A stretch of DNA of 64,000 nucleotides, from the NCBI GenBank assembly GCA_037447605.1, contig CM074810.1:1274880-1338879 (forward strand), read 5' to 3'. The notes beneath the pieces are model-generated. The model saw only the letters and a program-made list of their open reading frames with translations. It did not search any database and was not told where the DNA came from. This stretch comes from Zygnema circumcarinatum SAG 698-1b (Eukaryota; Plantae; Zygnematophyceae). Positions 1 through 64,000 of this stretch are shown in pieces; positions within the stretch are counted from its first letter, which is position 1; each line of letters begins with the position of its first letter. The position numbers and the translations under genes were made by a program.

Positions 1-141
1 ACTGAAAGCACCTATGCTGCGTGACAGCTTCCAAGTGAGAGCATAAGTATGCATGTAGTCTTACTTTGGTGAGCAAACATGATTGCAAAAATGAATCCAG
101 TCAGTATATTGAAGCCCTCAGCCAATGCTTGGAGTTCGCAG

Positions 142-1068
142 GCTGTTTCTTATTCAAGGGGTCAGGCGCTGGCTGACGAGTTTGGCATAAAGTTTTTTGA
201 AGCTGTGAGTGACATCTCTACCTTGTCTTGCAATCCATCTTCTGAAAAATGTCAAAAAGGAAGTGTAGCGTTGCACGCTCTTGCTTGTATGTCTGGCGAC
301 CTCCCTCATTTGGGGATTATTTTTTTCCTTTACTTCGCGTCATTCTGAAGCTTGGAGCCGGGATTTCAAGGCAGATCGGAATGTATTGATCCCTAAATAG
401 TGAACAAAACCTTTTTGTTTGACCGACTGCTACGTTCGTCAGAAGTCACTGATTTGCAACTTGGAGAGATCAGTTGAAGTGCTGCTTTACAAGGCGTTGC
501 TGCCTCCCTTCCCCTAAAATCCCTTCGCTTCCCTTGACACCACAAATCACCGTCTGCTTTCACAAAATGCTCCTTCTCATCTCACTATACGTCATCGCTT
601 CCATTGATTCTTGGATCAATCAGGAGTTGCTACTCAAACTTTGATATGCAGTCTGCATCTATCATGCTTTGAAGCCATAGGCTGGTAGGCACCTAAGCAT
701 TTAGTGGCCCGTCTGACAGTCAGTTGTCTTCGGTGTTTGTCTCCTTCAGAGTGCCAAGACAAACTTGAACGTGGAGAATGTTTTCTTTACCATTGCCAGA
801 GACATCAAGCGACGTTTGGCAGAGACTGCGGATACCAAGCATGAGGTAACTAGCTACGTTTGGCTCGATCGATTTGCCTAATGACCATTGCAGTTAAAGT
901 CCAATCTTCTTGGTCTGATATCACCCTTTGCTCACAGCTTGGAGAGAAGGCTATCCTGACAAGGGAGGGGGGGCCCTGGTGTTGGTTTGACAGGTCAAAC
1001 CAAACATTGTGATCAAGCCCGAGCCCACGAGAAAACAAAAGCCAAAGTCTACTTGTTGTAACAGCTGA
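142..1068 (+). CDS. RABE1: RabE/Rab8-family small GTPase, paralog 1 (last three coding exons only; 5' part lies left of the window)
   Basis: Exons 142-204 ([21 protein letters not shown]), 750-845 ([32 protein letters not shown]) and 994-1068 ([24 protein letters not shown]), with GT-AG boundaries. Has the G5 E(A)SAK motif and a CC geranylgeranylation tail. Confidence 0.9.
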
Positions 1069-2267
1069 ACAACCAATCATCCGCGACCTACTTGTTTATT
1101 TACACATCGCTTCTCCTGCAAAAGGCATCAGGACGAGCGTTGGAGGGCCCGCCTTAACTATTGTACTCAGGGGAGGAGGAGGGAGACTGGATCAAAGGGC
1201 CAGGCTAAGTGTATCTGAAGGGCCCAAAGATATCAGACGAGCCCAAGCTATTGGCTATCCATTGTGAAGCGAAGGCTGCTAAGGCATCTAAAGTTGGCGA
1301 TATGTATGGGCTGTTCAGCTTTACGCAAGGCACTACCTCCCACCACTGGTAGGGCCTTCCTTCGGCGGGGTAGTCCTCTCTCACTCTCTGATGTGCTTCT
1401 TCTGTAGACGCCCTCTCAACTTATTGAAATCTTTATGACTTAGCCCTTGTCGGTTAGAAAGGCCCTTCCCATGTGGAGCAGAGTGGTAGGGCGTGGGGGG
1501 AATAGGCAGAAGGGTGGGTCCCCATAGTTTACTCACTGTACCTAAATAATGCAAATCATTGATGTTACCCTCCGGTGACTAAGCTATTGTTCCACCTGTA
1601 TTTAATTCACTTGAAAATGGTTGCAGCATCACGCCTACTCGTCAATGGTGATGGTGCACACTTACGTGAAAACTCTTGTAATGCAAAAACTAGCGTTGTG
1701 CATGCACATGGATGTGTGCGTAAACCATGACATGAAATGTTCATGAAATCATGACATCAATTATCACAAAATCACGTTAAATGAAGCAGATGACATCACC
1801 TTCGCATTGGCACTTCATGTGGCCATTGGGACCAATGCCAATCCATATCAACCAGATCGCCATGAGCGAGACTTTGTAGAGAGTCCCAACATGAAGCCAA
1901 CATGAAAGTTGTGAGAGTGCTTTTTTGGAAGCGCGAGATGGTAGAAAGTCCCACCTCCCAGCATGAGGCCAACATGGGCGTTGTGAGAGTGCTGGGTAGT
2001 TTCTAGGGGGCCGGCGCCCTGCGGCCGGTCAGAGGGGGGGGGGGGGAGGGGGGCAGGTGGGCCCGTGGGCGGCCCTGCCTCCGTCAGGCGGCCTCCCTCC
2101 CTCCCTTCCCTCCCTCCCTCCCGCGCCGTGCGAAGGTTCGCGGGGCGGTTCCGCAGAGAGAGGGCAGGGCAGGAGAGGAGAGGAGGGGAAGGGGAGAGAG
2201 GAGGGAGAGGGCGTTAGGGTTAGCGCTCCGCTTGCAGGACCGCCTCCCGCTCCTCGAATTTGCGGTC

Positions 2268-5296
<3,029 letters not shown>

Positions 5297-6752
5297 GTGG
5301 AAAACGCTGCTTCAGCGGGTATCCAAGAAGGGAGCATATTGGGCTGAGCTGGCGATGAACTCTACTCGGCCTCAGATGGATGGGCCCTTCCCGTCTATGG
5401 GGGGAGGAAGATAGCAAAGGAATCGAAGCAATGCGAATGTGAGCCACGGGATTCCGTTAGGGCTTAACCAGGTGGTGGTTGGTTATGTTAAATATTCGGG
5501 TCAGTGTGCCTCTTAGAATACGGCCTCTGGTAGGGCCGGGGGCGGGACAGGCACCCCATTGGGCGCCACAGGGGGGCAGGAAGGAAGGAAGGAAGGGGGT
5601 GGAGCTGGTGGCTGTAGATCGCGGTTTTGAACTTTCTGTATAGCTCAATGCCTTTCGGAAGCGGGGTCTACGTGCTCAAGGTGTGTCCAGGCGATTTTGT
5701 CCTCTAGTGCTGAATTACCTGAGATGTTATGGCGTCATTCATTTTGTACCCACTCACTATTGCAATGTTGTGAGCTCTCTGCCAAGGCGGGCCCTTCCTG
5801 CATTCCTGCAAACGAATGGCTTTCTAGGGTTTTTAGGTCATTTTTGGATGGCGTTAACGGGCCCTCCTAAAATGCGGGAAATACAGTCGAGCATCTGCCA
5901 AATTAACTGCGCCACGTGCATAATTGCCTATGTGGCGAGTCGTAATTGGACGATGCTCGACCATAATGTGCAATGGATAAAGGCCGAAGGTGTCCTTTCC
6001 CTGAAAGCAGCTGCACATGACGAGCTAGTTCTATTTCGCCTGTCCTTGTTTGGAGACGCTGAGAGAAATTGAATGCGCTGCAGAGTTCAATTTCCGGCCA
6101 CAATAGGAACACTCCATTGCCAATTTGACTCCAGTGTCAAATTTTCCATCATTCACTTTTTTGTTTTAAGGTGGGTCTGAATGGAAGGGCCCCCTGGAAG
6201 CAGGGCTTGCCCATGGCCCTTTCCCTGCCTCCTTGGGTCCTTTGCCAGCGGTTGGCTCCTCGTGGTTCTCCATCTTGTTTTCCGTCCATGGACAGTCATT
6301 CGCACACAACGCAAAATTCCTCATCATTATCGTCCCTGTTTAAAGAAACAAAAAAAAAAAAAAAAAAAAAAAAACCACGTTTGCATAATTTATTTTGACG
6401 TGGCATATTTTGATTGGTGTCGATCCGTACGTCCTTGTGAGTCCGGCCGTTTGTACGGTCCGATCGTCCGTACAGCCCGTCCAGCCGTACGGTTTGGCTT
6501 CCATAACGCCGGCCCGCTTTCCGCGCCCGTTTGAATACACACATGATGACGTGGCATGCCTCTCTATCTGCCACGTGGGCATCGGACTACGACTGCGGGC
6601 AACGGGCGGGAGCCGGCGCCCTCAAAAAGGGCCCGTACTCAAATGCTCTCCCGCACGCCACTCTCTTCCACTCCCTCTCTCTCTCCCTCTCTCCCTCGCC
6701 CTCTCCCTCTCCCTCTCCCTCTCTCTTTTCGGCTCCCGCGAGCTCGGCCGCC

Positions 6753-8315
6753 ATGGCTTCCGACCAACCTCAGCAGCAGCAGCAGCAACAGCAGCAGAAG
6801 CAGCAGAGTTCTCTGCAGGAAGTAGGAGTCTTGCGGAGCATCTTTATGGAGGAACACAAGATGCTTTCTGTCGTGTCGTGGTCCACATTGAAGCAGTCTG
6901 CAGCGGCGGGGCTGCAGGAGCTGCATGTAACGGACGTGTACATGACGTGGACTGCTGCGGGATATATTCTTGGAGAGAAAGGCGACTCTGTGCGTGACAT
7001 CGTTGCTGTCACAGGGGCGGATGTGAGCTCCAGGCAGGGAAGCTGGCGCCATGGTAACACTCCTGCACGCTGGTTCCAAGTAATGTCCATTGAGAGGGCG
7101 GAGGTTGACAGAGCGGTGTCAATTATGAAGGGCGCATTGCAGCAGTTCAATCGCCATGTATCACTCAAGAAGAGCTTTGTGTGCATAGCGGCGAAGGACT
7201 TCGCTTCAACAATTGACGGAGTGGTGTTCAATTTCCGGCCTCCTTCCAAGAACGGAGCTTGTACTCGCTTTGTACCAGTCTGCAAGCTCCCTCTCAGGGC
7301 GTGTCCCGTCCTGTTGGGCTCGGACAATCCCAAAAGGCAAACTCTAAAAGCAGATTTTTCTCTCGCCCGAATGCATTCGTATCCTTTTCAGTCGCAGGTT
7401 CACCTCCCCCCTTTGCCGGCCCGCAGTACCATCCCCTTCCAGGGTAGCCTGCCAGGCTACCACCCCTACCATGTGGCAGCCTGCGGTATGATTGGCAACC
7501 ATAGCCTTCTTCCTCCACTCCCCTTCGTCCAGGACAGCTACCACCACTTTGCTCGAGCAAACCTGGAGCAGGAAAAGAGCAAACTTCTGCACCAGCTGGC
7601 AGTGGTCAATCATTACGAAGGCTTTCTCCAGTCACAGTTTGACCCTGGCAACTCGATGGCATACGAGCAGAAACCGGCGGTGCAACGATTTCATGAGCTG
7701 CGGTCAGCAGCTCTTGCCCGCACTGCGAGCTTTCCTGTGAGGATTCAAGCTGCTTCAAGTCGACACCGCCAAGCCAGTAAACAGCAGCAGAGTGAAGCAG
7801 TTCATCCGTCACAACAATGCGACAAAGCGGCGTTGGAAAAGACGCCATCTTCGCCTGTGAACTTGGCACAAGATGCAGACTCAGAAACGAGCTTGACTAC
7901 GGCGCTCAATGCCACTCCGACGAAAAGCACGCAGCTGAATATTTCTCTGAATAACCCCTCTCCTCCTTGTGGGAAAACTCCAATCCCCAGCCATGACCGA
8001 AGCATGACGACAGACCTCTTGGCTGCTGGTGCCGCCACTCACTTGCAGTCGCTGTTGGCAGCCTTGCCCTCCTCAGAAGCACTGTCAGACAAACGACCTG
8101 CAGCGGAACGTGGCGCATCGCGGTCAGTGGTGATGCCTCTTATGGCGCGCGACATCAACGTAATGCCGAAGTCTGAAGAAAATGTGACTGACAGCAAGAA
8201 AAGTGTGCGCAGTGCTCAGCCTCCTTTCGCAGGGAAACGGCCACTTGTATGTGCAACTGAGAAGGTGAGCTTTCTGTCATTTTTGACAGAGGTCCGTGTA
8301 AGCAGAAAAGACTGA
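6753..8315 (+). CDS. KH-domain (type I, GxxG) putative RNA-binding protein with N-terminal polyQ and long disordered tail
   Basis: Long uninterrupted ORF with gccgccATGG at 6753. AAGYILGEKGDSVRDIVAVTGADV matches the KH GxxG loop pattern. A donor-like AAG|GTGAGC near 8265 means the 3' end may splice further (candidate acceptor at 8640), so the end coordinate is uncertain. Confidence 0.65.
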   Translation: MASDQPQQQQQQQQQKQQSSLQEVGVLRSIFMEEHKMLSVVSWSTLKQSAAAGLQELHVTDVYMTWTAAGYILGEKGDSVRDIVAVTGADVSSRQGSWRHGNTPARWFQVMSIERAEVDRAVSIMKGALQQFNRHVSLKKSFVCIAAKDFASTIDGVVFNFRPPSKNGACTRFVPVCKLPLRACPVLLGSDNPKRQTLKADFSLARMHSYPFQSQVHLPPLPARSTIPFQGSLPGYHPYHVAACGMIGNHSLLPPLPFVQDSYHHFARANLEQEKSKLLHQLAVVNHYEGFLQSQFDPGNSMAYEQKPAVQRFHELRSAALARTASFPVRIQAASSRHRQASKQQQSEAVHPSQQCDKAALEKTPSSPVNLAQDADSETSLTTALNATPTKSTQLNISLNNPSPPCGKTPIPSHDRSMTTDLLAAGAATHLQSLLAALPSSEALSDKRPAAERGASRSVVMPLMARDINVMPKSEENVTDSKKSVRSAQPPFAGKRPLVCATEKVSFLSFLTEVRVSRKD

Positions 8316-10205
8316 CTGGTTACAATTATTACACGTCGAGTCTTGAGGGCTGTTTACCAATTTCTTGGGAACGTGGTCTATGGCTTTTTTTCGTATTCCT
8401 GAAACTGACAACAACTGACTAGCGGCTTTCTATGCAGAATCAGAACACGGATGCTGCAACCGTTGTAGTTGGCTCTCTTCACGTGCCCCTCGCCCCACCT
8501 CTTGAAGCCTCCAACCTCGGGGAGATTGAAGCAAACTGAGGCAAGAAGGACAGGGTCGAGCTGCTCAAATTTCATTACTTCTGTACCTTACTCTGTCATT
8601 TGGTAACCCCCTCGTGTCTCTCTCCCCCTCGTTCTCACAGAACATATTCAGCTGTGCGGCCTTGAAAGATTTGGTCTGCATAGCTTACTTGCAAGACACG
8701 TTTGGTCTCTGCCACTGCATGCTCTCCTTTTATGGGCTGCATGCTGGCGGGTGTTGTAACTATAAGTGTAAGTGTAACTGGAACTGCAACTAGAAGGCTT
8801 ATCTCACTTGAAGTTCATAAAAAACCACTCAGGTATGGCTTGTAGGGTAGTGCAGAAGGTAAAGGATAGCCCGCTTGACGAGATGCCTACACTGAAATGG
8901 TTTTGTTCATTGCAAGGCATTTTGCTCACGAAAAAATTAAGCGATAGCATATTTATGGGAGGGAGCATGTAGGAAGAGTGCAGGCAAATAGAGCACTTAG
9001 TGTTTTCTTGATAAGCATAGGACGTGGAGAGAGCCTAAAAATGTAGCGCATATCTTGTGTCACATGTACCGTATCATAGGGCCATGCTCTGATGGCGACA
9101 ACCACTTTTGTAATTTTCTATCCTCAGCATCCAACAGATTCCGAATATATTAAAATGTACGGCCTTGTCATGGACAGCATCAGAGGTTGAAGTGCGGCCT
9201 CCAGGAGTCTTAAAAATCTAAAAGCCGAAGAAAACAAGGGAAACTGAAAAAGCCAGATCTAGTTACAACATGTGCAGCCGTCTATATCGCTTGCCGATGC
9301 TTGGTTTACAGTTCATCCCAAAACCAGCCTCCACTAACTGCTTCTACCAAAACTGAGCCGAAAAAAAGGTATCAAAAGTCTCAGGCTCTGCCTTGAAGAA
9401 CCTCCTGTTCCGCCTGCTTCTCTCGTAAATACAATTTACCTTTTCCGTTTTGAAGCAGAGAAGTTATGCTCCCAAGAATGCGAGGGCAGGTGGACGGTAT
9501 TGGCACAATGCAGGGGAAACTCCGTCCTGCAGACAGGTCCACCCTTCAGCATGGAGGCACCATCCAGACTCTGCTCTGTCGAATAGCGGAAAATGCTCTA
9601 CAATATTAAATAATAGTATTACAACCTGAACTGCAAAGCCATAAAAACATGCAAATTTTGAGCTGCTCCGAAAAACTGAACGGGCTGCCAAAGAAATTTT
9701 ACCTTGAAGTCAGACCTTTTTGCTGTCGCGTTTACTCTAGCAGTGAAAGAGCACCTGCATCCATTGGGGCATCATCGGGTCAAAAGGCTGCAACTCTCGG
9801 AGAGCATCACAGAGAAGGTGACAAGGTCCATGACAAGGTGAGGATTATTGTTGTACAGCAGCAGGTACAAAATGAAGCATGTATTTGAGAAAAGCGCTTG
9901 CCCTGCTAAGGGATAAAGCGGAGATGACCTGGCAGTGATGTTGCAGGTGTTTAAGAGGCGCTGACGTGCCGCTTTAGCCGAGCCTGCAAGGCTGGTGTTA
10001 GCCCACGCGGGTCGGGCTGCTATCACGCGAGACGAAGTACGCTTTTCAACAACTCCTGCAACGCGTCAACTAAGACCGTCTCAGCATCCTGATGGACTTG
10101 AAGGAGAGGTGCATAACTGTAATCCAGAAACACGAATTAGGAAATAGAAAGAGTATGCCGTTTGCATCATTTGACTACCCAAAACTCCCTGCAAACGGCT
10201 GCGAC

Positions 10206-11937
10206 TTAATCCCAAAACATACCTGGTAAGCAGGCTGTAGCCCCTACAGGGAGCACACCACAATCTGCTATCATCACATCCTGGACACAAGCAAAAGAGC
10301 AGCCACCGCTCGTCCCTTTAGAAGGGGAGATATGAAGTGGAAGCGGAGCGGGTGAACTCTGCGCTCCAAATTTCCCTGCAGAACTCCCAACAGCAGCTTC
10401 AGGGAAGGCTCGTTTGAATCCATAAGCATTCCCGTACCTGTGAAGTTTCTCCACTCCGACTACCTAAAGTTTCAATCGCCTTCACTACGCCAAACCCTTC
10501 AACAACCTGCCCAAACACCACATGGCGGCCATCAAGCCTGCCCACCTCAACATGCATTAGTTAAGGGATTCTGTCTTGGCAACAATAAGTTAATAAAATG
10601 AGCCAGACAGAATGAATGAAGTACTTCTGAGATAATGTATTCATGGATGCAGCCATAATCCAGAAGTCAATGGCAATAAAATAAGAATAATGGAGTCAGC
10701 TTCTGATTTAAAAATAACTTAAGAACCACTTTGGAATGATAAGAACTAGGCAGGCATAGCTTACCAGGGGGTTGCTGCTACGCAGAGAAAAAACTGAGAG
10801 CCATTGCTGTTGGGGCCGCTATTGGCCATCGACAAAATGCCTGCATATTTCACAAGCGCTTCTTCTAAGTAAGTCTTAAGCAAGGGCCATTAACTAGCCT
10901 TGCCTATAGCCTTCCTAACTGTATTTTCCTTCAAAACATGCAAACATAGAAATAGAGTTGAAGTACTCGTTGAGTCCCTTCAAGAAGGCAGGTTCCAAGG
11001 CAGGTTCCTCACCAGGCCCAAAGTGCCCAAGGACAAAGGTTTCGTCCGGAAACTTGGCTCCATAGATGGAGTACCCTCCAGTGCCATTGTCATTGGTGAA
11101 ATCCCCTCCTGCTCAGAAGCACAAAAGAAGGAAATCAGCTAAGGCTTCTTGCATTGCTTTTGGAACCGATCTGCGTATCCTAAAGGTGATCACCAAACTT
11201 AAAAGGTAAGAAAATCGAAGTCCATCGATAGAATTGAGTGAGTAACGTACCTTGTGCCATAAAGCCAGGAATGATTCGATGAAATCGAGAATTTTTGTAT
11301 CCTTCTCCAGCAGGCGCTTGGCAGAGCTGGAGAAAATTCTCAGCAGTTTTGGGAGCTACGTCTTTTTTCAACTACAGACAAATCAACATAGAAATACGGA
11401 TAATAAGACAAAGAAAATTCCAATAAATTAGAGAACTTCTGATTCCCATTCACCCAAGCATAAAAAACATGAAGAATAAAGCATACACTCATTTGTGGAT
11501 CCTGAGGTTCACGAAGTCATAGGATCAGGAGAAAGGAAGGAAGGAAGGATGTCCCTCCGACATATCACTGTCAAGCAAACCTTTTATAAACAAAATGCTC
11601 CAACCAATCCTTTCCTAGTGAAAAATATAACCTGTCCTACCACTTGACAACTGGCTCATCTTGCATTTTCTCAAATGCAGGAAATCTACCTGGTACTAAT
11701 CTAAAAAAAATCATTTCAGACCAGAACCAGAATCAGAAACCATCGAAACATCTGATCCCATCGCACCTCGATCACCACTCGACCAACAGGAGTGCCGGCG
11801 CCATAGCGGCCGAGGCATATGTCAAAAAATACGAGCGGATTGTCGGCCTTAACAGGGCCAAGCGGCGGCTGGTAGCCTCCTCCCAGCGTAGCCGCCAAGG
11901 CTGCCACCTCTTCCGGCTTGCTCCCTCCTGCCCCCAT
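10206..11937 (-). CDS. Cyclophilin-type peptidyl-prolyl isomerase with N-terminal MGAGGS extension
   Basis: Exons 11937-11767, 11371-11251, 11108-11013, 10840-10765, 10537-10438, 10280-(10206 or a further spliced exon). Motifs: [65 protein letters not shown]. The last exon boundary is ambiguous. Confidence 0.93.
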
Positions 11938-12809
11938 GGCTTCCTCCTCCCCTCCTCTCCTCTCCTGCAAGACAAGCTCCTGCTGCACTGCACTGCAGGG
12001 GTGTGCTCGTAAGCCGGCACCTGATGGCTGCAGCTTGGGTCAACCAATCCGACGACGTCACGTGGAACACACTGACACGTGACGTTGTTTCAGAATGCCA
12101 CGTAGCACGTCTGATATGACGTGGCAGAAGTCTATCCTCTTTGAAGCCGAAGGGAAGGGGGGCAACTTGGGCTCTCTCCATCGCTGTAGCGTCGTCCAAT
12201 GGCGACTTGCCACGTTCTCAAAATTGCGTACGTGGCGAATCGTCATTGGAAGGTGCTCGACTTGAGCCCGCAAATCGAGAAAGCCCCCTTTTGGTGAGCG
12301 AAGGTGTTCCCTTCGCATGAGGGGGGGGGGACTGTGCTGCTTCTTTTTCTTTATAGTAGCGACCGCCATTGAACTGCGCAAAGAGTTAGAGAGTGAATTC
12401 ATCGATTCCTCGATGTAAGAAAAATCAAGCAACAGCTGAATGTGTGTTAAATCATCATTGTAGAATTTATTGATAAATTGCAACGGTTACACCGACGAGG
12501 TTGCACTGACATTCTTGAGCTGAGCTTGAGCTGAGCAATTCATCTCTCCATGAGAGAATCTCATGTAAGATTGTTGCGCAGTGGCCTTGGAACAATCTTA
12601 GATGAGATATAATGCCTTATTCAGTTGGGAACCGCGCTGCCTAGCCTTCAGCGGGCTACAATACCAACCTCAGACAGCGAATAATACAAATAACGAGGCA
12701 GAATGAAATTGTACTACCACTCTCCTTTATCTTCCTCTGGCCTAGGTGCTGCAGGTCTTATTCAGTGCCCTTCAGTGCGCTTCCCCCTTCTTGTGCAGAA
12801 AGGAGCCGC

Positions 12810-15800
12810 CTACAAGAGCCATAGCAAACAAGTTAAAACCACGAACTGAATCACCCAATACAATTTGGAACCTCCAATCGTTGGAGTCCCAGCGTTAGGA
12901 GGTGGACCGGGCGTCTCGAGAATGAGTGAGCCCGCTGCGGGAGGGAGGTTGCCAGACAAACTGATGCCGCTTGCAGGAGGTGGAGTGCCAATAACAGCAG
13001 GCTTAGGTGGAGGAGGGCCGGCAAGTGGGGTGGAGTTCGCAGGTAGTATCGGCACCATGGGAGGCTGTGGAGGCGGGGAACTTTTGGGGGAAGGGGAAGG
13101 GAAAGAGGACGGCAGAGGAGGGGAAGGTGAAGGGGAAGGGGAAGGGAAAGGTGAATGCGAGGGGGAAGGGGAAGGGAAAGGGGACGGCGGAGGAGGGGAA
13201 GGTGAGGGGGAAGGGGTAGGGGAAGGGGAAGGTGAATGCGAAGGGGGAGGGGAAGGGAAAGGGGACGGCAGAGGAGGGGAAGGTGAGGGGGAAGGGGAAG
13301 GGGAAGGTGAATGCGAAGGGGTAGGGGAAGGGAAAGGGGACGGCAGAGGAGGGGAAGGTGAGGGGGAAGGGGAAGGGGAAGGGGAAGGGGAAGGTGAATG
13401 CGAAGGGGGAGGGGAAGGGAAAGGGGACGGCGGAGGAGAAGGGGGTGGGAAAGGGGACAGTGAAGGGAAAGGGGAAGGGGAACGGGGAGGGAAAGGTGGA
13501 GGGGGCGAAGGTGGGGGAAGGGAGGGGGAAGGCGCATACGTTATCGGGGGAGATGGCAGCGGTGTTGGCAGTGATGGCAAACTGCACAATAAACATAAGC
13601 AGAATGACAAATTGTACAAATTCATAGGGTTGTAAGCGGCAAAAATAGCTAGCCATACCAATGTCTATTTCCCGTCTTGTTGAATCCACTTCGAGGCTTA
13701 AGATGCTCCCCTGCTAAATGAAAAGGAGGATTAACAATCCTTGATGCAGACGTTGAAGCCACGTTACAGTTCACTAGAGTTTACTGCAACTGCTTTCAAT
13801 GCTGGAAGGATGCGATGAGATATTCTGAAAGAGGGTTGAAAGCCACACCTGAATGATGGATACATAATAGATTTCAGATGCCACAATTTGTCTGAGTGGA
13901 CCGATGACCAGTCATCCATCAGGATCCCCCCAGTGTCACCGGAATTGGGTCCCCATGTGAAGTATGTCCATACCAGCTGCTTTCTCCTGCCAGTCCCGAG
14001 CAGCAGATTAGCTGACATGAGTTATATACAAACGGGTTTGTTGAGGAAACCATGTCAATGCTCTATCAACTTGATTTTATCCAAAGAATTCCATGGAAGA
14101 TGGTTCAAAGTCTTGGAATTGAACCATGACTGGGGGAAGCAAAGGACAAGGGGAACATGAGCACCTGATATAGTCGAGGAAGTTCCAAAACCAAAGTTTC
14201 TCTATTGTCTCATAGACTCCAGTGCTGGTAAAGTTGACTCGTGTCCCAAATTCTCCAACCCAAACAGGGGCAATGTCTTGGTCCTTCACGAAGCCATAAA
14301 GTGTGTCCCAGTGGGCCTCCAAGTTATTCGGAAAATCAGGCGCAGTCAGCCATGAATTATTCGCGACAAGTGGTCCGTAGTCGTGTACGGTGTAAACCAG
14401 CTTATTGGGAACCTAAATCAAAGATAAAGAACACCATGTCATCCAAATATAAGAAATGAACATGCCCTGCAACTCTCTCTCTCTCTCGCTCTATCTCTGT
14501 CTCTATATATATCTATATCTCTCGCTTTCTTTGTCCCTCTCTGTCCCTCTCTCTCTCTGTCTATCTCTCTCTCTGTCTCTCTGTCTCTCTTTGTCCCTCT
14601 CTCTCTCTCTTTGCGAGGAGATTCCACTATATACAGCTCAGGCCTGTGTCAACTCTCCATTTTGCTGTGGTTATTAGTTAGGCAGTAAGTGGGGAGGGTG
14701 TGACGTGGAGACCTTACAGTGAGCTCCAGTGGGTAGGTTATCAGGGGAATGAGGTTTCCTCCCCAATTGCCGTCATACCACATGCCTTCTACGCAGATAA
14801 GCCAGTCGGGCATGATTTCCTGGATGGCATCTGCAGCTCTAAACATCCAGTGTATTCCCACACAGTGAAGAACTTAGTCCAACTTTCCTCACGTATTCAA
14901 CTGCACCAACATCAGCAAGCATTCACTTGCAATTTACTTCCTTACAGCTACACTTTGCTCGAGGACAAAGCCTCAGAAAAATTAGCCACGTCAATCTCTG
15001 CCCCTTTTCCTCACCCCGGCCGCCCTCCCCCACTGCTTTTCCCTCTTACTCTCCATTCACCGTTTCTTGCATTCTCCATCATTATCCCCTCACGTTCAGA
15101 GGGTCACTCAACCATCTGATTCATCTGGCTTATGTTCCCTTCATTCCTCTCTCCACTTTTTCCCCACCAGTTTTCTTTCTAGTTCCCTTGTTCTCCCCCT
15201 TCCCAATCGTCCCTGTTATCCTCCCCCCCTCTTTTGGCTTCTCATCGCTTCCCCTCATCCCTCTTCTGCCTTTCACTCTTTCACCCGCCCTGCCTTCACA
15301 CTTTCCCCCTGCCCCGTTGTCCCTCTTACCCCTTCCATCTTTCCCTTCCCTACCTACCCTAATGTCCGTGTATCTTCCATTTTCATCCTCCCTTGTCTCC
15401 CTTGGGTCTTCCTCCTTTCCTTATTTTTTTCCTTTGTACTCCTCCATTTCCATTCTCGTCTCCCGTTCCTCTCCTTCTCCTTCGCCCTTTCTTTCTCCTT
15501 CTCCCTCCCCCATCTTTTCTCGTTCTCCCTCTCCCCTTCTCCTTGTTCATTTGTTCTCCCTTGGCAAAGACTGTGTTGTACCTCTTAGAAGCCCATCGCC
15601 AGTTGTTGTCGTTTGTGCTCGTATCCCAATACGGAGCATCAACTCCGGGACCATTGTGAGGCTCGTTGAACAAGTCGACCTGAATCACATGGAACTATTA
15701 CTGGCCACTGCTCTTAACCATACCTGCTACTTTTCGCTTCACGTAAAAATAAAGCACCGAAGCATGAAAAATGAAAGAGAATCGTCGGAAGTGAATATTT

Positions 15801-17517
15801 GAATTTTAACAGTGGTATCGTGACTCCTCTGCCTTTTCTCCGAACGACAGCACCTCAAGAGCTGCTCCCAACGATTGCTTCAAGGAGGTATGAGCTGCAA
15901 GCGAGGTTGATAGCAAGCCTTAAGGCATGTTAACTCACCCCAACAACAGCCGGGTAGTCTTTAAGGGCGTACGTGACGTTCCTCCAGGTGTCGATCCAAA
16001 ATGATGTTGGGAACGTCTCATTGTACCAAAGGCCTCGCTCTGGCAATGGATTTTTGGGATTTGTTTTGTCAAGGCGGTGATAATCCAGAATCACTCTAAT
16101 GCCTCTCTTTCCAGCAGCATCTACGATCGTTTGCATCACTTCAATGGATGTCAGGTTCTGCAAAAAAAAATCCATTCCCTCGGCAAAATATCAAGCAATA
16201 TACAGGGCGGCGACCTCGAACATGAATTCTTCCTCAAGTATGTTGTTATCTTGGCTGCCAAGTTTAATGCTCCCGGTTGTAATAATAAAGGGCCGGGTGG
16301 AGAAAAAGTGATGTTTTTCTCCCTCTCGTCCCGCCACTCTCTTTCCATGAATTGAAACACGTGATTCGGACCCATGCTGGAGTATGCCTTTCAGTAAGAC
16401 GCAGGACATAATCATTGAGATGAGGCAAGCTTAAGCCAATGACAATGCAAACCTTACCACCAAGTCCGGATTTGTATACGTATTGATGCCAGTGGGAATG
16501 ACGTTTGGTTGAACGCAGGTCCCAGCGAATGCGAGTCGGATGAGGTTGAATTGCAGCTCCACCATCTGATCAAGGTAGGATTGGTAGTTCCGCTCGCCCC
16601 ATATTCCGTCCACAACACAGTTACTGCCCTCAAATCCGTTCCAGTTCACGCCCGAAAAGTACACCTGACAGAAGAAAACAACGTATAGATTAGGAGTATG
16701 TACCACAAACGTTAAATTTGTACATATTGCCTGCAGCATACAAGGCGTATGAGCACTGCTATGCACACATTGCATACATGCAGGAATGGATCCGCGCATA
16801 GATAGATGCACATTTGAAAGAAAATGCTACTTTTTGACGTGCATTGGAAGCATAAATAAGCGGCAAGTCAGCCCCCTTGTGACAGACCTTGTTCCCTTCA
16901 GAGTCCACGATATTGCTGCCGTCTGTGCTCCAATAGCCGGATCCTGCCTCAAGCCGCCTCCTCGGGAGCTTCAAGTCGGAGAAACCATCAGTTGATACTT
17001 CATAGGAGAACGCCAAATTCAGCATGGAGATGACAGTCAAAAGCCGTACAACCTGCAAACGTCCAGTTACCAGGCATATCCTATTAACATAAAAGGTTTT
17101 AAACTGTCTCTTTACTTGAAAGTTACTTGGATCCGTGCAGGGAAACAGCAGCCTCCAGCTGCATCCTGACTGCATTCAGAACTCCATCAAAACGATAAAG
17201 GTTCAGCTCGATCGTTGAAAGTCCACAGATATCAGACACTTGAAGAATAAGCGGAGCAATGCAGCTAGCATACACGAGCACCTGATAGATCTCATAAACT
17301 ATGTCACCAACACCAACACATAATTAAGCCTAATCCCTGAGCTCGCCCAGCTCTCCTGCAACTGCATTTCCTAGACCTTCCCGGTGCCAAGCGAATCTCC
17401 GTGCCTCCCTACCTTTGCAAGATCCTTCCTGCATCCCCTCCATGGATCCAAGTTACCACACTCTGCCATTGAAGCAGACGTCCCAGCCGCCTCCTTCCCT
17501 CTCCTTCTCTCCGCCAT
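12810..17517 (-). CDS. GH5 endo-beta-1,4-glucanase (cellulase, resembling GH5_1) with Pro/Ser-rich stalk and hydrophobic C-terminus
   Basis: Exons 17052-16888, 16664-16458, 16157-15939, 15679-15582, 14838-14718, 14412-14165, 13986-13849, 13581-12810 splice in frame. Motifs: [26 protein letters not shown] (acid/base Glu), VEG...WGGNL, YTVHDYG, VWVGEFG (nucleophile Glu), [15 protein letters not shown]. The start (ATG 17517) and the 5' exons are tentative. Confidence 0.9.
14476..14612. repeat. Degenerate (CT)n/(CTGT) tract in a GH5 intron
   Basis: Directly visible dinucleotide tract. Confidence 0.9.
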
Positions 17518-18174
17518 GGACAAGAGCTCACTTTCAGGAGAGCTGCAGCTGCAGTCCCTCTTGCAACCGCTGACAGGCCTCCTCTCCGTCGCGAACAGGA
17601 GTCAAACATCGACAAATGTGAATGCACCACGTGTACACGTTGTACACGTGGCGCATGATCATTGGCTATTGACTTGACTCTCTGCTGCAAATCGGAAGGC
17701 CTCGTGGATACGACAATTCGCATCTCGGTCCCTTTCGTACGTCGCCAGCGGTACGGACGATCTGCAAAGTGACCATACGGCGGGGCGGCAGGTACGGCAG
17801 GCACTGCAGAAAGTCACTTCTAGAATATCGGACGGCTGAGATTATTCAAAAGCTTGGCCCGCACATGTAATCGACGGCGCACATCTGCCGACAGGAGGGG
17901 CGCCTGGCGCCTACCGAGGCGTTTTGATTGGTCGCCCGCGCGGATACTAAATGAAACCGCGGTGCTCCAGGTTGGGGAAACCACGAGTGGTTTGGTTCGA
18001 TGACGCTGACGTATTTAACGTCAGCAAGTTGCCAACCGCTCTTCCGGATGGCGTCACACATTGGCGGCCTTTTGCTTGCTTGCTCAGACGCCAAACGCGC
18101 GCGAGAGCAGCCATGGAGCAGCTGGGTGGCTAGCTGGGGGTGGGGGGAGGGGGGCATACGCGGGGGTGGGCGCG

Positions 18175-19200
18175 ATGGAGGGGAGGTGGAGGGAGAGGGT
18201 TTCCGGGCGGCGCTATCTTTTCCCGACTTCTCTGCAAGAAGCTCTTGCAGAGCTGGAGAGGATAAAGAAGGCCAGGGCGGACGGGACGTATGTGCGGACG
18301 CCAAAGACCGTGGGGCCGCCGGACGCACTGGCGGTGGAGACCTACGAGATACTGGTCCATGTGGACACAGGGGCAGTCGCCGAGATGGCTCTACTCGGTA
18401 TGATCCCCCGGTGGGTGGCCGTGCATCGTATAGCGGGCGACCCACCCCACAATGAGCAGTTCTTCGAGTGGTTCGCCAACAACAATGCGAAACTGGTGGA
18501 GGCTGCGGCATATATGGCGGATGTAAAAGCGAAGATGAAGTCCATCGGGCTTGGGCAGATTCTCGGGCTGTCCGGGGAGGCGATCCGGTACGTGGACGCT
18601 GCCTACTTGGCATGGAAGGAGACGCGGAGGTGGTATGCCAAGGTGGAGCTTAGGTTGGTGGAGGAGCACCGGGAAAAGATGAGGGAGCTGCAGGAGGATC
18701 GGAAGCAGCTGACCGATCAATTCGGTGTCCTATCGGGGGTGTTGGCCGAAATGTCGACACCATTGAGGGATATACCTGGGGCGGACGCGGCATATGTTGA
18801 ATATGAGGAGTCCGTCCGTGCCTTGTCCGATAGGGGGGCGGCTAGGAAGCTGAGGGATAAGCGCCTCAAGGCGTTGAGGATAGAACGGGCGAAGGCGAGA
18901 TTGCCGTCGCTCATGGATTTGCGGAAGGAGGCGGCGGGGTGGGGCCAAGGTCCGCGCGGGGCTAATATCTACCCGGCGGCCATGGCGGAGCAGGCCCGGT
19001 TGCGGGTCTTAGCGGAAGTGGGGCCACCAGCTCCATTTTACCGTGAGGATCCGCAGGGGGAGAGGGGGATAGCGAAGCCAGCGTCGTATTATAGGGCGCG
19101 GTTAGCCTATCCCGTCCCTCTGAGGCCGAGTCCGTCTCCTGGCGGAGGCGATCGCCAAACTGAGGGCGAGTCGTCCCTGGGAGTACCTGTTGGGCCCTGA
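18175..19200 (+). CDS. Intronless orphan ORF (~341 aa), helical/coiled-coil, unknown function, possibly transposon-associated
   Basis: An open frame of over 1 kb with GC-rich codons and non-repetitive, protein-like composition. I recognise no motif. It has no introns, unlike the neighbouring host genes. Confidence 0.55.
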   Translation: MEGRWRERVSGRRYLFPTSLQEALAELERIKKARADGTYVRTPKTVGPPDALAVETYEILVHVDTGAVAEMALLGMIPRWVAVHRIAGDPPHNEQFFEWFANNNAKLVEAAAYMADVKAKMKSIGLGQILGLSGEAIRYVDAAYLAWKETRRWYAKVELRLVEEHREKMRELQEDRKQLTDQFGVLSGVLAEMSTPLRDIPGADAAYVEYEESVRALSDRGAARKLRDKRLKALRIERAKARLPSLMDLRKEAAGWGQGPRGANIYPAAMAEQARLRVLAEVGPPAPFYREDPQGERGIAKPASYYRARLAYPVPLRPSPSPGGGDRQTEGESSLGVPVGP

Positions 19201-19606
19201 AACCCCAGAGCCATTGGATGAGGTGATGGCGGGCTCGATGGAAGGGGAGGGAGTGTAGGGAGGCACTTTGGAATGCTTGTACAAAAGAATGTTGACTTAA
19301 CATCACCAATACGATAGAACATGTGAGCGAAGTTTCGTCGTTGGGCTTTTACACGAGTTGACGTTACCCTGCAAACGCGCTGCAGATGGATCCATCTCGG
19401 AAGTTCAAAGCTTGAATCAGACATGGTTTGACATGTGGATGCTGAACTTGAAAGCAGGGTCAATGCATGAGAAGGAGGTTTGATGAGTTGAGCTGACTCC
19501 AGAAAGTCGGACTTGGAATTGCATTTTAAGAGTTGAACATTTGAAACTTTTATTTCGGGCCGCATACCTGGAGTCCACCATTTCGTTAACCCAGTTTTGG
19601 AAACTC

Positions 19607-20900
19607 TATCGACAAGCTTCCACAGATCGGACCATTAGACAAACCAGTCGACTGGTTGGCAACCAGTGGTTGCGGACCGAAACAACCATTCGACTGGTTT
19701 GGAACCAGTGGATGCCACTGGTTGGCAACCATTCGACTGGTTGCCAACCAGTGCCGCCGGATCGAAACAACCATTCGACTGGTTGCCAACCAGTGGCATC
19801 CACTGGTTCCAAACCATTCGACTGGTTGCCAACCAGTGGTTGCGGACCGAAACAACCATTCGACTGGTTGCGAACCAGTGGCGCAGGACTGAAACAACCA
19901 TTCGACTGGTTCGGAACCAGTGATCCAATGGTTGGCAACCATTGGATCATTGGTTCGACGACGCGACCTATAGTCACTCGCCACGTGGCCAAAGGCTAGT
20001 TCTGCGTGTTCCCACTAGACTAAGACTGTCGGTCGGTCCACATCCGGACCGAATCTCCTAAGGACCTTTGACAACGGCTAAGGACCGTACGGTGTACAGT
20101 TCGGGGCTATACCCCTACAGTCAACAGTCCTCATATTTTCCACCTTGTACAGTGCGTCCCCAAGAAATTCGCCCCGATTTTGCCGAAACCACCTTTTTGT
20201 ACGGTAAGTCTGTGTTAGCCGTAGTACCCGTACTATCCGTACCCTTAAAACCCTAAAATCCTAGAAACCCTAAAAACCGTACTAGCCGTACTAGCCGTAC
20301 TAGCCGTACTTGCTGTACTAGCCGTTACGGACTTCAGCAAAACTCACCGAATCTTCCCGCACGTGCCGCCGTAAGAGGCGCTCGCTCGTCTTTCCTCCTT
20401 CTTGGCTCCGATACGACACGATACTGAACGACACGGTGCGATACGGTACAATATGGTACGGTACGATACGTACGAACCAACATGAACTCTAACATGAACT
20501 CTAACAATACCGCCCGTCTATTGGTAACACGAACCATCTATTTGCAAAAATCAATATTTTCGCCTCATATTTGCCAAAACCATGGCGAAAATATGAGGAC
20601 TGTTGACTGTATTGTACACATAATTTTGGTGGGTTGCCAACCGTTGACAACTAGTGATTTAATGGTTGCCAACCATTTGATTTAATGGATATAACCATTC
20701 GACTGGTTGCCAACCAGTGCCGCCGGATCGAAACAACCATTCGACTGGTTGCCAACCAGTGGATGCCACTGGTTCACAACCAGTGGTTGCGGATCGAAAC
20801 AACCATTCGACTGGTTGGCAACCAGTAGACGTCCAACCATTGCCATCCAATGGTTGTCCAATGGTTGCCGATCCAATGGTCCGACCTGTGCAAGCTTCAA
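19607..20900. repeat. Composite foldback region: two arrays of short hairpins bounded by imperfect inverted repeats
   Basis: Left end aagcttccacagatcggaccatt (~19614-19636) is inverted relative to aatggtccgacctgtgcaagctt (~20875-20897). The arrays at ~19640-19950 and ~20620-20880 are built from ACTGGTT-NNN-AACCAGT hairpins. Confidence 0.75.
20118..20609. mobile_element. Tc1/mariner-type MITE (492 bp, non-autonomous)
   Basis: Perfect 23-bp TIR CAGTCAACAGTCCTCATATTTTC (20118-20140 and 20587-20609), flanked by TA on both sides (20116-17, 20610-11). No coding capacity. Confidence 0.85.
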
Positions 20901-21369
20901 CCAGCTTCCACTTGTTTGGCCCGTGGGCAAAAGTTCATTGACACTTGAAAATGGAAAGAAAATATTAGTTTTTTTCCCTTCTTTTTCCCACAGCAATTGA
21001 GCACAAGCCCAGTGGCTACAGCCGCTACAGCCAGTAGGAGATGCTGCTACAAAATCAAGAGGCCAAATGATATATTACCCTCCCGGCATGTACAGTGGAA
21101 AGAATAAAACACTACAAATTTCAATAAATTAACATATCTAAGACGGAAAAAACCTCTACTCTAAATAACTAAATCTTGATCATAAAGATATCAAATCGTG
21201 CTTATTATCAGAGCCAACCCTAAACCGACCCCTCTATCGCCTGCATACCCTCCCTCCTCCTCCTCCCCCCCCCCCCCTCCCTCCATTTCCAGCCTCACCA
21301 TACAAACCGACCATCAGTCTGCATGCAAAAACTCGTCTCCATCCCCTCCCTCTCTCCCTCAACTCCACC

Positions 21370-24136
21370 CTAATACTCCTCAAAACTCTCTGCGGGCTGC
21401 AACTCGTCACTACCGACCAGCCTTCCTGAAAAGTTTCCAGACACAGCGCTGTGCCCCGACCTGAAAGACTCATCGTCATGAAGACGCGAGGAAGGGAGAG
21501 GTCGAATTGGCATGTCAAGATGGCGGTTGATCGCTTCCGCTATGACCTTAGGGTGCGTGAGATGAGGGAGGTGGCCCGCAACGGGGATCATTTCCACGCA
21601 TGCATTGGGGAGGTGGTCGAGCATGTACTGAACGGGCTCCCACGGGACGGCGGCATCTCTTGCTGTTTGCAGGAGGTGGACCTGTTTGGAGACTTGCGGG
21701 ATGATGTAGCGCATGTCGCATGTGAAGATGGTTTTGAGAGTGCTGAAGGCGATGTCAGGGCGGATGAGGAAGAGGGAGCGGCAGAACTCGCGAACGGCAA
21801 CGGAGTCCACGTCTTCGCCCACCACCATGGGAGCAAAGCCTGAGGCCCAGGCCTGCACGGGAGGGGGGGGGAGGNNNNNNNNNNGGGAGGGAAGAAGAGG
21901 GGACACGAAGGGGAGGGAGGGGGAGGGGGCGGAGGGGAAGGGAAGGGAGTGAAGAAGAGAGAGAAGGACGAGTGCGATACAAGGGGTAGGAAGAGAGAAA
22001 GAAGGAGAGGGAAAGAGAAGGGACAGAGACAGAGGTGACGGGAGAGAGAGAGGGAGAGGGAGAACAAGTGGAAGAGAAAGAATGGAAGGAGAAGAGAAGG
22101 GGAGGGTGGCGGAAGAGGGACAAAAAGGGTAGAGGAAGTGGTGCGTAAAGATGGCGAAAAGTATGAGCAAGAGACAGAAGATGGCAGATGGAGAGTGACG
22201 CAACACACGCAATAAGGAAAACGAAGGGAGAGTGAAATAACCACAACGGAACGAGGGAAAGCATGAAACGATAAAACTGAAAAGAGAGCATTAGCCGCTT
22301 CAATGATAATAGAAAGAGAAAGAGAGGGTCGGGACAACTCGCTGTGTAGATCACCTTATAGTTATCCTGCATGGCTGCAAAAACCTGATCGAGCATCTCC
22401 AGAGTGAAGCCTCCCTTGTACCCCGGAGTGTCCAAATACCTGCCACACCCCATCGCCCACTTCACTTATCCACTCCGCCCTGCAAGACCCGCGGCATCTG
22501 TGCATATCTCTATATAGAACACAATTCAGTTCAGTTCACTTCAGTTCAGTTCAATTCAGTCCAATTCAGTTCAGTTCAATTCAGTTCAGTTCAGTTCAGT
22601 ACTGGAACACCTGAACTGCAAAGCAGCAAGCACGCACTGCCAATAAGAGCACAGCCTTCTCCCCCCGTCACCTCGGAGAGGCACCAATCAGAATCATGCG
22701 TTTGAAGACCTCCGGCCGCTCTGTGGACGCAATCACTCCCACCATGCCAGAAACCGAGTGCCCAATGTACGTCATTTCCTGCAGAACCGGAAAGCAAGCT
22801 CTGTAAGAAAGCAAAAACAAAGAAAATAAAGAAGTAGAGAACAGTAATAGCTTCGCCAGTTTGAGTTGCAAGGGAGGGAAATCGAGGGAGCTTCACACCT
22901 CTACTTCGAGCTCGTCCAGCACTTCAAGCAGGTCGTCTGCGTAGCCATGGAGGGTGCTGTAACGCTGGAAGTCGAAGCCCTCCGCATTCGTACTGCACTC
23001 AAAAAGTAACCCAAAAACATAAGAGCGCTGAACCTACCAAAGAAAGAAAAAAAAAAAAGCAGAACTTTCCAACGAGATAAACGAATGGGAAGCTTTACTC
23101 TCTCACCTGTAGGCTCCCATGAGGTCCCACAGAATGACTCTGTACTTGTTCACAAGGTCCATGTCTTCCAAGACATTTCCCCATATCTGTTGGTTGGTTC
23201 CGAACCCGTGGGAGAAGAAAAGAAGCTCCGGCCCCTCTCCCATGGCTATTACGTTATGTCTGGCGAGAGCGGAGCCAGGGGGAGCGTCAAGTTTCAAGGG
23301 CTTCGGAGCCTTCACGGAGGTTTCCATGCTTACGGCCCTGCACGCAATGGTAGTAAAACTCATTCAGTGATCGAATAACGAGACTGTGTGAGAAATCTGA
23401 AATCAGAAATCTGTTTCCTCTGAAATCTTTACTGCGTAACAAGACCAGGATGGAGACTCGAGGATTCTTACGTGGTTGGAACAGGCAAAGGCGTACGAGT
23501 AGTCTCCGGAAGCTCCGCGAGCTTATCCTTCAATTCATCTATGGTGCTCTCCTCTACCTTCACCTCCTTCGCTACCTTCACAACGGCCGGCTTCTCACTC
23601 TCCGCACCATTAAGCTCCACCTTCTCAACGCCCTCCTTCTCTCCAAGCACTACTTCCTCTCCCTTCTTCACCTCCCCAGCCTCGCTGTCAGCGACCTTCG
23701 CCACATCTCCTGCAAGCACTCCCTCTCCCTCCTTCCCCTCTCCCTCCCCGTCTCCCTCACTCTTCTTCCCCTCAGCCTTCCCCAGCACCAGGCGCCGTGA
23801 AGCAGTGTATGTCTTAGAGGAGGCGGAGCGGATGAGCTGCACCGCAACGCTTATCCTCCCCTTCTTCTCTTCTTCGCCCCCCTCCTGCACCTCCCCTTCC
23901 TCCTTCACCTTTCCACCAACCTCAGCCAAATCCCCTGCAACCACCCCCTCCTTCCCCTCTCCCTCTCCCTCCCCCTTCCCCTTCCCCAGCACCAGCCGCC
24001 TTGAAACAATATAGAATCTAGACGACGCAATGCGGATGAGCTTCGCCGCGCTGACCCTCCTCCCCTTCCCCTCCCCCTCCGCCACCACCGCTCCCTCCCT
24101 CTCCTCCCCCCGCTCCGCGCTCACGCACCCTCCCAT
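21370..24136 (-). CDS. KAI2: KAI2/D14-family alpha/beta hydrolase with a predicted in-frame N-terminal acylated extension (~554 aa model)
   Basis: Exons 24136-23472, 23337-23107, 22992-22899, 22778-22672, 22439-22355, 21852-21370 total 1665 nt in frame. Motifs: [35 protein letters not shown] (Ser), [33 protein letters not shown] (Asp), GHLPHL (His). The hydrolase core is secure; exon 1 fusion is inferred from splice signals. Confidence 0.9.
21875..21884. other. Assembly gap (10 N) in a purine-rich intron of the KAI2-like gene
   Basis: Run of N characters between G-rich flanks. Confidence 1.
22524..22600. repeat. (TTCAG)n-type pentanucleotide microsatellite in a KAI2-like intron
   Basis: About 15 imperfect TTCAG/TTCAA units. 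Confidence 0.9.
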
Positions 24137-24279
24137 CGTCTCTCTCCCTCCCCTCTCTCCCTCTCCTCTCTCCCGCCCTCTCCCTCCCCCCTCCGCCGGA
24201 TCTCCCCAATCCGCCCCCGCCCGTCGCCCCGTACAAGCGCCCCCCCGCGGATGAGCCCCGCCGCGTGGGTCGCCGTACT

Positions 24280-25030
24280 TATACACGTGGCGCCCGCCCG
24301 CTGGCCCCGCGATTCGCGGCCGAGCCGTACGGGGCGGCGGAGGGCCGCGCGCGCCGTAAATTGGGGGCGGCGGCAGCGCGGTCCCGCCGGGAGCGGCGGA
24401 CGCGGGGAGGGCGCCACGTGGCCTCCAGGGGGGGACGCATTGAAGGAGAGGGATCCCTGGGCGGCAGAGGCCGTTGGGAGCGGGCTTGGCCCTTATATGG
24501 GATTCGGCCAATGGTTTGGGCGTCACGTGGAAAATGGATGACGTGGAGAGTGGTAATTGGAGGATGATTTGTCCGGACTTGGGATTTTTAGGTCTTCGGG
24601 GGATTCGTGGAACGATTTTAGATTTGTCGCGACGTGAGAGTCGCACGTCGGGGACGCTTCAAGGGGAAAATGCGGGACCGGGGGGCGACGGGAGGATGTT
24701 TTGGGCTGCCCGTTGTCGGTGGGCTACCCGGGCAGGTGGCAAAAAAATGTACTTTTTGAGACAGGTCACAGGGCTGCGAACTGTTCGGGATGCCGCCCGG
24801 TCCAAAAGATGCCTCGGATGCTGCCCGCCCACCCGGGACCGCGGATAAGTTCTAGATCTGCCCGTCTTTATCCGGAAGCTGCCCGCCTGACCGTACGGTG
24901 CCGTTTGTCATTTTCTGGATTTTCAGAGGCAGATGCGGGCGAATCTGAGCTCAAAGTGAAAAGTGGGAAACAAAATAACGGAACGCTACGTGGTGCATAG
25001 AAAACGACGTGCGCATAAGGGGACACGTGG
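24280..25030. promoter_or_regulatory. G-box/ABRE-like cluster upstream of the KAI2-like gene
   Basis: CACGTG at 24284, 24415, 24524 and 25024, plus ACGTGG cores at ~24541 and ~24988. Confidence 0.45.
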
Positions 25031-26994
25031 CAGCATGTGGAACACGCAAGTGCAAACTGGCGTGCCGTTAGTGTACGGCTAGACTCCAACGTTCATCCGA
25101 ATGACGACAGGATGACGTTGTCTGTCATGAATGATGATGTCATCATGGCCGTGACCATGCATGGCCATGCATGGCTACGGAGACAGGGCCTGGAAGGAAC
25201 TGGGACTGTACGGACAAGTCTGCGAGCCAGGGCGAGTTCGTGGTTTCCAGGAGGTTGCAAACCGCTTTAGGGTTTTTAGGGCAGCTAGAACTGAACTGCG
25301 GATATAGGACGGCAGAAACTTCGCTAAAAAGTTGTTGGCTATCCGCTAGAGCCCATTGTTGCTGCCAAGCCTGCACCATGGCTTGTCAATGCGGAAAAAG
25401 CTTGACAAAAGGGAGGTCAAGACCAGGATCTATTTCCCGCATTATAAGCTGCGACAACGCAGTAAAGAGGAAGTGTTGTGGCATTGATCTCACGATGGGC
25501 GATGATGCCATCAAATGTACATGGTCAAAATCATCAGGGGAGACCACGAGGAACTGGTCGGAAAGGATCTAAGGACAAAAGTAAAAAGCTATGAGCGGAA
25601 AGCTACGCCTAGGCACAACAACGCTGCCATAGAAGTCAGTAAGGAGTAAAGAGTATTACAACTTTTGAAACAAAACCTCCATGCAAAACCCATAGGAATT
25701 TTTTAAGAGTGATATTCGAAGTTGTCAGGGGAACAACGAGGTTAACATCGAGGTTCAGGTTTGTAGGAAGCACACGAAGTATCAGGGGACTTCAGACTTT
25801 GCTTCGCGTTCTGGAATGCGAATTTGCTTGCTTGCCAAATCCGTAGTAAGCACTACGGATTGACATTACAGTACGGTAGGGCGTGTCAAACTTGACAAAA
25901 TCAAACAGAAAATGCTCATCAGTAATACTGAATTCACTTTACGGAAAACTCCTTTGGCAGGTAGATCACGATGTCCCAAAAGTACCCGTCTTGCAAGAAA
26001 ACTTTCAGTCATCTCAACCCATCAACCCACTGCCCTACATTTTATCGGGTGCGCGGGCAGCCATTCCAAGCGAACAAAAGGGCTGCAAGGAACGGAACCC
26101 TAAAAATGGCTCGATTTTGCATTGCAGCGAACTGGACAGTCCTGACGCCTTGTAAGAAAAGAACGACGAGAAAAAAGGATCCCTTTCTTAACTCTCAACG
26201 TTGCATCCTCCTGTCAAGATCAGTATAACACACGCACAATAACCATGACCAGCCCCCCCTCTCTCTCGAGGGAGCACACCCTGGACAATTTCGGGCACAT
26301 TGGATGAGACGACATGGCCGTATACATGCATTCTGTTTAAGGCTCCGTAACGGCGAAACAACTCCAACATTCTCTCATTCATCTTGACATAGGTCTCCCC
26401 AGTTCCCCCCTTCCCAACGGCCGGTTCAAATGTACAGCAGCTAATTCAATGCAATTTTCGTCCATATTAGGCACTAAAAAGAAGTGCTTGCCTTAAGACT
26501 TGGGTTGCCTTTGCCTACATAACATGCACCCCCCACTGTCGTTCAGTGTAAGGAAAGGTTTTGTAAAGGAGAGAAAGGGAAAAAAGACATGTATACTTTT
26601 CTACAACAAACCAAACTGCTGCCTCTAAGGCAAAGGAGATGAGAAACCTCTCCATCGAAATTGGACAGTGCATATGTAAGGCTGTCCCTTTCTGTGGGAG
26701 GGACTCTTCTTATATAGCACAACAACTCTCTGTTCCCATTCATCTCCAAATAGCGTTGTCCGCGTGAAATGTAAGGCATATGGACCGAATTACTCCAGAC
26801 TTGAATGAGCAAACTCTGCCCCGCTGAAGAGAGTGGCAGGGTGTGGAAAGAGAGAGCATTCGGCCCACATATAAAAAGTCGCAAAATGTATACCTCAGGG
26901 CTCTGCTGCGATCTCCCACCTGAATCCCTCGACCTCCTTACGGCCTCAGCTTCCAGTCCTGACTGTAGTTCATGAAACTCCTTATAAGCTCTCC

Positions 26995-29852
26995 TTAGCC
27001 GTCATCTCCATCAATCGGAGGCCGCGGTTGCCTTGCAGGAGGAGCCACCACCGGAACTTGACTGTCACCGGGAAAGAGGGCCTCAATGATCCCCGGGGTC
27101 TTAAGGATACGCCTTCCAGACATCCTCGGATAAACATCTTCCAAAAAGTAATATGCATGGCCAACAACCATACCCTGCAACAGAGTCACGATGGTCAGCG
27201 TTTCTTCAAAGATAGTGAACTGTACTCTGTGCAAGTAGAAGGAGACCACCAATGCAGAACATGTCATGTCTTTTGCAATGATGATGATGGTGAAGACATA
27301 CCAGCAAGTCGACAATCCACGTGCTATTAAGAATCATGGAGAACCCAAAGAGCACCTGCAACATGAAACGTGGAACAGAAGTCTCCTTATTATCTATGCC
27401 TTTCCATAAACCGACTACGTTATCGAGCAAGCACGTTCGTACTGAACCATGATATAAAGAGCAGAGACTCAATACAGAAGCCCCTTGGATCCTAGATGAC
27501 CTGTGAAGAGATAGCAAATAAATTGACCTCTCTCAAAACCTGCACGCAATCAAAACCAGTGATTAATGGAGCCGCTGATGAAGTAGGATGACTCACCCAG
27601 GGTAAGTAAGGGGCAGTAAAGCTAAAGAGGCCAAGGAAACTCATTTGAACATTGGGATTCCGACGTCCCCAAACGTACACCTGCACAGGAATACACTTCA
27701 CTCTCGGTCAATACTGCTTGGCTGACACCCAAAGTGCTTCAAGTTCAGAAGACAAGAATATTTTGTTTGCTATCATGAAGAAAAATAGCTCAAATGCCAC
27801 AGCAACAATTTTTCTTGGAAAAATACATTTCAAGCACTACAGCCGCTGCGAGGTTGCTCAGACATTTGAGATCAGCACCATGGACGGCAAGGTGGACAAC
27901 ATGATCTACTGCAACTCTCAGTCCATACAAAAGAGCTGTCGAAGGGTGGTGCTAACCAAATTAGAAAAATAGATAGCAAGGCCAAATAGCATAAAAGTAC
28001 TGGTCCAGTAGTGATCAGCTGAACAGACGTTAGAAACCACCACAAGTGAGCACGGACCACGAACATTTATCCAGGAGACACAATGCAGTCAGATTCTGAG
28101 ATAGACCACACTTCCTCTGTGTGAACAGAAAGGATGGAAGAGCCAAAGCACAATAACTGGGGAATCCAAACAAGCGCAGAAACTGCTTTCAGATGCTCTA
28201 TGCGACTGGCCGCTGAAGCACTAAACCGGCCAGTTACAAAGCCGGCGTGAAAAAACTGTCTGAGGGTCCCAGTCAGCACTCCTTAGTTTTACACAGCTCC
28301 CCAACTGCCCGTAAAGCCATGCACGAATAAGAAGTCTGTAGCTCAAATTTAAGGGCGTTGAAAGACTTCGCGAACCGAATTATCATCGTGAGAACAAAAG
28401 AGAAAACTAGTATCACAGTAAGAATAAATCTGCAGGAATTACTAATCCTGATAAAAGTGCCATCATCATCAGAAACACTTTGAAGAGTCTCAAGCACTCT
28501 ACAACTGGCACATGCGTCAGTGAAGTCTGCAAAAAGTCTCCAGGTTTCAGATTCTTGATAGGACTATGTTTGCTTCCAGCTGCTTCTATGACTACAAACT
28601 AGCACTTGAAAAGCTCAATGACAGTATGCACATACAAAGCTGAGCTCGTACAAATTGGCACGCTGATTTCTCTCTGCATCTTGGCTACGGTTAGATTGCT
28701 CGTCGATACGAATCACACAAATGCTATCTGCTAGGTTCGTAAAGTACAAATACTTGATGCACAAACAGTACTGAAGTTAGTGAACGGACCTGATTTGCCC
28801 ACCAGATGTATGCCTTGGCACAGAACAAGATACACTCCTGTCTGAACCAAATTTTGTGTGACAGGCGAAAGAATGTAATTTGCAAAAAATCAGAGGTACA
28901 ACCATTAAAAGGCTGGGAGCATACCATCATAAAGGTGAGCGACGAGCCCAAAAACTGTATATTCACAAAAGGAGCCACCAGCGTAAGAAGAGAGCCGCCA
29001 AAGACGAGCATGTAGAAGAAATCAGCAGTTCGCCCACGGAATGAAGTCTCCTCCAACAATTTGCAATACCGAGATAAGAAGAACATATGAAATAGAAAAT
29101 CGATACCTGCAACAAAAGCATCCTCTTGTTTTAAAGAAGCGCAAACAGCTGCAATTTGGTGGTGTCTTGTCAGAGCACCACCTTGTCTTCATTGTCAGGG
29201 ACTAACTTGGTGGAGATCCTAAAACAAACCTCACTCTGATAGCACTGTACAGAAAAAGCAACTCAGATGCATATGCTGCTGCTTGGACCATCAAACGTAC
29301 TCGAGTCAACCATTTTCTCCTTCACCACGTCATCACAAAAAAGTGAAGCAATTGAAGACTGTAACCATCATAATATGTTCATAATTAGATCTTTGCATCA
29401 GACTAGAAGCTATCGTGAACGTATCGTACGTACCAATGTTACCAAAGAAAAAGAAGTTCGTAAACAATCGCCATATCTCGAAATTCTGAAAGATTAATTT
29501 GGCGTTAAAATACACTTTTAGAGGTGTGATTATCTGCATCAGGGACAGACCTCACAAATACAGTCAGTTGTGAGGACAGAGCTGAACTACTACACATACT
29601 TCAGGATAGAAACTTGTGTATCTCTCTGTTGGGCACGAGCAGGACTATTCAACAACTCGCACGAGGATCCCTCTTATAATCAATAGAAGAAGGCAGGCAG
29701 TGGGATAAACCCATGGAAGGGATAGAAGCTGCCGAGAGGAGAAGGTCGAGCACCTCCAGAGCGCATCCAGCTGTTGTGAGGAACGACAGGGTGAGATATG
29801 ACCGAGTGATGATCGGCATCTGCTTATACCAATCTTCAATGTTCTGCGCCAT
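26995..29852 (-). CDS. DER2: Derlin-2-like ERAD membrane protein
   Basis: [100 protein letters not shown], spread over ~6 GT-AG exons; stop at 26995. Confidence 0.95.
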
Positions 29853-31260
29853 GGCGCCGTCCAGCCCTTCCAATCTGCGTTCAATTCAAAATCTGACCTG
29901 TTCACTAGCCTATTCCCTCTCTTACAGTCCCGGTGACCTGCTTGTAGAGCGGCTCGACAGAGCGCCACTGCCTGCAGTCCACCAAGTTCGCTCCCTACCG
30001 TGTGGAGCGAGAGGTAAGGACGGCGCAGAACTCCCCCGCAGCCATGGCGGAGGCGCAGGGGAAGGAGGGAAAAGTCAACCCTAAAGCTGCCGGCGGAGGG
30101 AGGGGACGCGGAGCGAACTCAGCAGGAACGGACGGGCGCAGTTCGCCCCTGTGGAAAGGTCAGACTGGGACAGGGACGCTCCTGCTTCAACTTGTTGGGG
30201 CGCTCATGTTGCTCTCATGCTCTATGTTGTTGTTGGTCCTAGTGCTGTTGTTGTTGTTGGTGCTGGGCCACTCATGTTGCCCTCATGCTCTCTATTGTTG
30301 GTTCTTCCCTTATGCTGTTATTGCTGGGGACTTCACGAGTCAAACCACTCTTTGCGCATCCACTGGTTGGTAGTACGGATAGCAAGCATTGGCACAAATG
30401 GTGCAATCCACTGGCAATGGCTACGAACGATTGAATCTGTGGTTTCAACCCTTCGCAATGGTTGGCAAGCCTTGGCGACCAATGGTTGGATGATTGGCCG
30501 TCAAGTGACCAAGTCCACCAATTAACGATTTGAACCATAGGCCATGGCTAATGCTTGGCAACCAATGGTTGGAACCATTCCGACGATGATCCAATGGTTG
30601 GTTCTGTAGTTGTTTCCACAGGAGTGGCCCGAGGCTCAGAGCTGAGCTAGCGTCATCTCATTCCAGAGCTGTCAGAGATTTATGGTTCCAAAAGGTCTCT
30701 TGCAAAAGCTCTGACACATTAAATGGGTGTCACAACGGGTGACTTCATAATTATTGTCTTGATCAGCCAATACACGGCTGGTTAATTGCTCTGGACCGTG
30801 AGTCAAAGTTGCCAAAGAATGCTGCCAATTATTAGCAAGCCTATCACGAATGCCCACCCCAATCATATCTATGGAAGCACAGAATGATGCTCCTTCATAA
30901 TAACTAATGAGACTCATAATGGCGTCCAAAACCCAAACAATGCCCTAAGAAGCCACCAATTTCCTTTGGGAAAGATCATACCCTTTCCATTCGTCCACAC
31001 ATGAATTACCACGCGAGGGCGAACCCGCTCCCAAGCGAGAGAGTGAGAGTAGCCCGTACACAAGACGAGCTCGGTGCTGCAAATAGTGATCCTCAAAAGG
31101 TCTCAATTCCGGTATTCTCTTTGTCCGACTCTGTCAAATAGGCTGCATCGTATGGAGCACCCGCACCTGTCAAACTCCACAAGTACCGTCACACAAGGTC
31201 ACCCTCAGGCATGATTCTCACACATGGCAATCCCACCCTGCATACCAATATCACTCAATA

Positions 31261-34177
31261 TCAGCTTGCTGTGAGGCAGGGGAACATCTGCTTCCTATGC
31301 AGACCTGGAGACAAGAAATTCCGGTGAAGAAACTCCAAGCACGCTCGACTGGTGATGAGCCGCGTACGGAATCCTCCAAGCTTCCCAGAAGCTCTGCAGA
31401 AATGTCTCCCTCCATGGCCCCCAAGGGTGAGCAAGCAGAAGGAAAATCCTCCGTCTCTCACACGCAAAGACGGTAGAGAGAGTCATCGAAGCAGAGTAGT
31501 GGCTGTTCTCACCCTACTTTACGAGTTAACCACGGGAAAATGAGAGGCAAGTCTGACTGGTCCTGATGTCGGGAGCCCTGCCAACCATCCATTTCGCAAT
31601 GATGGATTAGAATGGTATGGCAAGTCGGCATAGAAAAGCATTGCCTTTCAAGAGCATGTAACTTTCCAAGCTAGGTTGTTTGCTGTAGTTGGAAACGAGC
31701 TACATGTGAAATGTACCGCCCTGAAAAGAAGAGTTCAATCTAGAGATATGCCAGTATGCAAGATTGAAAGCAGCTGCTTACATATTATCAATGCATTCAT
31801 CACTCCTCCTACTGACTGCTGTCTGAAGTTCAATCATATAGAACAGCAATTGGAACAGGAAGTGTAAGATGCACCTTAACGATCAAAATGTCAGTGGCCA
31901 GAGGTTTCCCCTCCTCATACGCTGCCTTCCTTGCCGCCAAAAATCTATCTCGAGCATTCCGCAGCTTAGCCCCACCAAACTCTGAGTTGTTTACAATAAG
32001 TAAAGGACACGAAGCCGCGGTGATATGCACCCCTGCCTGCCCAACAACACAGCATAACCACCTATCTGTGACTCGTTTTTGACTTCAAGCAAAAGGACTG
32101 ACCCACGTATGTACACATGCTTGCTTTGCTGAAACGTAGGGTGTAGCACATATTCTACAATTGAGGTTTGGGAACGGTAAACCTTCAAGATTCAAGGATA
32201 GAGAGTATGTCCGGAATCCTCACATCGACAAGAGGGGTCCACCATGCGTCAAGTGCAAGGCATGCACCCACTCGCGGCTCTTTGTCAGCGAAAAGTGCAC
32301 TTGTCACAGCTCCAAATGAATGCCCAGCAATCGCCACTTTCTCCAAATCTAATCGACCAGTGAGCAGCGAAAGTCTCAGAGCTTCTTTTCCTCGGAGCGC
32401 ATTGGATGAGTCAGGAATGCTCCCCGCGTTTATTCTCTCTAACAGATGCAGGATGCTCTTCATCTCTGCAATACGCTGAGACCACAGAGACTCTCTCAGA
32501 ACTAACGAAAACTGTCATCCTGTAGTTATTGAGCAGAAACCAGGAGAATATAACTTGAAAGGAAGCTGACGAATGTTACCCGCTGCTGCTGCTGTACACG
32601 TGTATCCAAAGGAACGTCTTCGATGCCAATGAGAGGTTCATGGATGTGCCAATGAACGGTCCCATCAGCATTACTTGAACGAGCCATGCTGGCTGACCCA
32701 TCAAGATGCTCCGGGACGATGACCACTGCACAGTAAACATTTTACGCTTTGAGCGGTAACTATGGATCTGCAATGCTAAGCTCCCTGAATACATTAGGTG
32801 ACCACAGAGTCCCACTTCAGGTCCTAATCATCTCATTGTGAGATATGACAATGGCAATAGGATGGCCTCACTACACGTGCTATAGCTAACCATGAGTTGT
32901 TCACATCAAATTGAATCTTGCAGTCTTTGGAACACACAGCGTGTCTGTATCCTTGGTTGCATAGCTCACCGTATCCATGTGATGCAAGATCACAACAGAA
33001 GGTGCTATACGTCGTACGCATGGACCACAAGCCATGTGAGAACAGCACAACTGGCAGCCGGCCATCCTTCCGCGGTCCCTCCCCACCCTCAACATTGGGA
33101 GGAAGGGGAGGCTTTCCAACAGCTGCATTGATGATCGCCAAAGGACTGATGATGCAGAAACTGAACACTGCAAAGACCATGCCAAATTTAAGGACCATAC
33201 CAAATTTAAGCCAGTTTTTGAAATTCAATGCCCATAAATTGGAGGTAGGATTTAACTCCTTGCAGGCGAAAGCTCTTCAGATGACATTCCCAGGGTCAGT
33301 GGCCACGAGTAATTGAAGCATCGGCAAGATCATCTCCATAGTAATAACAAGCCCCTACGGATGCACGTAAATCGACAGGATGACTCGATAGTGAAAATCT
33401 TCTTGCGGATTAAGTCCAGAATCACCTGCTGCCACCCAGCACTTGAACTTGTTGACGATGTTAACTGGCGGTGAGGCTATGCAGCAATAGCCGTACATAT
33501 ACATTATGTGAGGAAGCCAGAACCTCCCTGACAGGCCACCCCATCTGGACAAATTCCCACATATGCTCCATATTAATATTTTTGATTTGTAATAATGATA
33601 ATGAACATGATTAAAATAGTATGTAATTTTGTACTATTTGTTTTAGCAAAGTATAGGCCAACCCCCTAGACTTTTCCCTCCGTTTATTTGCAGCAGTTAT
33701 AGTCGGTTACAAGAGACACGCAGGGATCACCGAGAAAGCTCGTGTATTTAAAAGATATGCTTATGATTTACCTGAAATACCTGAAATAATGATTTTACCA
33801 GTACAATGCTAAGCAATTGGAGGCTTTTCAAACCTCCATGTCCCGACCACTTTCCACCACTCCATTTCCTAACACCTGTTCTAATGGACAAAGCTTACAT
33901 ATGTGCTTGCTTGAAGCACACTCACGCCCTCCAAACGACTCCCCTCTATTCATCCGCAACGACCCCCTGCAGTGCATATTGACTCCTAGTAAGAGTTGCA
34001 GCCTGCTCACGGAGAAGGGCGCTCAGCAGTGGGATAATAAACCCTAAATAAAGGCGGATGGGGCTCCTCCTCCTGCAGAACTTCCTCCCTGTCCCCGCCA
34101 TTTCCTTCCTCCTTCCGCCTCAGTTCGAAGTCTGCAATGGAGACCCTCAGGGGCCCTAGCGGCTTTGGGAGGCCCAT
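31261..34177 (-). CDS. PAF-acetylhydrolase / lipoprotein-associated PLA2-family serine hydrolase
   Basis: Starts MGLPKPLGALRVSIADF...RVYYP. Motifs: LPVVLFSHGLWSMRTTYS..CDLASHGY, PEHLDGSA, AIAGHSFGA (Ser), LALDAW (Asp), PLLIVNNSEF, GSRHQDQSD (His). The terminal exon may splice further to ~31100. Confidence 0.85.
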
Positions 34178-34894
34178 GGCGCGCTCCCTTCCTCTCCTGC
34201 AGCTCCCCCCCTAGGGAGAGAGAAAAGCGCTACTGCTCCGGTGGCAGCACGCGGCTGGCTGCAGGGCGCCTTCCGCTCCTCCCTCCCGAAGGCAGGGAGG
34301 GAGTGCAGCCTCCCCCGGGCGGTACGGCACGGCAGACGGCGCTTCAGCCGGGCCAGAGACTGCACAGGTCGGACCATTCATTGGATCAACCGTTGGAAAG
34401 GTTGCCAATGATGGACGCCAATGGTTGGCCGTATCAACGGTTGGTCCAATGATTGCCGATCCAATGGTCCTTGTTTTTGAGAACTGTACGGTCAAACAAA
34501 TCAGCGATCAAATTGACGAATTATATATCACCACGTGTCTCCGCGGCCAGCGACTGCCTGCGGGACCGTACAGTGCTGGGAAGCCGGCGGGCTCGAGCCC
34601 GGCGGACCGTACATCGGGTGAGCTGTGGGGCGGGCGGGCGCGTTTGTCGTTTGCTGTTGTCGCTTGGCAGCCGGCACCGGACGGGGATACTGTAGGCACT
34701 TGAGAGAGTTCGGGAAGGTGGCCGTTGGATGTGCCACGTAGGCACAAGTGAGCTTCTGACCGTTGGATAGGCACCTGCAAGTGGTCGGGAAATTGGCCGT
34801 TGGATGTGCCACGTGGATATGAGCCTGGATGGTGTACGGCGTACGGCATACAGTACAGTAGCACTACAGTACTGTATATATGCTGCAAAATTTA

Positions 34895-35512
34895 AGGAGA
34901 TTGATAATCCCCTCCCCGCCTTTTTGGATATCCCGTCCCCCTGAATGTTTTTTGAGAGACAAAAATATGACGTGCGAGTGCGCGCGTCCTTCGGCCCGAG
35001 ATCGCCACAAAACTATGGGCTGACCAGCCTGCGGAAAACTGGAAGCCAATCATCATCTGCCACGTGTCATGTTGTATGACGTACTGTAGCAGATTGTGCT
35101 GGTCCAGGCCCTCAATGTACGGTAATCGCCTTTCCTCGAAGCTGCGGCTGTTCGAAGTTTGGGACGAACCGGATTCGGTTACCAACATCCGTACGGACGG
35201 TCCAGGCGCCGCCGCGTGCCATCCGCGAATTTACGGTCTGACCGTCATACCGGGACACGTGGGCGCGTGCTATTCGCTGGGACCAAAAGCCTGGCTGCAG
35301 ATCGGACGGTTACGGTGGTGTGGTCTGTGATAAAATCGACGGCTAATGTTCGCCACACGTGTGAAAATCACGCGCACTCGCTCCTGCGAGTCGGACGGAT
35401 CTTCCGCTCCGAGCAGATTCGGGCAGGCCCTAAGTTCCCTAACATATTTTTGACTCTCAAAAAGATTCAGGGGACGGGATATCTTAAATGGGGGGGGGGT
35501 TAGCATTCTCCT
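34895..35512. mobile_element. MITE-like element with ~75-bp imperfect TIRs (~618 bp)
   Basis: 34895-34970 and 35440-35512 are inverted, sharing GATATCCCGTCCCC-TGAAT-TTTTTGAGAG-CAAAAATATG. There is also an inner inverted pair gcgagtgcgcg/cgcgcactcgc. The TSD is unclear. Confidence 0.7.
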
Positions 35513-35884
35513 ATTTTAATTCGGCTTCCACGCTCTTCCGCGAGATGTGCAGTGTGTTACCAGGGCCTGCATGAAGCTAAAGCATGTCGCAAGCACCGCC
35601 TGAATCTCACCAACAACAGGTGGCTCACACGCCTCAAGGTTGGTCCAAAAGCCAACCAGCGCCAGATTTCTTCTTCTTATTTTTTAAATTGCTAGAATTT
35701 CCCAGCGTAAAAGGGCATGATTCTTGGATTGCGACACGAAGGTACCCGAATTGACAAGGAGAGGAGAAACAGCTTTCACAGTCCCCCCTCTATCCATTCC
35801 AACAGCAGGCACACTTACGAGTGTTTTCATTCCGAACCCTTCACTTGAAACTAAGAAATAACTGGAAAGGCAGAGCCGCTGCCC

Positions 35885-38411
35885 TCACAGATAGAGCTGA
35901 ATGAGTTCATCGCTCACAGCAGAGGGGGTGAGAACTCCAAGGTCTGTAAACAGCAGGGTGAGGCAATCTGGAGGAGTGTAGTCTCTCTCGGAACTCTCTG
36001 CCTTCACATACTCAGGAAGGGGAACGCCAAATCCCAACGGATGCGGTGCAGGTTCCATGTCCCTTTGGTCCAACGGATACATTCGAGCAAACTGCCCCTC
36101 CCATGCAAGCAGAGACTGTTAGGTCTTTGCCAGCTTTGGTACGCTCAGCAACGTCGCTTTGATAACTTCAAGCCTTCATGAGCTACTGAAACATGTCAGT
36201 TTACATAAAAACCAAAATGCCTTTCTACATGATGGTCATGGATGATAAAAAGATGCAAACTCTGCAAGCAAATACATGCAGACAAGCAAGCCACATCCCT
36301 CCCACCTTGTAACTCTCCGCTGCGACATACACGGGCTTGTTCATTGCGCGTGCAACCAACGCCACCTGATAGGTCCCAAGAGTGTTCACCACTCCTCCAC
36401 TCTCCACTACAGCATCCGCACCAACCATGACCATGTCTATGCACTCCATTTTATACGCCACACCTGCGTCGAGAACCAAAGTAACCGGAATTTCTGCCTT
36501 CGCCAACTCCGAAGCCATTTTCAGTCCGGCATTATCTGGTCGGCCCTCTGCAAGTCAAAAGCATCAAATAAATAAACCAGAGATTCCCATCAAGGCCTTT
36601 ACGAAGGAGTGAAGATAATCCCGTGTACTGGACCTCCTGCATGAACAGTGGCTTGCAGTTTCGTTTATTTAGGGTTGTGATGCGCTTCTCACCTGTGCAT
36701 ACAACACTGAAATGTTTGCCGCACACTGCAGCCTGCCGACACAGCGCTAGCACCACTCGAGAGAAGCCATGGACCAAAATGGTGCTGCCATCACGCACGA
36801 AGTCCTGCCCCAACATGGCTATGGTCTCTCGCGCCTGGTCAACACCAAATCATTGACATTTCTCGTTAAGGGCGATCAGGTTCAGCCTATGTTCTTGAAG
36901 ATACACACACATATAGATGATAACAGAGCTACTTATCCAAAAAAAAGGGGTTGCTGAGGTCTAGTAGACAAACCTTTAAAGAAATATCGCTGAAGCGCTC
37001 CCCTCTTTCAATGAGGCGCGCCTTGCCCGCTTCAAAGCTTTCGTATTCCAGTGCTGATGTGCGCGTCACATAACGCAAAAACAAGTCGCATCCGGCGGAA
37101 AGCGACAGAGATGTTCGATGGCGCCCCTGTCGAGGCAGAGCAGGAAAGAGGCATGAAATCCGGCGGGCCCAAAGGCATCTGGATTCGTATCTTGCTGCTA
37201 TCGAATCAATGCAGTCCGCTGAAAGCCCTGCAGGTTTTGCAGAGCGGAGTCAAACGTAGGTGCAAGCCTAAACTTTTCAAAGAAAATACCGGGGGTGCGA
37301 GTTTTGGGTAGGACATTCGTGCAAATCTACAGCTGTACAAGAACTTTCTCATAGAACAGTTTTTTGAAAACATGATCTTTGACATAGACGCAAAGCTAGA
37401 AGCTAGCAGACGTCCAAATCTCTTTCACCCCGAGTCTTATCATAGAAAAGGGATTTTTCTTGCCATTGCAAGGGCTCGTGGTTCACTCATTCTGCACTAA
37501 GAGCAGAATGTATTTTAACACTTCCTAAGCTATCACTTTGAAATGACGCCGGAAATGTCCAGGCTGGGCAAGTACTGGAGGACCTGAGGCTGACTAGAGA
37601 ACAGGAACAAGGTGGGTAAAGCTTGAAGAAGTTACGAAACACAAGGCGGTTTTTGACCTAGGACTAACCTTCAAGGCGTCCGAAGCTTCCTTTAGTTCTT
37701 TTTCTAGTCCCATCATGGTGGTTGCGTCGCTTAGCTTGATGACACCCGTTAGCGCCTTTATGGCCGCGACAGCCATAGCCAAGTCTGGGTCCTTTCTCCA
37801 CCGCCTAAACTCGTCCAAAACACTCAGTGGCAGCGTTTCCTCGGAGCTTTCTGTTTCAGCAATGTCCGCTGCCAAGTTAATGTTAGGATGTATACAAGAC
37901 ATGATTTATTCAGCAGACTAAAAAGCGGTGCTTCCATCTAAAGTAGAAGGTAGGCTAAAGAGATTAATGAGCCAAAAAAACAATTAACAAATCTTTTACA
38001 TTTTCACAGCCTTTCATCGACAACAAACAAATGACTGCGTCTACCTATTCCTGCAGAGTCGTTTCCTTGGCGCCCATTATCATGCCGCAAGTCGCCGGTT
38101 TCATGGAGCCATGCCGCTACTGCAGCAGAGCCGTGCCCAACTTCACGTGCTGGGCGTGGCTGCAGGCCATGCATTAGCTGAACAGCATCTGTCCCTGCAG
38201 CAGGAGCAGGAGGAGCAGCAGGAGCAGCAGGTGCAGGAGCAGCAGCAGGAGCAAGAGCAGGAGCAAGAGCAGGAGCAGGAGCAGCAGCTGCAGCAGCAAA
38301 GGGAGGGGCGTTTGCAAGAGCGCTTGAAAGAGACGAACGCCTCTGAAGACGACCCTCCTGCAGCGGCTCACCACCCTGCTGCCCTCCTCCCGCACCCTTC
38401 TGGGCCAGCAT
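35885..38411 (-). CDS. EIF2B1: Translation initiation factor eIF2B subunit alpha with N-terminal low-complexity extension
   Basis: gccaccATG at 38411; exon 1 joins exon 2 in phase 1. Motifs: LAMAVAAIKAL, SAGCDLFLRYVTRTS, ILVHGFSRVV, EGRPD, VGADAVVESGGVVNTLGTYQVA, PVYVAAESYKF, DYTPPDCLTLLFTDLGVLTPSAVSDELIQLYL*. Confidence 0.95.
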
Positions 38412-38972
38412 GGTGGCCGGACTGCGACACTGCAGCTAACAAGAAACACCTCTCCCACTCCCTCCCCATCCGCCGCCGACGTCTTCTTGGAAGGCGCCGC
38501 GCGCGTGGTTTCCGTTCGTTCGTCTTTTTGAAAGGAGAGGTTGCGCCTGTCCCTGTTCGTCCCAAAGCGCATTTCGGCAATGGAAGAAGGAGAGGGAAGA
38601 TGAAGTTGATGCAGCACATGGCTGGCTAGCAGGCACAGGCACTTCTACGTTCCATTGTCTTGATACGAATGCGGCCGAGGTGTGTTGCAGATGACCCTGA
38701 GCATTAGACCGTTCCCTTCTCAGTAGTGTAGTTTGGCCAACCCTAAGGCGGAGGCTGAATCCGCTATCAAGGCATCCATATTTGCCCTTCTTGAGAAGGG
38801 AGGAGAGAACGTGAGTGGATGATTGATGATCGGGTGCAGCTTCAATGCTTTACTGCTCATCTGCGCCACGGTAGATCCAGCTCATGCAACCTTCTTGAGT
38901 GCTTCTTCTCCGCTTGGACGAATTGGAAAGGAAAGGAAAGGAGCATCGTAGTCGAACAAAGGTAGAAAAGGC

Positions 38973-52062
<13,090 letters not shown>

Positions 52063-52552
52063 CCGTATTTGCTCAGTTAGTGTCCAGGGAGTGTTACCTC
52101 CCTATATTGTTGGATTATTGGCTTGTCATTGGGGCCTCGATGGGGTCTATCGGTTTGGTTTAGATGTGTATACTTCGGTAGATGCCTTAGGGACGGCGAA
52201 TAGGAGGATTGTAGGGGAAGCAGGAACAGCTATGTTGCAGCAGTGCAGCTACTTAAAAGGATTTTGTTTGAATAAAAAGGCCAGAGGTTCGAAATCATTG
52301 TTGTCTTCATGTGTTTCCAATATTTGCATTTGACTTGTTGCTATTCATGGGGACAACAAAGGACATGCTTTACATCTTATACATTGACAGGACTGGCCTT
52401 CAGCAGACTTTCTCTGAGATGCGTATTTTTCATGGCGTAGAGGATCCTACAAAAAGAAGAATCTATAAAATCAAAACAGTCACGACTTTTGTACACAGTT
52501 CAGACTTGTTGGACCATGCCTACACCGGCTCCTAAATCAAATTCTTCTATTT

Positions 52553-53202
52553 TTAGTCCGTCCATCGGCTGTCATCAAAAACCCAGGGCTCGTGGGTGAA
52601 CAGCTCCCTCCCGTTCATTGGAACTCTCCCGGCCGCTATGTCCTCTAACCGCTTCCTGGCAGCAGCTGCTGCAGCTTCTGCCGCATCCGCATCCTGCAGA
52701 AACAAAAAGGAGGACATTTTTTGTCCGACCAAGTACGCACATTTGCATGATAAGAAGGATTATGCAATGTCCTCGGCGACGGGACATCAAAAAATCTGCA
52801 ACAGAGTACTCTGCAAACTAGCCATTGCAGCTTTCAGAAGGTAACGTTCTAAGGAAGTACAGAGTCCTCCCGTTCCTCTTCCCCCTCCCATTTTCTATGT
52901 ACGCCTCTGTTTTCTCTGCCTCTCTCAGGCCCACGCCATCCCCTCTCGCTCTCCCTCTCGTTCTCTCTCGTCTGACCTCCATTTTCCCCTATCGAGTTCC
53001 TATAATCTACCTCCTTTCTCTTCCGAAGTTAGCTTAACGCATCATTTTATAAGCTAAAAATGCAGTGAGCACTGGCAAGAAAAAGCAGCTTCAAGCTGCG
53101 TACCTTTCGAGCCTTCCATTGTTGGAACTGCTCCAAAGTGATGGAGCCCTGCCTTCCTGAAGAACCAACCTCAACATGCTCCTCCGAAGAATCCAAGCCC
53201 AT
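52553..53202 (-). CDS. Small (~79 aa) two-exon protein resembling the C-terminal region of ZC3H15/TMA46 (DFRP-type)
   Basis: Exons 53202-53104 and 52693-52553 give MGLDSSEEHVEVGSSGRQGSITLEQFQQWKARK|DADAAEAAAAARKRLEDIAAGRVPMNGRELFTHEPWVFDDSRWTD*. The iT.e.F..WK and MxGRELF motifs are present. Confidence 0.75.
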
Positions 53203-54358
53203 CCCAGATACAGAGAGAGCGAGAGGGAGAGAGAGTGACAGAGAGATGGAGAGGGAGAGGGCGAGAGAGAAGACAGAGCCTAGGATTCTACTACGATCAG
53301 GGGGGGGGGGGGGGGGGGTTGGAAACGTGCCCCGGGGCAAGGGGGGTGGGAGGGCCCCAACCCAACTCAGCAGGACAGTTCAAAGTTCAATTTTTCAGGA
53401 AATGAAACCTCCAAAACTCAAGTACAGAAAGAAAGAAATTTACAGTGCATATTATTAGAAACAGTAAGGAATTCTTCGGGCTTTGACGAAGCAGAAAGCG
53501 CACGCGACCAACCCTAATTTTTGAAAGGTTCTCCATTGTTAGGTCGTTATTTGCACCCAGTTCCAGTACCACTGAACTGCCAGGGACATGGAACTGTGAA
53601 ACTTTGCGTTAGGGGTTCAAACTGAACGCGTCCAGGAACTACTCAGTTCCCTTTCACGGTTCCATGTGAGCTGTTCCGTTCAGTCCAGCACGGTTCGGCT
53701 CAGTCGATACATCTTGACTAACTTCACTTAAAATCTTGTGTTTCATTTCCATTCTTTTTAGGGGAAAAAAAAATAAATAAATAAAAAAAAGCGAAGGAAA
53801 GTACCAGCACATCTGCTCGTGGTGACAAACAACAGCTACGACAACATTTTAAGAGTCGCCGAAATTCCACATTCCCCCACAGACTATTACAAAGCCAAGG
53901 CCACTACACCCATGTATGCATGCATGCATGCGTCCACACGTGTGTCCTTCGAAACACAATGACGCATCCATCCCATTCATATGCTCACTATATAGAGGAC
54001 GAACAGGAAAGTCGATGGGATGGAGAGCTTGACTTGCCCGTTGTTTTCTACTTATTTGTCAAGGGGCCAGCGCATGCCTGGACAGCGCCTTCTGCTTATC
54101 CTCCGCCAAGCCCATCCTAAAAATAAGCTCTTGCATCCACAGGACACAACCTATCTGTGTGATATCTAACAGATTACGACCTCTGTACATGGAAACTCTC
54201 CTACGGCCCATGTGCTACTAATTTTTAACAAAAATTAGTTTGACGTCCAGCTCCGCAGCTTACACCAGGCTCAGGTAGCATGCGTCCCTTTCAGTCTAAA
54301 AAAAAGGGGGGGCAGGGAAAAAACAACGAAAGAAAGGAAGAAAAAATAGGTGTGCTGA

Positions 54359-57193
54359 TCAGCGCGCCCGAGTGGCCTCCCCTGCATATATGGACACAAT
54401 GGAGTCGGCGGCCCCGGCTGCTAGCAGCACACTGTACGGATGGAAGTGCAGACTGCTGACTGGGCCGATGCGCTGCCCCAAAAAGCTGTTGTGGTAGCGC
54501 ACCATGCTCAGCTGCTCTCCAGCCATGCTGAACACCTGCAACGCTCACAGCAGCAGCCATGCGGCCACATCAGGGCCCATCCATCCATCCATCCATCCTC
54601 CTGAGCCATGCATGACCCATACTCCATGCCAACCCATGAGCCGCTACTGGCTGCCGCCACATCAGGGCCCATCCATCCTCCCGAGCATGAGATGCATGAC
54701 CCATACGCCATGCCAACCCATGAGCCGCTACGTCATAGAAGAAGCGCAGAATGAAGGCTTGGGAGGGAGGGAGGGAGGGGGGGAGGGTGGGAGGGAGGGA
54801 GGGAGAGAGGGAGGGCCAAAGGGAGGACCTTGATGTACTGCTTGGCGCTGCCGCTCGCCATGACGGAGGCATGGCGGTGGACGGCGAGCGCTGTCATGCT
54901 CCCCTTGTGCGCGTCCACTGCCATGTACGGCGACCCGCTTCTCCGTACATCGACAAACTTAATGTCGCCGGCGGTTGAAGCAGATACAATCTGCAAAACA
55001 TTCTCCAGCAGTTCAGGAACACCTCAAGGAGTGAAGGTAGATGTTGGGCATGGTTTATTTCATGATTCTTACGACAAAGAAAAGGGCAGCAAAGACAGAA
55101 GTCAAGCAATAGATTAGGACGAATTTGAGGGAGCATTCAGTTTAGAGTGACTGCGATTCCCTAGTTCAAGATGGAAGCTGCCGATACAGCCCTTTTTCTG
55201 CCCGTATCTCTTCCTTCCCTTTACCTTCTCTTCTTCAAATGTTCCCCAGCAACGTGTTTTCAAAGTAGAATGTCATCATGCGGAGGAACAAAAACGACCA
55301 ATGCATGGTCGAACCATGGGTCTTTCTTCGTGTTTGGTTGAGACACATTATAGAGCAGCATACCTTCGTAGGATCCATGCCCGGTTGAAAGTCCACGCCT
55401 ACCACCCTCTGAGAATGCGGCTTTGTGGCACATACAAGCCTGCAGGCAGTACACAGTTTCAAGCACAGCGCTGGTAGAGGATAACACAATCTCGAGGGAG
55501 GCTTGAATCGAAAACTGCTGATCCTGCAAACTTATCGTTACACTCTTTTGCGTACGATGTCTACAAACATTCACTGCTGCAACTCTACTACTGGCGACTA
55601 GTAGTGCTGATACTGATACCTCTCTTAAAACCACACGAATAAGGACATGGTAAATAGCTTGTGCAGGAGCCATCTCCACAATCTTTCCTCGGTACATGAC
55701 AGCTACACGGTGCGAAATAAACTTTACTAGTTGGTTTTTCTGGTTAGGAGAAAAACAAGGAAAGAAAATCTATATTCGGAGTGTTGTGACGCAACTTTCC
55801 CATGATGCCTGTGAGATTAAAGTAACCATGACGTGATCAAACGAGATTGAGAATTATAGCCATTCGACGTAATCATGTACAGTAGTTAGGAACAAGGTTT
55901 TGTGCATATGCAGCAGACTTACATCCCACGAACTCGCATGTCAAAGATTCGCACTGAGCCATCTCCACAGCCGGCCACCAGCTGCCCGGGATGAACCTGT
56001 GATGCTGCCTGTAAAACCGACACCAACAATACAAAATTGTCATCTCAACAACAAAAACCTTGGAGGATTACGCACAAACTGATACAGCTAAACTTGAAAA
56101 TTAGAGACTTGCTCCAAGCAAACAACCACACTGTGATTGAATGTTAAAACGAAAACTATGAAAAAACCACCCTCTGATGCTCAAGGAGGGCCGAGGAGAT
56201 CAATGCGAGAACACATGCACTCCCTAATGGGCTCATTGTTGGCACGAATTTTCTGGCTTACCATTGCAGTGACGGCAGAATCAGATTGGGTGAGCACTGT
56301 GTGCGCAAGCAGTTCCCGATCCAAATCCCAAACCATCACCGATGAAATCTCCCCGGATGCATACTGAAAGAAACAAATGAACAACAGCTTTCTTAGAATG
56401 ATTCAGACAGAACGAGGCTGTCAGTCATCTTTTGATCACCAGCCAATTTACTGTCGCCGAAACTAGGTCAATGACAAAACCGGGTAGTACGAGACGAGAG
56501 GAGGAGAAAAAGCAAGAGATATGAAATCCTCAATATCTTAGCGAGAGGAAATAGCAAAAACACATAGATGAATATGAATTCTGTCGGACTTTTATTGCAC
56601 GTACTTTCCTTCTGCTCTAGAACACAGCTCATGAACAGCAAAAAGGAAGAGATATGAAATCCTCAATATCTTAGCGAGAGGAAATAGCAAAAACACATAG
56701 ATGAATATGAATTCTGTCGGACTTTTATTGCACGTACTTTCCTTCTGCTCTAGAACACAGCTCATGAACAGCAAAAAAGGAAGAGATATGAAATCCTCAA
56801 TATCCTTAGCGAGAGGAAATTGCAAAAACACATAGATGAATATGAATTCAGAACGGACTTTTATAACACGTACTTTTCTTCTGCTCTAGAACACAGCTCA
56901 TGAACAGCGAAGTTCCGATGTTACACAACGGAATGAATGAATGAATTGACAGCAAATTCACAAAGGAGCTTCTGGAGAGACAATTACCAGGTAGCCCATA
57001 TGCTGCTGCCAGTCAACCACTGCGCTGCTGCACCTTGATCCGGGCCTGTACCCCTGTACGGCCTGCCAGGCAGAGGCCAACTTCTGCTCCCCCTGCTGGG
57101 TGTAATCTTTCCATACTCTCACACTTCCATCAGCTGCAACCCAAGAGCGGCATCCACAAGAATGTCAATGCTCTAAATGGGCCAGAACAAAAA

Positions 57194-57247
<54 letters not shown>

Positions 57248-57271
57248 ACAACAAACAACAACAACAAAAAC

Positions 57272-57313
<42 letters not shown>

Positions 57314-60300
57314 ACAACAACAACAAAAACAAACAACAACAACAACAACCAACAACAACAACGCCATTATCGCAGCAAACACACACTATGACATACTATA
57401 TGACAATACTATGACATACTAATGCTGTGGAACTATCGTTACCTCGCCCACTGCTGAATGAACTAAAGGTGTTTCAGAGCCGACAGATAAGGTGGTGAAA
57501 AGTGCACAAGCAGGTTAAGGATTTCGAGCAGAAGGTAATGATGGCAATAACACGCATTTACACCAACGAAAGCACTTTCATGAGTTTGCAATCACTTTTG
57601 AGTGCACTGGGTAAAGAAACAGAAAGAAAAAACACGTAAGGAACATGTGCACTTTTGTGAGAGATATGAAGGGCTTACAGGAGGCAACAAGAAGTAGGCA
57701 GTTGTCCAACTCGTTTAGGAGACACAACTTTGCAATTCCTTTATCACGGGTATTGTGGTTTTCGAACATGTTAACAGTCACTCCCTCTTCATAATTCCAA
57801 ATCCTGTACACAAAGGAATCACAGTGAACTTGAAAATGAGGACTACATTCACATAGAGTCCAAGGTCAAACACAGCTAACCAATCGCACACTTATGAAGC
57901 ATAAACCTAGTATGCAAATTCTATGGGAAAATCTTGTCAAGTCTAAAGAAACGCCAAGAATCAGCAAGCAACCAACGATTGAGACCTCACCTGATAGTTT
58001 CCTTTTCATCTGCAATGCAGACAATGGGCAGAAAGGGGTGCAGCATGACAGCTTGTGTGCTCATTTCCGACTCCGTATCATAGCTGGCGATCTGATCACT
58101 CACTTTGCTCACATCTGAACACATCCAGGAAAAAAGATCTCAGCAACAACCTCCTATCCATTGCAGAATTCGCCTACATCGCCATTTTGAGACTGAAAAC
58201 TTGACAACAGTGCCAATCGCACTATCTGCTATCTATCTAAGTTTCACTTACTTGAATGTTGGCACAGTGAAATGCCATCTAAGGCTCGCCTCTCTCTCTC
58301 CTCTCTCCGGACCTCTGCCCCGTCATCAAGAAGGGGCTCCAAAAGAGGCCGCGAAAAATGACCACAACTCCAACTGTACAAATTTGATTTAAGAGCCATT
58401 GACTCTGCGGGCCCCACATCGCCAGGGGGCTCCCTGCTTGTCGTTGGCCCGACCTCTGCAAGGCCCTATAAACAGAGATAGAGACGGAGTTCGATACTCA
58501 TATCAGCAAAGGAAATTCTACCTGAGGCTTAGAAAACAATAACCCACAAATTCTGACATCTTTGCTAGTGAGATGCACTTGTCGCTTGCGAACATATTAT
58601 ATACCTGCAACGAGGAAGTCGAAGAGTTTCGCACTGGCGAAGTTGTGGATCCAATATCTCCTGTCACGCGTAGATTCCTTGAGGCTGCTTGTGCAGCGGC
58701 AATGGTGGGTGATGTGAAGTCAAGTGATGAGGATACCCTCCGCATGTTCCCTGGGGATGTGAGAAAGGCTGGTCGGGACTGTGCTGCAGGACCAGGACTG
58801 TTTCTCCAAGTTGCAAGATTACCTGACCGGACAAAAGCTTACTGTGAGCCGGTGAGTGAGAGAGTTTCCATCAGGCAGACGGTCATTTCTGGAGGAAACA
58901 TCAGAACACAGGAAAATGGAACTCCCGAGTCTGATAACAACTTGCTACAACTGTGCCTTGAACATCACGTAGTTAAAACAAGGCATGAAATGTGTTGAAA
59001 AACCCTCTACCTGATGTGGATGCCACCCAGGAGGTAGATCTGGTGAGACCCGCCATTGCCATTGTGTGTGGGAGTCCCGCAACAACAGCCATTGATACTT
59101 GACGATCGCTTTCCGAGTGAGCAGGGCTGCTCTGCAGACTGGTAGGAGCCTTCACTACTACAGGTTCGACCCCTATACTCCTCAGAGTCTGGTGAGCAAT
59201 AGCGGCAACTTTGGGAGAAGGGTCTCTCGCAAGAGTGTAGATTGCCATCACACACTGCACATAAATGCTACTGCCCTCCCCTCTGTCTCGCCATGAATTT
59301 GAACCAGACCAGCTTTCGCTGATTGAAAACCCATTTCGCAATTCTACAGTCTTAGAAGCATTCCTGCTTCGGTTGTCCGCTCCCGAGTCACTAGTTGATA
59401 CTCCTCCCTTCCCGTTCCTTCGTGCCGCCTGCTCTTTTCTTTCCTCCCCAGGCTGATTTCTACCTTCAGTCTGCTCAGGTTCATCATCCCCAGACTTTGC
59501 ACCTTCCTCCGAAAGATAAGAAGCGACTGACACAGGTGATACCCCTCCTAAAACAGAGTTTGACGCATCAAGAGAACGTGGCAAAAAAGTTCCCAACCCA
59601 CCCCCTGCTGTTCTAAGACTACCCAAAGATGCAGAGCTTGCAGACCCCACCCGTAGCCCGAGTCGTCCGTCAGCACTAAGAGCCACTCCCGCAAAGGTCA
59701 ATTGAGGAGAATATGTCAAAGGTTGCGTGAGCTTCCTAGTTGCACTGCTCAAGGCTGAAGAGGTGGACAAGATTGAGCTTGAAGGGGGCTTCAAATATGC
59801 TGCAGCTGCTCGACGAAATGGCTTGTTACGGCTGACAGCAAGTCTTGCTAGAGCTGCAGCAGACACCGAACAAACAGAATTGCTAAGCCTCATCGAAAAT
59901 GCAAACAGTGCTTCAGCAGACAACCAAAGCCTATAAAACAAACCTCTCAGAAAAGTACTCCTGCAATCTCACTCTCCTTCTTAAGGCCTAGCTACACTGG
60001 GCACTTTTTTTCCATATCGTGCCAGTACAGACTAGTACGTTTTCCGACTGCTGCCAGCACGAAAGAAATCGAAGCTAAACTGGGCTTTGCGCCGCTACTG
60101 GTATGGCGCTGTTTCAGGCCGCAATACAGGCTAGACTATGTACGGATCATACACGTGGTAGTATATTGTACTTTAGGGTTGCAGAAGCCTGCGTTCTGGA
60201 TACTGTATTTTCCATTCTGCACTTAAAATGCAAAATGCAAAATGCAAGTCGAGAAGCTTATCGCGAAGAGCTCGCAGCAAGCCGTGGCTGTGAAATAGAA

Positions 60301-63300
60301 AAGCCGTTATTTGGGGTCCGGTCATGGCCTCTAGTAACGGAGACGGAAAAGACCTTAAATAGTCCACATAGACGGAAAATAGACGGAAACGTGCCGAAAA
60401 CCTCTAATGTAGCTTGGCCTTGAAGAGCTTTGGGCCGCCCTTCGACCCCCCCCCCCAACCCTTCCTTTTTACACTTGCCCAAAAGTCACAATGTGCGACA
60501 CATACCTATCGCAAGTTCAGTTCGAACAAGTGGGCTTCCATCATTCAGCACTGTAAGCAGACTCCGAGCAATGTCCCGTTCCGCAGCAAGGCGGGCATCC
60601 TCATCCTCATCTTCCTCTCCTATTGCACCAGGTTCTGAAGTGGAGGACTCAGCTCCCATATTGATAAGAGTGCCAAGGGAGTAAGTTGCGGACGCACGGA
60701 CCTGGAACAAAACGAGCGAGCATTGTGTGTCTTGTTTCAGCACGTTGCTAAGATTAAGGATAGAATCTCCAGTCTACATATTTGGGATGAATGCAGGAGA
60801 GAAGAAGAAGAAGAAGTGGTGGCTCTACCTCTGGTTGTGGCTCAGCCAATAATTGAGCCACCACCTGCACAGCACTCTCCCGGAGAGCAATGGCTTGTGC
60901 ATCCGGTGAAGCATCCCACAACTTTCCAAGGCACAAGCATAGCCACTGCAGAAGAAGTGGCTCGGCAGGGGGAGCTGCTCGAATGTGAATCAAGCAAACG
61001 CCGATCAGCCCTGCCTGCAAGGGTAACGATGCAGGAGCAATGCTTCTTGGAGTTAGTTCTACGCTGCAGATGGGTTTGCAAAGCAGAAAATCCTGAATAA
61101 GCAGAAGGAGGGTGAGCATACCTGTACACAGGCAGCCTGCCCTTTTGGATGGTTGTCACAAATGACAGCCAAGACAAAGGCAGCCATTGCTCGTTGAAAG
61201 GCCGCCATGGCCCGCTCTCGTTGCTCAGCGTATATGTCAGGGCTATCTAGGAACCTAATAAAGTACAAATGTCCGCCGTCTTTTACAAGGTCGACTTGGC
61301 AAGACTGTACGCCACCCAGACAGCCTAAAACTATTAGTATTGCAACACACAAAGACAGCTACAACTCCACCTTGCATTGAACTTGCTACCCAATCACACC
61401 TTTCACATCCTGAAACTGTCGTCTATTTTTACAGCAACAGTAAAATGCTCAACGAGAAGTCTTAAAGGGACAAAGAAGATTTTCTAGTTCAAAAAGAAGG
61501 CAAGACTGCAAATAGTTGACCCTACCTTGTCGAGTGCGAGAATCTTCGTCCAAATGAAAACAAGAATTTGCCTTAGTTCGGTAGCAGTTGTTTGTAACAG
61601 CTTCAATACGTAGGGGAAGATTCCGACGGACAACGCCTGCGATCACAGCCAAAAAGGAGACACTATTCTCTGTCAACAGCAGAATCAGGCCAAGTGCTAT
61701 TCAAGAACAATTTCACAGCACAATAGGGACTGCATGCAAAATCCCTGCATCCAGCAAGTCTTGCAGCCACTTTGATTCATGTAAGAACAGCAAAACTTCA
61801 TTAGGTTCCTGCATTCGATTGAAGTGAGGCGCTGCAACCCTTGTGAGAAACCTTTTTTTTTTTTTTGCAGAACCCTTTTGAGGATGTAGAGACAATTTCA
61901 TTCAGACATGCTATTATTATTATGCTAATGTTTCATTACGTGTAAAACATATCTAGTCTAGCTCACCAGATCAACGGCCCAAGCACCCATATCGAGGAAG
62001 CGGCCCAAAAGCACCAAGGCTCTCAGTCGATGCGATTGGCTGAGCAGCACTTGGAGCACAATCGGGAGCTGCTCTGGGGGCTTCTTTCGCTCCGAGCCGT
62101 GTTCCAGCCACACCTCAAAAGCAGTGAGCTGCTCAGTGAAGAATGGGCTCGGCTGCATCACCAACATCAATAATGAGACATCAATCCGCGACGATTGAAC
62201 CGCAAAAAGACCCGAGTTTCGACGATGGACAAAGGAGTGTCCATTTCCAATCGTAAAAAGATGAAAAGCTATATTTGTGACAGTAAACTAGAGCATCGAA
62301 ACTCACTCCTCTGCTCAATTTTTAACTGCAAGTAACCGAAAGGGCCAGAATGAAGTCAGAAACTTATATTCAAAAATTGAGGGCCTGACCTGAAACTCCG
62401 CATTTGGGTCGGCTAGCATGTCTGGAAGCTGTGACAGACAGATTTCAGCTGCCATATCCCATGCATGCCTGCAGACATGCCACAAATTTCCTGGGTTATA
62501 GCCTACACCCCAGAAAACATTCCAGACAGACCAAAACCGACAACAAACAGGCCTTCTGCACAGAGCGCCACTTGATACCTTGATTATAGTAAGGTTGACA
62601 AGTTACAAAAAGTTCCTTTGGAATGCCGATATGCTAACTAACAAGCATTCTTCCTTAAGCAAGAACTCGTCAAATCCTGGTGAAAACCACACGCAAATGA
62701 GCTTAAGAAGCGACTCTGGGAAAAGCTAACTGCCCTCCATACCACATAGGATGCTGGTGTGTTGGAGGAAGGCGGGGGTGAGACAATGGTGTACAATTAG
62801 CAGCTCTCATAATCCGCTCAGCAAGCAAGAAGTTGCGGAATAAACTCGCCACAAGAAGGTCCTGCCTGAAAAGTCTTTGGAACAGCTCTGCAACAAAGGC
62901 AAACGACAGGCAGCTCTGACATTGACGAAGGCAAAGGGGTAAAAGGGCAGGGTCTGTCCATGTGATTTAGTACGAAAAACGTACACCTGTAAACAGTACC
63001 GTAGACAATACGGCCAATAACTTTTTTCTAAGCAGTCTATCTGAAGGTCGTCATTAAGATTCGCATGAGTGATCTTCTCAATACAGCTAAACAAGAAAGA
63101 TAGTGAGACTAATCACCACGTGGCAAGACGTTCCATGCAATTGTGTCGGTGATTGCCGTAAATATCCAGTTGAGCTCCCCAAGAGGTGTCTTCCGATCGT
63201 TTTGGCGGCCGGGAATTTTATCAATCAGATCGGCGTCCAGAGTGTCCTTCAGGAGTGACCTTGGGCAAAACCTGCTCAAATCGCGATTGAACCATAGCAT

Positions 63301-64000
63301 TAAAGCACGGAAAGCAAGATGAGCTGTTAAATTACAAAATAAAATTTAGTTGAAAATGAAGCTGAGTAGAATTCAGATTACACCATAATCCATAATGACA
63401 ATTGCTATCCTGTGAAGAGTGGACACCAAAAATAGGTCACCTCTTGCAAGATCAATATTTCAAATAGAGGCTTCTAGACGTTCTTATCACAATCTAACAC
63501 CGGATATTAAGAGGTACCATGACTCTCCTCCATATGCCAGCATAGAAGAGTTTAAATTAGAAAGGAAACCATATATAGATTGTAAGATCACGACTGCTGT
63601 GCTAAATCAACAAAACGTATCTAGCTATTCCCTGAATAGGCCATACTCATGTTGTGTTATTGGCTGTTCTCCCAAAATACAAAAACAAAACAAAAAAATA
63701 TAACAACAGAATGGTGTGGGTTTATGCCTCAGTGGGCTCCATTTTCAAAGGCAACGTCTTCTTTCAACGAAAACTACACACTAACGCAGAAATTATTACG
63801 ACATCTTGACATTAATATCTGAAACATCAGGATTAGACGGGTAGAAATGGAGGTCAATCGACCAGTCGTTAAAACTTACCACCTAAGAGCAATTTTGATT
63901 GGAGTTGTTAAGCACGAGGTAAATACATCTGCTGGAAACTCTGCATTCTGTGGTAGAATCTCGTCAGCACCACAAGCAGCTAATAGGATGCAATCCTTTA
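54359..64000 (-). CDS. RAPTOR: RAPTOR (TORC1 subunit), 5'-truncated by the window edge
   Basis: [114 protein letters not shown] and WD40 exons, ending [20 protein letters not shown]...[10 protein letters not shown]. Confidence 0.97.
54564..54731. repeat. ~92-bp tandem duplication in the last RAPTOR intron
   Basis: gccacatcagggcccatccatcc...catgacccata.ccatgccaacccatgagccgctac occurs twice (54564, 54656). Confidence 0.85.
56514..56909. repeat. ~133-bp tandem triplication in a RAPTOR intron
   Basis: Units start aagagatatgaaatcctcaatatc at 56514, 56647 and 56781 and are nearly identical. Confidence 0.92.
57195..57362. repeat. Interrupted (AAC)n microsatellite in a RAPTOR intron
   Basis: About 50 AAC units with A insertions. 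Confidence 0.95.

What the first reader, a model, noticed from the sequence alone, without database searches (positions are those of the whole stretch)
21370..24136. KAI2-family hydrolase apparently fused to a dual-acylated, repeat-containing N-terminal domain (membrane-tethered KAI2?)
Seen: ORF 24136-23468 begins MGGCVS, and its stop codon TAA lies inside a canonical donor (AC|GTAAGA at 23471). A YAG acceptor at 23338, 134 bp away and also phase 2, joins it in frame to AVSMETSVK... of the KAI2 core, giving ~554 aa with an intact Ser-Asp-His triad. Established: M-G-x-C-x-S is the plant N-myristoylation plus S-palmitoylation signature, and characterised KAI2/D14 receptors are ~270-aa soluble single-domain proteins. 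Inference: this is a plasma-membrane-anchored KAI2-like receptor or enzyme, which would be an unusual architecture for karrikin/strigolactone-family signalling in an early streptophyte.
Basis: partly seen in the sequence, partly recalled or inferred. Interest (0 to 1): 0.82.

Follow-up and report, generated by a model that had tools for sequence, protein, structure and literature searches.

The report
Lipid-anchor tail on algal KAI2-like hydrolase
In this alga, a relative of the plant smoke/strigolactone receptor KAI2 is made from one spliced mRNA with an extra 222-residue floppy head that starts with a lipid-anchor signal, so it may sit on a membrane; the head has no detectable relative elsewhere and its lipidation is untested.

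Summary
A six-exon minus-strand gene (24136-21370) encodes 554 aa. Spliced RNA contigs from four runs in four studies remove the predicted 134-nt intron (23471-23338). They join the MGGCVS exon in frame to the hydrolase core. One contig runs about 32 nt past the ATG, by its length. The N gap (21875-21884) lies in intron 5 and costs no residues.

The core is not eu-KAI2. It belongs to the Zygnematophyceae-only "NOT KAI2" (NK2) clade of Bythell-Douglas 2017. Its nearest relative is the Spirogyra pratensis "putative D14" (78-80% identity). The Ser338-Asp460-His488 triad is intact.

The head (residues 1-222) is E/G/K/V-rich and modelled without confident structure. It holds two copies of a basic-hydrophobic 29-aa core. 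It has no Pfam match and no hit among 1.84 billion representative proteins. Other NK2 proteins carry different, shorter extensions, and none starts MG..C.

The frame is open beyond chance (3 of 20,000 shuffles). M1 is the first AUG after the TATA box, in strong context. The only cysteine of the head is Cys4.

Membrane tethering is a reasonable inference but untested, and a receptor role is unsupported. This is a new variant of a known kind, of moderate interest.

The parts
21370..24136 (-). Whole coding span of the six-exon gene (554 aa): N-terminal head plus NK2-type KAI2-family alpha/beta hydrolase plus a C-terminal tail of about 45 aa
   Evidence: Model. All five splice joints are seen in RNA contigs.
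23472..24136 (-). Exon 1 (665 nt): residues 1-222, starting MGGCVS. It is E/G/K/V-rich with net charge -8.
   Evidence: The frame is open in 3 of 20,000 shuffles. No Pfam match. No hit in 1.84e9 representatives. AF2 single-sequence model has mean pLDDT 31.8.
24119..24136 (-). Codons for M1-G2-G3-C4-V5-S6: candidate N-myristoylation (G2, S6) and S-acylation (C4) signal. Kozak context is gagacgATGG.
   Evidence: Sequence. Context, and the absence of any upstream ATG back to the TATA box. G2 plus S/T6 plus Cys at 3-5 is expected at 1.4e-4 from the head's own composition.
23981..24067 (-). Repeat core copy 1, [29 protein letters not shown] (residues 24-52): 9 basic, 0 acidic, 11 strongly hydrophobic (L/I/V/F/Y) residues
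23777..23863 (-). Repeat core copy 2, [29 protein letters not shown] (residues 92-120). It shares 19 of 29 residues and 72% of nucleotides with copy 1.
   Evidence: The wider repeat aligns over about 65-75 residues.
23338..23471 (-). Intron 1 (134 nt, GT..AG, phase 2). It contains the TAA that ends the genomic ORF.
   Evidence: Removed in contigs of X1, X2, X3 and X5, with 230 letters on the shorter side.
23107..23337 (-). Exon 2: linker [25 protein letters not shown], then the start of the hydrolase core (RHNV...[11 protein letters not shown]). It holds M226, the likely ancestral start.
   Evidence: The Spirogyra NK2 begins near this point.
22899..22992 (-). Exon 3 of the core
22672..22778 (-). 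Exon 4 of the core, with the nucleophile motif GHSVSG (Ser338)
22355..22439 (-). Exon 5 of the core
21853..22354 (-). Intron 5 (502 nt as assembled, CT-rich low complexity). It contains the assembly gap at 21875-21884.
   Evidence: The joint 21851/22354 is seen in X1 and X5.
21370..21852 (-). Exon 6: lid end and C-terminal half of the core with Asp460 and His488, plus a tail of about 45 aa and the TAG stop
   Evidence: PDB hits: PpKAI2-like E 3e-31, AtKAI2 3.6e-27, D14 1.5e-22, RsbQ 2.3e-8. Alignment.
24278..24294 (-). Putative core promoter: a G-box CACGTG abutting TATAAG, about 150 nt upstream of the ATG
   Evidence: Motif positions. Function is inferred only.

Best explanation
The gene encodes a 554-aa chimeric protein in a zygnematophycean alga, probably a Zygnema (inferred). 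A catalytically competent alpha/beta hydrolase of the NK2 ('NOT KAI2') branch of the KAI2/D14/RsbQ family has gained a young, lineage-restricted first exon. That exon probably arose from GA-rich 5' leader sequence and was then enlarged by an internal tandem duplication.

Shown: one spliced mRNA carries both parts in frame.

Inferred: ribosomes start at the first AUG (M1, strong context). Met is removed, Gly2 is N-myristoylated co-translationally, and Cys4 is then S-acylated. The hydrolase therefore hangs from a membrane on a flexible acidic E/G/K linker of about 220 residues. Two basic-hydrophobic islands in the linker (residues 24-52 and 92-120) may add binding to anionic lipid or to calmodulin.

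The core keeps the Ser-Asp-His triad and most KAI2 pocket aromatics. It most likely binds and hydrolyses a small hydrophobic ester or butenolide-like ligand at the membrane. Whether it signals or only catalyses is open.

M226 (METSVK) also has a strong context and aligns with the start of the Spirogyra orthologue. It probably marks the ancestral start and could still give a soluble 329-aa isoform.
For: - Fused mRNA: the joint 23336/23471 is present in one contig per run in four runs from four studies. The other intron joints are in the same contigs.
- The X5 contig of 1215 nt reaches about 24168, past the ATG (arithmetic on record positions).
- Exon 1 is open in 3 of 20,000 dinucleotide shuffles, against 11 stops in each other frame.
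- There is no other Met in residues 2-225, no ATG between the TATA box at 24283 and 24136, and A-3/G+4 at M1.
- GC3 is 0.71 in exon 1 against 0.68 in the core. Codon choice is G-ending: GAG 35 against GAA 5, AAG 25 against AAA 0.
- MGGCVSA fits G-{EDRKHPFYW}-x(2)-[STAGCN]-{P} with the preferred Ser6. The only Cys in the head is at position 4. The joint chance from composition is 1.4e-4.
- The core is a KAI2-family member, in the NK2 clade with supports 99/92, 98/98 and 97/93. The triad is aligned.
- NK2 is described as Zygnematales-specific in PMC5490202.
- The head has no Pfam match and is modelled without confident structure.
Against: - No protein-level evidence exists: the start codon, lipidation and location are all untested.
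- The head has no relative anywhere. The nearest NK2 proteins lack it. No conservation therefore supports a function. The libraries seem to lack this genome's own proteins (no self-hit), so congeners could not be checked.
- The two repeat cores differ by 10 non-synonymous and 5 synonymous codons, which suggests little constraint.
- Gly-rich, G-rich sequence makes Gly2 cheap: the loose myristoylation pattern alone arises at 3% by composition.
- The first 22 residues are acidic (net -3), which weakens membrane affinity.
- Contigs cannot show transcription starts, so an internal promoter giving only the short form is not excluded.
- ATG coverage rests on one contig whose last 133 letters were not displayed.
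Confidence: 0.55

Rival explanations
1. Exon 1 is in effect a 5' leader. The functional product is the soluble NK2 hydrolase of about 329 aa, started at M226 by an internal or alternative transcription start or by leaky scanning. Any 554-aa product is a neutral, recently arisen by-product with no role for the MGGCVS motif.
For: M226 has A-3/G+4 and aligns with the start of the Spirogyra orthologue. The close JGI relative has an in-frame stop just before its short N-terminus. The head is low-complexity, continuous in composition with the GA-rich leader, lacks homologues and is modelled without confident structure. The repeat copies show about as many non-synonymous as synonymous changes per site.
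Against: M1 is the first AUG, in strong context, on the abundant spliced mRNA, so scanning ribosomes should use it. The 222-codon frame is open at p of about 1.5e-4. No contig lies in intron 1. A variant contig in X3 carries an indel of 9 nt, which keeps the frame. The sole cysteine sits at position 4.
Confidence: 0.25
2. The 554-aa protein is made but is not lipid-anchored. The head is a soluble disordered acidic extension. Its basic-hydrophobic repeats act as a calmodulin- or partner-binding, condensate-forming or regulatory module for the hydrolase.
For: NK2-clade relatives commonly carry unrelated low-complexity extensions at either end with no lipidation motif. Examples are P0031, with about 70 aa at the N-terminus and about 150 acidic aa at the C-terminus, and Closterium proteins with Ser-rich heads. 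The repeat cores have 7-9 basic and no acidic residues. The residues after the motif are acidic.
Against: The N-terminus meets every position rule of the NMT consensus known to me. The single Cys lies next to Gly2, with a composition chance of 1.4e-4.
Confidence: 0.15
3. The spliced form comes from a processed DNA copy or an assembly artefact, and the locus holds two separate genes.
For: The runs are not on record as RNA, and only contigs could be laid, not reads.
Against: All five introns are removed at exact GT..AG borders in four studies. The contig sets of about 40 Mb behave like transcriptomes. Low-depth contigs over introns 4 and 5 look like pre-mRNA. No polyadenylated end or contig end lies between the two parts.
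Confidence: 0.03

Closest known systems
NK2 ('NOT KAI2') clade of the D14/KAI2 family, Zygnematales only (Bythell-Douglas et al. 2017, PMC5490202). It includes the Spirogyra pratensis 'putative D14' I6PFE8.
   Same: The core is 78-80% identical to the Spirogyra protein and groups with it at 99/92. It shares the clade's signature strings: [29 protein letters not shown] and GHLPHLTHP. Extensions beyond the ~270-aa KAI2 core are usual in the clade.
   Different: The 222-aa head with MGGCVS and the two repeats is found in no other member seen here. Those members are 292-480 aa with unrelated ends. The 2017 paper used a 780-nt core alignment and does not use the term 'N-terminal' in its main text.
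KAI2 / D14 butenolide receptor-hydrolases of land plants (for example AtKAI2 4ih1, PpKAI2-like E 6azb, OsD14)
   Same: Same fold family (E 3e-31 to 1e-22 for exon 6 alone). Ser-Asp-His triad. Pocket residues F26, Y124, F134, F157, I193, F194 and A219 are conserved.
   Different: Separate clade. Changes at L142V, A161V, A190L and L218A, and a two-residue insertion after helix 1. Known receptors are soluble single-domain proteins of about 270 aa that act with nuclear SCF-MAX2 (background knowledge). No ligand, MAX2 or SMAX1 link has been tested for NK2.
RsbQ of Bacillus subtilis (1wom), the bacterial relative
   Same: Homologous alpha/beta hydrolase (E 2.3e-8). It works as an accessory to a partner signalling protein.
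   Different: Much more distant, and it served as the outgroup. It has no N-terminal extension.
Dual-acylated plant proteins (for example CBL1 MGCFHS, GPA1 MGLLCS, CPKs MGNCC) and the N-myristoylated E/K/V-rich PCaP1/DREPP proteins. The sequences are recalled from memory.
   Same: Gly2, Ser6 and a Cys at positions 3-5. There is a hydrophilic Glu/Lys/Val-rich region behind the anchor, as in PCaP1.
   Different: No sequence homology: Pfam DREPP is not matched at E up to 0.1. The cargo here is an alpha/beta hydrolase, not a Ca2+ sensor, a kinase or a G-alpha subunit.

Membership tests
KAI2/D14/RsbQ alpha/beta-hydrolase family | Significant sequence similarity to solved KAI2/D14 structures across the core | tested here: met
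   Exon 6 alone gives 3e-31 to PpKAI2-like E, 3.6e-27 to AtKAI2 and 1.5e-22 to D14. The full core aligns end to end.
KAI2/D14/RsbQ alpha/beta-hydrolase family | Catalytic triad Ser95-Asp217-His246 (AtKAI2 numbering) | tested here: met
   S338 (GHSVSG), D460 and H488 align with these positions.
eu-KAI2 (karrikin/KL receptor orthologues) | Phylogenetic placement inside the clade holding land-plant KAI2 and the zygnematophyte KAI2-type proteins | tested here: not met
   The window core lies in a separate 8-row clade (97/93). Spirogloea and Closterium KAI2 group with the land-plant proteins (92/95).
eu-KAI2 (karrikin/KL receptor orthologues) | Ligand-dependent interaction with MAX2 and SMAX1, and a response to KAR or (-)-GR24 | not testable with these tools
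   Needs biochemistry or genetics.
NK2 ('NOT KAI2') clade | Groups with Zygnematales NK2 sequences and shares their diagnostic strings | tested here: met
   Sister to the Spirogyra protein (99/92). The strings match the NK2 rows of the paper's supplementary alignment. The paper's own NK2 sequences were not placed in my tree.
N-myristoylated proteins (NMT substrates) | Met1-Gly2; small uncharged residue 3; Ser/Thr preferred at 6; no Pro at 7; hydrophilic residues 8-11 | tested here: met
   [11 protein letters not shown]. Checked against the PROSITE-type pattern only. No dedicated predictor was available.
N-myristoylated proteins (NMT substrates) | Covalent myristate on Gly2 in vivo or in vitro | not testable with these tools
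   Needs metabolic labelling or an NMT assay.
Dual-acylated (myristoyl plus palmitoyl) membrane proteins | Cys within about three residues of the myristoylated Gly, and membrane localisation that depends on both | tested here: inconclusive
   Cys4 is present and is the only Cys in 222 residues. Acylation and localisation are untested.

The most novel reading that the evidence does not exclude
A member of the KAI2/D14 receptor-hydrolase family in the algal sister lineage of land plants is held at a membrane by N-myristoyl and S-palmitoyl anchors on a long disordered tether. This would be the first lipid-anchored member of the family. It would imply perception or turnover of a butenolide-like or lipidic ligand at the membrane, independent of the nuclear MAX2-SMAX1 route. 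It would also be an example of a targeting signal born de novo from a GA-rich 5' leader.
Probability: 0.4. Interest if true: 0.65.

Novelty: new variant of a known kind. Interest (0 to 1): 0.45.

Why it matters
How KAI2-type signalling arose before land plants is still unclear. Zygnematophyceae carry both a KAI2-type gene and the unexplained NK2 paralogues. An NK2 protein fitted with a lipid anchor offers a concrete test: G2A and C4S localisation, followed by ligand and hydrolysis assays. That test asks where and on what this algal branch of the family acts, and whether family members can work away from the nucleus. It is also a tidy case of a new coding exon, and possibly a new targeting signal, arising from low-complexity leader sequence. 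The head seems confined to one lineage and shows little constraint, so its wider importance may be small.

Tried and rejected
- Word-index protein search with the head: the 8000 candidates scored gave no hit at E up to 0.01.
- Exhaustive HMMER search of 1.84e9 representatives: 0 hits. There was no self-hit either, so this genome's proteins are probably absent from the library, and congeners could not be tested.
- JGI metagenome contig scan with the head: 598 pattern matches, none confirmed.
- ESM Atlas: best score 0.80, which is within noise.
- Pfam on the head and on exon 2: nothing. The DREPP/PCaP idea therefore rests on composition only and was dropped as a homology claim.
- AF2 on the head without an alignment: mean pLDDT 31.8, so no fold search was run.
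Exons were searched apart, and the spliced protein was used only inside scripts.
- The idea that the N gap hides coding sequence was rejected.
- The idea that the apparent indels at 23758-23774 in X5 are variants was rejected. They are repeat copy 1 of the same contig laid on copy 2.
The repeat was characterised in scripts instead.
- Literature: no paper in the library links KAI2-family proteins with myristoylation other than by incidental co-mention. Of the four co-mention papers, only PMC13441764 was opened. There has been no follow-up on NK2 since 2017.
Full report
**1. What is in the sequence**

On the minus strand, ATG at 24136 opens MGGCVS. The frame runs without a stop for 222 codons to TAA at 23470-23468. 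That stop lies inside a donor site (AC|GTAAGA, exon end 23472). An acceptor (GTGCAG|G, exon start 23337) lies 134 nt downstream in the same phase. Joining them reads ...[14 protein letters not shown]... and continues into a KAI2-like core.

I built the whole model in scripts.
- The exons are 24136-23472, 23337-23107, 22992-22899, 22778-22672, 22439-22355 and 21852-21370.
- The coding sequence is 1665 nt and encodes 554 aa.
- All five introns are GT..AG, with lengths of 134, 114, 120, 232 and 502 nt.

**2. The assembly gap**

The Ns at 21875-21884 lie inside intron 5 (22354-21853), 23 nt upstream of its acceptor. Three results show that no coding sequence is hidden there.
- RNA contigs of two runs join 22355 directly to 21852, although only 30 letters lie on the short side.
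- The protein is continuous across that junction when aligned with every relative. It reads DNYK|AWASGFAP, against DNYKVWASGFAP in Spirogyra and SNYKAWCSGFAP in angiosperm KAI2.
- The true length of the intron remains unknown, but this does not affect the protein.

**3. RNA evidence**

The run search found seven holders from four studies, all under one coded organism. I laid four runs, one per study.
- In each run a single high-depth contig skips 23337-23470, which is intron 1. It has 230 letters on the shorter side of the joint.
- Each of these contigs also lacks intron 2; introns 3 and 4 are removed in the same contig in X1, X3 and X5, and intron 3 in X2 (its intron-4 joint is listed only with a 26-letter side). 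It continues into exon 1 as far as 23940 in X1 and X5, 23852 in X3 and 23768 in X2.
- The tool skips the low-complexity stretch 23941-24198.
- The X5 contig is 1215 nt long. Its position 987 lies at 23940, and the loose end starting at position 1053 matches 24006-24035 exactly. The contig is therefore collinear with the genome and should end near 24168, about 32 nt upstream of the ATG. Only 30 letters of that loose end were shown.
- No contig lies within intron 1.
- Low-depth contigs lie over parts of introns 4 and 5, as expected of pre-mRNA.

The runs are not on record as RNA. However, contigs that lack all five introns at exact GT..AG borders in four studies, from contig sets of about 40 Mb, are transcriptomes in practice.

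**4. Is exon 1 coding?**

Points in favour:
- Frame 0 has no stop, while the other two frames have 11 each. Only 3 of 20,000 dinucleotide-preserving shuffles are open in frame 0.
- GC3 is 0.71, against 0.68 in the core.
- Codon choice is strongly G-ending: GAG 35 against GAA 5, and AAG 25 against AAA 0.
- M1 is the only Met in residues 1-225.
- No ATG lies between the TATAAG at 24283 and 24136.
- The context gagacgATGG has A at -3 and G at +4.
- A variant contig in run X3 carries a 9-nt insertion behind 23781, which keeps the frame.

Points that weaken a functional reading:
- The two repeat cores differ at 10 non-synonymous and 5 synonymous codons, so constraint is weak.
- The GA-rich composition of exon 1 continues into the leader upstream of the ATG.
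- M226 (METSVK) also has A-3/G+4.

**5. What the core is**

- Exon 6 alone matches solved KAI2-family structures: PpKAI2-like E at 3e-31, AtKAI2 at 3.6e-27, D14 at 1.5e-22 and RsbQ at 2.3e-8.
- The best database relative is the Spirogyra pratensis "putative D14" I6PFE8 (P0001), at 80% identity over exon 6 and 78% over the core.
- Next come a JGI environmental sequence (P0002), several Closterium proteins, a 480-aa EukProt protein (P0031) and a Logan protein (P0033).
- In a maximum-likelihood tree of 38 rows rooted on bacterial RsbQ-like proteins, the window core pairs with Spirogyra (99/92). It then joins P0002 (98/98).
- These sit in an 8-row clade (97/93). This clade is separate from the one holding Spirogloea and Closterium KAI2 and all land-plant KAI2 (92/95).

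This matches the description by Bythell-Douglas et al. 2017 (PMC5490202) of a second, Zygnematales-only type, "NOT KAI2" (NK2). They describe it as having "highly divergent characteristics" and found no counterpart elsewhere. The NK2 rows in their supplementary alignment show the same strings as this core. Their sequences were not placed in my tree.

The triad S338, D460 and H488 aligns with S95, D217 and H246. Pocket residues F26, Y124, F134, F157, I193, F194 and A219 are kept. L142V, A161V, A190L and L218A differ.

That fits the two-type picture, but I did not check it.

The organism is therefore a zygnematophycean alga. A Zygnema is my inference from the nearest relative and the genome size scanned. 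It is not a tool result.

**6. What the head is**

- Residues 1-222 are E 40, G 35, V 28, K 25 and A 20, with net charge -8 and a single Cys.
- The head contains a two-copy repeat of about 65-75 residues.
- The 29-aa repeat cores are [29 protein letters not shown] and [29 protein letters not shown]. They share 19 of 29 residues.
- They are the only basic, hydrophobic islands in an acidic sequence.

Searches for relatives of the head found nothing:
- no Pfam match;
- no hit in the word-index search;
- a best score of only 0.80 in the ESM Atlas;
- no hit among 1.84 billion representatives;
- no confirmed match in JGI metagenome contigs.

The absence of a self-hit shows that this genome's own proteins are not in those libraries. 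Absence from congeners is therefore untested.

AF2 without an alignment gives a mean pLDDT of 31.8, which is compatible with disorder.

**7. Is the architecture shared?**

NK2-clade proteins do tend to carry extensions, but the extensions are unrelated to each other.
- Spirogyra has 24 residues before the core, starting MKVPSS.
- P0002 has about 42 residues, starting MAGVENQ. Its contig has an in-frame TGA immediately upstream of the ATG.
- Closterium proteins have Ser/Thr-rich heads of 30-75 residues.
- P0031 has about 70 residues at the N-terminus and an acidic C-terminal tail of about 150 residues.

None begins MG..C. The profile search covered lengths up to about 620 aa and found no other long fusion. 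So the lipidation-type head is specific to this lineage among what could be seen. M226 aligns with the Spirogyra start, which suggests that exon 1 was added upstream of an ancestral start.

**8. The lipidation inference**

[11 protein letters not shown] satisfies the NMT substrate rules as I know them: Gly2, a small uncharged residue 3, Ser6, no Pro7, and a hydrophilic stretch at residues 8-11. Cys4 next to the myristoyl-Gly is the usual site of S-acylation in dual-acylated plant proteins. This is background knowledge, not a tool result.

Drawing residues 2-7 at random from the head's own composition gives these rates:
- the loose PROSITE-type pattern in 3.2% of draws;
- that pattern with S or T at position 6 in 0.9%;
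- G2 plus S/T6 plus the single Cys at positions 3-5 in 0.014%.

This argues that the motif is not a by-product of Gly-rich sequence. It does not show that lipidation occurs. The acidic residues that follow the motif would weaken electrostatic membrane binding. The basic-hydrophobic repeat cores could compensate, or they could bind calmodulin or another partner. Both ideas are speculative.

**9. Verdict**

The fusion is real at the mRNA level, and the motif is a good candidate.
- The core is NK2, not KAI2, so receptor function cannot be assumed.
- The head is an orphan with weak constraint.
- Nothing here tests start-codon use, lipidation or localisation.
- In the library searched, no opened paper describes a lipid-anchored member of the KAI2/D14 family (four papers merely co-mention the terms, one opened), and none found follows up NK2.
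- I file this as a new variant of a known kind, with moderate interest.

Noticed in passing
window 24289, 24420, 24529 (minus strand), with TATAAG at 24283: Three G-box/ABRE-type CACGTG motifs lie within 400 nt upstream of the ATG. One abuts the TATA box. This hints at light- or ABA-type regulation of this NK2 gene.
   Followed up: no
window 24245-24446: Low-depth RNA contigs (depth 11-15, against about 420 for the gene) in runs X2 and X3 lie upstream of the putative TATA box. They could be a minor long-leader isoform, which would include the uATG at 24440 and its 53-codon out-of-frame uORF. They could also be promoter-associated or antisense RNA.
   Followed up: partly
window 23771-23782: The contig of run X3 (a different study) carries an in-frame 9-nt insertion behind 23781 (adds Ala-Leu-His), plus one non-synonymous and one synonymous change. 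This is probably a strain difference within repeat copy 2 of the head.
   Followed up: partly
window 22520-22620 (intron 4): A pentanucleotide-type array (ACTGA/ATTGA units, 'actgaactgaactgaattga...') lies in intron 4. Several RNA contigs break here with loose ends that lead to other sequences, so the array is probably repeated in other transcribed loci.
   Followed up: no
window 21885-22330 (intron 5): A long CT-rich low-complexity tract (TCTC/CCCT runs) fills most of the 502-nt intron and ends at the assembly gap. Its complement is like the GA-rich exon 1 and leader. The gap is probably an assembly failure in this tract.
   Followed up: no
window about 26995-29086, minus strand: ORF fragments such as ...[24 protein letters not shown]... 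look like exons of a Derlin (DER1-like ERAD) gene upstream of the NK2 gene. This was recognised by eye only.
   Followed up: no
proteins P0003-P0005 and P0031 (other Zygnematophyceae NK2-like proteins): The N-terminal extensions of Closterium NK2-like proteins are Ser/Thr/Ala-rich and poor in acidic residues, like organelle transit peptides. P0031 has a TKRKAP stretch. NK2 proteins of different lineages may be sent to different compartments.
   Followed up: no
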